From positions 5,442 to 69,441 of the forward strand of contig CAZJMX010000004.1 of the NCBI GenBank assembly GCA_964547345.1: 64,000 nucleotides of DNA. Direction: 5' to 3'. This document shows positions 1 to 64,000 of the stretch, piece by piece. The position numbers and the translations under genes are program-made. Numbering within the stretch: position 1 is the first letter of the stretch; each line of letters begins with the position of its first letter. The notes beneath the pieces were generated by a model. It did no database searches, was not told the origin of the DNA, and saw only the letters and a program-made list of their open reading frames with translations. The stretch is from an uncultured Smithella sp. Its GTDB lineage: Bacteria > Desulfobacterota > Syntrophia > Syntrophales > Smithellaceae.

Positions 1-2145
1 GATACAGCTGGATGGAATGTCACGCCTGCCCACGCGGCCACGAAGCTGATGCAGTTGCGACAATCCGAAACGCTCCGCGTGTTCAATCACCATCAAGGAT
101 GCGCGCGGCACGTCGATGCCGACTTCGATGACCGTTGTCGCAACGAGAATGGAAATCTGATTGTCCAGAAATTCCCGCATCACCGCGTCTTTTTCTCTAT
201 CCTTCATCTTGCCGTGAATCAGTCCTACCCTGGCATCAGGGAAAATATCCTTTTGCAGATGCTCTGCCATTTTTGTTGCGTCTTTTAAATCCAGATTTTC
301 GGATTGCTCCACCAGCGGATAGACAATAAAGGCCTGATGGCCTTTGGCGATTTCCTTGCCAATAGCGTCATACACTGCCTGCCGCTTGTTTTCGCCCATC
401 AAAACCGTGCGTACCGGTTTTTTGCCGGGTGGCATTTCATCGATTACAGAAACATCCAGATCACCGTAAACGGTCATGGCAAGTGTCCGTGGAATCGGCG
501 TGGCGGTCATCACCAGAACATCCGCGTTAATTCCCTTATTGCGAAGCGTCGCCCGCTGCATCACACCGAAACGGTGCTGCTCATCGATGACGACAAAGCC
601 CAGCTTTTTAAAGTCAACATCATCCTGGATCAGAGCGTGTGTGCCGACAATGATGTCGGCATCGCCTGATTTTATCTGCGCCAAAATGGCGCTGCGGTCG
701 GCATTCGTCATACTGCCGGTGATCAAAACGACGCGAAGGCCGATAGGTTCCGCCCACGCCGACAGCGTCGAAAAATGCTGTTTGGCCAGAATTTCAGTAG
801 GCGCCATCAATGCCGCCTGATAACCGTTTTCGCAAACCGTTATCATGGCCGACATGGCCACCAGTGTTTTCCCGCTCCCCACATCGCCCTGTAAAAGACG
901 ATTCATAGCGCTTGCTGCTTTCAGATCCTTCCGAATTTCAGAAATCACCCTTACTTGAGCGCCGGTTAACTCGAAAGGCAGTGAGGCATAATATTTCTCC
1001 GGTAGATTCCCATCCACTGAAAACGAAATACCCTTATCCAGAATACGGCCGGATTTTTTAATGGCCATGCCCAATTGAAAAAAGAAAAACTCATCATAGA
1101 TCAAACGCCTATGCGCCTCGGAACGGCCGTCCATTAAAGGTTCCATCTGTGCGTCATTCCCGGGAAAATGAACGGTCAGGAGCGCCTCATGGATATTCAG
1201 CAGGTTTCGCTTCCGGCAGATTTCCATGGGAATCGGAGATGAAACATAGCGCGAATAATTTTCCAACGCGCCATACATGATCTTGCGGATGTATTTTTGA
1301 TGCAGGCCTTCCGTTTCGGAATAGACCGGCACGATGCGTTTGAAATTCAGAAGATTTTCTTCGTCTTCTTCGTCCAGAATTTCATAGTCGGGATGAATCA
1401 TGGATTTTCCGGCATAACCGGGGGTGACATTTCCCGTGAAAATCACCCGGGCGCCTTTTTTAAATGCGCCGACCAGATAGGACATCTGGCCTTTAAACCA
1501 TTTTACCGCAAGCGTTGCGGTACCGTCGCTCACGGCGACTTCCAGGATTCTTCTTTTGCCGTAATAGCGAAACTCAGACTGAACCACTGTGGCCATGACG
1601 GTCTGAACTTTGCCTGTTTCGAGTTTATTGATTTTCCGGATTTCACGCCGGTCTTCATACGCTCGCGGCAGAAAATAAAGCAGATCCTCGACCGTTTCGA
1701 TTTTCTTGGCTGCAAAACGGGCCGCCATTTTGGGGCCCACGCCTTTGAGAAACTGCACTGAAACTGCCATTTTTTCCGCACAGAGATGCAGATCAGTTAT
1801 TCTTTCGGCAATCTGTTCTTCGAGCTGCGGGGAGATCGTCTTATGCGCGTCGTACGTTTCCGTCCAAGTCTTTAGTTGATCGAGCAAAGATGCGGCTTGA
1901 GCAATCTTTAGTTTTTTTCCGGAAAGGTCCTGCGCATCGTAGTCTGAAAAAATCGCAAGCAACCGGTTAAGCGTCGCTTCAAACTCGGATTTTAATAAAG
2001 CGGGAAGTGATGAAACGATAGAAGGAATCAAACCGCACAGTGTTTTCCCCAAATCTTTGATATGGGGAATGTTTTTGTATTCGTCTTTGGCTGCAAACCG
2101 GACGGGTTGTTCTATTTTTTTCAGATTTACTTTAAATGTCTCCAT
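1..2145 (-). CDS. recG: ATP-dependent DNA helicase RecG (C-terminal end lies beyond window start)
   Basis: The minus-strand frame is open from ATG at 2145 to base 1 (715 codons). It is absent from the ORF track because there is no stop inside the window. My own translation shows GDVGSGKT (Walker A), VIDEQHRFGV (DEQH box), MTATPIPRT and LHQLRGRVGR. Confidence 0.9.
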   Translation of the reverse strand, partial: METFKVNLKKIEQPVRFAAKDEYKNIPHIKDLGKTLCGLIPSIVSSLPALLKSEFEATLNRLLAIFSDYDAQDLSGKKLKIAQAASLLDQLKTWTETYDAHKTISPQLEEQIAERITDLHLCAEKMAVSVQFLKGVGPKMAARFAAKKIETVEDLLYFLPRAYEDRREIRKINKLETGKVQTVMATVVQSEFRYYGKRRILEVAVSDGTATLAVKWFKGQMSYLVGAFKKGARVIFTGNVTPGYAGKSMIHPDYEILDEEDEENLLNFKRIVPVYSETEGLHQKYIRKIMYGALENYSRYVSSPIPMEICRKRNLLNIHEALLTVHFPGNDAQMEPLMDGRSEAHRRLIYDEFFFFQLGMAIKKSGRILDKGISFSVDGNLPEKYYASLPFELTGAQVRVISEIRKDLKAASAMNRLLQGDVGSGKTLVAMSAMITVCENGYQAALMAPTEILAKQHFSTLSAWAEPIGLRVVLITGSMTNADRSAILAQIKSGDADIIVGTHALIQDDVDFKKLGFVVIDEQHRFGVMQRATLRNKGINADVLVMTATPIPRTLAMTVYGDLDVSVIDEMPPGKKPVRTVLMGENKRQAVYDAIGKEIAKGHQAFIVYPLVEQSENLDLKDATKMAEHLQKDIFPDARVGLIHGKMKDREKDAVMREFLDNQISILVATTVIEVGIDVPRASLMVIEHAERFGLSQLHQLRGRVGRRDIPSSCI

Positions 2146-2313
2146 TTACGCTCCGGGACGTCTGGCCGCCAGCTGGATAATTTCCTTGAAATTGCAGGCA
2201 TTTGTTAACAAATAATTCCTGATTGCGCAAGTCAATGATTGACACAACTGCTGATTTACGTTAGAGGAACCAATCTGAAATACTTAAAGAAATAATCTTT
2301 TATATGGAGTCCT

Positions 2314-3372
2314 ATGGTAATAAAATCCTCAAAATCCACTTATAAGGATGCAGGCGTCAATATCGATACCGCCAATGAATTTGTGGAACGCATCAAGCCC
2401 CTGATCAAAACCACCGCGCGTAAGGAAGTTATTTCCGGCATCGGCGGTTTCGGGGGATTGTTTCGTTTCGACGCGGCCAAAATGAAAAATCCTATTTTGG
2501 TTTCTTCCACTGACGGCGTGGGCACAAAACTCAAAATCGCGCAACTCATGGACAAGCACGACACCATCGGCATCGATCTGGTGGCCATGTCGGTAAACGA
2601 TGTTATCGTCCAGGGAGCGGAACCATTATTCTTTCTGGATTATCTGGCCACAGGGAAAATCGAACTGGAAAAGAGCGTGCAGATTGTGGACGGAATCGTC
2701 GCCGGCTGCAAGCAGGCGGGTTGCACGCTCCTGGGTGGGGAAACAGCTGAAATGCCGGGATTCTATCCACCCGGAGAATACGATCTGGCCGGATTCTGCG
2801 TGGGTGTCGTTGAGCAGGATAAACTCATCGACGGTTCCACCATCAGCATCAATGACCGGATCATCGGACTGGCGGCAAGCGGCCTGCACAGCAACGGCTT
2901 TTCTCTGGCACGCAAGGTGCTTTTGGAAAAAGGCAAACTCTCGATGAATGATACGCTGCCCGAACTTAATAAATCAGTCGGTCTGGAACTCCTGGAGCCC
3001 ACGCGTATTTACGTCAAATCGCTTCTGAATATTTTCAAAAACTTCAACGTCAAAGGGCTGGTCCATATCACCGGTGGCGGTTTTTACGACAATATCCCCC
3101 GCATCATTCCGGATGTCTGCCGGGCGGTCATCACCAACAATAGTTGGGAGATTCCTCCGATTTTCTCCGTCATTCAAAATATCGGCGGCGTGGAAGAAAA
3201 AGAAATGTTCCGCGTTTTCAACATGGGCATCGGCATGATGATGATTGCCTCGGAAAAAGAATCTCAGGAAATTATCGAACGGCTGAATGTATTGGGAGAA
3301 AAGGCTTACCTGATCGGCGTCGTCGAAAAAAAGGAAGGAAAGCAGGATTCCGTTTGCTTCGCGGATCGCTAA
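2314..3372 (+). CDS. purM: phosphoribosylformylglycinamidine cyclo-ligase (AIR synthetase)
   Basis: 352-aa ORF with PurM motifs GGFGGLF, DGVGTKLK and GGETAEMPG. It is followed directly by purN. Confidence 0.95.
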   Translation: MVIKSSKSTYKDAGVNIDTANEFVERIKPLIKTTARKEVISGIGGFGGLFRFDAAKMKNPILVSSTDGVGTKLKIAQLMDKHDTIGIDLVAMSVNDVIVQGAEPLFFLDYLATGKIELEKSVQIVDGIVAGCKQAGCTLLGGETAEMPGFYPPGEYDLAGFCVGVVEQDKLIDGSTISINDRIIGLAASGLHSNGFSLARKVLLEKGKLSMNDTLPELNKSVGLELLEPTRIYVKSLLNIFKNFNVKGLVHITGGGFYDNIPRIIPDVCRAVITNNSWEIPPIFSVIQNIGGVEEKEMFRVFNMGIGMMMIASEKESQEIIERLNVLGEKAYLIGVVEKKEGKQDSVCFADR

Positions 3373-3382
3373 CGGCAGGTCT

Positions 3383-4045
3383 ATGGCTGAACTTTTAAAA
3401 TTGGGTGTTTTGATATCGGGCGGCGGCTCAAATCTCCAATCCATTATCGATCATATTCAAAACGGATCGCTTTGCGCCGAGATCAAAATCGTCATCAGCA
3501 ATAATCCGCAGGCCTACGGCCTCACCCGTGCAAAGAAGTTCGGCATCCCATGCGCCGTCTTCAATCATAAGGACTTTTCCGGCCGCGAGGAATTCGACGG
3601 CGAACTGATCCGGACGCTGAAAGAGGCAAACGTCGATTTAATCGTTCTAGCCGGGTTCATGCGGATTCTGACCTCGTCATTTTTGGCGGCGTTTCCGGAG
3701 AAAATCATCAATATCCACCCTGCCCTGCTTCCCGCGTTTCCGGGCACGCATGTACAGCAACAAGCCCTGGACTATGGCGTAAAATTTTCCGGTTGTACGG
3801 TTCATTTTGTGGATGAAGGCGTGGATACCGGTCCCATCATTATTCAAGCCATTGTACCCGTGCACCTCAATGACACGGCGGAAACGCTCGCTTTGCGCAT
3901 TCTCAAAGAAGAACACAAGATTTATCCGCAGGCCATCCGTTATTTCGCGGAAGGCAGACTTACCAAAAAAGGCCGTCATGTCGTCATTACGGAGACCGGT
4001 ATCCCTGAAACGGCGATGCACAATCCGCCTCTGGACGGACGTTAA
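3383..4045 (+). CDS. purN: phosphoribosylglycinamide formyltransferase
   Basis: 220-aa ORF with VLISGGGSNLQSIID, NIHPALLPAF and FSGCTVHFVDEGVDTGPII (formyl-transferase core). Confidence 0.93.
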   Translation: MAELLKLGVLISGGGSNLQSIIDHIQNGSLCAEIKIVISNNPQAYGLTRAKKFGIPCAVFNHKDFSGREEFDGELIRTLKEANVDLIVLAGFMRILTSSFLAAFPEKIINIHPALLPAFPGTHVQQQALDYGVKFSGCTVHFVDEGVDTGPIIIQAIVPVHLNDTAETLALRILKEEHKIYPQAIRYFAEGRLTKKGRHVVITETGIPETAMHNPPLDGR

Positions 4046-4083
4046 ACGTTTTGCACCACCACTTCCCGTGGAGATAGTGGCTC

Positions 4084-5535
4084 ATGTATGATCTGATTGT
4101 CATAGGCGATGACCTGTCTTCCCATGTTGCCGCGGCATACGCCTGCCAAAACGGCATGAATACCTTGTTGATCGCGGAGACCGGCCTGGGTGGATTGCAG
4201 TTAATCGGCGATTTTGTCTTTCCTGTCGATCCAACACCGATGACCGGCCTGGGGCCGGAACAACTGGGTCGTGGCGTTCTTTCTGAACTGGGCGTGACAT
4301 GGCCGGAAGACGAATCCTCATCGATCAATCCCGCATATCAGGTTATCCTGCCTGAACATCGCATTGATTTTTTCAATAACTCCGATGCGCTTTTTTCGGA
4401 ACTGGCCCGCGAGTTTCCGGAACATGATGAGGACATTCGCGATTTCTATGCGATCGCGCAAAACGCTTCATCCGTATTGCACAACTGGATGTCCGTGCAT
4501 CCGCAAATTCAGCCCCGCAGCATTCAGGACTATTTTTCTTACCTGAAAATATATCCTCATGTATTCCGCTATAAATTCGGCGCGGCGAAATTTGATAAAA
4601 TTCTTTCGCAAAATCCGGCGCTGGAAAAAGCCTGGGAAGCGCAGTATGCCCTTTTGGCCTGTAATCAGTCTGATTTGTTTTCTTTCGGATCAGCCTTTCA
4701 GTACTCGGCGCCGCTGCGTGGTGTTTCCTTTCTTTCTCAAGGCAAACAATTCCTGTTTAACGAAATGATCAAAAAGATTGAATCGTGTAAGGGATTATAT
4801 CTGAACCAGCATGAAGTCCTGTCGATTTCCAAAGGCAAAACGATTGAACTCGAAATGAAGGCAAAAGACGGGTCAACGTCCAAAGTATCCGGTCACAATC
4901 TGATCATCAGCACCAAATCGGATAAAGTGATGAAACTTTCCGACAAGCCCATTAATTTGTCCGATCAGATGCGCCCGGCCAAAATCGTGTATTATCCTTT
5001 TACGCTTTTTCTGGGCGTTGCCGGAAAATGCCTGCCCGAACAAATGACACCACATATCGCCGTCGTCCCGGACGTCAATAAAAGCCTCTTTGACGACAAT
5101 CTGATCATTCTGGAGACAGGTGTGCCGGATAAAAACCGGCAAATGGGTGATGCCAAAACGTCGCTTACGGCCACTATATTTCTTTCGCCCGATCCGGAAA
5201 ACTGGAAATGGGATGCGCTTAAAAACAAAGCCCGCGACGCGATTGCAAGGCTGGAATTCTTTTTACCCTTTTTAAAAGATAACATTGAGCTCAATAACAT
5301 CGACCAGTCGATTGACATTTCGATTGCCTATCGAAGCGTCGTCACCCCTAAATATGAAGTGCGCAACGCATTATTGACATCTTTTGCCGCCAAAACCAAC
5401 AAAACAAGGTTTGGCAATATTTTTCTGACCGGAGCATCCCTCCTGACCGATGCCGGTTTTGACGCAGAGATTCTCTCCGGTAAAAATGCCGCGATGCAGG
5501 TCATTCAAAAAAGGAAAGCTTCCCATGACACCTGA
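4084..5535 (+). CDS. phytoene-desaturase (CrtI)-like oxidoreductase-family protein with degenerate dinucleotide-binding motif
   Basis: 483-aa ORF. The N-terminus YDLIVIGDDLSSHVAAAYACQNGMNTLLIAE has the shape of a Rossmann beta-alpha-beta, but GxGxxG reads GDDLSS. The stop overlaps the pfk start. Confidence 0.45.
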   Translation: MYDLIVIGDDLSSHVAAAYACQNGMNTLLIAETGLGGLQLIGDFVFPVDPTPMTGLGPEQLGRGVLSELGVTWPEDESSSINPAYQVILPEHRIDFFNNSDALFSELAREFPEHDEDIRDFYAIAQNASSVLHNWMSVHPQIQPRSIQDYFSYLKIYPHVFRYKFGAAKFDKILSQNPALEKAWEAQYALLACNQSDLFSFGSAFQYSAPLRGVSFLSQGKQFLFNEMIKKIESCKGLYLNQHEVLSISKGKTIELEMKAKDGSTSKVSGHNLIISTKSDKVMKLSDKPINLSDQMRPAKIVYYPFTLFLGVAGKCLPEQMTPHIAVVPDVNKSLFDDNLIILETGVPDKNRQMGDAKTSLTATIFLSPDPENWKWDALKNKARDAIARLEFFLPFLKDNIELNNIDQSIDISIAYRSVVTPKYEVRNALLTSFAAKTNKTRFGNIFLTGASLLTDAGFDAEILSGKNAAMQVIQKRKASHDT

Positions 5536-6820
5536 TTTTACCATTTCCAGTCTCGGTTTGTGCCGGATCGACTCCCCTCTGAATATCAGCCATTTCATTT
5601 CCAGTGACGACCGGATTTTATTTAACACCCGTCCGGATAACTTTGATCACTTGAGAGATGAGGCGGGGCGGCCGCTGTCCGTGGAATCCGCAGGCCCCCG
5701 GAAAATAATCTATTTCGATCCCGCAAAGACGAAGGCGGCCATTGTCACCTGCGGCGGGCTGTGTCCCGGCATTAACGACGTCATCCGTTCCGTTACCATG
5801 GCGCTATTTTATCGTTATGGCGTGAAAAACATCCTGGGTATTCCCTATGGACTGCGCGGCCTGAATCCGGCGTTCGGACATCAACCCGTTGAACTGACGC
5901 CCGACTACGTCAAAGACATTACCAGCATCGGCGGCAGTATCCTGTCCACCTCACGCGGGCCGCAAGACGCGGCGGTGATGGTTGATTACCTTGAGCGTCT
6001 GAAAGTCAATATTCTTTTCTGCGTCGGCGGCGACGGCACGATGCGGGCGGCGGAAAAACTGACGTCTGAAATTACCGCAAGGCATTTGAAAATCGCCATC
6101 ATCGGCATTCCCAAGACCATCGACAACGACCTCAACTTGATTGAAAAATCGTTTGGTTTTGATACCGCCATCGAAAAAACGGTAGAGGCTGTGCGTAGCG
6201 CCCATGTGGAAGCCAAAGGCGCGCTAAACGGTATCGGTCTGGTTAAAATCATGGGGCGGCTATCCGGCTACATCACGGCCACGGCAGCCCTTGCGCAGGG
6301 GGACGCCAACTTTGTGCTGATTCCCGAGGTGCCGTTTGGTCTGGAAGGAGAACAGGGATTTCTAAAAGCCCTGGAAGCAAGAGTTAAAGATCGGGGGCAT
6401 GCTGTCATACTGGTTGCTGAAGGCGCAGGTCAGAATCTTTTACAGGAAAATCATACTGAACAAAAAACAGATGCCTCGGGCAACATCCGCCTGCAGGATA
6501 TCGGCCTGTTTCTGAAACAAACCATTGAAAAACATTTCCGGGAGATTCGTCTGGAAATCAATTTGAAATATATTGAACCGAGTTACCTGATCCGTTCCGT
6601 TCCGGCCAACGCCTCGGACAGCATTTATTGCAGCTCGCTGGGGCAATACTCCGTTCACGCGGCGATGGCGGGAAAAACCGGCCTTTTGGTCGCTCTGCGC
6701 AAAGATGAGTACGTTCACCTGCCGCTTTCCGCCGCAATTTCCGGCAGACAAATAGATCCCGAAGGCAACGTCTGGATGAGAGTCCTGGAAACAACGGGAC
6801 AGCCGGCGAAAATGCAGTAA
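5525..6820 (+). CDS. pfkA: 6-phosphofructokinase, PfkA family (ATP- or PPi-dependent not resolvable by eye)
   Basis: Motifs CGGLCPGINDVIR, GGDGTMRAA and PKTIDNDL. The track ORF starts at 5450. I prefer ATG 5525 (MTPDF...), which overlaps the upstream stop by 11 nt. Gly in GGDG combined with Lys in PKTIDND is a mixed signature. Confidence 0.88.
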   Translation: MTPDFTISSLGLCRIDSPLNISHFISSDDRILFNTRPDNFDHLRDEAGRPLSVESAGPRKIIYFDPAKTKAAIVTCGGLCPGINDVIRSVTMALFYRYGVKNILGIPYGLRGLNPAFGHQPVELTPDYVKDITSIGGSILSTSRGPQDAAVMVDYLERLKVNILFCVGGDGTMRAAEKLTSEITARHLKIAIIGIPKTIDNDLNLIEKSFGFDTAIEKTVEAVRSAHVEAKGALNGIGLVKIMGRLSGYITATAALAQGDANFVLIPEVPFGLEGEQGFLKALEARVKDRGHAVILVAEGAGQNLLQENHTEQKTDASGNIRLQDIGLFLKQTIEKHFREIRLEINLKYIEPSYLIRSVPANASDSIYCSSLGQYSVHAAMAGKTGLLVALRKDEYVHLPLSAAISGRQIDPEGNVWMRVLETTGQPAKMQ

Positions 6821-6908
6821 ATATATTTTCATCATATTGCAAAAAATGCTTGCAAAATAATGGATTATGTCTTAGTAACCACCCACATTTTTATGAAGGA
6901 GTTTAATC

Positions 6909-7106
6909 ATGTCTCGTATATGTGCAGTTTGTGGTAAGAAACCGTCGATCGGAAATAATGTTAGCCATGCCAACAACAAAAGCCGGACCACCTGGCGTCC
7001 GAATCTTCAGAAATTACGATGTGTTGATGAAAAAACAGGAGCTGTCAAGAGAGTGAAAGCCTGCACGCGCTGCATCCGCTCCGGCTTTGTGAAAAAGGCC
7101 AGCTAA
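6909..7106 (+). CDS. rpmB: 50S ribosomal protein L28
   Basis: 65 aa, [39 protein letters not shown] lies 8 nt upstream of the ATG. Confidence 0.95.
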
Positions 7107-7891
7107 TCGGTTGGCTGCCAGCCGCTGTTTCGGACGGCATCAAAAATGTCCTTAAGAAATTCTTCATTTTCGATGGAATTCAAGGCGTCGTGAAACAAGG
7201 TTGAAATGGCTTCCTGAAACATTTCATTTTTATTTCTCAGGCCGAATTTGTCCGTAAAAAGACGAATTCGGCCTTCGATATTCATAATCCGATCCATTCT
7301 TTCTTTTGTGATGTAGGATGACGCGTTTTTCAGCACATCGCGCGCTGCATCCTTTTCGATGCCGTAAAGCCAGGACATATTCTCACAAAATTCCGCCTCC
7401 CGGCTCTCTATCGTGAACGAAATCGCCTCTTCCAGAAGTTCAATGGATTTATTCGCTTGAAGACGCGCCAGAATCACCAGGTCATAAATCATTTCGATGA
7501 TCAGGTGCGAACGGTACGCCGCCTCGTTATAGGATATGTCTTTGTCGATGAGTTTATGTAAATCCAAAATGGAGTTGATGAGTGAACGTCCTTTGACATA
7601 CGTGTAGCCTGCGGAATTCGGATCAAAACCTTCCTGACATGCAAGAGAGATTTTTCCGTAATGAGCCAGATCGTCCACCAGCAGGTGAAACATGACGTAA
7701 GCCGTCCGGGGATGCTCAGGGGGTGCTTCAAAAAATCTTTTGATGGAATGGGTTTGATTGGAATGAATGTCGGGATGAATGGTCAGCAAGTCGGGGGCAA
7801 TGTTGTAAATATAAATATCCGGTGTGGTTGCTTTGATGGCGGATGCACCCATGATTTGCTGCAGCAAATAGGTGTGGGTCAACATCAACAT
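7103..7891 (-). CDS. hypothetical protein (His/Asp-rich N-terminal half, possible metal-dependent hydrolase fold)
   Basis: 262-aa ORF. The start overlaps the DUF4911-like gene stop by 7 nt. I recognise no motif with confidence. Confidence 0.3.
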
Positions 7892-8121
7892 AAAAACCCC
7901 TGAGTGTCACCGGGTGGTATTTCAGCCAGATCAAAGCGCCGTTGCAAGTCTTCCAGAAGTTGCAGGGTGTCTTCCAAAAAATCCGGCATGATCAAAACCT
8001 GGATGATGGCCGCTTTCGGGTCGATGGTGGAAACGGTGGCCAGTCCTTCGTATCCTTCGATAATAAATTGAACAAGGGTGATGTCACTTGTTTTCAACCT
8101 ATACCATTTTCTTATCATCAT
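7885..8121 (-). CDS. DUF4911-like small protein
   Basis: 78 aa. FIIEGYEGLATVSTID matches, from my memory, the DUF4911 signature (F-I-L-E-G-Y-x-G-L). It is translationally coupled to the downstream ORF. Confidence 0.55.
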   Translation of the reverse strand: MMIRKWYRLKTSDITLVQFIIEGYEGLATVSTIDPKAAIIQVLIMPDFLEDTLQLLEDLQRRFDLAEIPPGDTQGFLC

Positions 8122-8222
8122 TGGTTTTTAAATTACCACCAATTAACTCAAAGATCAAGAAACAATGGGTATTTGACTACATTGGACAAAGCATGTATGC
8201 TTGATTCTCAAGGAGAAAGAAT

Positions 8223-10136
8223 ATGAAAAGACGGTTGTTTTTTATTTTTTGCGCCATTTTGTTTTGTGTTTCCTGTTCGACAACGTCTCAGTTTAAAAGC
8301 ATCACAGCAGGCAACATCGGTGAATATCTAAAACAGACGCCCCAGGCGGCGGAGTTTCCGGATGCGGGCGCGAGTCTCCTGCATTCTTATGCGTATGTGG
8401 AATTTTTCAAGGACGGCACCAGTGTCATGAGGCACGTGGAACGCTACAAAATATTCAACGAACGCGGACGTAAACATGCCACCAAAACAATATCCTATCG
8501 CGAAGGCTATCAGAGTGCTTCCATTCTCTTTGCCAATACGATCAAGGCCAACGGACAGGTTGTGCCTCTGGCAGCGCAGGATATCTTTGACGGTACGCAA
8601 TACGCGGGATATGATTTCTACACGGATATCAAACACAAGCGTTTCACCATGCCGGCGGTCGAAGACGGTTGTGTCGTTGAATACGCTTCCGAAATTAAAA
8701 ATATCAAGCCGTCGTTCGGCTTTGACTATTCCACAATTTTTCTTTGCCGCAATTTGTACCCGATGGAAGAAGATATTCTGGAGGTGGTTTTACCTGCGGA
8801 TAAAGAATTGAACTTCAAAGCCTATAACACCGATCTTGCGCCAAAGATCATCATCGAAGGCGATAAAAAAAGATATGTGTTCACCAATCTCAAACAAAAA
8901 TCTGTGATCCCCGAACCGCGTATGCCGTCTCTTTTGGACCGAGATACCTTTCCCCAGGTCTGGATCTGGACGATGAAGGACTGGAAGGCAATATCCTCCT
9001 GGTATATCCGCCTGGTCAGTGAACAGATGCAGTCAAATCGGGAACTGGAGTCCTTCACCCGACAACTCATTGAGGGCAAAAAAACAAAAGAAGAGAAAAT
9101 CAGCGCGATTTTTAATTTTGTTTCTCAAAACATCCGCTACATCGCCGTCCTTTTGGGCCCCCACACACACAAGCCGCATGTCGCCTATGAGGTTTTCCAG
9201 AAGCGATACGGCGACTGCAAGGATAAAACCGTCCTGCTCCTGACGATGCTGAAAATTGCCGGCATTGAAGGTCAGCCGGCGCTGGTTCCTTCGCATCGGG
9301 AGTATTTCGATGAAAACATGCCGTCGCTTGGCGCGTTCAATCATGTCATTGCCGCAGTACCCAACGGAAAAGAATTCTTCTGGCTGGATGCAACCAATGA
9401 GGTGGCTGCTTATGATTCTGCGCCTTTCAGCCGACCGACCACCGTGTTTCTGATTAACGCCGACGGTTCCTACCGGTTTTTGCAACCCCCGGCGCCAAAT
9501 GATAAAAAAGACTATTCGACGTCCACGGTTTCGCTTAAGATTGATGAAGAAGGCAATGCCGATGTTAACTTCCACTACACCTATTTCGGGAAAGCTGCGG
9601 AAGCGATTCGCTATATTTACAAATATATGCCACCGGAGCAAAGAAAAAAATCTTTTGAAAAAAGAGGGATAGAGGTTTTGGACCTGGAAATCGGCGGTTT
9701 TGCCGAAACCGAAAGCCCCTTTTTCATAAGACTCAAAGGCAAGTTGAAAAATCTGGCACAGGTGGTCGATCCGGATACGATGATTTTATCCAATGTGATT
9801 CATCTGGATGCGTATCGTGATATTACAGCCGCAAGCACAAGGCTTTATCCGGTTGTTCTTCATCCATCCTTTTACACGAAGGAAACGTTTCGCTACATCT
9901 TTCCTGTCGGATTTTCAGTCAGAAGAATCCCTAAACCATTTTTTTCCGACCAACCGCATAACATCCGCAAGGAAACCTTCACGATGCAAGGCTCTGTTTT
10001 TGAGGTTTACGTAGAGAATTCCAACCGGGAATGCAAAATTAACCGCACGGATATGGATGTTTTCAAAAAATACGCACTGGAATTGCAAAAGCACGAGACG
10101 GCGCTGAAAAACATAATACTGGAAAGAAAACAATGA
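8223..10136 (+). CDS. secreted transglutaminase-like protein (DUF3857-like N-terminal domain + transglutaminase core)
   Basis: 637 aa. Signal peptide MKRRLFFIFCAILFCVSCS. Cys-protease/transglutaminase core YGDCKDKTVLLLTMLKIAGIEG with downstream FNHVIA and WLDAT. Confidence 0.75.
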   Translation: MKRRLFFIFCAILFCVSCSTTSQFKSITAGNIGEYLKQTPQAAEFPDAGASLLHSYAYVEFFKDGTSVMRHVERYKIFNERGRKHATKTISYREGYQSASILFANTIKANGQVVPLAAQDIFDGTQYAGYDFYTDIKHKRFTMPAVEDGCVVEYASEIKNIKPSFGFDYSTIFLCRNLYPMEEDILEVVLPADKELNFKAYNTDLAPKIIIEGDKKRYVFTNLKQKSVIPEPRMPSLLDRDTFPQVWIWTMKDWKAISSWYIRLVSEQMQSNRELESFTRQLIEGKKTKEEKISAIFNFVSQNIRYIAVLLGPHTHKPHVAYEVFQKRYGDCKDKTVLLLTMLKIAGIEGQPALVPSHREYFDENMPSLGAFNHVIAAVPNGKEFFWLDATNEVAAYDSAPFSRPTTVFLINADGSYRFLQPPAPNDKKDYSTSTVSLKIDEEGNADVNFHYTYFGKAAEAIRYIYKYMPPEQRKKSFEKRGIEVLDLEIGGFAETESPFFIRLKGKLKNLAQVVDPDTMILSNVIHLDAYRDITAASTRLYPVVLHPSFYTKETFRYIFPVGFSVRRIPKPFFSDQPHNIRKETFTMQGSVFEVYVENSNRECKINRTDMDVFKKYALELQKHETALKNIILERKQ

Positions 10137-10140
10137 GAGC

Positions 10141-10168
10141 TTGACATAAACTGCGACCTTGATATGAT
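10141..10168 (+). promoter_or_regulatory. sigma70-like promoter candidate for recJ
   Basis: TTGACA (10141-10146), 16-nt spacer, TATGAT (10163-10168), 34 nt before the recJ ATG. Confidence 0.35.
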
Positions 10169-10201
10169 GATCGCAGAATAAATAATCTCAAAGAAGAATA
10201 C

Positions 10202-11941
10202 ATGACAGAAGAAGGACAACTGCCGGCAACTCAATGGAAACTCAAGGAGCCCGGCCATCAGGATATTGAAGAAACACTCGTCAAGGAATTCGGCATCAGC
10301 CGGATTATTTCTCAAATGATGCTCAACCGGCATATTGCAAGCCTGGAAGCAGCGCATCGCTATCTTTACCCGTCGCTAAACGACCTGCACAGCCCGTTTC
10401 TAATGCAGGATATGAAAAAGGGTGTCTGCCGTCTGATGAAGGCCATTTACGACGGCGAAGGCATTGTCATCTATGGCGATTATGACGCAGACGGGATCAC
10501 CTCGGTTGTTGTTCTTTATAAATTCATCAAAGAACTGACGCCTCACGTCTCTTACTATATCCCCGACCGCGTGCTGGAAGGGTACGGATTGAAAAATCCG
10601 GTGATTGATCAGTTTAAAAGTAAAAACGTCAAACTGATCATTACAGTGGATTGCGGCATTTCCGACGTCGAGCAGATTGCCTATGCAAAATCCATCGGCA
10701 TTGACACCATTGTTCTGGATCATCATGAAATTTCCGACGGGCTGCCTGACGCCGTGGCCTGCATCAATCCCAACCGCTCGGATTGCGAGTTTCCCTTCAA
10801 GCATCTGGCCGGTGTCGGCATCGCATTTAATTTTCTCATTGCGCTCAGGGGATCGTTGCGCAAAGAAGGCTTCTGGAAAGATACGGAATATCCCAACCTC
10901 AAAGAGTATCTCGACATTGTCGCCCTTGGAACCATCGGCGATATCGCGCCGCTTCTGGGTGAAAATCGGATTTTTGCCAAAATCGGTCTGGAACTGATTG
11001 CCGAAGGAAAACGACCCGGCATCAAAGCGCTCAAGGAAGTCAGCGGCATTGACGGACAGCTTATCGATTCTTTCCGTGCGTCATTTTGCCTGATTCCCCG
11101 CATTAACGCCGCCGGACGCATCGCCTCACCGCTCGATGCCGTCCATTTGCTGCTTGCAGAAACCATCGAGGAGGCCCGTCCCTGGGCTGAAAAACTGGAT
11201 ATTCATAACCGCCGCCGTCAGGCAATGGAAAAAGATATCTTGAATGATATTCTTGGACAGATCGTCTCGAATCCTGATCTGGAAAAGATGAACGCGCTGG
11301 TTTTTGCCTCCGAAAAATGGCATCCGGGCGTCGTGGGCATTGTAGCATCACGTCTGGTGGATCAGTTCAGCCGTCCGACGTTTGTCATTAGCCTGAAAGA
11401 CGGTGTGGGCAAGGGGTCGGGACGCAGCGTGTCCGATTTTAACATCCACAAGGGATTACAGCAATGCGCGTCTCTTCTTCTGTCGTTCGGCGGCCACTAC
11501 CGCGCGGCGGGCATTTCCATTAAAGAAGATGATATTGACGAATTTACCTGTATGCTCGATGAGATTATCCGGGATTCGGGTAAAGCATCGGCATCGGCGG
11601 CTAAGACCCTTATTGACGCGGAATGTTCGCTGCAAGACATCAATCTCGATCTGATCCGGCAAATATCGATGCTCGCGCCTTTCGGCTGCGAAAATCCAGA
11701 ACCGGTTCTTTGCACCCGAAACCTCAAAGCCTCATCCCCTTGCGTTGTGGGAAACAGTCACCTGAGAATGAGGCTTTCATCCAACGGCGCTTCGTGCAAT
11801 GCCATCTGGTTTGGCATGGGAAAACATTTGAGTGCGATCAACGGCGCAAATCTGGATGTGGCCTTTACACCGCAGATCAACTACTGGAATGGAAATTCCG
11901 ATATTCAACTGAAATTAAAAGACGCAGCCATTCTCCCCTGA
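10202..11941 (+). CDS. recJ: single-stranded-DNA-specific exonuclease RecJ
   Basis: 579 aa. DHH-family motifs IYGDYDADGITS, VDCGIS, LDHHE, GGHYRAAG. Confidence 0.93.
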   Translation: MTEEGQLPATQWKLKEPGHQDIEETLVKEFGISRIISQMMLNRHIASLEAAHRYLYPSLNDLHSPFLMQDMKKGVCRLMKAIYDGEGIVIYGDYDADGITSVVVLYKFIKELTPHVSYYIPDRVLEGYGLKNPVIDQFKSKNVKLIITVDCGISDVEQIAYAKSIGIDTIVLDHHEISDGLPDAVACINPNRSDCEFPFKHLAGVGIAFNFLIALRGSLRKEGFWKDTEYPNLKEYLDIVALGTIGDIAPLLGENRIFAKIGLELIAEGKRPGIKALKEVSGIDGQLIDSFRASFCLIPRINAAGRIASPLDAVHLLLAETIEEARPWAEKLDIHNRRRQAMEKDILNDILGQIVSNPDLEKMNALVFASEKWHPGVVGIVASRLVDQFSRPTFVISLKDGVGKGSGRSVSDFNIHKGLQQCASLLLSFGGHYRAAGISIKEDDIDEFTCMLDEIIRDSGKASASAAKTLIDAECSLQDINLDLIRQISMLAPFGCENPEPVLCTRNLKASSPCVVGNSHLRMRLSSNGASCNAIWFGMGKHLSAINGANLDVAFTPQINYWNGNSDIQLKLKDAAILP

Positions 11942-11951
11942 AGGAGCCACA

Positions 11952-12338
11952 ATGGACAAAACGACCAAAGCTGCCTTATTTTCCGCCATTCTCTTCCCCG
12001 GTTGGGGGCAGATCTATCTTAAGCGCTACAAAAGAGGATTGGTCTTTATCCTGCCCATCCTGGCCGCAATGATGATGCTGGCCTGGACAATCATTGCAGC
12101 AGGCGCAGCCATTATCAAAACCGCGCCATTTAAAAAAGGAGCCGTTCAGGTAAGCGACGTCCTTTCGGTGACAGTCCGGGCTTTTCAATCCATTGATTTG
12201 ATGTTTTTCTTGCTGATGATTGCCTTATTACTGTTCTTATGGCTCTTATCCATTGTCGACGCGTATCAGCTGGGTAAAAAACTCTCTTTGGCGCCTACCA
12301 CTGCCGCTGATCAAGAATCAACTTCTGATCAGCAGTAA
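11952..12338 (+). CDS. small integral membrane protein
   Basis: 128 aa with three hydrophobic segments and a FPGWGQIYLKRYKRG motif. The last 44 nt overlap the convergent ligase gene. Confidence 0.4.
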   Translation: MDKTTKAALFSAILFPGWGQIYLKRYKRGLVFILPILAAMMMLAWTIIAAGAAIIKTAPFKKGAVQVSDVLSVTVRAFQSIDLMFFLLMIALLLFLWLLSIVDAYQLGKKLSLAPTTAADQESTSDQQ

Positions 12339-13548
12339 TCGTACCGGCTTCCACATAATCGACCCCATCAACTTTTACCGTGCATATTTCCTTAAATATT
12401 TTTTTGAACTTGTCTTCCCAGGCGGCGGAACCTACATCCGGATTGGCCTTTTCCAGGCGCATCGTTAAAACATCCTCATGACCTGTTCGTGTGACAACCG
12501 CTTGCATCGGTAGATTTTCAAATTTTCCGGCAAGAAGTTTAAGTTGGCTGGGGGCGATGAAGAGCCCGCGGACTTTCGCGGCGTCGCCTACCCTGCCTGC
12601 AATTCCTGCCAGACGATAGGATGTTCTGCCGCAGGAGCATTTTTCGGTAAGAAGCCGCGACAAATCGCCCGTTCCGAAGCGCAGGAGAAAGAAGATGTTG
12701 TTGAGCCTTGTGACCACGACTTCGCCCAATTCACCGGGTGCGACATTCTTTCCCGTTGCCCGATCGACAATCTCCACAATTGTTTCTTCACAGATATGCC
12801 AGCCGGATTTTTGTGAACATTCATAGGCCACATCACCCACCTCCGTTGCGCCGTACATTTGGTAGGTGTCGATGCCGTATTCTTTTTCAAACGTTTGCCG
12901 CAGCGCGGGCAGTAGCGGCTCGGCGGCAAAGCAGGCTTTCTTCACCCGGAAATCTTTTTTGAAATGATAGCCCATTTCCTTGGCCGTGTTGATGATGGAC
13001 ATCAGAAAGCTCGGCGTGCCGACATAGGCGGTTACTTTCAAATCCCGAATCAATTGCACCTGAATCTGTGAAGATGAGGTGCCGGAAGGCACAACGGTTG
13101 CACCAACTTTGCGAAGACCATTGTGAAAGGTGAGGCCTGCCGCAACCAGATGGTAGGAAAAGGCGTTGAGCGCTATATCTTGAGGACCGATACCGGCTGC
13201 GAAAAACGCGCGCGCCCAGAGATAATCAGTCTCCGATAAGTGTGGTTCGTAAACGGGTCCCGGAGACGTAAAAATGCGGTCGATGGCGACGGCGGGATTC
13301 TCCAGCCCGGCATAAGGCAGCTTCTTCATTTCCATGTCTACGAGTTTTTCACGCGATATGACGGGCAATATTTCCAGGTCTTCGCGGATTTTTATCTTCG
13401 CAGGATTGACCTTGTGGGCATCAAAAATCTTTTTCAGTCGGGTTGATTTCTTATATCCGAGTCTCACCATTGCTGAAAGCGCCTGATCCTGCAAAGCTTT
13501 GCGATCTTTCAAGGAAGATTTTTCTCTGCCGTCAAAATACTTTTTCAT
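12295..13548 (-). CDS. phenylacetate-CoA ligase (PaaK)-like adenylate-forming enzyme family protein, P-loop degenerate
   Basis: 417 aa. Aligns by eye with E. coli PaaK across GATVVPSG...QLIRDL...TPSF, YGATEVG, GELGEVVVT and CSCGRT. The SSGTTGKPT loop reads TSPGPVYEP. Confidence 0.75.
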   Translation of the reverse strand: MKKYFDGREKSSLKDRKALQDQALSAMVRLGYKKSTRLKKIFDAHKVNPAKIKIREDLEILPVISREKLVDMEMKKLPYAGLENPAVAIDRIFTSPGPVYEPHLSETDYLWARAFFAAGIGPQDIALNAFSYHLVAAGLTFHNGLRKVGATVVPSGTSSSQIQVQLIRDLKVTAYVGTPSFLMSIINTAKEMGYHFKKDFRVKKACFAAEPLLPALRQTFEKEYGIDTYQMYGATEVGDVAYECSQKSGWHICEETIVEIVDRATGKNVAPGELGEVVVTRLNNIFFLLRFGTGDLSRLLTEKCSCGRTSYRLAGIAGRVGDAAKVRGLFIAPSQLKLLAGKFENLPMQAVVTRTGHEDVLTMRLEKANPDVGSAAWEDKFKKIFKEICTVKVDGVDYVEAGTITADQKLILDQRQW

Positions 13549-13564
13549 CGTGTCCCCTCCCCCT

Positions 13565-14365
13565 TTACAGCCAGCGTTTGCGGCGGCGATAGGACTTGAC
13601 GTCTTTATAAGATTTCGCCAGACCGGATGCCGCCATTCCCAGATAAAATTCCTTCACGTCCGGATTATCGGAAAGCTCTTTGGAGGTGCCTTCCATAACG
13701 ATCTTGCCGTTTTCCATCACATAGCCGTAATGCGCGACTTGCAACGCCATCGGGGCGTTTTGTTCCACCAGGACGATGGTGGTCGCGTGTTCTTCATTGA
13801 TCTTTTTGATAATGCGGAATATTTCCTGAACCACCAGGGGCGCGAGTCCCAGCGAGGGTTCATCCAGCATCAAGAGTTGCGGATGCGCCATGAGCGCGCG
13901 TCCGATGACAAGCATTTGTAATTCGCCGCCGCTGCAATATCCCGCAAGCGCCTTGCGCCTCTTCACTAAGGCCGGAAAATACTGATAGACCATTTCCAGA
14001 TCCTGCTTGTAGGGTTTGCCCGGTCTCGTTGCCGTACCGACGCGCAGATTTTCTTCAATGGTCAGATATTTAAAAGGCTGACGGCCTTCCAGAACTTGAA
14101 TAACACCCTGACGGGTGATGAATTCCGGAGCCTGATTCTGAATGTTCACGCCGTTGAAAATAATGCTGCCGTCCGTTACCTCGCCGTTTTCCGGTTTGAG
14201 CAGGCCGGAGATGGCCTTGAGCGTCGTGGTCTTACCCGCGCCGTTGCTGCCCAGAAGCGATACGATATGGCCGCGTTCAACCGTAAGCGAAACGCCCTTG
14301 AGCACCTGAATGACGTCGGAGTAAACGACGGATATATTATTGAGCTGTAAGAGAATGTCTGCCAT
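13565..14365 (-). CDS. livF: branched-chain-amino-acid-type ABC transporter ATP-binding protein (LivF-like)
   Basis: 266 aa. Walker A GSNGAGKTT, signature SGGELQML, Walker B LLMLDEPS. Confidence 0.9.
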   Translation of the reverse strand: MADILLQLNNISVVYSDVIQVLKGVSLTVERGHIVSLLGSNGAGKTTTLKAISGLLKPENGEVTDGSIIFNGVNIQNQAPEFITRQGVIQVLEGRQPFKYLTIEENLRVGTATRPGKPYKQDLEMVYQYFPALVKRRKALAGYCSGGELQMLVIGRALMAHPQLLMLDEPSLGLAPLVVQEIFRIIKKINEEHATTIVLVEQNAPMALQVAHYGYVMENGKIVMEGTSKELSDNPDVKEFYLGMAASGLAKSYKDVKSYRRRKRWL

Positions 14366-14373
14366 ACGCTATC

Positions 14374-14429
14374 CTAACCCCGTTAAACGGGATAATTTCT
14401 AACTCACTAACCCCGCTATGCGGGATAAG
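14374..14429 (-). repeat. two tandem copies of a ~22-nt hairpin motif in the livM-livF spacer
   Basis: On the plus strand: CTAACCCCGTTAAACGGGATAA (14374-14395) and CTAACCCCGCTATGCGGGATAA (14407-14428). Each has a 5-bp stem, and the stem difference is compensatory (CCCGT/ACGGG versus CCCGC/GCGGG). Confidence 0.5.
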
Positions 14430-14435
14430 AAAAAT

Positions 14436-14470
14436 TTAGTATTTGCTTTCTAGTAAAAAGCAAATACTAA
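14436..14470 (-). terminator. AU-rich perfect hairpin with U-tract, intra-operon terminator/attenuator-like element
   Basis: TTAGTATTTGCTTT-CTAGTAA-AAAGCAAATACTAA (14-bp perfect stem). On the minus strand it is followed by ATTTTTCTT. It lies 5 nt after the livM stop. Confidence 0.4.
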
Positions 14471-14474
14471 TTTT

Positions 14475-15572
14475 CTAATAAGAAAACGGCCAGAGCCGGA
14501 AATTCGACCGGAGAATCCGCCACAATTCCGCAAGCCCCTTCGGTTCCAGCAAAATAAATAAAACAATCGCCAGGCCGAAAACAAACTCGCGCAGAGGCGC
14601 CATGTTCAACCCCATGCTGGTGACGAATCCGACATTCATTAAAACCCCGGTCGCAAAACGCAGCACTTCGTTTAGCACCGTGATAAATGTCGCACCGAAA
14701 ATCGCGCCGGGAATATTGCCCATGCCGCCGATGATGACCATCGCGATAAATTCAACCGACAGCCCGAGATTGAAAGGTTCTGTCGTGATGCTGACCATGT
14801 AATAAGCCCAGATCGCGCCGGCAAAACCGGCATAAAAAGAGCTGATGGCAAAAGACAGCAGCTTGTATTTGAAAATGGGAATACCCATGCCTTCGGCGGC
14901 ACGATCGTTGTCCCGGATGGCGATAAACGCACGACCGTACTTGCTGCGCATGATGTTGACGGCAAACCAGGTCATCAATACCAGACAGATGAAAATCAGA
15001 AAGAAAAATGCCTTATCCCCCGCGATTTTCCATCCCAGAATGCTGGGCGCCGGCAAGGTAATGCCCATGGTTCCCAGGGTCAGGCTCTCCCACTGGATGA
15101 GTACATATTCGATAATGAACTGTCCCGCCAGTGTCGCGATGGTCAGATACAGCCCTTTGAGACGGCCGGAGGGGATGCCGAAAATCATGCCGATCATGGC
15201 GGTGATCAGACCTGCGGCGGGAATGGACAAATAAAACGGGATGCCAAGCCTTGTTGCCAGAATGGCCCCTGCGTATGCGCCGACACCGAAAAACGCACCA
15301 TGCCCCAATGATATTTGTCCCGTGTAACCGACCAGGATGTTGAGTCCGATGGCGGCAATCGCCATAATCCCGATGTTGTTTAAAATGTAGAGCAGGTAAG
15401 AGCTCAGGAAAAAAGGCGCGAGCCCGAAGAGCAAAATCAGAAAAACGATGAGGCAGGTCCTGCCATACCATGTTTCAAAAATGGCCAGTTCCTGGGCGTA
15501 TGTTTCGCGGAAATTTCCGCAGGGATGAAAAGATAATTTTTTCATGAAACGCTTTCCTCTAAACTCTTTCAA
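14475..15572 (-). CDS. livM: branched-chain-amino-acid-type ABC transporter permease (LivM-like)
   Basis: 365-aa multi-TM ORF of LivM type. An alternative start, ATG 15545 (MKKLSF), is preceded by GAGGAA and would remove the overlap with livH. Confidence 0.88.
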   Translation of the reverse strand: MKEFRGKRFMKKLSFHPCGNFRETYAQELAIFETWYGRTCLIVFLILLFGLAPFFLSSYLLYILNNIGIMAIAAIGLNILVGYTGQISLGHGAFFGVGAYAGAILATRLGIPFYLSIPAAGLITAMIGMIFGIPSGRLKGLYLTIATLAGQFIIEYVLIQWESLTLGTMGITLPAPSILGWKIAGDKAFFFLIFICLVLMTWFAVNIMRSKYGRAFIAIRDNDRAAEGMGIPIFKYKLLSFAISSFYAGFAGAIWAYYMVSITTEPFNLGLSVEFIAMVIIGGMGNIPGAIFGATFITVLNEVLRFATGVLMNVGFVTSMGLNMAPLREFVFGLAIVLFILLEPKGLAELWRILRSNFRLWPFSY

Positions 15573-16437
15573 TCTCCACCAGGCCGAATAAGCCGTAAGG
15601 CTTGACCATCAGAATAAAGACCAGCACAATATAGGGGACGACATCGCGCAGCGACGGCGACAGATATCCGCCGGTAAAGGTTTCCAAAAGGCCGATGATA
15701 ATGCCGCCGATAATCGCGCCGCCGATGCTGTCCAGACCGCCTAAAATAACAACGGGAAACACCTTCAGTCCGATCGCGCTCAAATCATGCACGTTTACGC
15801 CGTTGATGATGCCCAGCACAATGCCGCTCATACAGGCCACCATGGCTGCAATCGCCCAGGAGAGCGCAAAAACGCGGCGCACATGAACGCCCAGAGATAA
15901 GGCCGCCTTTTGATTATCCGCCACTGAGCGCATGAAGATGCCCTGTGACGACTTTTTGAAAAATAAACCGAAAAGCACCAGAAAAATGACGCTGATGATC
16001 AACGTCGCCGAATAGACCGGCGCGATGTAAATCGATCCCAATTTGAGCTCCAGAGATTGCGGTAAAAATTCCGGATAGGTATGCAGATTGCCGCCCCAAA
16101 TGAGCAAAATAAGCCCTTTGAACATGGCGGCCAGGCCCACGGTCAGCATGATGACGAATATTAGTTTTTCGCCGATGAGCGGACGGAGGAAAAACTTTTC
16201 TATTAACACCCCCAGAAGAAAGCATCCTGCCAATGTCAATAGAAATGCGGCCGCCACGGGTATTTTGCCCCAGGTCACTAAAGACAGAAAGAAAAAGGCG
16301 CCCATAGCCAGAAGCTCTCCGTGAGCGAAGTTGAGAACGCTCGACGCCTTAAAGATCATGACAAAGCCCATGGCGGAGATGCCGTAGAGCAGCCCGACGC
16401 AAACGCCATTAACCAATAATTGCAGAAAAAAATCCAT
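15559..16437 (-). CDS. livH: branched-chain-amino-acid-type ABC transporter permease (LivH-like)
   Basis: 292-aa multi-TM ORF. MDFFLQLLVNGVCVGLLYGISAMGFVMIF is typical of the LivH N-terminus. Confidence 0.9.
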   Translation of the reverse strand: MDFFLQLLVNGVCVGLLYGISAMGFVMIFKASSVLNFAHGELLAMGAFFFLSLVTWGKIPVAAAFLLTLAGCFLLGVLIEKFFLRPLIGEKLIFVIMLTVGLAAMFKGLILLIWGGNLHTYPEFLPQSLELKLGSIYIAPVYSATLIISVIFLVLFGLFFKKSSQGIFMRSVADNQKAALSLGVHVRRVFALSWAIAAMVACMSGIVLGIINGVNVHDLSAIGLKVFPVVILGGLDSIGGAIIGGIIIGLLETFTGGYLSPSLRDVVPYIVLVFILMVKPYGLFGLVEIERV

Positions 16438-16448
16438 AGTGTAATTCC

Positions 16449-18377
16449 TTAATCCACGCTGATGACATTGATGCGGGTTTCAATTTCTCCGATACGACCG
16501 TCGCGGTAACGAACTTTTCCCGTGACCTGAACATTTTTTTGTCCACTGTACATGGCTTCGATGATTTTAAGGTAGAGCCCGTAAACAAAACGTCTGCGCA
16601 CTTTGCCCGTTCGTGTGAGTTCTTCATCATCCGCGTCGAGCAGTTTATAAAGCAATACAAATTTTTTTATTTTCATGACGTCGGGAAGCTGCTCGTTCAC
16701 CTGGCGAACTTCCGTGAGAATCATTTCTTCCACGGCCTGCTGCTGGGACAAATCCATGTAGGTCGTATAAGGAATCATTCGCTCTTCCGCCCAGTTGCCG
16801 ACATTGCCCAGATCGATGTTGATCATGGCGGTAATAAACGGCCTGGCTTCGCCGAAGGTCACCGCTTCTTTAATGTAGGGGCTGAACTTCAGGCGGGTTT
16901 CGATAAAATCAGGTGAAAAAGCCTCGCCGCTTTTATTTCGGATGATGTCTTCTTTCCGGCCGATAATCAGCAAGTGACCGCGTTCATCAATGTAACCCGC
17001 ATCACCGGTTTTTAACCAACCGTTTTCAAATGCGCCTTCCGTCGATTTGTAGTCGTTGTAGTAACCGGAAAAGTTCGCTTCCGATTTCACAAGGACTTCC
17101 TGATCGCTTGCGATCTTGACTTCCGTTTGCGGCAGGGGAAGGCCTACCGTTTCCAGTTTGACTTCATGGTCCGGTTGAATTTGAAAAATACCACCGGATT
17201 CCGTAAGCCCGTAACACTGTTTTAAATTGAGGCCGATGGCCCGGAAAAATCCGATCACGTCGGGGCTGATCGGATGCCCGCCGGTAAAAGCGCTGGAAAA
17301 ATGCGCACAACCCAGACGATCCAGAAGAGGCCTGTAAACGACAAAGGACATAAACCGGTAGATCACTCGCGTTGGCAGAGAAATGCTTTGCTTATGCAGT
17401 TGTTTTTGCACGATGGATCGTCCGAGACTTTCACCCCAGTAGAAAAGTTTCTTTTTGATCCAGCCTGCGTCGGAAATTTTTACGCGAATACGCGAGGCCA
17501 TATCTTCCCAGAAGCGTGACGCGGTAATCAGTATGGAAGGCCCGATTTCGCGGAAATCTTCAGTCACTGTCTCTGCCGTTTCCGGAAAGTTCATGGTCAT
17601 GGCCGTACCCAGAGAGACACCCATGCCCCACATCTGATCGACAATCCAGGCCGGCGGCGACATGGAGATCCAGTTTTCTTCCACCTGAATATTTTCGGCC
17701 ACAAGCCACTGTTCCGCCATCGATGTTAAATTGCGATGCGACAACATGGCGATTTTAGGAACGCCTGTGGTTCCGGAGGTTTGAATCATCACGGCAATGT
17801 CATGGGACCGGCCTTTAGCAATTTGCGCATCTACATACCCCGGATGATCGACAAGATATTTTTCACCCATCTCCAGGAGTTTCGCGTAACTCACAAGCCA
17901 GGGATCGTCCTCGTAGGACGTCATCCCGGTGGGATCAATATATACAACCTTTTGCACAGCAGAGAGCTTGTCTTTGACTTCGAGAAGCTTGTCCACCTGT
18001 TCCTGATCCTGCACCACGACAATGGGAGAATGAATACGTCCGATGGAGAAAGCCAGTTCGTCGGCCACGGACGATGTAAATAAATTCAAAGTGGTTGCGC
18101 CCAGCGCGTGACAGGCAAGTTCCGAAAACAGCCACTCCGGAGCGTTATTGACAACCATGCAAAGATTTTCGCCGCGCTGTAAATTCAGTGCGGCAAAACC
18201 CGCCGCCGTCTTTTTCACGAAACCCAGATAGTCATTCCAGGTATATTTCTGCCAGATGCCGTATGCTTTTTCGCGAATCGCCGTTTTTTGGTCGCCAAAC
18301 GTCTCCGCGTTTTGCGCCAGAATCTGGGGCAAAGTCAAATTGCGGTAATCGCGGCTATGTTTTTTTTCGTCAGCCAA
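16449..18377 (-). CDS. AMP-dependent acyl-CoA synthetase/ligase (long-chain-fatty-acid-CoA-ligase-like) embedded in the ABC operon
   Basis: 642 aa. Intact AMP-binding signature IQTSGTTGVPKIAMLSH, YGLTESGG, TGDAGYIDERGHLLIIGRKED. Confidence 0.85.
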   Translation of the reverse strand: MADEKKHSRDYRNLTLPQILAQNAETFGDQKTAIREKAYGIWQKYTWNDYLGFVKKTAAGFAALNLQRGENLCMVVNNAPEWLFSELACHALGATTLNLFTSSVADELAFSIGRIHSPIVVVQDQEQVDKLLEVKDKLSAVQKVVYIDPTGMTSYEDDPWLVSYAKLLEMGEKYLVDHPGYVDAQIAKGRSHDIAVMIQTSGTTGVPKIAMLSHRNLTSMAEQWLVAENIQVEENWISMSPPAWIVDQMWGMGVSLGTAMTMNFPETAETVTEDFREIGPSILITASRFWEDMASRIRVKISDAGWIKKKLFYWGESLGRSIVQKQLHKQSISLPTRVIYRFMSFVVYRPLLDRLGCAHFSSAFTGGHPISPDVIGFFRAIGLNLKQCYGLTESGGIFQIQPDHEVKLETVGLPLPQTEVKIASDQEVLVKSEANFSGYYNDYKSTEGAFENGWLKTGDAGYIDERGHLLIIGRKEDIIRNKSGEAFSPDFIETRLKFSPYIKEAVTFGEARPFITAMINIDLGNVGNWAEERMIPYTTYMDLSQQQAVEEMILTEVRQVNEQLPDVMKIKKFVLLYKLLDADDEELTRTGKVRRRFVYGLYLKIIEAMYSGQKNVQVTGKVRYRDGRIGEIETRINVISVD

Positions 18378-18392
18378 AATATCTAAGCCTTC

Positions 18393-19223
18393 TTAGTCCA
18401 GCTTCTGCGCTTCGCCCAGATAAGCTTTTACGACTTCCGGATTTGCGCTGATTTCTTCGGGAGTTCCTTCTCCGAGCTTTTCACCGAAGTTGAGCACCAT
18501 GATCCTCCGGGAAATGCTCATAACAATAGACATGTCGTGTTCGACCAGAATCATCGTGAGCCCCCATCTGCCGTTTAATTCCAGCAGAAATCTCACCATA
18601 TCTTCTTTTTCTTCCAGATTCATACCGGCAAAGGGCTCGTCCAGAATCAGAAGCTTCGGTTCGAGCGCCAGCGCCCGCCCCAGCTCCACGCGTTTCATCA
18701 TGCCGTAGGGCAGTGAGCCGACAGTTTTCTTGCGGATGGATTGCATCTCCAGAAAGTCGATAATTTCTTCGAGGATCTGCCGATGACGGATTTCTTCCTG
18801 CCGGACTTTCGGTGAAAAAAGACAGGAACGCCAGAAGCTGTAATGGCAGTGGATATGGCGCGCAAGCGTCATGTTGGCCAGAACCGTCATACCGGGAAAC
18901 AACTCAATGTTCTGGAAGGTTCGACCGATGCCGACACCGACTAACTGATGGGTATGGAAATTCGTAATGTCGCGGCCATTAAAAAGAATCTGCCCCTGCT
19001 GGGCATGATAGAATCCTGTGATGCAATTGAGTAAACTGGTTTTACCTGCGCCGTTGGGGCCGATGACGGCCGTTAATTCACCGGTACGAACAGTCAGATC
19101 GACATCCTTGACCGCAACGACACCGCCGAAACTTAAGCGTAAGTTCCGGATTTCCAATTCGGCTTTTTTGTCTTCTTCCGGCCGGTTGATCATTATGGAA
19201 GGCCGGCTGCGAAATGCTTTCAT
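18393..19223 (-). CDS. livG: branched-chain-amino-acid-type ABC transporter ATP-binding protein (LivG-like)
   Basis: 276 aa. Walker A GPNGAGKTS, LSGGxx-equivalent region LPYGMMKRVELGRAL, Walker B LLILDEPFAG. Confidence 0.9.
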   Translation of the reverse strand: MKAFRSRPSIMINRPEEDKKAELEIRNLRLSFGGVVAVKDVDLTVRTGELTAVIGPNGAGKTSLLNCITGFYHAQQGQILFNGRDITNFHTHQLVGVGIGRTFQNIELFPGMTVLANMTLARHIHCHYSFWRSCLFSPKVRQEEIRHRQILEEIIDFLEMQSIRKKTVGSLPYGMMKRVELGRALALEPKLLILDEPFAGMNLEEKEDMVRFLLELNGRWGLTMILVEHDMSIVMSISRRIMVLNFGEKLGEGTPEEISANPEVVKAYLGEAQKLD

Positions 19224-19239
19224 GACTACCTCTGCGCAG

Positions 19240-19294
19240 ACAAAAACACTGCGCTCAATTGCGCAGGGGATGCCGGATCATCCGGCATCCCCTG
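19240..19294 (-). promoter_or_regulatory. intercistronic hairpins after the binding-protein gene (mRNA stabiliser / partial terminator candidate)
   Basis: Near-perfect GC-rich palindrome CAGGGGATGCCGGAT-C-ATCCGGCATCCCCTG (19264-19294). On the minus strand it is followed by CTGCGC-AATTGA-GCGCAG and TGTTTTTGT (19240-19266). Confidence 0.45.
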
Positions 19295-19303
19295 TCATTT
19301 TCA

Positions 19304-20509
19304 CTATTTTTTGATCAGGTGAATCTTGTCTTTCCCCGGAATGTAGAAATTCGTCAGAGGAACATAGGTTCCATCTTCGCTCACTTTGACCATGCGCGCG
19401 GTAAATGAACCTTCGTGATTGTCTTTGGTATAGGTGACGGCCGGCGCCAGACCGCCGAAATCTTCGTTCTTGAAGGATTCCAGCGCGGCGTTGACAGTCG
19501 CCGGATTAATAACCTTGGACTTTTCATAAGCACGGATGAAGGCTCTTTCCATGATCATGCCGATAACGACGCCTTCCCAGTAAGCCGCGTCGAACGAATC
19601 CACGGTTTTGTATCTCTTCCAGAGTTCTTTCATAATTTCCATGCTCTTGGATTTATCCGAAGGCAGACCACCGGGAAACTGCATGACCAGACGATCGCGG
19701 ATCAGGCCTTTACCCATTTTGAAGAAATCCGGGTCTGTCGATGTCCAGGTTCCGAGGAAAACAGGTTCGTATTTGATGCGGTCGGCGCTTTTGAAAGCCG
19801 TGATGATGGCTGACGGCAGCATCTGGATAAAAACATATTCCGCACCGGCTTTCTGCAGACGCAAAAGCTCCGTGTTCAGATCCACCGTGCGGGGCGGAAA
19901 TTCTTCGATCGCGACCAGATTAATGCCCAATTGCGCCGCGTATTCCTTGCTGGGCGCGTGAATCGAACGACCGTAAGCGTTATTGTAGGTTAAAAGACCG
20001 ACCTTGGGCGCTTCCTTGTCTTTATGAATGGCTTTGATGTATTCCAGAACCGCGTGGCAGTCCATCTTATAGCTGCCGAAGGGCAAATACATGTAATCAA
20101 AAGGTTTGATGAGAATTTCCCAACTGGTGGAATAGTTAATGGTTGGAACTTTATACTCCTGGATGATGGGCTTTGCCGCAAGGCCCTCGCCTGCGCCCCA
20201 CGTGGCGATCATGTCCACTTTATCCTGCATCACGAATTTGCGGACGGCGGCCTGTGCTTCCGGTACTTTGTAGGCTGTGTCGATGGTGATCATGTCGATT
20301 TTGTGACCGGCCACGCCGCCTTTGACTTCGTTGACATACTGAAAATAGTCGCGCTGACCCTTTTCATGAAATTTCCCCCAGCTCGACGCCGGTCCCGTCA
20401 GATTGATCGCCGCACCGACTTTAATGGGCTTCTTTTCGGCTGCTGCTGTGCCAATGGTTAAAAACACAACCGCTGAAATTGCCAGTAGTAGGCTGCTCCA
20501 TCTCTTCAT
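19304..20509 (-). CDS. periplasmic substrate-binding protein of Liv-type ABC transporter (ligand unknown)
   Basis: The track ORF is 428 aa from 20590. I place the start at ATG 20509 (MKRWSSLLLAISAVVFLTIGTAAAEKK signal peptide), preceded by GAGGGGGATGG. Type-1 periplasmic binding protein fold family. Confidence 0.85.
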   Translation of the reverse strand: MKRWSSLLLAISAVVFLTIGTAAAEKKPIKVGAAINLTGPASSWGKFHEKGQRDYFQYVNEVKGGVAGHKIDMITIDTAYKVPEAQAAVRKFVMQDKVDMIATWGAGEGLAAKPIIQEYKVPTINYSTSWEILIKPFDYMYLPFGSYKMDCHAVLEYIKAIHKDKEAPKVGLLTYNNAYGRSIHAPSKEYAAQLGINLVAIEEFPPRTVDLNTELLRLQKAGAEYVFIQMLPSAIITAFKSADRIKYEPVFLGTWTSTDPDFFKMGKGLIRDRLVMQFPGGLPSDKSKSMEIMKELWKRYKTVDSFDAAYWEGVVIGMIMERAFIRAYEKSKVINPATVNAALESFKNEDFGGLAPAVTYTKDNHEGSFTARMVKVSEDGTYVPLTNFYIPGKDKIHLIKK

Positions 20510-20555
20510 TTTTCCATCCCCCTCATTTATTTTTTTAACGCGTCCCTTTTCCGAC

Positions 20556-20592
20556 AAAAAAAAACCGTGGACATGTTTTGATCTGCCCACGG
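20556..20592 (-). terminator. intrinsic-terminator-like hairpin inside the 5' leader of the importer operon (attenuator)
   Basis: Minus strand: CCGTGGGCA-GATCAAAACA-TGTCCACGG (9 bp with one G-U) followed by T9 (20564-20556). It ends 47 nt upstream of the binding-protein ATG. Confidence 0.6.
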
Positions 20593-20613
20593 TTCATTTC
20601 CCTTTTCGAACGG

Positions 20614-20709
20614 TCATGATACTTTCAGGCAGACCTTGAAGCTTTTAAAGCTAAAAAAGTAAAAATAGTAGTCAAATGCCTGATTAAATAATTTGTATTT
20701 CAACATCAT
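20614..20709 (-). CDS. candidate leader peptide, 31 aa, Phe/Tyr-rich (MMLKYKLFNQAFDYYFYFFSFKSFKVCLKVS)
   Basis: ATG-ATG at 20709 is preceded by AGAGGTG with a 7-nt spacer. 7 Phe and 4 Tyr in 31 codons. This is the 3' part of track ORF 20614..20814. Confidence 0.45.
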   Translation of the reverse strand: MMLKYKLFNQAFDYYFYFFSFKSFKVCLKVS

Positions 20710-20733
20710 TTTACTGCACCTCTTGCACGTGCG

Positions 20734-20762
20734 CATATAGGCAAATGACCGAAAAAAGTCAA
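20734..20762 (-). promoter_or_regulatory. sigma70-like promoter candidate for the leader/importer operon
   Basis: Minus strand: TTGACT (20762-20757), 17 nt, TATATG (20739-20734). The -10 is imperfect. Confidence 0.3.
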
Positions 20763-20777
20763 GAAAAAAAGTTGACT

Positions 20778-20798
20778 GGCATCTTTGAACCGGATGCC
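20778..20798 (-). terminator. weak terminator-like hairpin after gltA
   Basis: Minus strand: GGCATC-CGGTTCAAA-GATGCC directly after the gltA stop. The T7 run starts only 7 nt later, so this is a non-ideal terminator. Confidence 0.3.
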
Positions 20799-20800
20799 TT

Positions 20801-22090
20801 TTACCGTCTTTCATCCATCGGAAGATAGTGCCTCAAGGTGCTGCCGGTATAAATCTGCCGGGGGCGTCCGATTTTAAGCGGTACGGAATCGTGCATTTCT
20901 TTCCACTGGGCAATCATGCCCGGCAGACGTCCAATCGCAAACATGACGGTGAACATGTTTGTCGGAATGCCGATCATACGATATAAAATGCCGCTGTAGA
21001 AGTCGACATTGGGATAGAGCTTCCGCTCGATAAAGAAATCATCTTTTAACGCCGCGTCTTCCAGATCCATCGCGATGTTAATCAGCGGATCCTGATAGTT
21101 GTGCTTTTTAAAGATCGTTTCGCAGTATTTTTTTAAAATTCTGGCGCGCGGATCATGATTTTTGTAAACGCGATGGCCGAATCCGAACAGGCGGAACTTG
21201 CTGTTTTTATCTTTGGCCGATTCTATACATGACGCAATCGAAAGGTTGCTTGCTTGAATTTCTTCCAACATTTCGATCACTTTTTGATTGGCGCCGCCAT
21301 GCAGCGGCCCCCACAACGCACAAATGCCTGCGCAGATGGATGAATAGAGGTTGACCATGCTGCTTCCCACCAAACGGACGGTGGAGGTTGAACAGTTTTG
21401 CTCATGGTCGGCATGCAGGATCAATAACGTGGACAGAGCCCGTTCCATGTCGGGATCCGGCACATAAGGGTTCACCGGCGAGTCGAACATCATATAAAGA
21501 AAATTGGAGGCGTATTTCAGGTCACGTTTGGGATACACGTGCGGTTCGCCGATACTGTGTTTATAAGAATAAGCCGCAACGGTCCGGATTCTGGATATCA
21601 GAGAGGCGGCCATCAAATCGAATTTTTCAGCCTCAAAATCTTCCGTGTAGTAATCCGTATAATAAACCGACAGGGAGTTGACCATCGTGCCCAGAATAGC
21701 CATCGGATGCGCCGTGGGAGGAAATCCGTCAAAGAAACGCAGCATCTCTTCGTGAATCATGGAGTTCTGTGTGAGTCTTTGAGAAAACAACTGTTGTTCG
21801 GTTTTATTAGGGAGATTCCCGTAAATCAGAAGATAGGCGACTTCAGAAAAGCTGGCTTTTTCGGCCAGTTCTTCAATGGGAATACCGCGGTATCTTAATA
21901 CTCCTTTGTCTCCGTCGATAAAAGTAATGGCCGATGTGCACGACCCTGTATTCTGATAACCGACATCAAGGGTGATCAGATCAGTTTCCTGACGTAATTT
22001 GGATATATCGACAGCTCTTTCCCCTTCACTGCCGCAAATAACAGGCATTTCGTGGGTCACTCCGTTAAATAATAATGTTGCTTTGTCCAT
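20801..22090 (-). CDS. gltA: citrate synthase
   Basis: Motifs HADHEQNCSTSTVR, GPLHGGAN, GFGHRVYKNHDPRA. Start chosen at ATG 22090 (MDKATLL), with GGAGA 7 nt upstream. The track ORF starts at 22111. Confidence 0.93.
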   Translation of the reverse strand: MDKATLLFNGVTHEMPVICGSEGERAVDISKLRQETDLITLDVGYQNTGSCTSAITFIDGDKGVLRYRGIPIEELAEKASFSEVAYLLIYGNLPNKTEQQLFSQRLTQNSMIHEEMLRFFDGFPPTAHPMAILGTMVNSLSVYYTDYYTEDFEAEKFDLMAASLISRIRTVAAYSYKHSIGEPHVYPKRDLKYASNFLYMMFDSPVNPYVPDPDMERALSTLLILHADHEQNCSTSTVRLVGSSMVNLYSSICAGICALWGPLHGGANQKVIEMLEEIQASNLSIASCIESAKDKNSKFRLFGFGHRVYKNHDPRARILKKYCETIFKKHNYQDPLINIAMDLEDAALKDDFFIERKLYPNVDFYSGILYRMIGIPTNMFTVMFAIGRLPGMIAQWKEMHDSVPLKIGRPRQIYTGSTLRHYLPMDERR

Positions 22091-22127
22091 TCTTTGTCTC
22101 CGGTAATTCATTAAAAGGTTGTCAAGT

Positions 22128-23798
22128 TTATGTTATGCCGGAAATATTTCCGCTATCATCGATGTTAATGTTGTTGGCTGCCGGAACTTTGGAGAGCCCT
22201 GGCATCCGCAGAATTTCTCCCGTAATCGGTATCAAAAATCCCGCGCCGGAGGCGATTTTGATTTCCCTGACGGTGACGATAAAATCCCTGGGCAGTCCTA
22301 GCAGGCTCGGATTGTCCGAAAGTGACTGCTGGGTTTTAGCAATACACACCGGCAGTCTGTCGTAACCGATTTTCTTGATTTGATCAAGATTGCGTCTCGC
22401 CTGCGGCTGGTAATCGATGGACACCGCGCCGTAAATTTCGCTTGCCACTTTGAATATTTTGTCTTCCACGGGCAAATCCCAGTCATACAGAGGCTTAAAT
22501 TTCTCTTGGGACTGTGAAATAATTTGAACCGTCTTTTCAGCCAGCTCTATTCCGCCCTCGCCGCCTTGCCTGAATATATCCGCCGATGCGATGTTCATCC
22601 CTTCATTTTCCGCAGCTTCCACGACAGCGCGAATTTCGTCATCGGAATCGTATGAAAAACGGTTCAAGGCGATGATACAGGGCACATGGAACTTGTCGAT
22701 ATTTTCATAGTGCTTGCGAAGATTGGCCATACCTAGAACGGCGGCGCGGGGATTGGGTTCGCCCAGTTCTTCACGGGCGATTCCGGCGTGATATTTCAGC
22801 GCCCGGACCGTAGCGACCAGAACCACAATCCTCGGATTCAAATTGCCATAGGGTGCAACAATATCAAAAAACTTTTCCGCACCCAGATCAAAGCCGAATC
22901 CGGCTTCGGTTACAACATAATCCGCAAGACGCAATGCCAGGTCCGTACCCATGATGCTGTTGGTGCCCTGCGCAATATTGGCAAAAGGGCCGCCGTGAAT
23001 AATAGCCGGTACGCCTTCTGTTGTCTGCACCAGATTAGGCAGAAGTGCGTATTTTAATAACGCGGTTACCGCGCCTTCCACTTTCAGATCGCCCGCGATG
23101 ACCGGTTGGTCGTCATAGGTAAACCCCACCAGCGTTTTTCGAATCTTGTCCTTCAATTCTGCATAAGAGCGTGAAAGGCACAAGATGGCCATAATCTCGC
23201 TGGACGGAACAATATCGAATCCTGTTTCGCGGGGAACGCCGTTGGTGGAGCCGCCCAAACCGATTACAATGTCCCGAAGCGAGCGGTCATTCATGTCCAA
23301 AACCCTGCGCCAGGTTATTTTGCGTGGATCGATATTCAGGGGATTGCCGTGGAAAATGGAATTATCGATAATCGCCGATAAAAGGTTGTGGGCGCTTTCC
23401 ACCGCCGGAAAGTCATTGGTGAAGTGCAGATTGATATCGTCCACCGGATGGACGCGGGAGAGACCGCCGCCGGTTGCGCCGCCCTTCAATCCGAACACCG
23501 GCCCGAGTGACGGTTCGCGAAGGGCCGCCATGGTGCGCTTGCCGATTTTGGCCAAAGCCTGCGCAAGCCCAATGGAGACGGTGGTCTTTCCTTCACCGGC
23601 AGGTGTCGGCGTCATGGCCGAAACCAGAATCAGTGCGGAATCCTTCCGACGTTCGAATTTTTCAATGGCTTCGAGCCTGACCTTGGCCTTGTAACGGCCG
23701 TAGAATTCCAGATCATCTTCATGAAGCCCGATTGAGGAGGCAATGTCGACAATCGGCTGCAATTTTATTCCAGGGGCTTGTTTGAGAGTTTTCTTCAT
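22128..23798 (-). CDS. fhs: formate-tetrahydrofolate ligase
   Basis: 556 aa. MTPTPAGEGKTT P-loop, EPSLGPVFGLKGGATGGG, GGPFANIAQGTNS. Confidence 0.95.
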   Translation of the reverse strand: MKKTLKQAPGIKLQPIVDIASSIGLHEDDLEFYGRYKAKVRLEAIEKFERRKDSALILVSAMTPTPAGEGKTTVSIGLAQALAKIGKRTMAALREPSLGPVFGLKGGATGGGLSRVHPVDDINLHFTNDFPAVESAHNLLSAIIDNSIFHGNPLNIDPRKITWRRVLDMNDRSLRDIVIGLGGSTNGVPRETGFDIVPSSEIMAILCLSRSYAELKDKIRKTLVGFTYDDQPVIAGDLKVEGAVTALLKYALLPNLVQTTEGVPAIIHGGPFANIAQGTNSIMGTDLALRLADYVVTEAGFGFDLGAEKFFDIVAPYGNLNPRIVVLVATVRALKYHAGIAREELGEPNPRAAVLGMANLRKHYENIDKFHVPCIIALNRFSYDSDDEIRAVVEAAENEGMNIASADIFRQGGEGGIELAEKTVQIISQSQEKFKPLYDWDLPVEDKIFKVASEIYGAVSIDYQPQARRNLDQIKKIGYDRLPVCIAKTQQSLSDNPSLLGLPRDFIVTVREIKIASGAGFLIPITGEILRMPGLSKVPAANNINIDDSGNISGIT

Positions 23799-23802
23799 AA
23801 CG

Positions 23803-24342
23803 CTACTTGTTGATCACAGCGTCGAAACGAATATCGATGTTGTATTCGTCACTGATCCGGTTGAAATCATTTTTAAGATCGAGAATTTTAACGGTGGGCG
23901 GCAGTGCAAAATAACAGACCATCTGAAACGTGTTGGCCCCCGTCATGGGATTATTATCGACGTTTGTGGAAATGTCGTCAACGTTGACACCTCGCGCCTG
24001 GAGCGCTTTGCATATCTGATGGATGATACCGGGGTGATCAATCGATGTGGCGATAAGCTTGTAGGGAATAGACGGCAAGATGTCGCGATGCCCCGGTGCT
24101 TTGGTCTTTCGAACATAGATGTCGAGATTTGTTTTTTTCCGCAGGCTGTCCAGATCGGAAATCAGCCGCTCGATATCGTCGGTTTTGCCCGATGTGAGAA
24201 TGATCATTCCAAATTCGTTGCCCAGCACGCAGCCGCGGGAGCGCTCGATATTAATGCCCCGCGCCGTGAAGAACTCGGCAATTTCTCTGGCCAGACCGGG
24301 ACGATCCGGTCCCATCGATGAAACAACAACATATGATCTCAT
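23803..24342 (-). CDS. two-ACT-domain protein, glycine-cleavage-repressor (GcvR)-like
   Basis: 179 aa. VVSSMGPDRPGLAREIAEFFTARGINI and ATSIDHPGIIHQICKALQARGVNV are two ACT-type beta-alpha starts. It ends 4 nt before fhs. Confidence 0.7.
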   Translation of the reverse strand: MRSYVVVSSMGPDRPGLAREIAEFFTARGINIERSRGCVLGNEFGMIILTSGKTDDIERLISDLDSLRKKTNLDIYVRKTKAPGHRDILPSIPYKLIATSIDHPGIIHQICKALQARGVNVDDISTNVDNNPMTGANTFQMVCYFALPPTVKILDLKNDFNRISDEYNIDIRFDAVINK

Positions 24343-24505
24343 AGGCCCTCTCCATCTTGATAATGTATCGACATGGCTTGCAAAATATATAACGATTGTC
24401 TCTTACTACACCCGATTGAAATGTCAAGCAAAAGGAAAACAAGACCGAAGTAAACATTGACAAACACCCGCTGGAAACATAAGAGACTCTTTCGAGGACA
24501 CGAGG

Positions 24506-25165
24506 ATGGTTAACGTACAGGAAAATCCGCCATACGGTTTTTGGGAAGAATTGCTAAACAGCATCACCCACGGTGCAGGTGTTGTATTGAGTGTTGCGGC
24601 GCTGGTTTTGCTGATTGTTTTCTCGAATCTATACGGCGGCGTCCGACATGTGGTGAGCTGTACAATATTCGGCGTCACGCTTATTTTACTGTATTCGGCC
24701 TCTACGCTATACCACAGCGCCCAAAAGCCGCGCCTTAAAAGGGTATTTAAAATATTAGATCATTCCTGCATTTATCTGCTCATTGCCGGAACCTACACAC
24801 CCTTTCTGCTCGTTGTCCTGCATGGCGTCCTGGGGTGGACGTTGTTCGGCATCATCTGGTTTCTGGCGGCTTCCGGGGTCATCTTTAAGATTTTTTTCGT
24901 GCATCGTTTTAAAATGGTATCCACCATCACCTATGTTTTCATGGGCTGGATCATCATTTTTGCTATTAAACCCCTGGTGGATACGCTTCCTGCCGGAGGA
25001 GTTGTATGGCTCGTTGCAGGCGGTCTTTCCTATACGTTGGGCGTGATATTTTACGCTTGGAACAGACTACCCTTTAATCATGCAATCTGGCATCTTTTTG
25101 TCCTGGGTGGAAGTGCCTGCCATTTCTTCGCCGTCATTTTTTATGTCTTGCCTGCGGCTTCCTAA
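24506..25165 (+). CDS. hemolysin III / PAQR family membrane protein
   Basis: 219 aa, 7 TM. NSITHG, STLYHS, LDHSCIYLLIAGTYTPF, HAIWHLFVLGG. Confidence 0.88.
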   Translation: MVNVQENPPYGFWEELLNSITHGAGVVLSVAALVLLIVFSNLYGGVRHVVSCTIFGVTLILLYSASTLYHSAQKPRLKRVFKILDHSCIYLLIAGTYTPFLLVVLHGVLGWTLFGIIWFLAASGVIFKIFFVHRFKMVSTITYVFMGWIIIFAIKPLVDTLPAGGVVWLVAGGLSYTLGVIFYAWNRLPFNHAIWHLFVLGGSACHFFAVIFYVLPAAS

Positions 25166-25255
25166 AGAGGCGAAAACCGGCTTGAATTATCAATTTTTAA
25201 ATGTTAGAAACGGTCATATTTTATTTAAACAGTCAATCACTGCGGGGAGACCAAC

Positions 25256-26959
25256 ATGAAGAAAAATATTAAGATTTTGCTTTGCCTGACACTCATTGTG
25301 CTTACGGCTCATACCCTTTGGGCCAAGGACAAATACACGGTAACCGTATTGCCTTTTTCCGTGCACAGCTCTGAAAATATTGAATATGTGCGCCAGGGGA
25401 TCGGCGATATGCTGGTCAGCCGGATATCCGTATCCAATAAAATTGAAGTCACAGGCAAGGACATCGTTTCTGATATTCTCAAAAAAACAGGCGCCAAAGA
25501 GTTGAATCTGGCGGACGTGCAAAATATCGGCCTGCAGTTGAAATCCGATTATGTCGTCTGGGGCAGCATCACCAAAATCGGCCAAAGCATCAGCATTGAC
25601 GGAAAACTGGTTGATGTCGCAGGTGGTAAATCGGATATCGGCATCTTTTCCCAGTCGCAAACACTCGATGACGTTATTCCGAAAATCAACGATTTTTCAC
25701 AGCGCATCGTCGGACACATTATCGGGGCAACACCGCAGGCCGTATCACCCGTTGTGTCTGCAGCGCCGGTAGTCACTCCACCTTTGCCTCCCGGTGCATC
25801 GCGTGAAGCTCAAATCATATCCGGTATGAAGGCGGGTGGCAAGAAGGGAACCCTCACGTCGATGATCAATCCCGACTTCATCAATGCTCAGGATCCGTTA
25901 ACCCGCAAAGGATTTTGGATGAGCCAAAAAGTTAAAGCGGAATTCAAAGGAATGGATATCGGCGATGTCAATAAAGATGGTCAAAACGAGATCGTAGTCA
26001 TTGATCAGCACAATGTCTTCATCTACCAGAAAACCAGTGATAACCTGAAATTGATAAAAAAGATCGATGGGAAAAAGTATCTCAACTACATTTCCGTCGA
26101 TGTAGCGGATATCAATAAAAACGGCATTCCGGAAATAATCGTCACAGCGCTCAATGATCGAACGCTCACCTCATTTGTGATCGAGTATAAAGACGGAAAT
26201 TTCGTAACAATCGCTTCCGACATCAGGTATTTCATGCGCGTTGTCGATACGGCGTCAGGCATCCCTCTGCTTTTGGGACAGTCCTACGGCATCGACAAAG
26301 TATTTGAAACGCAGATTTATGAAATCGTCTATCAAAATGGCCAATACATTTCCGGCGATAAGATGAAATTCCCCATGGGACTGTCCGTTTACGGGCTGAC
26401 CCTGGACACACTCGGTTCGGGAACCAGCGATAAGATTATCGCACTGGATGAACTCGACTATTTGTGCGTCATCGGACAAACAACCAAAACCATGACACGC
26501 ATTCTGTCCTTCGGCTTTTCTCCGGATGAACTGATCTGGAGAAGCGATGTGGTCTATGGCGGCAGCAACAATTACATTGCCAATTTTGACAAACAAAAAT
26601 CCTCGGAAGCCACCCCCGCGGACAGTGCATTTGCCAATTTGCGCATTCTCACTTACGACACGAATAAAGACGGCAAGAAAGAAGTTATTATTGTCAAAAA
26701 TCTTTCTGCCATCGGTCGTGTGTTTAAAAACATCAAAATGTTTACCTCCAGCGAAGTATATAACCTGGAATGGGATGGTTTGGGAATGGCGGAGAACTGG
26801 CGCACCAAAAAGATTAATGGATACGTCGCCGATTACGCCCTGAAGGACGTGGACAACGACGGCAAACCAGAACTGGTGCTGGCGTTGGTTCAGTCGGTTG
26901 GAGCGTCCGTATCCGATCGAAGCGTTATTGTTGTTTATCAAATGGACGTGTCTCAATAG
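25256..26959 (+). CDS. secreted FG-GAP/VCBS-repeat protein with LpoB/TolB-N-like N-terminal domain
   Basis: 567 aa with a signal peptide. Four D-x-N-x-D-G-x-x-E repeats (DVNKDGQNEIVV, DINKNGIPEIIV, DTNKDGKKEVII, DVDNDGKPELVL). The N-terminal TVTVLPFSVHS...GIGDMLVSRIS is reminiscent of LpoB-like modules. Confidence 0.6.
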   Translation: MKKNIKILLCLTLIVLTAHTLWAKDKYTVTVLPFSVHSSENIEYVRQGIGDMLVSRISVSNKIEVTGKDIVSDILKKTGAKELNLADVQNIGLQLKSDYVVWGSITKIGQSISIDGKLVDVAGGKSDIGIFSQSQTLDDVIPKINDFSQRIVGHIIGATPQAVSPVVSAAPVVTPPLPPGASREAQIISGMKAGGKKGTLTSMINPDFINAQDPLTRKGFWMSQKVKAEFKGMDIGDVNKDGQNEIVVIDQHNVFIYQKTSDNLKLIKKIDGKKYLNYISVDVADINKNGIPEIIVTALNDRTLTSFVIEYKDGNFVTIASDIRYFMRVVDTASGIPLLLGQSYGIDKVFETQIYEIVYQNGQYISGDKMKFPMGLSVYGLTLDTLGSGTSDKIIALDELDYLCVIGQTTKTMTRILSFGFSPDELIWRSDVVYGGSNNYIANFDKQKSSEATPADSAFANLRILTYDTNKDGKKEVIIVKNLSAIGRVFKNIKMFTSSEVYNLEWDGLGMAENWRTKKINGYVADYALKDVDNDGKPELVLALVQSVGASVSDRSVIVVYQMDVSQ

Positions 26960-26962
26960 TTA

Positions 26963-26991
26963 TTGACAAAGTCATCGCACTTCGGTATAGC
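26963..26991 (+). promoter_or_regulatory. sigma70-like promoter candidate for tRNA-Met
   Basis: TTGACA (26963-26968), 17 nt, TATAGC (26986-26991), about 48 nt before the tRNA 5' end. Confidence 0.4.
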
Positions 26992-27039
26992 GTCGGGGCG
27001 TTTCGGCATCCGTGATGTTTGCGGATTCGTCCTTAAAGA

Positions 27040-27116
27040 GGCGGTGTAGCTCAGCTGGTTAGAGCATACGGCTCATATCCGTAGTGTCCGGGGTTCAATT
27101 CCCTGCACCGCCACCA
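27040..27116 (+). tRNA. tRNA with CAU anticodon (elongator tRNA-Met, or tRNA-Ile2 if lysidinylated), CCA encoded
   Basis: Cloverleaf folded by hand: acceptor GGCGGTG/CACCGCC, D arm GCTC-AGCTGGTTA-GAGC, anticodon arm TACGG-CTCATAT-CCGTA, T arm CGGGG-TTCAATT-CCCTG. G1-C72 is paired, so it is not an initiator. Confidence 0.9.
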
Positions 27117-27124
27117 AAGATCAC

Positions 27125-27158
27125 AGCCCCGGCCTTGTTTTAAGGAGGGGCTTTTTTT
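27125..27158 (+). terminator. rho-independent terminator after tRNA-Met
   Basis: AGCCCC-GG-CCTT-GTTT-AAGG-A-GGGGCT followed by T7. Confidence 0.6.
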
Positions 27159-27169
27159 CAGAATAATCC

Positions 27170-28147
27170 ATGATCGCTCAATCACACGATAATGATTCGA
27201 CCTTTAGACCGCGCTTTTTTCTCAGAAACCGCCATGTTCAATCGCTTCTGGCCAGCGTAAAACTTCTGACCCCGCCCCATCGGGCCCTGCTTGAAAATTC
27301 CCGCTACAGGGTTGTGGAAACAGCGCAAGGCTCGAAATTACTGGCCTGCTTTTCTCGCGCACCGAATTCACGAGGCCTGATCATTATCCTTCATGGCTGG
27401 GAAGGATCTTCCTCATCCGCCTATGTCATGGCCGCCGCCTCTTTCTTTTATAAGCGGGACTTTTCCGTGTGCCGTTTAAATCTCAGGGACCACGGCGAAT
27501 CTCATCATCTCAATGAAGGCCTTTTTCACGGCGCACTTCTCGAAGAAACCTTTGACGCCGTTAAGATCCTGTCTTCGCAAGCCGATGGTCTCCCCGTTTA
27601 CCTGCTCGGTTTTTCGATGGGCGCCAATTTCTGCCTTCGCATCGCCATGAAACACGGGCAGACGCCGGTCCCCAATCTCAAGGGCGTGTTTGCCGTCAGC
27701 CCGCCGCTCGACCCCTATAAGACGACGCTGGCGATTGATCAGGGACCTTCATTCTACCGCAAGTATTTTCTGAAAAAATGGAAGCGATCACTGCAAACGA
27801 AACAAAAGCTATTTCCGAATAAGTACAACTTTACGGAAATGTTGCGCGCCCAAACCTGCATGGAGCTGACCGCCGACATTATGAAATATTACCCGGAATT
27901 TCCTTCTTACCGCGATTACTTCAAATTATATACGCTCGAACGCACTTCCTTTCAAAATCTCAATTTGCCGGTAAGCATTATCATTGCCCATGATGATCCG
28001 GTCATTCCCTTTGAGGATTTCAACTCCCTGTGCGAAAGTGATTTTCTGAAAATTACACGGCAGCCTTTTGGCGGCCATTGCGGCTTTATTGATTTATTCC
28101 CCTATCGGCGCTGGTATCATGATGCGATTTGGGACATGCTAAAGTAA
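27170..28147 (+). CDS. alpha/beta-fold hydrolase, YheT/ABHD1-3-like
   Basis: 325 aa. IIILHGWEGSSSSAY, nucleophile elbow GFSMGAN, C-terminal GGHCGF. Confidence 0.75.
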   Translation: MIAQSHDNDSTFRPRFFLRNRHVQSLLASVKLLTPPHRALLENSRYRVVETAQGSKLLACFSRAPNSRGLIIILHGWEGSSSSAYVMAAASFFYKRDFSVCRLNLRDHGESHHLNEGLFHGALLEETFDAVKILSSQADGLPVYLLGFSMGANFCLRIAMKHGQTPVPNLKGVFAVSPPLDPYKTTLAIDQGPSFYRKYFLKKWKRSLQTKQKLFPNKYNFTEMLRAQTCMELTADIMKYYPEFPSYRDYFKLYTLERTSFQNLNLPVSIIIAHDDPVIPFEDFNSLCESDFLKITRQPFGGHCGFIDLFPYRRWYHDAIWDMLK

Positions 28148-28157
28148 TCAGGCAGAA

Positions 28158-29000
28158 ATGATGATGAACGTAAGAATATTTCAACAAAAAGATGAATTTC
28201 CGCGCTTTGTTCAAAAGCAACTTGAATGCGCGCCGATTGATTTCCGGGAAAAACATCTCTCCCTCCGCAAAGACAATGCCGCAGGCGCAAGCCATTTGGA
28301 AGCAGGCGTTGCCGTCTTGCTCCTTTACAAGAATTCCGAATATGTTTTTCAATTAATTCGGCGGTCCGATTCCGTCGCACAGGGCGGCGACATCAGCTGC
28401 CCGGGCGGCATGCTGGATCATTCGACGGATGAAATGTTAAGCCATATTTTATTCAAAACGGACATGATCCGCCGGTTTGACGGCAGTCCTCTTTCCGCGT
28501 TTCCAGGACAGGACGCCGAGAGCGCTTCCCTCATCAGGCTTTTTCTGATGAATGCCCTTCGCGAAGCCTGGGAAGAAATCGGTCTGCCGCCGTTAAACGC
28601 CGACTTTCTGGGCGCCCTTCCAACCTACTCGCTGGCTTACTTTTCCCGCACCATATTCCCTGTTGTTTGTCTGGTGCGGGAATCCTATGAGTTCCGGCTC
28701 AGTCCCGAAGTGGAGCAGGTTTTGGAAATTCCGCTTGGCTTTTTCTTCCAGGATTCTTCCTATGCGCTCGTCGAAATTGTTTCCCATTTGGGAAGTTCCG
28801 ATCCGCGATATCACATGAAATTTCCCTGCCTCGTCATTCCCGGCGATCAGGGCAAAGATGATATTCTCTGGGGTGCAACCTTTCATATTCTGATTAATTT
28901 TTTACGACTCATCACCGGCGATGAATTTTCGCCGCCTGCCTCCCCGTCGCGAATGATTCAAAAAACGCTCCCTCTGCATTACAGCTCCGGAAATCGCTGA
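28158..29000 (+). CDS. Nudix hydrolase family protein, CoA-pyrophosphatase (NudL)-like with an insertion in the Nudix box
   Basis: 280 aa. LIRRSDSVAQGGDISCPGG resembles the NuCoA motif plus the start of the Nudix box. REAWEEIGL (the REUxEExGU part) follows only about 48 residues later. Confidence 0.6.
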   Translation: MMMNVRIFQQKDEFPRFVQKQLECAPIDFREKHLSLRKDNAAGASHLEAGVAVLLLYKNSEYVFQLIRRSDSVAQGGDISCPGGMLDHSTDEMLSHILFKTDMIRRFDGSPLSAFPGQDAESASLIRLFLMNALREAWEEIGLPPLNADFLGALPTYSLAYFSRTIFPVVCLVRESYEFRLSPEVEQVLEIPLGFFFQDSSYALVEIVSHLGSSDPRYHMKFPCLVIPGDQGKDDILWGATFHILINFLRLITGDEFSPPASPSRMIQKTLPLHYSSGNR

Positions 29001-29004
29001 TGTT

Positions 29005-29312
29005 ATGAGTATCCTGTCTCTGCATTCCATCATTATCGACACGGTTATTTTCGATTTTGACGGCACCCTGGCCAAATTAAACATCGATTTTGATCATATG
29101 CGCCGTGACATTGATCATTTGATTTCTCTATACGGGGTCGATCATCAACGGCTTCAAAATGCTTATGTGCTCGAAATCATCGAACCGGTGTTCTGTCCGG
29201 TCATTTTAATGAGGAGGACTTTATCAAAGCAGGCGCGGATGTGATCCTGCCTCGGGCAGCAGACCTTTTAAACCTTTTGGAACGCCCCGAGGATCATCCC
29301 ATCTTAAGTTGA
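29005..29312 (+). pseudogene. HAD-superfamily phosphatase remnant (internal deletion with frame change)
   Basis: Frame 1 gives the N-terminus with HAD motif I VIFDFDGTLA and stops at 29244. Frame 3 from about 29211 gives a typical HAD C-terminus, EEDFIKAGADVILPRAADLLNLLERPEDHPILS, with its stop at 29310-29312. Motifs II-IV are missing. The total is about 100 codons against about 220 expected. Confidence 0.6.
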
Positions 29313-29393
29313 CATATTCGATCAAATTAGATACGAACGGACGAACAAGAATCGAAATCCCCTGCTGGATTAAAAATGAATGAGGAGAATGTT

Positions 29394-30731
29394 ATGAATC
29401 CCCATGTTTTTCGCGAATACGATGTCCGCGGCATCGTTGATAAAGATTTATACAAAGAATTTATTGTTGATCTGGGACGTGCGATAGGAACCCACGCAGC
29501 CGGAAAAAATATCAAAACCATGACCGTGGGGCGCGACTGCCGGCTTAGTTCCGACGCCTATCATCAGTATTTGATTTCCGGACTCAATGCCGCGGGGATT
29601 GACACAATCGACATCGGCCTTTGTGCGACACCGATGCTTTATTTCTCCATCCGGCATCTCAATACGGGGGGCGGAGTCATGGTAACCGGCAGCCACAATC
29701 CGCCGGAGTTTAACGGTTTTAAAATTTGCGTGGGCTATGATTCCATCCATGGTGAGCAAATTCAGGAACTGAGAAAAATCATGGAAGCGGGAAGCTACTC
29801 TTCAGGCGAGGGTTTGCCAAGCGCAAAAGAAATAACCGTCGATTACCAGAATTATCTTTTTGACCATGTGAAGGTGACTAAAAAATTAAAAGTTGTATTG
29901 GATGCCGGAAACGGTGTGGGTGGGAAATTTGGCCTGCCTGTTTTAAGGCGAATGGGTTGCGATGTCACCGAGCTTTACTGCGATCCGGACGGGCGCTTCC
30001 CCAATCATTTTCCCGATCCGACGGTTGAGGATAATTTAAAAGACCTGATTGATCTTGTTTTGCAGAAAAAAGCGGATTTAGGCATCGCATTTGACGGCGA
30101 TGCCGACCGTATCGGTGTGATCAGCGACACGGGGGAAATCATATGGGGAGACAAGCTGCTGCTTTTATTTGCCCGCTTTATTTTAAAGGATCATCCACAC
30201 GCGGCCATTATCGGCGAGGTCAAGTGTTCACAGGTTTTATACGACGGTATTAAAAAATACGGCGGGAGACCGATCATGTGGAAAGCCGGCCACTCCCTTA
30301 TTAAAGCGAAAATGAAGGAAGAAAAGGCTCTTCTTGGCGGAGAAATGAGCGGACATTTATTTTTTGCCGACCGCTACTTCGGTTATGACGATGCGATTTA
30401 CGCGGCGGTCAGGCTGCTGGAAATTCTATCCGAAACCAATCAGAGCGTCAGCGCACTGCTGGCCGATATTCCCGAAACATTCACGACACCCGAAATCCGC
30501 ATGGATTGCGATGATGATCAAAAAGCAGCGGTTGTTTCAAAAATCAAAGAACACTATCGGAATAATCCGGATGTTATTGATATCGACGGTGTGCGCATCC
30601 CGTTTCCAGACGGCTGGGCGCTGGTGCGCAGTTCCAACACCCAGCCTGTTGTTGTGATGCGTTTTGAGGCGACATCGGCTGAACGGCTGCAGGCTATTCG
30701 CAAAGAAGTGGAAAGCCTTTTGTCTGTTTAA
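29394..30731 (+). CDS. phosphomannomutase/phosphoglucomutase (alpha-D-phosphohexomutase)
   Basis: Active-site loop TGSHNPPEFNGFK, metal loop FDGDADRIGV, GGEMSGH. Start chosen at ATG 29394 after GAGGAG. The track ORF starts at 29376. Confidence 0.9.
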   Translation: MNPHVFREYDVRGIVDKDLYKEFIVDLGRAIGTHAAGKNIKTMTVGRDCRLSSDAYHQYLISGLNAAGIDTIDIGLCATPMLYFSIRHLNTGGGVMVTGSHNPPEFNGFKICVGYDSIHGEQIQELRKIMEAGSYSSGEGLPSAKEITVDYQNYLFDHVKVTKKLKVVLDAGNGVGGKFGLPVLRRMGCDVTELYCDPDGRFPNHFPDPTVEDNLKDLIDLVLQKKADLGIAFDGDADRIGVISDTGEIIWGDKLLLLFARFILKDHPHAAIIGEVKCSQVLYDGIKKYGGRPIMWKAGHSLIKAKMKEEKALLGGEMSGHLFFADRYFGYDDAIYAAVRLLEILSETNQSVSALLADIPETFTTPEIRMDCDDDQKAAVVSKIKEHYRNNPDVIDIDGVRIPFPDGWALVRSSNTQPVVVMRFEATSAERLQAIRKEVESLLSV

Positions 30732-30740
30732 AGACGCGAA

Positions 30741-31271
30741 TCAAAGACGTTGGAGAATCATATCGAGCTGCCGTAGGGCGTCTTCGAGTGTGCCGTCATT
30801 GAGAATATAGGCATCCGCCCGGGCAATGCAAACCGCAACGCCGTATTCGATTTCGCGTTGATCCCGATGATCAAAATGATCGACGGAATCATCTTCCCTG
30901 CCCCGGCTGGTCACACGATTCAAGCGCAGGTCGCGGGGCGCAAGCACTGCAATGAGCATGCATGTCGCTTGACTTCGAATCAGCTCGATCTCGGGCCATG
31001 AGCGAATGCCTTCAAGAAACACCACGTCCGCCTTTTGTTTCAAGGCTTCCTCAATCGCCAGACGCGTAACCCCCCGTCCGTCTTCCCCCCTCATCTCCGT
31101 GGAGATTCGGGCTGACGTTTCAGCATCGCCTGCACATCCTCTTTTGCGAATTTCCGCTCGGACAAAATCTCCCGTGGAGAAATGCGGATATTGGCGCATT
31201 TTCGCATATTGAGCGGCGATATTTTTCCCGGCCGCCGGCATTCCCGTAATTACGACAAGTTTCATAGTCAT
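30741..31271 (-). CDS. P-loop nucleotide kinase-like protein (UPF0200 / dephospho-CoA-kinase-like)
   Basis: 176 aa. P-loop ITGMPAAGKN. The overall layout resembles the small archaeal-type UPF0200 kinases (from memory). Confidence 0.5.
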   Translation of the reverse strand: MTMKLVVITGMPAAGKNIAAQYAKMRQYPHFSTGDFVRAEIRKRGCAGDAETSARISTEMRGEDGRGVTRLAIEEALKQKADVVFLEGIRSWPEIELIRSQATCMLIAVLAPRDLRLNRVTSRGREDDSVDHFDHRDQREIEYGVAVCIARADAYILNDGTLEDALRQLDMILQRL

Positions 31272-31491
31272 CCTAATTATGTCTCAAATTTTCAGGCATC
31301 ATACCCACATTTTTTCACAAAACAAGTTCAATATGCAATCTCCTTTTTCTCTCACCGTTCCCCTTTAATTTTTTTAAGAAATTTCTAATTTTTTTATTGA
31401 ATATTTTTTAATGTTATGCGATCTTTATGAAACTATTGAATGGGCCATGTAATATGTTGTTCAACTAAACCTTGAATAAGGAGTAGTCATT

Positions 31492-32835
31492 ATGAAAATT
31501 GTGTATCGCTTATTATTTGTTCTTTTGATCAGCATGTTTTTATTTGGTTGCGGCGACAAGACGGCCAGCATCGAAGGTAAAATCGTTGACGGCAATGGAA
31601 AGCCGCTTCCGGGTGTTTCCGTCATTTTCAAACAAGTTCAGCCTATGCAAGGCTATGAACAATTCGAAACAAAAACGGGAGCAGATGGCGTATTTAAATT
31701 GTCAGGCTTTGCCCCTTCTTCCGATTATACCCTCACGCCGATGTCGGATAAATGGAAGTCCAAGGTAACCAAGAAAATAAAAACACTGGCAGCAGGACAG
31801 AATCTCGCTTTAACGGCTCCGATCAAAATTCGTTTTCAGTACAACGTGAAAGATGGAACAATTATTGACACCAAAACGGGCTTGCAATGGAAAATATATC
31901 CGGTGAAAGACATGACAGCCGGCACGGTTTTAAGCAAGGTTAAAGGCCTGAATGAAGGTGGATTTGCTGATTGGCGCCTACCGTCCCGAGCGGATCTGGC
32001 AAGCCTCCTCGAAGAAAAAACCCCGGCCAAAACACCTGGTGGCGAACCGGCTCCGGTTGTTAAAACCTGCTGCGCCTGGATTGCAGAACCGAACTCCGAA
32101 AACGTTGATTGGAAATTCTATATTGAAGAAGACAATGATGTATGGGCGTCCAGTAAAGAAACACCTGACAATCGAATTGTGATCGTAAGAACCTCCACGG
32201 TAGCTCCCGTCGCCACTGCTCCGGGTGCTGTAAAACCGGCAGAAACCATACCGGCAGCCCCTGTAACGGCCGTCGCACCTGCTTCCGGCGACCAGGAAAA
32301 AACTCAGGCGGCAAAGACCGCACCCCCAACTGCTCCGGCAACGACCGTCGCGCCTGCTTCCGGCGACCAGGAAAAAGCTCAGGCGACAAAGACCACGCCC
32401 CCGCCGGTGTCCAAAGTGGAACCGGCCAAAATGCCGGATTCTCCGGCAAAGAAAGCGGAACCCGTCAAAGTTACACAACCTGAGAAGTCCAGCGCCAGCG
32501 AGACACTCCTCTTTGATTTAGGCAGCTCAAAACTGTCCGCTCAAGAATTGGTCAAATTAAAAACATTCTATTCTAAAATCAAGGCGGATAAAGGAACCAT
32601 CGTGATCGACGGCCATTCTGACGCATCGGCTGCGAAAAAAGCAACTGCCAGTAATTTGATGCTCTCCATTGAGCGTTCTTCCAATGTGGCCGTAGCCCTT
32701 AACAAAATAGGCGTAGGCAAAGACATCAAGCTGGAGATTCGGGCGCTGGGCGACGGCAAACCGGTCGCTTCCAATGATACGAATGAGGGCCGCAAGCTCA
32801 ATCGTCGCGTTGATGTCAGCTTTATGCCTGAATAA
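31492..32835 (+). CDS. multidomain lipoprotein: carboxypeptidase-regulatory-like + DUF1566-like + Pro/Ala-rich repeat linker + OmpA-like C-terminal domain
   Basis: 447 aa. Lipobox LFGC. IEGKIVDGNGKPLPGVSVIF. DTKTGLQWK...WRLPSRADLASL (DUF1566-like). C-terminal ...GRKLNRRVDVSF (OmpA-like peptidoglycan-binding). Confidence 0.75.
   Translation: MKIVYRLLFVLLISMFLFGCGDKTASIEGKIVDGNGKPLPGVSVIFKQVQPMQGYEQFETKTGADGVFKLSGFAPSSDYTLTPMSDKWKSKVTKKIKTLAAGQNLALTAPIKIRFQYNVKDGTIIDTKTGLQWKIYPVKDMTAGTVLSKVKGLNEGGFADWRLPSRADLASLLEEKTPAKTPGGEPAPVVKTCCAWIAEPNSENVDWKFYIEEDNDVWASSKETPDNRIVIVRTSTVAPVATAPGAVKPAETIPAAPVTAVAPASGDQEKTQAAKTAPPTAPATTVAPASGDQEKAQATKTTPPPVSKVEPAKMPDSPAKKAEPVKVTQPEKSSASETLLFDLGSSKLSAQELVKLKTFYSKIKADKGTIVIDGHSDASAAKKATASNLMLSIERSSNVAVALNKIGVGKDIKLEIRALGDGKPVASNDTNEGRKLNRRVDVSFMPE
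32269..32403 (+). repeat. 75-nt in-frame tandem duplication inside the lipoprotein linker
   Basis: Units start at 32269 and 32344. The 58-nt cores differ at 5 positions. They encode VAPASGDQEK(T/A)QA(A/T)KT. Confidence 0.8.
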
Positions 32836-32854
32836 GATAAATCGTTAATTCATG

Positions 32855-32894
32855 AAAAAAGTCCCCTGAATGCTTCATTCAGGGGACTTTTTTA
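32855..32894. terminator. bidirectional rho-independent terminator
   Basis: A6, then AGTCCCCTGAATG-CTT-CATTCAGGGGACT (13-bp perfect stem), then T6. It sits between the plus-strand lipoprotein gene and the minus-strand tRNA-Pro. Confidence 0.75.
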
Positions 32895-32898
32895 TTTC

Positions 32899-32975
32899 TG
32901 GTCGGGGCGAGGTGATTCGAACACCTGACATCCTGCTCCCAAAGCAGGCGCGCTACCAGGCTGCGCTACGCCCCG
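32899..32975 (-). tRNA. tRNA-Pro (UGG), CCA encoded
   Basis: The reverse complement is CGGGGCGTAGCGCAGCCTGGTAGCGCGCCTGCTTTGGGAGCAGGATGTCAGGTGTTCGAATCACCTCGCCCCGACCA. Anticodon loop TTTGGGA. Confidence 0.93.
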
Positions 32976-32981
32976 TATGTT

Positions 32982-33569
32982 TCATCCGACCATCAGGTGA
33001 TTCCTAAGCTTTTCAAACGCCTGTCCGCGGTGGCTGACTTTGTTTTTAATCTCCGGCGTCAATTCCGCGGCTGTTTTATTCAATTCTGCGGTTAGAAATA
33101 TGGGGTCATATCCGAAACCGTTTGTTCCACGAAATTCGTCGATAATCCTGCCTTCCCATTTCGCTTCAAATGAATCATAACGTCCCTGGGAATGGTAAAG
33201 CACCAAGGCGCAATGAAACGATGCAGATCTTTTTTCGGGCGGAACGTCTTTCAACCGCAATAGAAGTTTGGCATTGTTGTCATCGTCTGTGGCATCTGAA
33301 CCCGCATAGCGGGCTGAATAAATGCCAGGTTCGCCTCCCAAGGCATCAACCTCCAAACCGGAATCATCGGCTAAAACCGTCTCACCTGTGAATTCTGCAA
33401 TTATCCTGGCTTTCTTTAACGCATTTTCAAGATAACTTTGGCCATCCTCCACGATTTCGGGCAAAGAATCAAAACAATTCAGTGAAACCAGTTCTATCTT
33501 CGTTGAGGCAAGCATTTCAGAAATTTCTTTAACTTTGCCTTCATTCTTGGTCGCGAAAATAATTCTCAT
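32982..33569 (-). CDS. rdgB: dITP/XTP pyrophosphatase (RdgB/HAM1 family)
   Basis: 195 aa. [48 protein letters not shown]. Confidence 0.92.
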
Positions 33570-34297
33570 AGGCCTATGTCGCCGATGATATCTTTCTGAC
33601 AGTCAATGATTCTCCCGATACCCTCGGTTGCCAGACGCGTCATGTCATCCAGTTGTTCTTTGCTGAAAGGATACTGCTCGGCAGTCCCCTGCACTTCAAT
33701 AAATAAACCGGCTGCGGTCATGACAAAATTCATATCGACATCCGCTTTGGAATCTTCCACATATTCCAGATCCAACAGGATCTGGTTTTCTATCATACCG
33801 ACACTCACCGCCGAGATGAAATCAATGACTGGAATCCGGTTGATCAGTCCTTCGTGTTTCATGGATTTGAACAGATCGACCAAAGCCACAAATGCGCCTG
33901 TAATGGAGGCGGTTCTTGTGCCACCATCCGCCTGAATGACGTCGCAATCGATGTAAATGGTTTTTTCGCCGTAAGCGGTTAAATCCGTTATGGCCCTGAG
34001 CGACCGTCCGATCAGTCTTTGAATTTCGTGGGTTCTTCCGCCCAGTTTTCCGCGTGTGGATTCCCTTGCGGTTCTGGTGTGCGTGGACATGGGCAGCATG
34101 GAATATTCGGCCGTGAGCCACCCCTTTCCCGTGTTTTTCAGGAAAGGCGCCGTTTTTTCTTCCAGTGAGGCGGTACAGAGAACTTTTGTGTTTCCGAACT
34201 CAACCAGAACCGATCCTGCAACATGGTGCAGATAATGATTGGTCATGCGGACGGGTCGAAGCTCATTATATTTTCTATTGAAATTTCTTGTAAACAC
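33566..34297 (-). CDS. rph: ribonuclease PH
   Basis: 243 aa. [43 protein letters not shown]. Confidence 0.95.
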
Positions 34298-34304
34298 AAT
34301 GCTC

Positions 34305-35003
34305 CTAAAAATTTTCCCGGATACTTTTAGCCAAAGCTTTAGCTATGTCCGATTGGGTTTTCACGGAACTCAGCTTTTTCTTTTCATCGGGATTCGTGGC
34401 AAAGCCCAGTTCGACGATCAGCACAGGCACAGACAGTCCCTCCACTAAAGGCGCGGAGGCTTCGCGCAATCCCCTGCCCTTGCGGGGAAATAAGGTGTCC
34501 AGATTTTTTTGAACCAGTCGCGCCAGCTTTACGGTTTCATTCAGATGTTTGTTATCAGGATTGGCAACATTGTCTTTTTTGCCTTTTTTTGTTTGATCAA
34601 CATCTTTAAACCCGGGATAATAGAGTTCAAATCCCGATGCCGTTTTGCTGAAACCGGCATTGACATGAAGGCTCAGCACAAATGCGGGCTTGAGGCCGGT
34701 TATTTTCTTTTTTCGCTCATCCAGCGATATCGTTTGATCCGAATCTCTTGTCAATATCACGTCAATATTGTGCTCTGCGGCCAGTTCTTTTTTAATCGCC
34801 AGGGCAATCGCCAGCGTCAATTTTTTTTCCTGGACGCCATCAATTCCGACAACACCGGCATCGTCTCCGCCATGCGCCGGATCAATCACAACCATAGACT
34901 TGGGACCTTGGGCACAAAGGGCGCTTCCCAGTAAAGACAAGGTTAAAACGGCAAAAAAGACAACGAGATATTTGGGTAATTTCCTGAACATCATTAAAAG
35001 CAC
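34305..35003 (-). CDS. N-acetylmuramoyl-L-alanine amidase (Amidase_3)
   Basis: 232 aa with a signal peptide. [33 protein letters not shown]. Confidence 0.88.
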
Positions 35004-35027
35004 CTTCCAGCATCGGGTTTGGGCCTG

Positions 35028-35055
35028 CTTATAGCAGACTGCAATTGTTTGTCAA
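35028..35055 (-). promoter_or_regulatory. sigma70-like promoter candidate for amidase-rph-rdgB-tRNA-Pro
   Basis: Minus strand: TTGACA (35055-35050), 16 nt, TATAAG (35033-35028). Confidence 0.3.
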
Positions 35056-35074
35056 CCCTCAAATGTTTTGTTCT

Positions 35075-37225
35075 TCAGGCTTTGCGGATCCTTTCAATCG
35101 AGCGGACGATTTTTAACTGCCGGATGGCTGAAAAGATCGAATTCAGCTGCTGCAAATCGTAGACATCGATCACAAATTCACAAGTGGCGATCATATCCGT
35201 TGTTTCGACCTGCGCATAGCTGATATTAATGTCAAAGGACGTGATCACTGAACTCACTTCTGTAATAACGCCTTTGCGGTCGTTGCAGACAACTCTGATA
35301 TGCACAGGGTATGCGTGCTTCTGCCGGACATCCCAATTAACTTCGACAATCCTTTCGGCATCGAGCCTTTTCAGATGGGCACAATTGAGCGTATGAACGG
35401 TAATACCCCGACCACGCGAAATATAACCGGAAATGTCATCACCCGGGATCGGATTGCAACACTTGGCAAATTTAACCATGACATCGTCAACCCCTGTGAG
35501 GCATATGCCCATAGACGGCGAGGCAGCTGATTTCTTCTTTGCTTTATCCAGTATTTTTTCATCGGTCTTGGCAGCCGGGGCTTCCGCAGCGAGAAAAATA
35601 TTGACAATCTGTTTGGGGGAAATACGTCCGTAACCGACCTGCGAAACGAGATCTTCAAGGGTAGAAAGTGAATATTCACTCAGAATTTTCTTAATCTCAT
35701 CGGATTTAATATATGAGGCAAATTTCAGATGATGTCTTTTGAACTCCCGCTCCAAAAGATCTTTGCCCAAGACCAGCGAACTTTTCTTTTCCTCCTGATT
35801 AATCCAGTTGCGGATTTTTGAGATGGCCCGGGAGGTCACTACATATTTCAGCCAGTCCTTGCTGGGATGATGTCCGCTCTGTGTAATAATTTCGATCTGA
35901 TCGCCGTTTTGCAATTGATAGCGAAGCGGCACGATGTTACGGTTCACTTTAGCGCCGACACATTTATTGCCGACGTCGGTATGGATGCTGTATGCAAAAT
36001 CAATCGGCGTCGCCCCTTTGGGAAAAGACTTCACGTCGCCCTGCGGCGTAAAGACGTAAACCTCTTCCGGAAAAAGCGCCATTTTCAGGTTGGACATGAA
36101 TTCCTTGGGGTTCTTGATGTCCTTTTGAATTTCCAGGGCTTCCCGTAGTTTTCGGATCTGATTGTCCTCACTGTCGTGAATCGCCCGTCCTTCCTTATAG
36201 CGCCAGTGTGCGGCAATGCCTTTTTCCGCCCATTCATGCATGGCCCGGGTCCGGATTTGTATTTCGACCCGCTCGCCGTAAGGCCCGATGACCGCCGTAT
36301 GCAGCGATTGATAGTTATTAGCCTTGGGCATGGCGATGTAGTCTTTGAAACGTCCGGGAATCGGTTTCCATAAGGCATGCACAATGCTCAGCGCTTCATA
36401 GCAAGTTCTTTCCACATCGGAATCCAGGATGATGCGGAAAGCAATGACATCATAAACTTCATCGAAGTTAATGTGCTGCTCATGCATTTTTTTATAAATA
36501 CCATATAAGTGTTTGGCCCGGCCTTCCACCTCCCCTTTGACATCGACTTTGCCGAGTTCGTTGAAGATGATGGTTTTAACTTCCTCGGTATAACGGTTGC
36601 GGGATTCATTGGATTTGACAACACGGGTGGATATTTCCTTGAAAGCATCGGGGGATATATACTGAAAAGCCAGATCTTCCAACTCCATTTTCATCCAGTT
36701 GATTCCCAAGCGATTGGCCAGCGGCGCATAAACGTCCATCGTCTCTCGCGCGATGTAAATCCTACGGTCAGGGGATTGATACTGGAGTGTGCGCATGTTG
36801 TGAATACGGTCGGCCAGACGCACCATTAGAATACGGATATCCGCAGACATGGCCAGAATCATTTTGCGGAAGTTCTCGGCCTGTCTTTCCTCCTGAGAAC
36901 CAAAGGAAATGCGGCTCAATTTCGTAAGTCCACTCACCAGAAAGGCGACGTCCTTGCCGAATTCCGTCTCGATTTGTTCTTTTGTAGTTAGCGTGTCTTC
37001 AATCGTATCATGCAAAAGACCGCTGATGATCGTAGCCGAATCCATCTTCATATCCGTCAGGATGCCAGCCACTTCCATCGGATGTGTGAGATAAGGCTCG
37101 CCGGATAAACGAACTTGTCCCTGATGCACTGTTGCCGAGTAAATATAGGCCTTTTCGATCATCTCCAGCTCTTCGGCTGTCAGATAGGCCTGGACTTTAT
37201 CCAGAATGTCCGTAATTCTTAACAT
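35075..37225 (-). CDS. relA: bifunctional (p)ppGpp synthetase/hydrolase (RelA/SpoT homolog)
   Basis: 716 aa. HD hydrolase motif HPMEVA...LHDTIEDT, synthetase region YQSLHTAV, TGS and ACT C-terminal domains. Confidence 0.95.
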   Translation of the reverse strand: MLRITDILDKVQAYLTAEELEMIEKAYIYSATVHQGQVRLSGEPYLTHPMEVAGILTDMKMDSATIISGLLHDTIEDTLTTKEQIETEFGKDVAFLVSGLTKLSRISFGSQEERQAENFRKMILAMSADIRILMVRLADRIHNMRTLQYQSPDRRIYIARETMDVYAPLANRLGINWMKMELEDLAFQYISPDAFKEISTRVVKSNESRNRYTEEVKTIIFNELGKVDVKGEVEGRAKHLYGIYKKMHEQHINFDEVYDVIAFRIILDSDVERTCYEALSIVHALWKPIPGRFKDYIAMPKANNYQSLHTAVIGPYGERVEIQIRTRAMHEWAEKGIAAHWRYKEGRAIHDSEDNQIRKLREALEIQKDIKNPKEFMSNLKMALFPEEVYVFTPQGDVKSFPKGATPIDFAYSIHTDVGNKCVGAKVNRNIVPLRYQLQNGDQIEIITQSGHHPSKDWLKYVVTSRAISKIRNWINQEEKKSSLVLGKDLLEREFKRHHLKFASYIKSDEIKKILSEYSLSTLEDLVSQVGYGRISPKQIVNIFLAAEAPAAKTDEKILDKAKKKSAASPSMGICLTGVDDVMVKFAKCCNPIPGDDISGYISRGRGITVHTLNCAHLKRLDAERIVEVNWDVRQKHAYPVHIRVVCNDRKGVITEVSSVITSFDINISYAQVETTDMIATCEFVIDVYDLQQLNSIFSAIRQLKIVRSIERIRKA

Positions 37226-37252
37226 GAAGATTTCCGGTCTGTCGAACGACGA

Positions 37253-38977
37253 TCAAGCTGTCGCTTTGAGTTCTGACGCTATGCTCTTTTGAACTTCCGA
37301 AACGATATCTCCGGTCGCGCAAAGACGGTTTTCACCATTTTTCCGAAATTTCAACTCGACATTTCCCTGTGCCAGATTTTTGGATCCCACCGTAACCCGA
37401 AAGGGAATTCCAATCAGATCCGCATCTTTGAATTTAACGCCGGCCCGTTCATCACGGTCATCCAGAATCACTTCAATACCTTTTGCTTTCAGCTCGGAAT
37501 AAATATCTTCAGCAGCTTTCATCACACTTTCTTCGTTGATATTGACGGGAGTGATGATAACCGCATAAGGGGCAAGCGGCAGGGGCCAGATAATGCCATT
37601 GGCATCGTAATTCTGTTCGATGCAGGCGGCCACGGTTCGGCCGATGCCGATTCCATAACATCCCATAATCATGGTTTTTTCCTTGCCGTCTTTATCAAGA
37701 TACGCGGCTTTCATGGCCTTACTGTACTTGGTGCCCAGCTTAAAAACATGGCCGACTTCAATGCCGCGAACAAATTTAATCGCACCGGCGCAGCGCGGAC
37801 AGGCATCGCCCGGTTCGGCCACGCGCACATCCGCAAAAGACTGGACCTGCAAATCACGACCGATGTTGACATTTTTCAGGTGATAATCCTGTTGGTTTGC
37901 CCCAACGACAAAATTAATCAGGTTCATGATGGAATAATCGGCAATGACTGGGCATTTAATACCCAGAGGTCCGGCAAATCCACGCGGCGCTCCGGTCGCT
38001 TTCAAAATCATCTCATCGTCGGCCAGTTCAAGCTGGGCTACACCCAGATGATTCTTTACTTTGATGTCGTTGACTGCCTGGTCGCCACGAATCAGCACGG
38101 CGCAGGGGTTGCCGTCTGCATTGAAAATCAGCGTCTTGACGATTTGTTCGGGCGATACTTTCAAAAAGGCGCTGACTTCTTCAATGGTGCGGACATGCGG
38201 CGTTTCCACACGCTCCATCGGCAGACCATCTTTTTCGGATATCGCCTGTTTTTCGGGTTGCGGGATTTCCGCTTTCTCCAGATTGGCGGCATAATTGCAT
38301 TTTTCACAAAAGACAATGGCATCTTCGCCGGATTCGGCCATAACCATGAACTCGTGCGAGTAGCTTCCGCCAATACTGCCGGAATCCGCTTCCACTGCGC
38401 GGAATTGCAATCCACAGCGTCGGAAAATATGATGGTAAGCTGCAAACATTTTGTCATAGCTTTTTTCCGCGCCCGCTTCATCCGCATCAAAGCTGTAAGC
38501 GTCTTTCATACCGAATTCGCGGCAACGCATGACGCCGAAACGGGGACGTACCTCATCGCGGAACTTGGTTTGAATCTGATACAGGTTACGCGGCAGTTGC
38601 CGGTAGGTTTTAATATCATTGCGCACCAAATCGGTAATGACTTCTTCGTGTGTCGGCCCCAGGCAATAGTCACGGTCATTGCGGTCCCGAAATCTAAGCA
38701 GTTCCTTGCCATAATAGGTCCAGCGACCGGATTCCTGCCAGAGTTCGGCCGGCTGAACCATCGGCAGATGAACTTCCTGGGCGCCGGCTTTATTCATTTC
38801 TTCACGGACAATCTGTTCCACTTTTTGAATCACACGATAACCCAGCGGCAGATAGGCATAAATGCCACTGGTGAGTTTTCTGATCATTCCCGCCCGAATC
38901 ATAAGCTGATTGCTAACCACTTCCGCATCCGACGGTACTTCCCGTCCGGTGGGCAGGTGCATTTCCGAATAACGCAT
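37253..38977 (-). CDS. proS: proline-tRNA ligase (bacterial type with editing insertion)
   Basis: 574 aa. Class II motifs [27 protein letters not shown]-terminal anticodon-binding domain. Confidence 0.96.
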
Positions 38978-38986
38978 TAATCCTCC

Positions 38987-40066
38987 TTATTTTTCACTGT
39001 CCAGGGACTTGATCTCCTCAAGTAATACCGGGACAAAATCTTTTTCTTCCACTTTTTTGTAAGCGACGCCTTTTTTAAACATCATGCCGAAACCGTTGCC
39101 GCCTGCGATGCCGATATCCGCATCCGCAGCTTCACCGGGGCCGTTGACCACACATCCCATTAAGGCCACTTTGATATACTCTTTTCTTCCGGCCAGTGCT
39201 TTTTCCACTTGAGATACCAACCCGACCAGATCAATCTGACAACGACCACAGGTCGGGCAGGAAATGATTTCAGTGCCCACTTTGCGAATCTTTAAAGCGC
39301 GTAAAATGCCATAGGCGATGGGCAGCTCCAAAAGAGGATCGCCGGTAACCGATACACGGATGGTATCCCCAATCCCTTCATGCAAAAGCGTACCGATGCC
39401 CAGCGCTGATTTAACAGCTGCGTCCACAAGTGTTCCCGCCTCCGTGACACCGACATGCAGCGGATAATCGGTTTTTGCGGCAATTAAACGATAGGCTTGA
39501 ATCATCATCGGCACATCCGACGACTTCAGGGATAGTTTGATTCGATCGAACCCCAGATTCTCGAACATTTCAATATTTCGCATAGCGCTGTCGCAGAGAG
39601 CCTCTGCAGTGACACCGCCATGCTCCAGCACCATATCCTTTTGCAGAGAACCGGCATTCACCCCGATCCGGATGACCGTTTGACGCTCTTTAGCGACTTT
39701 AACAATTTCAGAAATCTTGTCTTTGACGATATTGCCCGGATTGATCCGAATACCGTCCACCCCATTTTTAATGGCGTCAATGGCTAACTGATAATGGAAA
39801 TGAATATCGGCAATCACGGGAATGTTGATCCGCTTCTTGATTTCCGAAATGGCGTCCACGGCTTCCTGATCCGGCACGGCAATACGAATGATTTCACAGC
39901 CCGCCGCTTCAAGATCGGAAATCTGCTTTACGGTTGCCTCCACATTGCGCGTATCCGTGTTGGTCATGGATTGAACGACGATGGGCGCATCTCCGCCGAT
40001 CGCGACCTGTCCCACCTGGATCTGTCTTGATTTTCTTCTTTTTGATTCTGTTTGATTCATGGGCAC
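38987..40066 (-). CDS. ispG: 4-hydroxy-3-methylbut-2-en-1-yl diphosphate synthase
   Basis: 359 aa. VQSMTNTDT, IRINPGN, CPTCGRC...MGCVVNGPGE. Confidence 0.95.
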   Translation of the reverse strand: MPMNQTESKRRKSRQIQVGQVAIGGDAPIVVQSMTNTDTRNVEATVKQISDLEAAGCEIIRIAVPDQEAVDAISEIKKRINIPVIADIHFHYQLAIDAIKNGVDGIRINPGNIVKDKISEIVKVAKERQTVIRIGVNAGSLQKDMVLEHGGVTAEALCDSAMRNIEMFENLGFDRIKLSLKSSDVPMMIQAYRLIAAKTDYPLHVGVTEAGTLVDAAVKSALGIGTLLHEGIGDTIRVSVTGDPLLELPIAYGILRALKIRKVGTEIISCPTCGRCQIDLVGLVSQVEKALAGRKEYIKVALMGCVVNGPGEAADADIGIAGGNGFGMMFKKGVAYKKVEEKDFVPVLLEEIKSLDSEK

Positions 40067-40090
40067 CCGCTTTCTTTGACGTGTCTGATG

Positions 40091-41494
40091 TTATTTACCC
40101 AGCCAGCAGTGTAGACACAATTGTTCCGCAGGCATTCCGATGGCCTCAATCATGTCTTCTATCGCAAGATACTTCAGGGAGGTCACATTTAAATCTTTCC
40201 GGATCCACTCAATCATGGCCGCATGCTTCGACGACGATGTATCGAGATATTCCTGAGAATTTTCCAAATCCTTGCCTTCGAGGGCGCGGATCGCCTTCCG
40301 GCAGGCCAGTTCCGCATTGGTACGCGTGGATGACGCATAGATGCAGGGGAACATCAGGGGCGGACAGGCGGGGCGAATGTGAATTTCCTTGGCACCATTG
40401 TCCCACAATTTTTTAATCGTGAAATTCTTGAGCTGCGTACCGCGAACGATGGAATCGTCGCAAATAATCATCCGGTTGCCGTTAATCACTTCCCGCACGG
40501 CAGACAGCTTCATAGTGGCTACCAGATCCCTAATATCCTGGGTAGGCGGCGTGTAGCTTCTGCCATACCCCGGTGTGTATTTGACGAGCGGTCTGCGGTA
40601 AGGAATGCCGGAGGACATCGCGTAGCCAATCGCATGCCCTACGCCGGAATCCGGAACACCGGCAACAAAATCCGCCTTGACATTGTCGCGCTTTGCCAAA
40701 AAGGCTCCGCAACGTTCTCTTGTTTTTTCCACGCTGATGCCGTCGTAACTCGATGATGGATAGCCGGTATAAATCCATAAAAAGGAACAGATTTTTTTCT
40801 GGGCGCCTTCAGGTTTCAGTTGTTTGATGCCGTCAGGTGAAAGCAGGACAATTTCTCCGGGTCCGATAAAGCGCAATAATTCATATCCGAGATTTTCAAA
40901 TGAACTCGCTTCCGTCGCCACCACATAAGACTTCTTTTGCGGATCCTTGCTTTTTCCCAGTGCCAGAGGGAAGCGTCCGAATTTGTCGCGTGCGGCGTAG
41001 ATGCCTTCAGGAGTCAGGACCAGCACGCAAATCGACCCTTCAATAATGCCGCGCATGGAGGCAATGCCTTCCACGATATTGTCGCCGCGATTGATCAGGG
41101 ACGCGACGATTTCCGCATTATTGACGCCGCCTCCGGCGACTTCGGTAAAAGACGCGCCTTCGTTGAGCAGCTCATCCACCAGTTCATTTTTATTGGCGAT
41201 CAATCCTGAGGCAACCACTGCGTATCTCCCGAACTTGGAGTGGAAGATCAGTGGCTGGGGAGATTCATCCTCAATTGCTCCGATCCCGAAGTGACCGTCC
41301 ATCTTTTTGTAATCATCGACAAAGCGAGATTTAAACTGCGCCTGCGATATGCCGTGAATCGTATTGTAGAATCCTTTGGCGCCGAATACGGCCATGCCGC
41401 CGTGTTCAGTCCCCAGATGGGAATGATAATCCGTTCCGTAAAAAAGCGCCTGTACGCAATTACTCTCATCGACAACACCGAAAAGTCCGCCCAT
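40091..41494 (-). CDS. amidophosphoribosyltransferase (PurF) homolog lacking the N-terminal catalytic Cys
   Basis: 467 aa. The PRTase part is intact (VAGVPDSGVGHAIGYA, MIICDDSIVRGTQ). Fe-S-type Cys are present (CSFLWIY, ACPPLMFPC, CLHC). The N-terminus reads MGGLFGV instead of MCGI(V/F)G. Confidence 0.8.
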   Translation of the reverse strand: MGGLFGVVDESNCVQALFYGTDYHSHLGTEHGGMAVFGAKGFYNTIHGISQAQFKSRFVDDYKKMDGHFGIGAIEDESPQPLIFHSKFGRYAVVASGLIANKNELVDELLNEGASFTEVAGGGVNNAEIVASLINRGDNIVEGIASMRGIIEGSICVLVLTPEGIYAARDKFGRFPLALGKSKDPQKKSYVVATEASSFENLGYELLRFIGPGEIVLLSPDGIKQLKPEGAQKKICSFLWIYTGYPSSSYDGISVEKTRERCGAFLAKRDNVKADFVAGVPDSGVGHAIGYAMSSGIPYRRPLVKYTPGYGRSYTPPTQDIRDLVATMKLSAVREVINGNRMIICDDSIVRGTQLKNFTIKKLWDNGAKEIHIRPACPPLMFPCIYASSTRTNAELACRKAIRALEGKDLENSQEYLDTSSSKHAAMIEWIRKDLNVTSLKYLAIEDMIEAIGMPAEQLCLHCWLGK

Positions 41495-41507
41495 TTCTTT
41501 CTTCCGC

Positions 41508-42020
41508 CTATTTCTTGTTGTTGATATTAAATTTTTCCATTAGCTTTTGGTAGACATTGTCCGGCACCAATCCCCGAACCGATCCTCCCAGACTGGCCAC
41601 TTCTTTGATAAGATTGGAGCTGGTGTAAAACCAGCGATAACCGCTCATCAGAAAAACGGTTTCAACGTTTTTCGTCTGGCGGCGGTTCATCAGCGCCATT
41701 TGAAATTCATATTCAAAGTCGGAAAGAGCCCGCATGCCTCGCAAAATCGTACTGGCGCCGGAACTCTTGAGATAATCAATCAGCAGACCGGAATGACTGT
41801 CTACCCTCACGCCCGGAACATCGTCGAAGATTTCCCGGATAAACTGGCAACGTTCCTCAACGGAAAACAATGAAGTCTTGCTGGGATTAAAAGCAACCAG
41901 TACAATGATGTCGTCAAATATCCTGCTTCCTCTTTTGATAATATCCACATGACCATTGGTAATCGGATCAAATGAGCCGGGATAAATCGCTACTTTATTA
42001 TCAAACTTCTCCTGTGTCAT
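41508..42020 (-). CDS. coaD: phosphopantetheine adenylyltransferase
   Basis: 170 aa. VAIYPGSFDPITNGHVDII, ILRGMRALSDFEYE. Confidence 0.93.
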   Translation of the reverse strand: MTQEKFDNKVAIYPGSFDPITNGHVDIIKRGSRIFDDIIVLVAFNPSKTSLFSVEERCQFIREIFDDVPGVRVDSHSGLLIDYLKSSGASTILRGMRALSDFEYEFQMALMNRRQTKNVETVFLMSGYRWFYTSSNLIKEVASLGGSVRGLVPDNVYQKLMEKFNINNKK

Positions 42021-42570
42021 TTGTTGCCATCCTTACAAACGTTAAAATGTTTTCTCCATATTTTCGCTGATCAGCCAAATACATTCCTTCCGGCAAAGAC
42101 TCCGGTTGTTCCTTTTGGGAATGCTGCAGAATGATGACTCCGTCCTTTTGTAAAATGCGGTACTTTCCCAATAACCTGAGTGTTTCCGCGATCAATCCCT
42201 GATGATAAGGAGGATCGGCAAAGATGATATCGAATTGATATTGCTTACCGTAAAGATCCCGCAAGGTTGATTGCACATCGGCAGCAATGATGCGACATTT
42301 TTCGGAATAACCGCACAACGAGGCATTTTCCCGGATGATCGCGGCAAGGGATTTGCTTTTTTCCACAAATACCACCGTTTTTGCGTAGCGGCTTAATGCC
42401 TCCAGCCCAACCGACCCTGAACCTGCAAATAAATCCAGAAAAAGCTGATCCTCGGGAAATCCTAAAAGATTGAAAAGAGCTTCCCGTAAAAAATCAGACG
42501 TAGGTCTTGAATTTGATTTTGACGGAAAATGAAATGTTCTTCCTTTTGTTTCACCTCCGGTAATTCTCAT
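42001..42570 (-). CDS. rsmD: 16S rRNA (guanine966-N2)-methyltransferase RsmD
   Basis: 189 aa. MRITGGETKGR, DLFAGSGSVGLEALSR, IIFADPPY. Confidence 0.88.
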   Translation of the reverse strand: MRITGGETKGRTFHFPSKSNSRPTSDFLREALFNLLGFPEDQLFLDLFAGSGSVGLEALSRYAKTVVFVEKSKSLAAIIRENASLCGYSEKCRIIAADVQSTLRDLYGKQYQFDIIFADPPYHQGLIAETLRLLGKYRILQKDGVIILQHSQKEQPESLPEGMYLADQRKYGENILTFVRMATNDTGEV

Positions 42571-42599
42571 AGCATCACTTTGGAATCAGCAAAACATCT

Positions 42600-43379
42600 C
42601 TATCTTGGAGCTTGCCCGGCGATATGATTTTTGGGGATCCCTCTTCTTTTTATGATTTTAATTAACTTAAAAACCAACCATAGCGGACCCGAAATTGCGT
42701 AACACACCATGATGACAAAAATGGTTACTCTAGGCTCAAATATGATGATCAGTAAGATGCCGACGACGACTAAAAAAGTCATAAATGGCATTCGAACCAG
42801 AAGTTTCATGTCTTTGCCACTATAATATTTGATATTGCTGACCATCAAAAGAGATAACGCAACGACCAGAAAAATAATGTAGGGATTATGAAAGGTTCCT
42901 TCGACGCCAATGTGATTGAAGAAAATGACGGTTGTGGCAATAACCGAAGCGGCGGCCGGTATCGGCAACCCGTTGAAGACCTTGCTGTCAATAATTCCGA
43001 TTTGAATATTGTATCGGGCCAGACGAAGCGCGCCACAGGCGACAAATAAAAAACCCGCCATCCACCCTTTGTCATAAAAAGCCATCGCCCAGATATAGGC
43101 AAGTAAGGCAGGCGCCATGCCAAAGGCGATCAGATCCGCCAGAGAATCATATTCCGCACCGAATTTACTGGTGGTGTTGGTGATACGTGCGATCCGGCCG
43201 TCCAGACCATCCAAAATCAGCGAAAGCAAAATAGACAAAGAGGCTGCGACAAATCGTTCTTCGATGGACGCGACAATAGAATAAAAACCCGCAAACAGAC
43301 TGCCTGTCGTAAAAAGATTCGGCAAAACATAGATGCCCTTTTTTATCCGGATATTCCTAAGACGCTTCTCTCCATTCAT
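42600..43379 (-). CDS. pssA: CDP-diacylglycerol-serine O-phosphatidyltransferase
   Basis: 259 aa. CDP-alcohol phosphatidyltransferase motif DGLDGRIAR...GAEYDSLADL. Confidence 0.9.
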   Translation of the reverse strand: MNGEKRLRNIRIKKGIYVLPNLFTTGSLFAGFYSIVASIEERFVAASLSILLSLILDGLDGRIARITNTTSKFGAEYDSLADLIAFGMAPALLAYIWAMAFYDKGWMAGFLFVACGALRLARYNIQIGIIDSKVFNGLPIPAAASVIATTVIFFNHIGVEGTFHNPYIIFLVVALSLLMVSNIKYYSGKDMKLLVRMPFMTFLVVVGILLIIIFEPRVTIFVIMVCYAISGPLWLVFKLIKIIKRRGIPKNHIAGQAPR

Positions 43380-44017
43380 GAAAGATACCCTAAAGGCGTT
43401 TGCCCCGCCCGCACTTTATCACCCACGACAACCTTAATCCGGGAATCAGGAGGTAAGAAAACTTCAACGCGAGAACCGAAGCGGATTAAACCAAATCGCT
43501 CGCCTTTCTCAATTTTCGCGCCTTCATGGGTCCAGCAGACAATTCTTCTAGCGATCAAACCGGCAATCTGCACGACCCAGACGATGCGTCCGTCTTGGGT
43601 TCGAATCATCATCTGATTTCGCTCATTTTCGGCCGATGCCTTGTCAAGATCGGCGGAGAGGAATTTGCCCTCATGATAGGAAATCTTTTCCACGATGCCT
43701 TCATAGGGGGCGCGATTCACATGCACGTTGAAAACGTTCATAAAAATACTTATTTTGGTAAACTTGCCCTGGATAACGCCCCGTAAATCGACCTCTTCAA
43801 TTCTGATCACTTTCCCATCAGCCGGACAGATCACAAGCTTTTCTTCGTCCTGAAAACTTCTTTCGGGATTCCTGAAAAAACAAATAATGAAAATTGAGAT
43901 CGCGCCCAAAATGACCATCAGCCAGATCATGCCGAATAGAGCTGCCATAATCGTGAAGATCAGGGAAATAAGGATAAAGGGGAAACCTTCAAAAGCAATA
44001 ATACTATTATGTTTCAT
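43376..44017 (-). CDS. psd: phosphatidylserine decarboxylase family protein (short type)
   Basis: 213 aa. NVHVNRAP, FGLIRFGSRVEVFLP (self-cleavage GS region). Its stop overlaps the pssA start. Confidence 0.88.
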   Translation of the reverse strand: MKHNSIIAFEGFPFILISLIFTIMAALFGMIWLMVILGAISIFIICFFRNPERSFQDEEKLVICPADGKVIRIEEVDLRGVIQGKFTKISIFMNVFNVHVNRAPYEGIVEKISYHEGKFLSADLDKASAENERNQMMIRTQDGRIVWVVQIAGLIARRIVCWTHEGAKIEKGERFGLIRFGSRVEVFLPPDSRIKVVVGDKVRAGQTPLGYLS

Positions 44018-44111
44018 AAAGTATTTTATCTTTCCTCAAATGAGATTTGTTGATATATGAATTGCGTGTTCTTGTCAATCAATCTTTGCCCTGTCGACCT
44101 ACAGTATTGCC

Positions 44112-44139
44112 TTGACATAATAGAAGGAAACTATATATT
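44112..44139 (+). promoter_or_regulatory. sigma70-like promoter candidate for the glutaredoxin/FTR pair
   Basis: TTGACA (44112-44117), 16 nt, TATATT (44134-44139), 26 nt before the ATG at 44166. Confidence 0.4.
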
Positions 44140-44165
44140 GACGCAAGCCACACCGGAGGTTTTGA

Positions 44166-44420
44166 ATGTCTAAAAAAGTAAAAATATACACGCTGAGTAC
44201 ATGTAGCCACTGCAAAGCGGCAAAAAAATTTTTAAATGAGAACCGCATCCTTTTTGAAGCGACCGACGTTGATTTGCTCCAGGGTACGGAAAGAGAAGCT
44301 GTTCTTAATGAAGTGGTTCAATACAATCCACAACGATCTTTTCCGACAATCATCATCGGCGAAAAAATAATCATCGGCTTTAAGGAAAATGATATTCGTG
44401 AGGCGCTGGACATTAAATGA
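44166..44420 (+). CDS. glutaredoxin-like protein (thioredoxin fold, CSHC)
   Basis: 84 aa. KIYTLSTCSHCKAAKKFL, SFPTIIIGEKIIIGF. ATGA overlap with the next gene. Confidence 0.8.
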   Translation: MSKKVKIYTLSTCSHCKAAKKFLNENRILFEATDVDLLQGTEREAVLNEVVQYNPQRSFPTIIIGEKIIIGFKENDIREALDIK

Positions 44421-44749
44421 CGCCTGCCGAACTTTACGATCTGCTTAAAAAAGCACAGGAGCCCAAAGGATTTATTTTCAATAAGGACAAGGACTGGGTG
44501 CTTTCAATCCTGAATGACCTTCTGGTCAATAAGGAGCGCTATGGGTATACGTGCTGCCCCTGCCGTCTGGCCTCCGGTGACCGGGAAAAAGACCGCGATA
44601 TCATATGTCCCTGCGTTTACAGAACAGCTGACGTGAAGGAATATGGAAGTTGTTACTGTAACTTATATGTTTCCAAGGGGTGGAATGAAGATAGTGCCCC
44701 TCACCGCTATGTTCCGGAACGACGTCCCACGGATAAAATATCCTTTTAA
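44417..44749 (+). CDS. ferredoxin:thioredoxin reductase catalytic-subunit-like protein (FTRc/FDR family)
   Basis: 110 aa. CPC-x16-CPC-x12-CYC (CCPCRLASGDREKDRDIICPCVYRTADVKEYGSCYC). Confidence 0.8.
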   Translation: MTPAELYDLLKKAQEPKGFIFNKDKDWVLSILNDLLVNKERYGYTCCPCRLASGDREKDRDIICPCVYRTADVKEYGSCYCNLYVSKGWNEDSAPHRYVPERRPTDKISF

Positions 44750-44832
44750 TCATATCTTTTGATAAATATTGACAAACGAGTCAAGAAACAATAAGTTACG
44801 CCCGATCTACATTACAAGAAGGGATCATTTTC

Positions 44833-45117
44833 ATGATTAATACATATATTTGCAAGAAAAAAAGCATTTTGATAGCTGAAATCTGTACGGATACAACCTG
44901 CGAATGGCGTTTGAAAAACGAAGCATTTCTAAATTGCACCTGGGTTGCCTGCAATTACGGCCCTTTTACACTGGAAGAAGTGGGTGATATGATGGGGGTA
45001 ACCCGTGAACGAATCCGCCAGATTGAAGCCAAGGCTCTCAAAAAACTACAGCACAAAAAGAGAAGAGATCAGCTTAAGGATTTCGCCTCACCAGGCAACG
45101 ATTGGGATAATTTGTAA
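44833..45117 (+). CDS. stand-alone sigma-70 region 4.2-like HTH protein with Cys-rich N-terminus
   Basis: 94 aa. [29 protein letters not shown] is almost identical to the region 4.2 of primary sigma factors as I remember it (E. coli Rpo[30 protein letters not shown]). The N-terminal 45 aa carry five Cys (C7, C18-x3-C22, C35-x4-C40). Confidence 0.6.
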
Positions 45118-45123
45118 GAAAGA

Positions 45124-45894
45124 TTATCTCTTTTTCTTGCGTAACTTTTCCAGGAATAGTACTTCATTCATGTGAATTTTTCGCTCATCGCGCGCAAACA
45201 ACATTCCGCCAATGGACATTTCCATATTCAAAGCGGCAATTTTATCCATTCGGGGGACAACGGAACAGATATTTTTCAGTTCTTCAATGGCCTTTACGGA
45301 TCTGTGAGAGAGCGTTTCTGCCATCTTCTCCGCTTCTTGCATGAATTTTTCAGGTGGCGCCACTTTGTTGACCAAACCAATTCTCAAAGCCTCATTGGCC
45401 CCGATCGGTTCACCAAGCATGACAATTTCCTTAGCCTTGGTTACCCCCACAATCTGACTCAAGGGATAGAAAAGAGGACTCAACCCGAACTTCAATTCCG
45501 GATGACAAAAAATGGCACTTTCGGATGCGACAATCAGATCGCACACGGTCACGATATTAAAGCCTCCGCCCAGCGCAATGCCGCCCACTGCCGCAATGAC
45601 CGGCTTGGTATATGAATAAATCTTTTTTAAATACTGTTTCATCGATTCAAAATAATCATCGATTTCAACATTCCCCAGAGACGACATTTCCTTGATGTCC
45701 ATTCCCGCCGAAAAAACATATTCCCCGCCGGTGATAATCAATGCTTTCATATGTGGATCATTTTCAACATCTAAAAGCGCGTCGTTTAATTCCAGTCTCA
45801 TCTCTTTGGAAAGAGCGTTCATTTCATGCGCGCGATCGAATTTAATGACGGCGTAATTATTTTTCTTTTCAACAAGGATGGTCTTATAATTCAT
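45124..45894 (-). CDS. enoyl-CoA hydratase/isomerase (crotonase) family protein
   Basis: 256 aa. FSAGMDIKE, PVIAAVGGIALGGG. Confidence 0.88.
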   Translation of the reverse strand: MNYKTILVEKKNNYAVIKFDRAHEMNALSKEMRLELNDALLDVENDPHMKALIITGGEYVFSAGMDIKEMSSLGNVEIDDYFESMKQYLKKIYSYTKPVIAAVGGIALGGGFNIVTVCDLIVASESAIFCHPELKFGLSPLFYPLSQIVGVTKAKEIVMLGEPIGANEALRIGLVNKVAPPEKFMQEAEKMAETLSHRSVKAIEELKNICSVVPRMDKIAALNMEMSIGGMLFARDERKIHMNEVLFLEKLRKKKR

Positions 45895-46174
45895 TTTTCT
45901 TATCCACCTTCACTCGGAGATCTTTGCTCGTTTTAAAAAAAGGAACTTTTCTGTCACCCAACTCCACTCGAGCGCCTGATTTTGGATTGCGGCCAATGCG
46001 AGGTTTTCTCTCACGAATCGTAAATATGCCAAATCCTCTGATTTCAATTCGTTCATTTTTTTTCATCGCCTCAATCAAGGAATCCAGAATGGTCTGCACA
46101 ACTAATGCAATGTCCTTTTGAGCATAACGCTTATATTGCCCGGCGAGTTTTTTGATGAGTTCGTTTTTGGTCAT
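45884..46174 (-). CDS. ihfB: integration host factor subunit beta
   Basis: 96 aa. ERIEIRGFGIF...GRNPKSGARVEL. The cmk-rpsA-...-ihfB synteny matches enterobacteria. Confidence 0.9.
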   Translation of the reverse strand: MTKNELIKKLAGQYKRYAQKDIALVVQTILDSLIEAMKKNERIEIRGFGIFTIRERKPRIGRNPKSGARVELGDRKVPFFKTSKDLRVKVDKKNEL

Positions 46175-46196
46175 ATTCGTTTGCAGGTTAAATGGG

Positions 46197-47096
46197 TCAT
46201 GGATGATACAGATAGCTGACCCCGCTCCATTTCTTCTCAGCCTTTTCCGTCAAAGCCCGGCTGAATTGATTTGCAGCGCTTTCAAACACGTAATCAAAAA
46301 CCGAAGGGTGTTTTTTTCGGGGATGAATCAGATCGTATTTTCCGCTTTTCCCGGAAATTTCGCCGGCCAGTTTTGCCGCGGAGGCCATGTCGCCTAGTTG
46401 ATCGACCAGCCCTAACTCTTTGGCCTTGCGGCCCGTAAAGACACGGCCATCACTAATCGCAACCACCTGGTCGCGGGTCATTTTGCGGTTCTCCACAATC
46501 ACATCGATAAACTGATTGTAGATGTCGTCAACGAGTTCCTGAATAATCAGTCGTTCCCCAGGAGTCATTTCCCGAAGGGGCGAACCGATATCTTTGTACT
46601 GGCCGCTTTTTACAACAGACGATTTTACACCGATTTTCTTGAAGAGCTCTTCGAGATTGGCAAACTGCATAATGGCCGAGATACTTCCGGTAATCGTCCC
46701 AGGATTGGCCACGATTTTATCGGCAGCGCATGCGATCAGCAGGCCGCCGGAGGCGGCAACGGATCCCATGGAGGCAACTACTTTCTTTTTCTTTTTCAGT
46801 TCAATGACGGCATCATAGATTTCCTGAGATGCAGCCACACCGCCGCCGGGCGAATCAATACGCAAAACAACGGCAACAATAGAACTGTCCTTTCCGAACT
46901 CATCAAGACTTTCGGCAATTTCCTGAGAATGACTGATAACGCCTTCAACCGTGACGACACCGATTTTATCATTTAAGGAAAAGGTTTGCGATCCGGCACT
47001 CCCGGATTGGGCGCCTGCTTTATAGAAAAACAAATATAAAACAGCGCCCACCACGATCAGTAGTACCAATCCTAAAAGGACAGGATGCTTTCGCAT
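46197..47096 (-). CDS. sppA: signal peptide peptidase SppA (36K type)
   Basis: 299 aa. N-terminal TM, RIDSPGGGVAAS, ASMGSVAASGG. Confidence 0.9.
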   Translation of the reverse strand: MRKHPVLLGLVLLIVVGAVLYLFFYKAGAQSGSAGSQTFSLNDKIGVVTVEGVISHSQEIAESLDEFGKDSSIVAVVLRIDSPGGGVAASQEIYDAVIELKKKKKVVASMGSVAASGGLLIACAADKIVANPGTITGSISAIMQFANLEELFKKIGVKSSVVKSGQYKDIGSPLREMTPGERLIIQELVDDIYNQFIDVIVENRKMTRDQVVAISDGRVFTGRKAKELGLVDQLGDMASAAKLAGEISGKSGKYDLIHPRKKHPSVFDYVFESAANQFSRALTEKAEKKWSGVSYLYHP

Positions 47097-47103
47097 AATT
47101 TAT

Positions 47104-48855
47104 TTAATCCTTGTTTTGACCGCCGATTTTCACATCCGCCAACGCCTGAGCCAGATTTGAACCAACGTTCTCCCGGTTGTTGATATACTGGCTGGATGAT
47201 GGTGTCGGAGATGGCGCCGGCGCTTCCATATCCTTAATGCTCAGTCGAATCTTCTTGGTTTTAACATCAATGCTTTTCACAATGGCGGATACACTGTCTC
47301 CGACATTGTATAGTTCGGCTGAAGACTTGACGCGCTTTGAGCTGATTTCGGAAATGTGAACCAGGCCTTCAATGCCCTCTTCAATTTCCACAAAAATTCC
47401 AAAGTCGGTAAAGTTTGTAATCTTCCCACTCACGACACTACCCGGCGCGTATTTTTTAGGCAATTCTTCCCAGGGATTCTTCTCAATTTGCTTGATGCCC
47501 AACGAGAATTTTTCGTTATCCACATCGATATTCAGCACAACCGCTTCAACTTCCTGTCCCTTCTTGAAATACTCGGATGGATGGGTTACGCGATGCTTCC
47601 AGGAAATATCCGATACATGAACCAGACCGTCGATACCGTCTTCTATCCCGATGAAAACACCAAAGTTGGTGATATTGCGAACCTGACCTTTCACCACCGT
47701 TCCCACAGGATATCTCTCTTTGAGTTTCTCCCAGGGATTGGCTGTTGTCTGTTTCAGGCTCAATGACACGCGTTTGGCTTCGGGATTGACTTCCAGAACG
47801 ACCACTTTCAAAACGGCTCCGACATTTAGAACCTTGGAGGGATGTTTGATTTCACGCGTCCAGTACATCTCGGAGATATGCACCAAGCCTTCCACACCGG
47901 GTTCCAGTTCCACAAAAACGCCATAATCCGTCAGATTGACGACCTTGCCCTCCACCAGTGCACCAACCGGATACTTTTCCATGATGTGTTCCCATGGATT
48001 TTCGTGCAGTTGTTTCAAGCCCAGCGATACCCTTTCCTTATCACGATCGAACGACAGAACCTTTACGGTAATCTTTTCACCCTTATGGAAAACATCCGCC
48101 GGCTTTGCAATTCTGCCCCAAGAAATGTCTGTGACATGCAGCAATCCATCAATACCGCCCAGATCGATAAAAATGCCATAATCGGTGATGTTCTTGATGA
48201 TACCTTCAACGATGCTTCCTTCAGCAATATTGTTGAGCGTATCTTTCTTTTCGCTTTCTCTTTCCGTAGCGACAATCGAGCGGCGGGACAAAACCACATT
48301 ATTGCGCTTGCGGTCGTATTTCAAAATATGAAAATCCAGCGTCTGGCCCATGAAGTAATCCAGATCTTTAATGGGACGGGTGTCAATTTGCGAGCCGGGC
48401 AGAAATGCGATGATGCCGATATCGACGGAAAGGCCGCCCTTCACTTTCTCCACCACGGTTCCCTTGATCGTGAGATTATTTTCACTGATTTGTTTGATTT
48501 CATCCCAAACTTTAAGTTTGGCGGCTTTATCATGAGATAAAATCAGATTTCCCTCTGAATCTCTCTTGTCGATAAATACTTCTATATCATCGCCCACGGA
48601 AACGGAAACATTTCCCTGCGCGTCTCTAAGTTCTTTGATGGGGATAAAACCTTCCGTTTTCCAGCCTACATCCACCATAACCGTATCCGAGGTAATATGC
48701 ACAACCTTGCCGCAGGCAATATCTCCGTATTGCAACTGATTAAGACTCTGCTCATAGAGTTCTTTGAATCCCATATCTTCATCTTTTGATGAAGCGGAAG
48801 AGCCGGTCTTACCCTCCTTTGGATTTGTTAAGTTTGCGTTATTATTGTTAACCAT
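47104..48855 (-). CDS. rpsA: 30S ribosomal protein S1
   Basis: 583 aa. Six S1 repeats (for example GLVHISEM, GLVHVSDIS, GLLHVTDIS). Confidence 0.96.
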   Translation of the reverse strand: MVNNNNANLTNPKEGKTGSSASSKDEDMGFKELYEQSLNQLQYGDIACGKVVHITSDTVMVDVGWKTEGFIPIKELRDAQGNVSVSVGDDIEVFIDKRDSEGNLILSHDKAAKLKVWDEIKQISENNLTIKGTVVEKVKGGLSVDIGIIAFLPGSQIDTRPIKDLDYFMGQTLDFHILKYDRKRNNVVLSRRSIVATERESEKKDTLNNIAEGSIVEGIIKNITDYGIFIDLGGIDGLLHVTDISWGRIAKPADVFHKGEKITVKVLSFDRDKERVSLGLKQLHENPWEHIMEKYPVGALVEGKVVNLTDYGVFVELEPGVEGLVHISEMYWTREIKHPSKVLNVGAVLKVVVLEVNPEAKRVSLSLKQTTANPWEKLKERYPVGTVVKGQVRNITNFGVFIGIEDGIDGLVHVSDISWKHRVTHPSEYFKKGQEVEAVVLNIDVDNEKFSLGIKQIEKNPWEELPKKYAPGSVVSGKITNFTDFGIFVEIEEGIEGLVHISEISSKRVKSSAELYNVGDSVSAIVKSIDVKTKKIRLSIKDMEAPAPSPTPSSSQYINNRENVGSNLAQALADVKIGGQNKD

Positions 48856-48968
48856 TAACTTAATACCCCCTAAATTTTATGAAACTATTTAATCCGTTGT
48901 GCCTAACATACCGAAAATCAAATAGCAAGACAAATCAGGCAGTCATTGCAGTCCATCATTTTTTTCAC

Positions 48969-49640
48969 TCATCCGTCTTGACCGGATATTCGCAGGAGAA
49001 TTCGTCCGACAACCTCAGACACATCCAAAGATGTTGAATCGATGACGAAGGCATCCGGCGTCGCCGTCAGAGGTGAAATTTTTCTTTGTGAATCCTGATG
49101 GTCTCTGGCTTTCATATCCTTGAGGATACCCTCCATTTCCGCGGGGCTGCTCTTCTGGAGAAGTTCGTTGTGCCGCCGTCTGGTTCGCTCCTGGATATCG
49201 GCATCCAGATAAAACTTATAATCAGCATGGGGGAATACAACGGATCCCATATCTCTGCCTTCCGCGACAATGCCGCCTTCGGCGCCCGCTTCCCTTTGCA
49301 GAGAAAGCAGCTTTTCCCGTACAACACCGAAAGCCGAGAGGGTCGATGCGGCTAACCCGACCGCCTCTGTGCGGATTTTATCACCAACGTTTTCTCCATC
49401 GACGTAGACAATCATTTGCCCGTCATCATTCTTCAGAGTAATGTCCGTTTTGGAACATAATCCGGCCAACTGGACAGGATCGTTCAAATCAATGTTGTAC
49501 TTCAATGCCTTGTAGGCCAAGGCGCGGTAAAGGGCCCCCGTATCCAGGTAAAGATATTGGAGCCTTTCGGCCAGCGCCTTGCTGACCGTGCTTTTCCCCG
49601 CGCCGGCCGGCCCATCAATGGTGATTATTTTTTTCTTCAT
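48969..49640 (-). CDS. cmk: cytidylate kinase
   Basis: Start set to ATG 49640 (MKKKIITIDGPAGAGKST). The track ORF is extended to 49724. GRDMGSVVFP. Confidence 0.93.
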   Translation of the reverse strand: MKKKIITIDGPAGAGKSTVSKALAERLQYLYLDTGALYRALAYKALKYNIDLNDPVQLAGLCSKTDITLKNDDGQMIVYVDGENVGDKIRTEAVGLAASTLSAFGVVREKLLSLQREAGAEGGIVAEGRDMGSVVFPHADYKFYLDADIQERTRRRHNELLQKSSPAEMEGILKDMKARDHQDSQRKISPLTATPDAFVIDSTSLDVSEVVGRILLRISGQDG

Positions 49641-49747
49641 ATTCAGTATTTCCCTTTCCCGTTCTTTTGTAGGTCCGCAATCGAAAACTTGCCTAATCTT
49701 AATAAAGCAGGTAGGATGACACATAAATTAAGAATAAAATTATAAAT

Positions 49748-51175
49748 ATGTATAAAATAATCCAAAAGCAATGTTTTTCTTGCGTAATGATCATGCTTCT
49801 CCTTTTTACAGGCGCGGGCCGTGTGGAGGCAGCTTTTACGCTGGCCGACGAAACAAAACTCGGCAAGGAAATCTACGATAAGCTTCAAAAGAATAATTTT
49901 CTGCTTTCCGATAAAAAACTGGGCGCTTATATTTCGGGAATCGGCAACAGGGTTTTGGCTCAAAGCTCGAAAGCGCCATTTGAATATACCTTCTCTATCT
50001 TTAACAGCTCGGCCATTAATGCCTTTGCCACGCCCGGCGGTTATATCTACATCAACAAAGGTTTAATCACCGCTGTAGAAAATGAAGCGCAACTGGCCGG
50101 CGTCATGGCACATGAAATCGCTCATGCCAATGCCCGTCACGTGGCCAGCATCATTGAAAAGTCTCAAAAACTGAACATTGCCGCGTTGGCTGCCATCATT
50201 GCCGGGGCATTTCTGGGTGGCGGCGGGGAGGCTACGGCGGCTATTGCCGCTTTTTCCGTTGCCGGAGCAACTTCCATGTCGCTTAAGTACCAGCGGGAGC
50301 ATGAAGAGGAAGCAGACCGCCTGGGCATCGAATATTTGGTCCACGCCGGTTACTACCCCCAAGCCATGGTGGAATTTTTGAAAATCATCAAACAGTATGA
50401 TTTTTTGTCCAGATCGATTCCATCCTATTTAAAAACCCATCCCGGCACTGATGACCGGATCTTTTATCTCGACAGCGTCATTCAGACACAATATCGCACG
50501 CCGAGCGGCACCCGAAATATTGTCGGCAATTTTACACGAATGCAAGCCTTGGTCGTCCAGGATTCGGCAGACCTGAAAAGACGCAACCGGCAACTGACAC
50601 AGGCTTTGCACAATAATCCGAAAAATGTTGACCTGCTTTACGCGTTGGCCATGACGGAAGAACAACTAGGCCATACGAGCGTCGCCATTGAAATTTTAAA
50701 CAAAGCCATGGCGCTCTCTCCGCGCGATGAGGATATTTTGATTGCCGGCGGTTTAATTTATTTAAAAACAGGCGACGCTGCGAAAGCCCGTTCTCTTTTG
50801 CTCAAAGCCGCGGCGATTCATCCGGATAACGACCAGACAATACTTGCTCTGGGCAATGCTTATTTTGCTATGGGTGATTTTCAAAATGCACTGGATTACT
50901 TTTTGAAACTGGAGGGCAAGGTCATCGAGGATGCGGACATAAACTATCCTATTGCCATGAGCTACGGGCGACTCAATCAGCAAGGCGAATCCCATTATTA
51001 TTTCGGTTTGCATTTTAAAAATGAAAAAAAACCGGAAAGCGCCCTGTTTCATTTTCAAAAGGCACAAACCTTTTTCCCCGAAGGATCCAAAAAAGCAAAC
51101 CTGATTTCCGATGCCATTAAAGAATTGGGTTCAGACACCTCCAAGAGGCCTGCCGGAAAAACCGGCCGACGATAA
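49748..51175 (+). CDS. M48-family metalloprotease with TPR repeats (BepA/YfgC-like)
   Basis: 475 aa with a signal peptide. HEIAH zinc motif plus EEEADRLG. The C-terminal half carries TPR-like repeats. Confidence 0.85.
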   Translation: MYKIIQKQCFSCVMIMLLLFTGAGRVEAAFTLADETKLGKEIYDKLQKNNFLLSDKKLGAYISGIGNRVLAQSSKAPFEYTFSIFNSSAINAFATPGGYIYINKGLITAVENEAQLAGVMAHEIAHANARHVASIIEKSQKLNIAALAAIIAGAFLGGGGEATAAIAAFSVAGATSMSLKYQREHEEEADRLGIEYLVHAGYYPQAMVEFLKIIKQYDFLSRSIPSYLKTHPGTDDRIFYLDSVIQTQYRTPSGTRNIVGNFTRMQALVVQDSADLKRRNRQLTQALHNNPKNVDLLYALAMTEEQLGHTSVAIEILNKAMALSPRDEDILIAGGLIYLKTGDAAKARSLLLKAAAIHPDNDQTILALGNAYFAMGDFQNALDYFLKLEGKVIEDADINYPIAMSYGRLNQQGESHYYFGLHFKNEKKPESALFHFQKAQTFFPEGSKKANLISDAIKELGSDTSKRPAGKTGRR

Positions 51176-51311
51176 GATAGCGTCAGGAATTCTTCTGTAA
51201 ATACAAATCATTACTCAGTAACTGCCGGTCAATCTTTATCGTTGCGAAAAATGCGACAATACATTATAAGAGCCTTACTTTAATATTATTTTCGAAAGGA
51301 GTCTCAAACAA

Positions 51312-51986
51312 GTGAATATCCTAATCTTTGGTCCCAACGGCAGCGGCAAAGGAACGCAAGGCGCAATCGTGCAGAAGAAATTCGGTGTTCCTCACATTGA
51401 AACCGGTGTTATCTTCCGTCAGAATATCTCCAAGAAAACCCCGCTGGGAGAAAAAGCAAAAGCGTTTATCGACCGCGGCGAGCTTGTTCCCGATGATATT
51501 ACCATTCCCATGATTCTGGATCGTTTGAAAGAAGACGATGCTAAAAAAGGCTGGCTACTCGACGGTTTCCCCCGCAATCTGGCTCAGGCCGAAGCCCTGT
51601 GGGCCGCTCTGCAGAAAGAGAACATCAAACTGGATATCGTCATTGAAATCGATCTGGACCGCGAGATTGCCAAAAAGCGCATCATGGGCCGCAGACTCTG
51701 CAAGATGGACAACAACCATCCCAACAACATTTTCATCGACGCCATCCAACCCCATTCACATGACGGCAAAACAACCTGCCGCGTGTGTGGCTGTGAAGAT
51801 TTATCCGCCCGCGCCGACGATCAGGATACGAGCGCCATCGACAAACGCCACGGCATTTACTACGACACCAAAACCGGAACGCTCGCTGCCGTAATTTTTT
51901 TCAAGGAAAGAACCAAAGTGATTATCGTTGACGGCAGTGCCGGCGTCAAGGAAGTATCCGAAGATCTCATGAAAAAGCTCGGTTAA
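51312..51986 (+). CDS. adk: adenylate kinase (GTG start)
   Basis: 224 aa. FGPNGSGKGTQG, LLDGFPRN, Cys-containing LID (CKMD...CRVCGC). AAAGGAG lies 10 nt before the GTG. Confidence 0.93.
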   Translation: MNILIFGPNGSGKGTQGAIVQKKFGVPHIETGVIFRQNISKKTPLGEKAKAFIDRGELVPDDITIPMILDRLKEDDAKKGWLLDGFPRNLAQAEALWAALQKENIKLDIVIEIDLDREIAKKRIMGRRLCKMDNNHPNNIFIDAIQPHSHDGKTTCRVCGCEDLSARADDQDTSAIDKRHGIYYDTKTGTLAAVIFFKERTKVIIVDGSAGVKEVSEDLMKKLG

Positions 51987-52010
51987 CCGCGCAGAAAAGA
52001 GTACAAATTA

Positions 52011-52043
52011 AAGCCCCCCAACAACACATGGAGGGCTTTTTTT
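52011..52043 (+). terminator. rho-independent terminator after adk
   Basis: AAGCCCCCC-AACAACACAT-GGAGGGCTT followed by a T run. It ends 10 nt before the lepA ATG. Confidence 0.55.
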
Positions 52044-52052
52044 AACGTCATT

Positions 52053-53849
52053 ATGGAAAATATAAGAAACTTCAGTATCATCGCCCATATCGATCATGGC
52101 AAGTCCACGCTGGCAGACCGCTTGATTCAATTTACCGGCGTCTGCAACGAAAGAAACTTTCAGGATCAGCTGCTCGACAACATGGATATCGAGCGCGAAC
52201 GAGGTATTACGATCAAGAGCAATGCCATCTCCCTGCCCTATCGGGCCAAAGATGGGAAACAGTATATCCTGAATCTGATCGATACGCCGGGTCATGTGGA
52301 CTTTTCCTACGAAGTCTCGCGGTCTCTGGCCTCCTGCGAAGGTGTCCTGCTTTTAATTGACGCGGCGCAGGGCGTTCAGGCTCAGACCCTGGCCAATCTC
52401 TACCTTGCCATGGAACACAACCTGGCAATCATTCCGATCATTAACAAAATTGATTTGCCCTCCGCCGATATAGATCGTGTGCTGGAAGAAATCGATTCTG
52501 AGCTGGGGCTCGACCCGGATACGCACATCAAATGCTCGGCCAAGGAAGGCATCGGCATTGAGGAAATTCTGGAAGCGATCATTGAACGCATCCCGCCGCC
52601 TACAGGCAGCGAAGATAATCCGCTTGCCGCCCTGATTTTTGACGCCAAGTATGACTCTTTCCGCGGTACGATCATTCATTGCCGGGTTTTTGAAGGCACC
52701 GTGAAAAGCGGCGATATCATCCGCTTCATGTACAACAACTCGACCTATAAGGTGGAAGAAGTCGGTCATTTCCTGCTGACGCGCACCAAGCGCGACAGGA
52801 TCTCCGCAGGTGAAGTGGGCTACATTGTCGCCGGTGTTAAAACCGTCTCCGACGTGCGCACGGGCGACACGATCACCCATCAGGATAAACCCTGCTCACA
52901 GCCGCTGCCGGGGTTCAAGGAAGTCAAACCGGTAGTCTTCGCATCCATCTATCCCATTGCGTCTGACGACTATCAGGATCTGGCCGACTCCCTGGAAAAA
53001 TACAAACTCAACGACGCCTCATTTATTTATGAAAAAGACTCCTCCGCTGCACTGGGTCAGGGGTTCCGCTGCGGTTTTCTGGGGCTTTTGCATCTGGATA
53101 TTGTACAGGAAAGACTGGAACGTGAATTTGATCTGTCGATTATTCTTTCTGTTCCCAGTGTCTGTTACCGTTTCACCCTCAAAGACAACAAAGTCATTTA
53201 CGTGGATAATCCCACCCACTATCCCGATCCGGCGGAAATAGCCAAAGGAGAAGAGCCCTTCATCCGCGCCGCAATGATGCTTCCCGAACGCTACCTCGGC
53301 ACGGTTATGAAATTGTGCATGGAAAAACGCGGCGTCAATTCCAATTTGAATTACACGGGACCGGGTCGCGCGGAGTTGACCTATGAAATGCCTCTGGCGG
53401 AAGTCATTTTTGATTTTTATGATCGCTTTAAATCCGTCACTCAAGGGTACGGTTCATTTGATTATGATATCATTGATTACCGTGAGAGCAATCTGGTTTT
53501 GATGGATATTCTGGTGAATGGTGAAAAAGTCGACGCGCTCTCACAGATCATTCACCGTGAACGCGCTCGCTCCCGGGGACTTCTGGCCTGCGAACGCCTC
53601 AAGGAAGAAATCCCCCGCCAGATGTTTAAAATCGCCATTCAGGGGGCCATCGGCGGAGAAATCATCGCCCGCAGCACCATCAGCGCTTTCCGCAAAGACG
53701 TAACGGCCAAATGTTACGGCGGTGATATCAGCCGTAAAAGAAAACTTCTGGAAAAGCAAAAAGAAGGCAAGAAACGCATGAAGATGATCGGCTCCGTCAG
53801 CATTCCGCAAAGCGCGTTTCTGGCGGTTTTGAAATCAGACAACGACTAG
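52053..53849 (+). CDS. lepA: translation elongation factor 4 (LepA)
   Basis: 598 aa. IRNFSIIAHIDHGKSTLADR, DTPGHVDF, NKIDL. The LepA C-terminal domain ends ...GKKRMK. Confidence 0.97.
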   Translation: MENIRNFSIIAHIDHGKSTLADRLIQFTGVCNERNFQDQLLDNMDIERERGITIKSNAISLPYRAKDGKQYILNLIDTPGHVDFSYEVSRSLASCEGVLLLIDAAQGVQAQTLANLYLAMEHNLAIIPIINKIDLPSADIDRVLEEIDSELGLDPDTHIKCSAKEGIGIEEILEAIIERIPPPTGSEDNPLAALIFDAKYDSFRGTIIHCRVFEGTVKSGDIIRFMYNNSTYKVEEVGHFLLTRTKRDRISAGEVGYIVAGVKTVSDVRTGDTITHQDKPCSQPLPGFKEVKPVVFASIYPIASDDYQDLADSLEKYKLNDASFIYEKDSSAALGQGFRCGFLGLLHLDIVQERLEREFDLSIILSVPSVCYRFTLKDNKVIYVDNPTHYPDPAEIAKGEEPFIRAAMMLPERYLGTVMKLCMEKRGVNSNLNYTGPGRAELTYEMPLAEVIFDFYDRFKSVTQGYGSFDYDIIDYRESNLVLMDILVNGEKVDALSQIIHRERARSRGLLACERLKEEIPRQMFKIAIQGAIGGEIIARSTISAFRKDVTAKCYGGDISRKRKLLEKQKEGKKRMKMIGSVSIPQSAFLAVLKSDND

Positions 53850-53952
53850 ATATTCTGCTTCCTCTTTAAGCGCCAGTATTGTGCGTCCAACACTTCTTTA
53901 CAAAAGTTTTGTGCTGCATTTCAGCGACTGCGCCGCAAATACGCTTATAACT

Positions 53953-55080
53953 ATGAATTATGATCAGGCCGGACTCTATCTTCATATTCCCTTCTGTTTG
54001 AGCAAGTGCGGGTATTGCAGTTTCCACTCTGTCACGGCGACTCATCTTATTGATGCTACCGTCAATGCCATCATGCGGGAAATGGATCTTTACAGGGATT
54101 TCTTTTTCTTTTTTGATACCATTTATATCGGCGGTGGAACGCCTTCCCTGCTTTCGATCCGGCAAATTGAAAACATCCTCAAATCCATCAATCATAATTT
54201 TGAAATCTCCCGGCGCGCGGAAATAACCCTGGAAGTCAATCCCGGTGATGTCTCCCTGGAATATTTTCAGGACCTGAAAAGCCTCGGGATCAATCGCCTG
54301 AATATCGGCATTCAGTCATTTGACGATCCTATTTTGAAATTCCTCGGACGCAGACATTCAGCCAGACAAGCGGTTGCCGCCATCGATCACGCGCGGAAAG
54401 CCGGGTTCAAAAACGTTGGTATTGACTTAATCTATGGTGTTTCCGGACAGGATATAAAAAGCTGGGAAAAAACCTTACAAAAAACCTTGTCTTTTAAGCC
54501 GGCACATCTTTCCTGTTATCAACTTTCCCTGGACAATGAGACGCCGCTTTATAAACAATATAAGCAAGACGGCCTGCAAATGCCATCTGAAGATCAGGCG
54601 CTGGATTTCTTCATGACGACATCCCGGACACTGACGGAATCTGGTTATACTCACTACGAAGTATCCAACTTTGCCCGTACCGATTCTTTAAAATCCCGTC
54701 ACAACATGAAATACTGGCGGCACGCGCCTTATCTCGGAATGGGACCTGCAGCACATTCTTTCGACGGTGAGAATCGCTGGTGGAACAAGGCAGATATCGA
54801 AGCCTACCTCAAGGCCATTGACGAAGGGAAAAAGCCGGTAGACAGATCTGAAAATCTCACACAGGAACAGCTGGCGCTGGAAGCGCTCTTCCTGGGCATG
54901 CGCACGAAAGACGGAATTGATCTTGAACAATACAAAACGCGCTATGGTTCAGATTTACTGACTGAGAAAAGCCTGATCATTAATGAACTGATCAAAAATG
55001 AGTTGGTGGAGTTGAAAGGCGGCCGTCTTTACCCCACCCTGGCCGGCATGGCGGTAGCGGACAGTCTGGCGCTGATTTGA
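53953..55080 (+). CDS. hemW: radical SAM family heme chaperone HemW (HemN-like, coproporphyrinogen III oxidase family)
   Basis: Start set to ATG 53953 (MNYDQAGLYLHIPFCLSKCGYCSF, CxxxCxxC). The track ORF starts at 53881. The lepA-hemW synteny is common. Confidence 0.88.
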   Translation: MNYDQAGLYLHIPFCLSKCGYCSFHSVTATHLIDATVNAIMREMDLYRDFFFFFDTIYIGGGTPSLLSIRQIENILKSINHNFEISRRAEITLEVNPGDVSLEYFQDLKSLGINRLNIGIQSFDDPILKFLGRRHSARQAVAAIDHARKAGFKNVGIDLIYGVSGQDIKSWEKTLQKTLSFKPAHLSCYQLSLDNETPLYKQYKQDGLQMPSEDQALDFFMTTSRTLTESGYTHYEVSNFARTDSLKSRHNMKYWRHAPYLGMGPAAHSFDGENRWWNKADIEAYLKAIDEGKKPVDRSENLTQEQLALEALFLGMRTKDGIDLEQYKTRYGSDLLTEKSLIINELIKNELVELKGGRLYPTLAGMAVADSLALI

Positions 55081-55337
55081 TAATCTAATCTGTCATGACT
55101 CATATTTGACATAACACACAACCGCTAATAAAGTCGTGTACTGGCAACCCTTTCACCTACAAAAAAACAACTTTGAAAAGCCTTGATGTTGCAAATTACG
55201 GAAGGAAAGAGAGTGAATGTTCTGCCTACTTTTGAGAGTGTTTTGTCAATTGTGTAAGCCTGACCTCTACAGAACTTTCGCCAATAGAACAACCTGATCT
55301 CGGGAGGCCTTATTTGACGTGGCTTTCAGCGCCTTTA

Positions 55338-57117
55338 ATGCGATTACATACTACCCGATTGGAATTATTGAAGAGCAATACAAAGAAATTTAAGGAGTTA
55401 TTATTTTTTTACTTGACATAGTATTGCATACGATATATAAATTATTATGGCCAGCATTATTAAGAAAAAGTCAAAATATAGTACATACTACGTCGTCGCC
55501 GAATCCGCACGCGTTGACGGCAAACCCCGGATCGTCAAGCAATGGTACCTGGGAACCATTGAAAAGATTATCGCCATGGCCGAGGGAAGCTCCGATAAAG
55601 AAGAACCCCGGCAAATCGACTGTGTTTCGGAAGGCGCTATCGCTGTTCTCTTTAAAATAGCCGAGGAACTGGGCATAAGGAAAACCGTTGACCAGTGCTG
55701 CCCTAAACGCCAGCAGGGGATGAGTGTTGGCGATTACATCCTCATTGCCGCTCTCAATCGTGCACTTGCCGCAACATCCAAAAGCAAAATTGCAGAATGG
55801 ATCGATTCCACGGCTTTGCATCTTTATATGCCGCTCCAAAAGGAAAAGCTGGAATCTCAGAACTTCTGGGATCATTTTGATAAATTGGACAAAGAGATGA
55901 TTGACAGGATTGGCGATGATGTCGCCAGGAAAGCGATCGAGCTGGAAAACATCCCCCTGGACACGATCGTTTACGACACCACCAACTATTACAATTATCT
56001 CGATGTGCTTACACCATCCGAATTATCCAGAATGACCAAATCCAAGGCCGGGCGTAACAGCTTACGTCATATCGGTCTGGCTTTGGCGGTGGATCGCGAT
56101 TATGGAATCCCCTTATTCAGCAGGTTGTATCCCGCCAATGAACATGATGCCAAAGTGATGAAAAAACTGATCGATGATATTTTTGAACAAATCAACGGCT
56201 CGATGTCCGACAAAAAAGGGATTACGCTTGTTTTCGACAAGGGGAATAACAGCGAAACACTGATCTTGAAGCTGGATGAAAGTCGGCATCATTTTGTCGG
56301 CAGCCGCAGCCCTTATCACCACAAAGACCTCTGTCATGTTTCCCTGGAACAATACAAGGAGGTCCGTATCAAAAATGGTGAAACAATAACGGTTTATGAG
56401 ACCCGCGAAGAGATCTATGGCGCACAGCGCAGGATCATTGTTTCCTTCAATGAGTCCACCTTCCAGCGCCAATTACACCGAATAGAGCAGAATCTGGAAA
56501 AAGCCAAGGAAGAGCTGTCCTCCTTCAAACGCAAAGCAAAAGATGCCGACGGCCGTTCCACGATGGATTCGATTAAGCGGCAGGCTTTGGAGATCACGGA
56601 TCGGTATCATGTGACGGGGCTTCTCGTTATCGACATTCTGGAAGAAGACAACCGTTTCAAGGTCAGCGCGCGCAAGAACTTTCCGGCCATCGAGGAGGCT
56701 AAAACGAGATTCGGCAAACAGATTCTATTTACAGACCGGGAATCCCTGACGGCAGGAGAGATTATCGACATTTATCTTGATCGGTATATTGTCGAAGATG
56801 CCTTCCGGATTACCAAGTCCGACCGCTGGGTCAAGATGGACCCGGTGCTTCACTGGACGGATTCCAAGATTCGCGTACATGCGTTGACTTGCATGATTGC
56901 ACTTCTTTTGGTGCGCATTGCGCACAAGCGAGCCCGTGCCAACGGCTTTACGAAAAGCGCGGAGCGGATGCTGGAATTACTGTCATCCATCAATACTGCA
57001 ATACTTCTCTATCCTAAATCCACCAAGGCGGTTCGTGTTCGGTGTTCCATATCAAAGGAGCAGGAGCTCTTACTGACTGCTCTCAACTGCCAAATCCCGC
57101 ATAGTATGTAATCGCAT
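55338..57117 (+). mobile_element. IS1634-family insertion sequence (1780 bp) with 16-bp perfect IRs and 5-bp target duplication
   Basis: ATGCGATTACATACTA (55338-55353) is the exact reverse complement of 57102-57117. The direct repeat CTTTA flanks both ends (55333-55337 and 57118-57122). A single transposase ORF lies inside. Confidence 0.8.
55447..57111 (+). CDS. IS1634-family (IS4-related DDE) transposase
   Basis: 554 aa. The N-terminus KKSKYSTYYVVAESARVDGKPRIVKQWYLG is typical of IS1634 transposases. DDE region VYDTTNYY...VFDKGNNS...YIVEDAFRITK. Confidence 0.9.
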   Translation: MASIIKKKSKYSTYYVVAESARVDGKPRIVKQWYLGTIEKIIAMAEGSSDKEEPRQIDCVSEGAIAVLFKIAEELGIRKTVDQCCPKRQQGMSVGDYILIAALNRALAATSKSKIAEWIDSTALHLYMPLQKEKLESQNFWDHFDKLDKEMIDRIGDDVARKAIELENIPLDTIVYDTTNYYNYLDVLTPSELSRMTKSKAGRNSLRHIGLALAVDRDYGIPLFSRLYPANEHDAKVMKKLIDDIFEQINGSMSDKKGITLVFDKGNNSETLILKLDESRHHFVGSRSPYHHKDLCHVSLEQYKEVRIKNGETITVYETREEIYGAQRRIIVSFNESTFQRQLHRIEQNLEKAKEELSSFKRKAKDADGRSTMDSIKRQALEITDRYHVTGLLVIDILEEDNRFKVSARKNFPAIEEAKTRFGKQILFTDRESLTAGEIIDIYLDRYIVEDAFRITKSDRWVKMDPVLHWTDSKIRVHALTCMIALLLVRIAHKRARANGFTKSAERMLELLSSINTAILLYPKSTKAVRVRCSISKEQELLLTALNCQIPHSM

Positions 57118-57250
57118 CTTTATCGTATTATCGCATTTTATTACAAGATGTTACATCTGTCGCTTAGTTGTATTGGCGAAAGTCCTGTCCTTGTCCCTTT
57201 CTGTCATGTCAAAAAACTGTTTTTCTTCTTCATTCTCCAACTGTTCTTTT

Positions 57251-57556
57251 TTAGACCCCTCTCTTGCCATCTTTACTTTTCAAAGTGTTTTCCAATAGAG
57301 TCGCTGAGATGATTACTGCACTATTTTCAAACCCATGGAACCAACACTTCATGGCCTCATTGTAGAACACATAAAATTCCTTATTTGAAGGCTCGATATT
57401 TATAAAGGTTGGAATAAGTTCCTTAGCTCGTTCAGTATATTTATCTAAATCATCAAAAACAATACCACCGTATCCTCCTGACAGAATTTCATCCCAGATA
57501 TCTTCTCCTGAGTAAATTTCGAATAATCTTTCAATCGCAAATTTATATGCATCTTT
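57251..57556 (-). pseudogene. 5'-truncated gene remnant between the two IS elements (possible DUF4145-like C-terminal region)
   Basis: The minus-strand frame is open for 101 codons (KDAYKFAIERLFEIYSGEDIWDEIL...YNEAMKCWFHGFENSAVIISATLLENTLKSKDGKRGV) and is cut at its 5' side by the IS4-like end, with an in-frame TGA inside the IR. No start codon with an RBS. Confidence 0.4.
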
Positions 57557-57557
57557 T

Positions 57558-58886
57558 CACTACTGTCCGGAATAATCCGTGAATAAGTTTAGCTGGTTAC
57601 TGTTTTCGTCCATGTCACTTGTGTAATAATAGAATGTAAGTAGCTGAAACATGGATGCTCTTTCAAATAGTGAGATACTCAAAACCTGTAAAATTGTGTA
57701 GAGACTTTCCTGGAGATTCAACCGTTTTCTGATGATCTCCACAATCAGATAGACGGAAATAGCAATCCAGATTTGGGTTTTCACCGCGTTCTCCGAAGTG
57801 CCGAAAAAGCTCTTGATGCGTAGGTGTTGTTTGATCCATTTGAAGAATAGCTCCACCTGCCATCGTTGTTTGTAAAGCTGGGGATGGTGATGGCGGGCAG
57901 AAGAAAGTTGTTGGTCAGAAACACCAAGGTTTTGTTGGTCTCGGCGTCGTAATATCTCACCCGACGGAGTTTGTCGGGATAATCCCCGGCTGACTTCACA
58001 ACGGTCAGTAGGATGGATTGGTCGCACACAACCCCTGTGGATTTGTCCACTGGATGGGAATAAAGCCTGCGACTCTTGAGATTGGACTTGGCTCGGATCA
58101 CGAAGAAAGCAGAGGCTTGGGTAACAGCATAAAGTCTGGAGAAATCCGTGTAGCCGCGATCCATGATGTAGAAAGCGCCTGCTTCCATAGGAATGATGTC
58201 CAGAACGTTGACCTCGTGGAGTTTTCCGTCGGAGATGTGGATGAAGCTCGGGATATTGCCCCGCAGATCCAGCAGGGTATGAAGTCGGACGGCCCCCTTT
58301 GCTGTCCGGAAGTGTGCCCAGGGAAAAATGGACAGGCACAGATCGATCGTCGTTGCATCCAGGGCGTAAACCGTGTTTTGAAGTTCCACTGCCAACGGTT
58401 CCTTCTGGTAGAGTTTCCTGGCGATGCCGATCAGATGATGGGCAAAAAAGGCGTAGATGCGCCAGTCCCGCATCTCGTTCGCTTCCGCCAGGGTGCTGCG
58501 GGAAACCTTGCTGCGGATGCCCATGTGATAGAGCTTGTTGTTTTGTGCCCGAAGGCAGGCTTCGATGTCCCGCAAGCTCTCCCGATACGTCAGTTGTGCG
58601 AAAGCCATAATGCGGAACTGGTCCAGGCAGGTGAAATTTTTGACGCTGAAGTTGCCTTGGTACTTCTCCACGCAGCGCTGAAAGGTTTTCAACGGCATGA
58701 AGTTCATGACTTGGGTAAATACAAGCGGGCCTGTATACATGAGCACTCCTTCCCGGAAATATTCTTCGGGAAGGTTTACTAGTTCCGCTATGCATTTTCA
58801 AGTCGAGGACAAACATAAATAGTATCTTTCATGAAATATGTTAAGCTTTTACAAATTTTATGTACTAACTATTCCGGACAGCAGTG
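57558..58886 (-). mobile_element. IS4-family insertion sequence (1329 bp), no target duplication visible
   Basis: Terminal IRs: CACTACTGTCCGGAATAAT (57558-57576) versus the reverse complement of 58868-58886, CACTGCTGTCCGGAATAGT (17/19 match). The flanks TATGCATCTTTT and TTATAAACATT share no direct repeat. Confidence 0.8.
57560..58746 (-). pseudogene. IS4-family DDE transposase, frameshifted
   Basis: The N-terminal roughly 290 aa lie in frame of ORF 57781..58746 (…FAQLTYRESLRDIEACL…YALDATTIDL…IMDRGYTDF…FLTNNFLLPAITI). The conserved C-terminus QLYKQRWQVELFFKWIKQHLRIKSFFGTSENAVKTQIW lies in the other frame (tail of ORF 57560..58816). The switch is at the CCCC run, 57880-57883. Confidence 0.8.
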
Positions 58887-59063
58887 TTATAAACATTAAA
58901 CAATCATCACATTATGATGCATCCATACTACATTTCACAAACGAATCATTCAATCATCTTCTATTTTTGGAGTCATGCCATCATTTTCAGACAGCATCCT
59001 TAATGGCCATCGGCAACCCTTGTATATTTTCACAATTCCACATAATTATTACTTAACAATATC

Positions 59064-59096
59064 AATTACATATTAATATATTCTTAATATGTAATT
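59064..59096. repeat. perfect 13-bp inverted repeat with 7-nt spacer followed by a T run (operator or weak terminator)
   Basis: AATTACATATTAA-TATATTC-TTAATATGTAATT, then TTTTT. It lies about 110 nt upstream of the ATG at 59206. Confidence 0.7.
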
Positions 59097-59205
59097 TTTT
59101 TCATCCGCTGGCATGCGACTTGAAAATGAATTATTCAAAGAAATAACGGACAATAACTAAATGTTTCATAAACAGTCACATTAAAATCATAAAGGAGTAC
59201 GCAAT

Positions 59206-59661
59206 ATGAGATTGCAAAGAAGACAGGAAAGAATAAGCGTAATAGCTCATCCGGCTCATTTATTAACAATAATGGAACCGGACATGGATTGCGATGATAT
59301 TTTTTATGAAAAATCTCAATTTCATCACTTGCTTCACGTTGAAAAAATGCGTGCAGAAAGATCACAAAAGCCTCTTTTATTAATGCTTCTAGACATTTCG
59401 ACCATCATGAGTAATGGGGCATCGAGTAATACCCCTGCCAAAATCAAAGCAGCTCTTAGCCCCTCCTTGAGAGAAGTTGATATTCGAGGCTGGTATAGTA
59501 GCAACCAAACAATTGGCGTTATCTTCACGGAGATATCATCTATTGATTCCAATGCGATTGAAGTGATTGTTCGAAAAATTCATCGACGTTTTTCCGAAAG
59601 CCTCGACCAGGAATTAATGAATAAGATCAATATATTTTTTCATATTTACCCCAAAATGTAG
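59206..59661 (+). CDS. small degenerate GGDEF-like (diguanylate-cyclase-fold) protein, A-site lost, RxxD I-site retained
   Basis: 151 aa. AAAGGAG lies 8 nt before the ATG. Manual alignment to the GGDEF consensus: F..LL..E..RAERS.KPLLLMLLDIS (DxD region), then LREVDIRGWY-SSNQT-IGVIF, where REVD = RxxD and SSNQT replaces GG(D/E)EF. Confidence 0.55.
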   Translation: MRLQRRQERISVIAHPAHLLTIMEPDMDCDDIFYEKSQFHHLLHVEKMRAERSQKPLLLMLLDISTIMSNGASSNTPAKIKAALSPSLREVDIRGWYSSNQTIGVIFTEISSIDSNAIEVIVRKIHRRFSESLDQELMNKINIFFHIYPKM

Positions 59662-59679
59662 TTGGGCTTGAGAAGGTGC

Positions 59680-61665
59680 ATGAAAACAATTAAAAAACAG
59701 ATATGGATATTATTAGTCGTTGCCTGTTGTACCCTCTATTCAGCAACCTTTCTTTTCGCACAGGATCATTCCCCTTATTCTGTCATGCGACCGGATTCTA
59801 TTACACTTCAGAGGTGGGTCAATGAATATGAGACTTCACGGAAAGCGTCCATTAATCATAGCCTTAAGATAAACTTAATGCGGTCTTCTATACAGACTTC
59901 TCCGACATCCGTCAATTTGCTTGATCGGCTCAGCTATTCACCGGATGAAAGGAACCAAGGCAGCTGCGGCAACTGCTGGGTGTGGGCGGCAACAGGTTTA
60001 ATTGAACTTTCCCTCTTCGAACAAACGGGAATCAAGGATAATCTTTCAATAGAATTTCTGGATGTTTGTAACGCAAAGGCAAACGCTTGTAGCGGCGGAT
60101 GGCTCTCTGACTTCCGAAATTTTTATCATTCCAAAAACTTCACCATCTCGTCCTCAAATTCCGGTGCGCGTTACACTGGCCAAAGCTTCAGCGCATCGCG
60201 TTGCTCAGCGGTTGCCGTTCAGCCAAATTACTCTTTCTCAAATATTGCCAGTGAAGCGACGACTATTCCAACGACTAAGCTTGACACTTCCACCGCCATC
60301 TTAAATATTAAAAATATCCTTCAGCAGAAAAAAGGTGTCTGGTTTAGCTTTTTTCTTCCGAATGCGGAAGCCTGGAATGATTTCCGTAATTTTTGGGCCA
60401 ACCAGCCGGATTCAACACTTTGGAACCAGGACGAATACTGCGGTTCCGAATATACGGAGTCAGGCGGCGGCCATGCCGTATTGATTGTCGGTTATAACGA
60501 CGATGACCCCAATCCGAATAATCATTACTGGATTGCCCTCAACAGTTGGGGAAAAAACGCACTTAGGCCAAAGGGAACATTTCGCATCCGCATGAACATA
60601 AACTATCAATGCCGCTATAATGCTTTGCAAGCCCTGTATTTCCTGACACTGGATGTCGATTACTGCAACTATACACTGCAACCGACGGGCCGCGAGCTGG
60701 CCTCAAATTCAAACAATGGAAGTATTACCGTAACGTCATCCGCACATTCATGCTACTGGAACGCCTCCAGTCCAAATTCCTGGATCACGGTGAATTCTCC
60801 AAGCTCAACTAATGGCAGTTCTCTGGTTTCCTATACCGTTGCTGAAAATGAAGGGACTTCCTCCAGAACCGGCACCATACACATCGGCGGAAAAATATTT
60901 ACTATCACACAACATGGGCAACCGCTTGCTGTCACAAATGCCAGTCCTGTAAATCATTCAGATGGGGTATCCGTCAGCCCTACCATCAGCGTTACTTTCA
61001 ATAAAGATATTAATCCCGCAACACTCCATCAAGGATCTTTTACATTAAGTGGCAACATTTCCGGCGCGATTAGATACGACTACGCCTCACGCACCGCCTA
61101 TTTCACACCCAACAGCCAATTGGCTTCATCCACTCCTTATACGGCTGCTATCACAGCCGATGTGAAGGACAATGACGGGGACGCTTTGTCACAACCTTAT
61201 TCCTGGACATTTACAACCAGAACATCCGTGCCCTCAAATGCGGAAAATGCAGCTGGTGGCGCAGCCGGTGGTGGAGGTGGTGGCTGCTTTATTGCTACGG
61301 CAGCATTCGGCTCTCCGATGGAAAAACATGTTACGATCTTAAGAAAATTTCGAGACAAACATTTACTAACCCACACGCCGGGAAGGTTATTTGTGGCTTT
61401 CTATTACAAATATTCTCCGCCGATTGCGAATTTCATCAGCGAAAGCGGTATGTTAAAATTGATCGTCCGCTCTTGCTTGATGCCTTTCATCATCTTTTCG
61501 GGTTGTGTTATGCAATATGGTATGTTGTTAACGGTCATGCTGACGTTGACTTTTCTGATTTTAACAACGTCCGCACTGATATACCGCAAACAGGTTATGG
61601 ATACGTGCGTTCGCAGGCGCAATAAATATTCAAGATCAGATGAAGTAACAAAGCGTTCGGAATGA
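59680..61665 (+). CDS. secreted papain-like (C1 family) cysteine protease with BACON-like and SbsA-type Ig-like domains and a CFI-box-like C-terminal membrane anchor
   Basis: Signal peptide [29 protein letters not shown] (the track ORF starts at TTG 59662). Catalytic [35 protein letters not shown]-like CNYTL...WITVNSP...[16 protein letters not shown]. Ig-like [23 protein letters not shown]...YSWTFTT. Gly run, then [28 protein letters not shown]...[12 protein letters not shown], plus 2 TM segments. Confidence 0.85.
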
Positions 61666-61671
61666 ATGACT

Positions 61672-62280
61672 CTATTGATGCACATAGTTTTCCAGGGAGG
61701 ATAAATGATTTTCGAGCAACTGCCAAAGCTCTTCTTTCCCCCTTTGTGTTTTCGCTGAAAAAAGGATCGTTTTGTTCCGAACGCTACCCCCCAACGCTTT
61801 TTCGATGAGACGTTTTTGCACAAAAGCCTGATTATTGGATAATTTATCCGCTTTTGTTAAGATATAAATATAGGGTATGTGATAATGATCAAGCCAGTTG
61901 CGAAGGGATAAATCATCTTCGCTGGGATTCCGGCGAAGATCCAGAATAAAAATAACGATAGCCAAATTCTGCCTTTCCCGCAGATACGCTTCAATCATAT
62001 CACCCCAATCTTTTTTCACGGATTGGGAAACTTTAGCAAATCCATAACCAGGCAAATCAACGAAGGATATTTTTTCATTGATGGTGAAGAAATTGATCAA
62101 TTGCGTTCGCCCGGGCGTGTTACTGGTTTTAGCCAGATTCTTACGCCCGACCAGCGCGTTGATCAACGATGACTTTCCGACGTTGGAGCGCCCCACGAAG
62201 GCAATTTCCGGCAAAATCCCCGGCGGATACTGCGGAGGCCAAACGGCGCTTTTGATAAATTCTGCACTGGTCATTTTCAT
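61672..62280 (-). CDS. engB: ribosome biogenesis GTP-binding protein YihA/EngB
   Basis: 202 aa. GRSNVGKSSLINAL, DLPGYGFA, TKADKL. Confidence 0.92.
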   Translation of the reverse strand: MKMTSAEFIKSAVWPPQYPPGILPEIAFVGRSNVGKSSLINALVGRKNLAKTSNTPGRTQLINFFTINEKISFVDLPGYGFAKVSQSVKKDWGDMIEAYLRERQNLAIVIFILDLRRNPSEDDLSLRNWLDHYHIPYIYILTKADKLSNNQAFVQKRLIEKALGGSVRNKTILFSAKTQRGKEELWQLLENHLSSLENYVHQ

Positions 62281-62284
62281 CTAT

Positions 62285-63670
62285 TTATTCACGCTCAAAA
62301 GAAATGCCATATTTTTCAAGTTTACGTTCGAAGGTGGGACGGGAGATGCCCAGTGTTTCACAAATTTCCCCTTTATTCATGGTTGTTTCTTTGATAATTT
62401 TACGGATATAGCGCTCTTCAATCTGATCAAGAGTTAAATATTTACCAGGTTCGTCCGTTTTAAAGATATCCGCAGTCTCCTCTTTTAGTGTAGTCGTACA
62501 GGGATCATCTTTCCCCAGTTCGGGGAAGTCACTGACACCCAGCACCTGCCCTTTGGCAACAACACAAGCTCTCACCAGAAGATTTTCCAGTTCACGGATA
62601 TTGCCCGGCCACGAATAAGTCGTAAACTTATCCATCATTTCGCCGGAAACACCGACAATTTTTTTATGTAAATCGAGATTGATCTTTGACAGCAGATAAT
62701 CGATCAACGGTGGAATATCCTGCCTGCGGGTGCGAAGTGGCGGCAAAGTAATCGCGACGATGTTCAAACGATAATACAGATCGTCTCTGAATTTTCCTTC
62801 CTTAACCATCAATTTTAAGTCTTTATTGGTTGCAGCCATAATCCGGGCGTGGACTTTAACTCTGTCCTTACCCCCAACTCGTTCGAATTCCATTTCCTGC
62901 AAGACACGCAATAGTTTGGCCTGAAGATTAACGGACATTTCACTAATTTCATCCAGAAAGACCGTGCCGAAACGCGCCAGTTCAAATTTGCCCAGTTTTC
63001 TCGCGACGGCGCCCGTGAAAGATCCCTTTTCATGACCAAATAATTCTGATTCCAGAAGCGTTTCAACAATCGCAGAACAGTTGACGGCGATATACGGTTC
63101 ATCCGGCGATGTATTGTTATGAATGACCTTGGCAATTAACTCTTTGCCGGTGCCGCTTTCACCCTGAATCAGCACCGTGGTGCGGCTTTTGGAAACAGTG
63201 CCGACCGTCTTGAAGATCTCCCGCATTTCGTTTCCGGTTCCGATAATATCTCCCACCCGGAAACTGCGGGACGGCTCCATCAGAAGGCCGTCTATTTTTT
63301 TCTCCATTTCCAGAGATTTCAGCGCCTTTTTAATAGCGATATCCAGTTCATCGACATTGACCGGTTTATGTATATAGTCAAATGCGCCACCCTTCATTGC
63401 ATTGATCGTCGTTTCCATGTCATGGAAGGCGGTGATCATGATGACTTTGACATTTTCATTTTCTTCCTTGAGATCTTCTAGCACGGAAAACCCGTCCACA
63501 TCCGGCAGGCGGATATCCAGAATCACAACATCCGACGGATCCTGAACATACTTATTCAAACCATCCGTACCTGTCAGCGCGGTTCGAACAGTGTAACCTT
63601 CTTCCGTCAAATACAAATCCAGTGTTTCGACAATTGAAGCATCATCATCGATTACAAGAATACTCGCCAT
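62285..63670 (-). CDS. sigma-54-dependent response regulator (NtrC family: REC + AAA+ + Fis-type HTH)
   Basis: 461 aa. ILVIDDD...DIRLPDVDG...K, GESGTGKE, GSFTGA (GAFTGA variant), ELENL. The C-terminal HTH is ETLGISRPTFERKL. Confidence 0.93.
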   Translation of the reverse strand: MASILVIDDDASIVETLDLYLTEEGYTVRTALTGTDGLNKYVQDPSDVVILDIRLPDVDGFSVLEDLKEENENVKVIMITAFHDMETTINAMKGGAFDYIHKPVNVDELDIAIKKALKSLEMEKKIDGLLMEPSRSFRVGDIIGTGNEMREIFKTVGTVSKSRTTVLIQGESGTGKELIAKVIHNNTSPDEPYIAVNCSAIVETLLESELFGHEKGSFTGAVARKLGKFELARFGTVFLDEISEMSVNLQAKLLRVLQEMEFERVGGKDRVKVHARIMAATNKDLKLMVKEGKFRDDLYYRLNIVAITLPPLRTRRQDIPPLIDYLLSKINLDLHKKIVGVSGEMMDKFTTYSWPGNIRELENLLVRACVVAKGQVLGVSDFPELGKDDPCTTTLKEETADIFKTDEPGKYLTLDQIEERYIRKIIKETTMNKGEICETLGISRPTFERKLEKYGISFERE

Positions 63671-63730
63671 AATCTCAACCTTCGTTCTTCCATAGAATTG
63701 CTGTGTGTCATTATCCGTGTTTGGATTTTA

Positions 63731-64000
63731 TTAGTTTCTCTGCACGCGGCGTCTTTCACTACAGGGCAAAGTTACACATACCTTCGTTCCTTTGTCCTTC
63801 TCGCTGATAATCTCGAGTTTTCCCTGATGCACTTCCACAATTTTCATCACCTGGGAAAGCCCAAGACCCGTGCCATATTTTTTCTTTGTGAAAAACGGGT
63901 TAAACAGATGCGGCATATCCGCCTCTTCAATACCGCAACCATTATCTTCCACGACGACAAGAACAGAAGGCGGCTGACTGCCGATACTGCGGGCGTAAAT
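63731..64000 (-). CDS. sensor histidine kinase, C-terminal HATPase_c part only (N-terminus beyond window end)
   Basis: The frame is open to base 64000. VVVEDNGCGI, FNPFFTKKKYGTGLGLS (G1/G2 boxes). Confidence 0.85.
   Translation of the reverse strand: MYARSIGSQPPSVLVVVEDNGCGIEEADMPHLFNPFFTKKKYGTGLGLSQVMKIVEVHQGKLEIISEKDKGTKVCVTLPCSERRRVQRN

Follow-up and report, generated by a model that had tools for sequence, protein, structure and literature searches.

A predicted phenylalanine leader-peptide attenuator upstream of a transporter/acyl-CoA ligase operon in Smithella and related Syntrophales

The operon and the parts of its leader

The window analyzed here is the whole 64,000-nucleotide stretch of contig CAZJMX010000004.1 from an uncultured Smithella sp. 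(assembly GCA_964547345.1, positions 5,442 to 69,441), and all coordinates refer to it. On its minus strand it encodes a seven-gene operon consisting of a Liv-type ABC transport system and two acyl-CoA ligases, and a leader element co-directional with these genes sits between the operon and the citrate synthase gene gltA (Table 1). The PaaK-like gene starts 16 nt beyond the LivF-like gene, and the closest solved relatives of its product are genuine phenylacetate-CoA ligases (E values of 1e-37 to 1e-40). The best solved relative of the binding protein is 3lkb, annotated as a branched-chain amino-acid binder (E value of 4.5e-30), and further relatives include 7ylt, an entry cited in a paper on the indole-3-acetate-specific IadK2, as well as Rhodopseudomonas aromatic-acid binders such as 4fb4. 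Ligand assignment from these structures is therefore ambiguous between amino-acid binders and binders of aromatic acids or indole-3-acetate, and the solved structures compared with the 642-aa ligase were uninformative on its ligand.

The gene order of the operon is kept in about 50 related loci, and the core of binding protein, LivG and ligase is retained in all of the divergent lineages. Some genomes carry extra genes between the LivF and PaaK-like genes. We considered these as pathway enzymes and rejected them, since they encode a GNAT acetyltransferase and a nucleotidyltransferase and look like accessory insertions. The regulated genes themselves contain no recognised phenylalanine pathway.

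Table 1. Coordinates of the leader elements and of the neighboring genes in the window
Feature	Coordinates	Strand	Description and basis
Citrate synthase gene gltA	20801-22111		Gene preceding the leader
Predicted leader promoter	20762-20734	minus	-35 TTGACT 20762-20757, 17-nt spacer, -10 TATATG 20739-20734; from sequence
Shine-Dalgarno AGAGGTG of leader ORF	20723-20717	minus	7 nt 5' of ATG-ATG (20709, 20706)
Leader ORF MMLKYKLFNQAFDYYFYFFSFKSFKVCLKVS	20614-20709	minus	31 codons plus TGA (20616-20614); 7 Phe, 4 Tyr
Region 1, UCAGGCA	20677-20683	minus	Complementary to UGCCUGA 20631-20625; 5' strand of the predicted anti-antiterminator
Regulatory codon run	20638-20676	minus	TTT GAC TAC TAT TTT TAC TTT TTT AGC TTT AAA AGC TTC; 6 Phe and 3 Tyr codons in 13
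Region 2, GGUCUGCCUGA	20625-20635	minus	Predicted pairing partner is region 1 or region 3 (antiterminator)
GGUCUGCC	20635-20628	minus	Complementary to antiterminator target GGCAGAUC 20587-20580
Spacer with stop codon (UCA UGA CC) and conserved GGGAAAUGAA	20594-20619	minus	
Inner helix candidate	20619-20616 with 20597-20594	minus	UCAU with AUGA; part of the extended antiterminator hairpin
Intrinsic terminator	20556-20592	minus	CCGUGGGCA 20592-20584, 10-nt loop, UGUCCACGG 20573-20565, U9 20564-20556
LivJ-like Peripla_BP_6 periplasmic solute-binding protein, first regulated gene	19304-20524	minus	Includes RBS GAGGGGGA; ATG 20509; Pfam
LivG-like ATPase	18393-19223	minus	Pfam/NCBIfam
FadD11-like acyl-CoA ligase, 642 aa	16449-18377	minus	Pfam/NCBIfam
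Liv-type permease	15559-16437	minus	Pfam/NCBIfam
Liv-type permease	14475-15572	minus	Pfam/NCBIfam
LivF-like ATPase	13565-14365	minus	Pfam/NCBIfam
PaaK-like phenylacetate-CoA-ligase-family protein, 417 aa	12295-13548	minus	Pfam/NCBIfam; PDB relatives

The original prediction had placed a promoter, a Shine-Dalgarno sequence, an aromatic leader ORF, a terminator and two competing pairings between gltA and the binding-protein gene, and every one of these elements was found on the minus strand where it had been placed. The promoter-like TTGACT-17-TATATG is present, and CTTGAC..17 nt..TATA is kept in orthologs regardless of the upstream gene. This conserved putative promoter belongs to the element itself, which goes with the operon irrespective of the gene before it. 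A T-rich tract lies 5' of the promoter-like sequence. AGAGGTG likewise occurs 7 nt before the paired ATG codons, and in the Smithella group (51-sequence group A alignment) its GAGG core and the start codon are nearly invariant. The start codon of the orthologs aligns with the second ATG (20706) and not with 20709, and the leader peptide, M(M)LKYKLFNQAFDYYFYFFSFKSFKVCLKVS*, has 30 codons when counted from this orthologous start. The count of 31 codons with 7 Phe and 4 Tyr, which takes in both ATGs, was confirmed from the sequence.

The predicted terminator with its U9 tract was also borne out: it is a 9-bp GC-rich hairpin with a 10-nt loop that appears in the minimum free energy (MFE) fold and is conserved across lineages. 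A generic terminator scan with a loop limit of 8 nt missed it because the 10-nt loop exceeds that limit, and the generic scan missed the promoter because TATATG fails the final-T requirement of the rule. Neither miss counts against the feature concerned. The leader transcript would be about 170 nt long, and the 47 nt between the U-tract and the binding-protein ATG contain just the RBS of that gene. We note that the leader frame has no stop codon between its start and the 3' end of gltA, the promoter included; the resulting 66-aa ORF (20614-20814) was considered as a gene and rejected, being just the leader frame extended.

Conservation and codon-level constraint of the phenylalanine run

We fetched 79 loci around orthologs of the binding protein and 80 around orthologs of the PaaK-like protein, and compared about 100 orthologous loci from Smithella/Syntrophales genomes, with 97 nonredundant upstream regions. 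These were examined with a uniform, motif-independent test that looked for short ORFs in which a stretch of 7 codons includes 4 or more for Phe. Such an ORF was found in 87 of the 97 upstream regions, compared with 88 of 5,000 control windows (1.8%) from the same loci, with the qualification that the counts are not independent events because the sequences are phylogenetically related. Three of the ten negatives contain a spaced-out F/Y run, one has its leader further upstream, four are decayed or frameshifted, and two are distant orthologs (57 to 60% identity) that lack a leader. Among the decayed loci is one (L115) in which the operon has decayed and the leader has decayed too. Across the whole window, only 1 of 546 small ATG-initiated ORFs has at least 4 Phe in 6 residues.

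The specificity of the element for this genomic position is also apparent from a motif combining regions 2 and 3, for which 1.84 Mb of related DNA contains 106 copies directly upstream of the binding-protein gene and one more copy that is likewise 5' of this gene, at a greater distance. A collection-wide scan with the pattern GGTCTRCC N25-55 CCGYRGGYRGA was discarded, as the pattern is too degenerate for 596 Gb and the matches listed were chance matches in unrelated phyla.

An intact in-register leader ORF was identified in 81 nonredundant orthologs. The median number of Phe codons is 5 to 6 in every lineage (81 orthologs, leaders of 17 to 28 codons), and some leaders have only 12 to 17 codons, such as MTNNSFGFFFFD. 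Outside the run the peptides are unrelated between lineages, with patterns that include MLK..QA..FYFFSF.GFKVCLKVS, MLRIRVQRFFTFFAFFSGVCLLRS, MNRQISNITISGFFFSFFSFFGEVCRPCS and MKTVTTSTNFFFFFV as well as M..FFTFFAFFSGVCL.RS, MNRQIS..GFFFSFFSFFGEVCRPCS and M..SFGFFFFD, and the only peptide feature common to all lineages is an in-frame run of 4 to 8 Phe codons. Leader ORF, aromatic run and stop position, which had been expected to be conserved in relatives, were all kept when the orthologs were compared. The signal had originally been described as Phe/Tyr, and only the Phe half of that description holds across lineages: Tyr codons are present in 49 of the 52 leaders of the Smithella group and in 3 of the 29 others, and this near confinement to the Smithella group points to Phe as the universal signal.

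A pyrimidine-rich run of this kind might be maintained either as codons or as RNA, and the two can be told apart by the phase of the C residues, given that C would be acceptable at every phase of an element kept as U-rich RNA. In the 81 leaders, 69 of the 79 internal C's within pyrimidine runs fall at codon position 3, with 2 at position 1 and 8 at position 2. This bias indicates that the run is constrained as UUY Phe codons and not as U-rich RNA. In-frame TTY triplets number 469, versus 219 and 275 in the other two frames, and insertions and deletions within the run comprise whole codons in the group A alignment. The stop codon occupies one of two fixed registers, either a TGA located 19 nt beyond the first nucleotide of GGUCUGCC (+8 and +10 variants being rare) or a TAG that overlaps GGUCUGCC at -2. 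Judged from codon phase and reading frame, the Phe run is under selection as translated codons.

Alternative helices and a proposed ribosome-dependent switch

The unconstrained MFE fold of the leader in the window contains the 1:2 hairpin together with the terminator. Helix cores within the Smithella group are invariant, which makes covariation within that group of little value, and we built a cross-lineage anchored alignment instead. In this gap-free alignment the terminator helix has 90.6% of its cells paired, compared with 31 to 43% in slid registers, and 5 of its pairs show compensatory double changes; all lineages have a GC-rich stem of 9 to 12 bp followed by U6 to U9. The pairing of region 2 with the 5' arm of the terminator, which had been proposed as an antiterminator, is present in the window, and the complementarity of GGUCUGCC(UG..) to that arm is kept in every lineage (81.5% of cells paired versus 27 to 42% in slid registers). 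Double changes are seen at only one pair of the 2:3 helix across lineages and at none within group A, this thin covariation support being due to a helix core that is almost invariant. One 2:3 pair passes from G-C through G-U to A-U across lineages, and in groups D and E region 3 is changed (C to U and G to A) in a way that leaves both partners compatible. The GGTCTGCC segment of region 2 is near-invariant in all lineages, including groups D and E, in which it lies outside the ORF. That these nucleotides are conserved even where untranslated indicates that their conservation reflects the RNA and not the peptide.

The anti-antiterminator that had been predicted from the complementarity of regions 1 and 2 is supported in only some of the lineages. 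In the window its duplex energy is -15.1 kcal/mol, a value reached by 0 of 100 shuffles, and in groups A, B and C' and in part of group C almost no shuffle equals the 1:2 pairing. Within group A the helix has 83.6% of its cells paired and 3 pairs with double changes. When duplex energies were compared with those of shuffles, the helix was not found in groups D and E nor in one C subgroup, and RNAalifold, given the group A alignment, predicted the terminator together with a small helix, GGUC:GACC, and did not predict 1:2 pairing. The stop codon of groups D and E overlaps region 2, region 1 is missing, and the leader ORF begins about 11 nt after a -10-like box with no Shine-Dalgarno sequence.

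Predicted energies in the window are -14.2 kcal/mol for the 1:2 hairpin, -20.4 kcal/mol for the extended 2:3 hairpin and -14.1 kcal/mol for the 3:4 terminator, and these calculated values are comparable to those of classic attenuators. The -20.4 kcal/mol of the 2:3 hairpin was obtained by folding regions 2 and 3 without region 4, under which an inner helix is gained. An inner helix between AUCAUGACC and GGGAAAUGA would explain why these are conserved; ATCATGACC and GGGAAATGAACC of the spacer are strongly conserved in group A. With all four regions present, the terminated fold (-20.7 kcal/mol) and the read-through fold (-20.4 kcal/mol) are nearly isoenergetic, so the outcome would rest on kinetics. 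The first Phe codon of the run lies 17 to 53 nt 5' of region 2 in the 81 leaders, and in every lineage region 2 keeps a fixed distance, about 35 nt, from the base of the terminator. Given the size of a ribosome footprint, the placement of the run and of the stop codon is consistent with a stalled ribosome leaving region 2 free and a terminating ribosome masking it.

We hypothesize that the element is a transcription attenuator of the ribosome-mediated (leader-peptide) kind, with charged tRNA-Phe as its signal and the seven-gene operon as its target, a reading that we hold to be highly probable. Its core, a translated aromatic-codon leader with terminator/antiterminator logic ahead of a transporter/CoA-ligase operon, was already part of the original prediction and is supported by the cross-lineage comparison. 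A dedicated promoter would start a transcript whose first feature is the 30/31-codon ORF rich in UUU and UUC. When Phe-tRNA is plentiful, the ribosome would reach the UGA and cover region 2 (GGUCUGCCUGA); when no ribosome is present, region 1 would hold region 2. In either case the terminator (3:4 plus the U9 tract) would form and transcription would stop 47 nt before the binding-protein gene. When Phe-tRNA is scarce, the ribosome would stall in the Phe run and mask region 1, leaving region 2 free at least 29 nt downstream to capture the emerging 5' arm of the terminator, and the resulting extended antiterminator would allow RNA polymerase to enter the operon. The scheme would thus involve ribosome stalling, kinetic competition between the helices and a physiological response to Phe shortage. 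The scheme assumes coupling of transcription and translation in slow-growing syntrophs, and groups D and E would use a reduced design that lacks region 1 and has its stop codon inside region 2.

Other readings of the same architecture have to be weighed against this one. Leaders of the BmrB/BmrCD and ermC type report a slowdown of elongation, as under ribosome-targeting antibiotics or global starvation, and the Smithella element could similarly be a general translation-stress sensor, with hairpins that switch as described and read-through that reports any slowing of elongation, not the charging of tRNA-Phe. The proposed architecture would indeed respond to any stall in the ORF before region 2, and ABC transporters under ribosome-mediated attenuation that lacks amino-acid specificity are known (PMC4191407). 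We nevertheless consider such a sensor improbable, as the in-frame Phe run that is the sole peptide feature shared across lineages is a signature of amino-acid-specific attenuators, and the transporter at stake is a Liv-type importer and not a drug exporter. A hydrophobic, aromatic leader peptide whose C-terminal part is well conserved in group A (..SF.GFKVCLKVS) also recalls the nascent-chain arrest sensors TnaC, SecM and MifM, in which case the Phe-rich chain would stall the ribosome in response to a small molecule, such as an aromatic acid, or to membrane or secretion status independently of tRNA charging. The conserved C-terminal residues, however, coincide with region 2 and its flanks, where it is the nucleotides that are conserved even in the untranslated context of groups D and E; the peptides of groups A to E share no arrest motif beyond poly-Phe, and leaders of 12 to 17 codons give little room for sensing in the exit tunnel. 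Arrest of this type appears to us somewhat less probable still than a stress sensor.

The strong nucleotide conservation of GGUCUGCCUGA, AUCAUGACC and GGGAAAUGAACC, greater than a leader peptide alone needs, together with the fixed distance from region 2 to the terminator, could also be taken to mean that the ORF is incidental and that attenuation depends on RNA only or on a protein, through a riboswitch-like fold or a protein that binds the U-rich tract. Against this stand the frame-specific C pattern of the pyrimidine runs, the conserved Shine-Dalgarno sequence, start codon and stop register, and the whole-codon indels; the alternative helices also explain why these segments are conserved. 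A cmscan of 20300-21000 against Rfam at E values up to 10 gave only chance-level matches to unrelated families, which we rejected (a plastid intron, a preQ1-II on the wrong strand and a viral pseudoknot), and no match to a Phe leader, another amino-acid leader, a T-box or a metabolite riboswitch. The ORF and three helices together account for the conserved segments of the leader, and we regard an RNA-only or protein-dependent switch as very unlikely. Least likely of all, in our estimation, is that the leader ORF is an independent small-protein gene, or the hairpin the terminator of gltA, with the ABC operon transcribed from a promoter of its own. The frame that is open from 20814 through the leader (66 aa) and the position of the hairpin downstream of gltA would fit this arrangement, but it leaves only the short RBS-bearing interval between the U-tract and the binding-protein ATG, the element and its own promoter also occur behind genes other than gltA, the peptide lacks sequence conservation, and the conserved 2:3 complementarity would be without a role.

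Possible role of the operon and relation to known systems

If a ribosome-mediated attenuator sensing charged tRNA-Phe does control these genes, induction by a shortage of Phe-tRNA would imply that the operon helps to supply Phe, and phenylalanine supply is the role that it would most likely serve. Two forms of this role are held open, namely direct import of Phe, or import of an aryl acid (e.g., phenylacetate) followed by CoA activation and conversion to Phe. The presence of two CoA ligases, one of them from the phenylacetate-CoA ligase family, argues for a carboxylic-acid substrate. Synthesis of Phe from phenylacetate is known in anaerobes (Allison 1965, as cited in PMC7356843). Under Phe shortage, phenylacetate or related aryl acids might be imported by the Liv-type ABC system and activated by the PaaK-like and FadD-like ligases, and the arylacetyl-CoA might then be converted to Phe by reductive carboxylation and transamination. 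That the operon is such an aryl-acid salvage route to Phe, marked by a Phe attenuator, is a tentative proposal that we regard as possible but on balance doubtful. If true, it would represent the first leader-peptide attenuator to act on precursor uptake and CoA activation, and not on a biosynthetic enzyme or an amino-acid transporter, and it would give a role to an orphan operon type, widespread in anaerobes, that combines an ABC transporter with an acyl-CoA ligase.

The element would extend Phe-codon attenuation from the gamma-proteobacteria to uncultured syntrophic Thermodesulfobacteriota. It is of interest mostly as a functional clue to the operon and as a natural series of architectural variants. 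A regulatory signal of this kind is a strong functional clue to an operon type common in anaerobes, here predicting a connection with phenylalanine supply, and cis-regulatory logic is one of few routes to the physiology of organisms that lack a pure culture. Within one gene family the predicted switch may have four segments or only three, its stop codon may follow the antiterminator strand or overlap with it, and the variants include both Shine-Dalgarno-led and apparently leaderless leader ORFs, a series suited to studying how attenuators evolve.

A literature search found no account of a Phe leader in Syntrophales or before a transporter/CoA-ligase operon. To this extent the original suggestion that no example had been described stands; it does not extend to leader attenuators before transporters in general, since in Firmicutes the histidine ABC transporter hisZ*YX and his operons are predicted to be preceded by His-leader attenuators (PMC9413887). 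Those leaders resemble the present one in that a leader-peptide attenuator recognized by comparative genomics precedes an ABC importer that presumably brings in the cognate amino acid. They differ in the amino acid and in the phylum, and the operon described here adds two acyl-CoA ligases, which suggests that something other than the amino acid may be imported.

The overall logic matches that of the trp, phe and his attenuators. At the pheA (pheL) and pheST (pheM) attenuators of Escherichia coli, read-through rises when Phe-tRNA is scarce. Phe attenuators are documented for pheA and pheST in gamma-proteobacteria (PMC3082878; PMC3766115), with pheL reviewed in the first of these. Like pheL and pheM, the Syntrophales element has a short Phe-codon leader ORF followed by mutually exclusive antiterminator and terminator hairpins. 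It shares no sequence or Rfam-model similarity with them, comes from Syntrophales and not from gamma-proteobacteria, has in the Smithella group a leader about twice as long, and targets an uptake/CoA-activation operon in place of a biosynthetic enzyme or PheRS. The four-segment logic predicted for groups A to C follows that of the trp attenuator, with regulatory codons positioned for a stalled ribosome to block 1:2 and a stop codon positioned for a terminating one to cover region 2. The regulatory codons, however, lie in the 1:2 loop and not inside segment 1, and in groups D and E segment 1 is absent and the stop codon overlaps segment 2.

Two further systems share part of this logic. T-box riboswitches control amino-acid transporters in Firmicutes (PMC3766115) and likewise couple uncharged or scarce cognate tRNA to antitermination and thereby switch on uptake genes, but a T-box binds the tRNA directly, whereas the sensor proposed here is a translating ribosome. 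The BmrB leader of Bacillus subtilis mediates ribosome-dependent transcription attenuation of the BmrCD ABC transporter operon (PMC4191407); it senses antibiotic-induced stalling, controls an exporter and has no amino-acid-specific codon run. The lack of an Rfam match or sequence resemblance to known Phe attenuators makes the Syntrophales element an analogue and not a homologous member of these families, and we take it to be a new family within an established mechanism, ribosome-mediated attenuation.

Leader variants among orthologs

The leader differs in design between ortholog lineages (groups A to E), and the form found in groups D and E is represented by L046, L047, L051, L056-L065, L068, L075 and L078 among the loci fetched around binding-protein or PaaK-like orthologs. 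The leader ORF in these loci has 16 to 18 codons, ends in ..FFFF[D/V]* and begins at a conserved ATG ~11 nt downstream of a -10-like TTTAAA. Because of this short distance, and because the start lacks a Shine-Dalgarno sequence, the leader mRNA of groups D and E may be leaderless or nearly so. A TAG stop overlaps the antiterminator strand (region 2, which pairs with the 5' arm of the attenuator's terminator), and a GGUCU:AGAUC/GACCU hairpin lies immediately downstream, in which one G-U pair is replaced by G-C in L065.

Groups B and C carry an additional, tandem terminator-like hairpin downstream of the attenuator's terminator and ahead of the RBS, with a 5' arm similar to that of the first terminator (GCCGTGG). 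Besides L049, it is found in L045, L048, L050, L055, L072, L040, L042, L037 and L043.

Four loci look like natural losses of the leader element. In L039, from a Syntrophus aciditrophicus MAG, there are remnants of the Phe run and one terminator arm only, with no U-tract, while L044 has kept the terminator and has a degenerate ORF. The leader of L073 is frameshifted, possibly through an assembly error at low coverage, and in L115 both leader and operon have decayed.

Features of the leader, the operon and their surroundings
Feature	Location	Strand	Context
Groups D/E leader region			~150-210 nt before binding-protein start
Tandem hairpin, GGCCGTGG....CC.GGCC plus T6-7	L049, about 2950-2980		20-50 nt upstream of binding-protein start
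LivM-LivF intergenic gap, 110 nt	window, 14366-14474	minus
Two adjacent hairpins	window, 19249-19296	minus	between binding-protein stop (19304) and LivG start (19223)
Weak hairpin, GGCATC-9 nt-GATGCC, T7 after 7 nt	window, 20765-20799	minus	directly 3' of citrate synthase stop
179-aa protein, two ACT domains	window, 23803-24342	minus	upstream of formate-THF ligase and citrate synthase genes
DDE transposase gene	window, 55447-57111	+
Accessory genes between LivF and PaaK-like gene	L135, 7649-9822; L125, 9352-9825

Surroundings of the proposed attenuator in the window

The weak hairpin that follows citrate synthase is possibly a leaky terminator of gltA, and its T-tract also forms the T-rich stretch 5' of the leader promoter's -35 box. 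Farther upstream, the tabulated 179-aa protein carries ACT domains, which are regulatory domains that bind small molecules. Apart from the leader ORF, a single small ORF of the window reaches 4 or more Phe among 6 residues (MVIIFFFIF.., 49618, plus strand); it lies antisense within the gene for cytidylate kinase and is apparently a chance occurrence. The window also holds a DDE transposase gene and therefore contains an IS element.

Hairpins and insertions within the operon

The first of the two hairpins downstream of the binding-protein gene is a very stable, GC-rich stem-loop of 14-15 bp (ACAGGGGATGCCGGA..TCCGGCATCCCCTG), and the second, CTGCGC..GCGCAG, is followed by TGTTTTTG. Together they may terminate transcription in part within the operon or stabilise the mRNA, lifting expression of the binding protein over that of the membrane components. 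The LivM-LivF gap contains an AT-rich palindrome of 16 bp (TTAGTATTTGCTTT..AAAGCAAATACTAA) as well as a short hairpin repeat that occurs twice (TTATCCCG....CGGGGTTAG). Since the length of this gap ranges from ~12 to ~350 nt across orthologs, it looks as though a repeat element has been inserted there.

In many genomes, accessory genes separate LivF from the PaaK-like gene as insertions: those for a GNAT acetyltransferase and a DUF6036/NTP_transf_5 nucleotidyltransferase, and one unassigned ORF. Examples are L135, L125 and further loci in which LivF and the PaaK-like gene are 0.7-2.7 kb apart. In those genomes, the insertions may mean that the PaaK-like gene is no longer coupled to the attenuated transcript.
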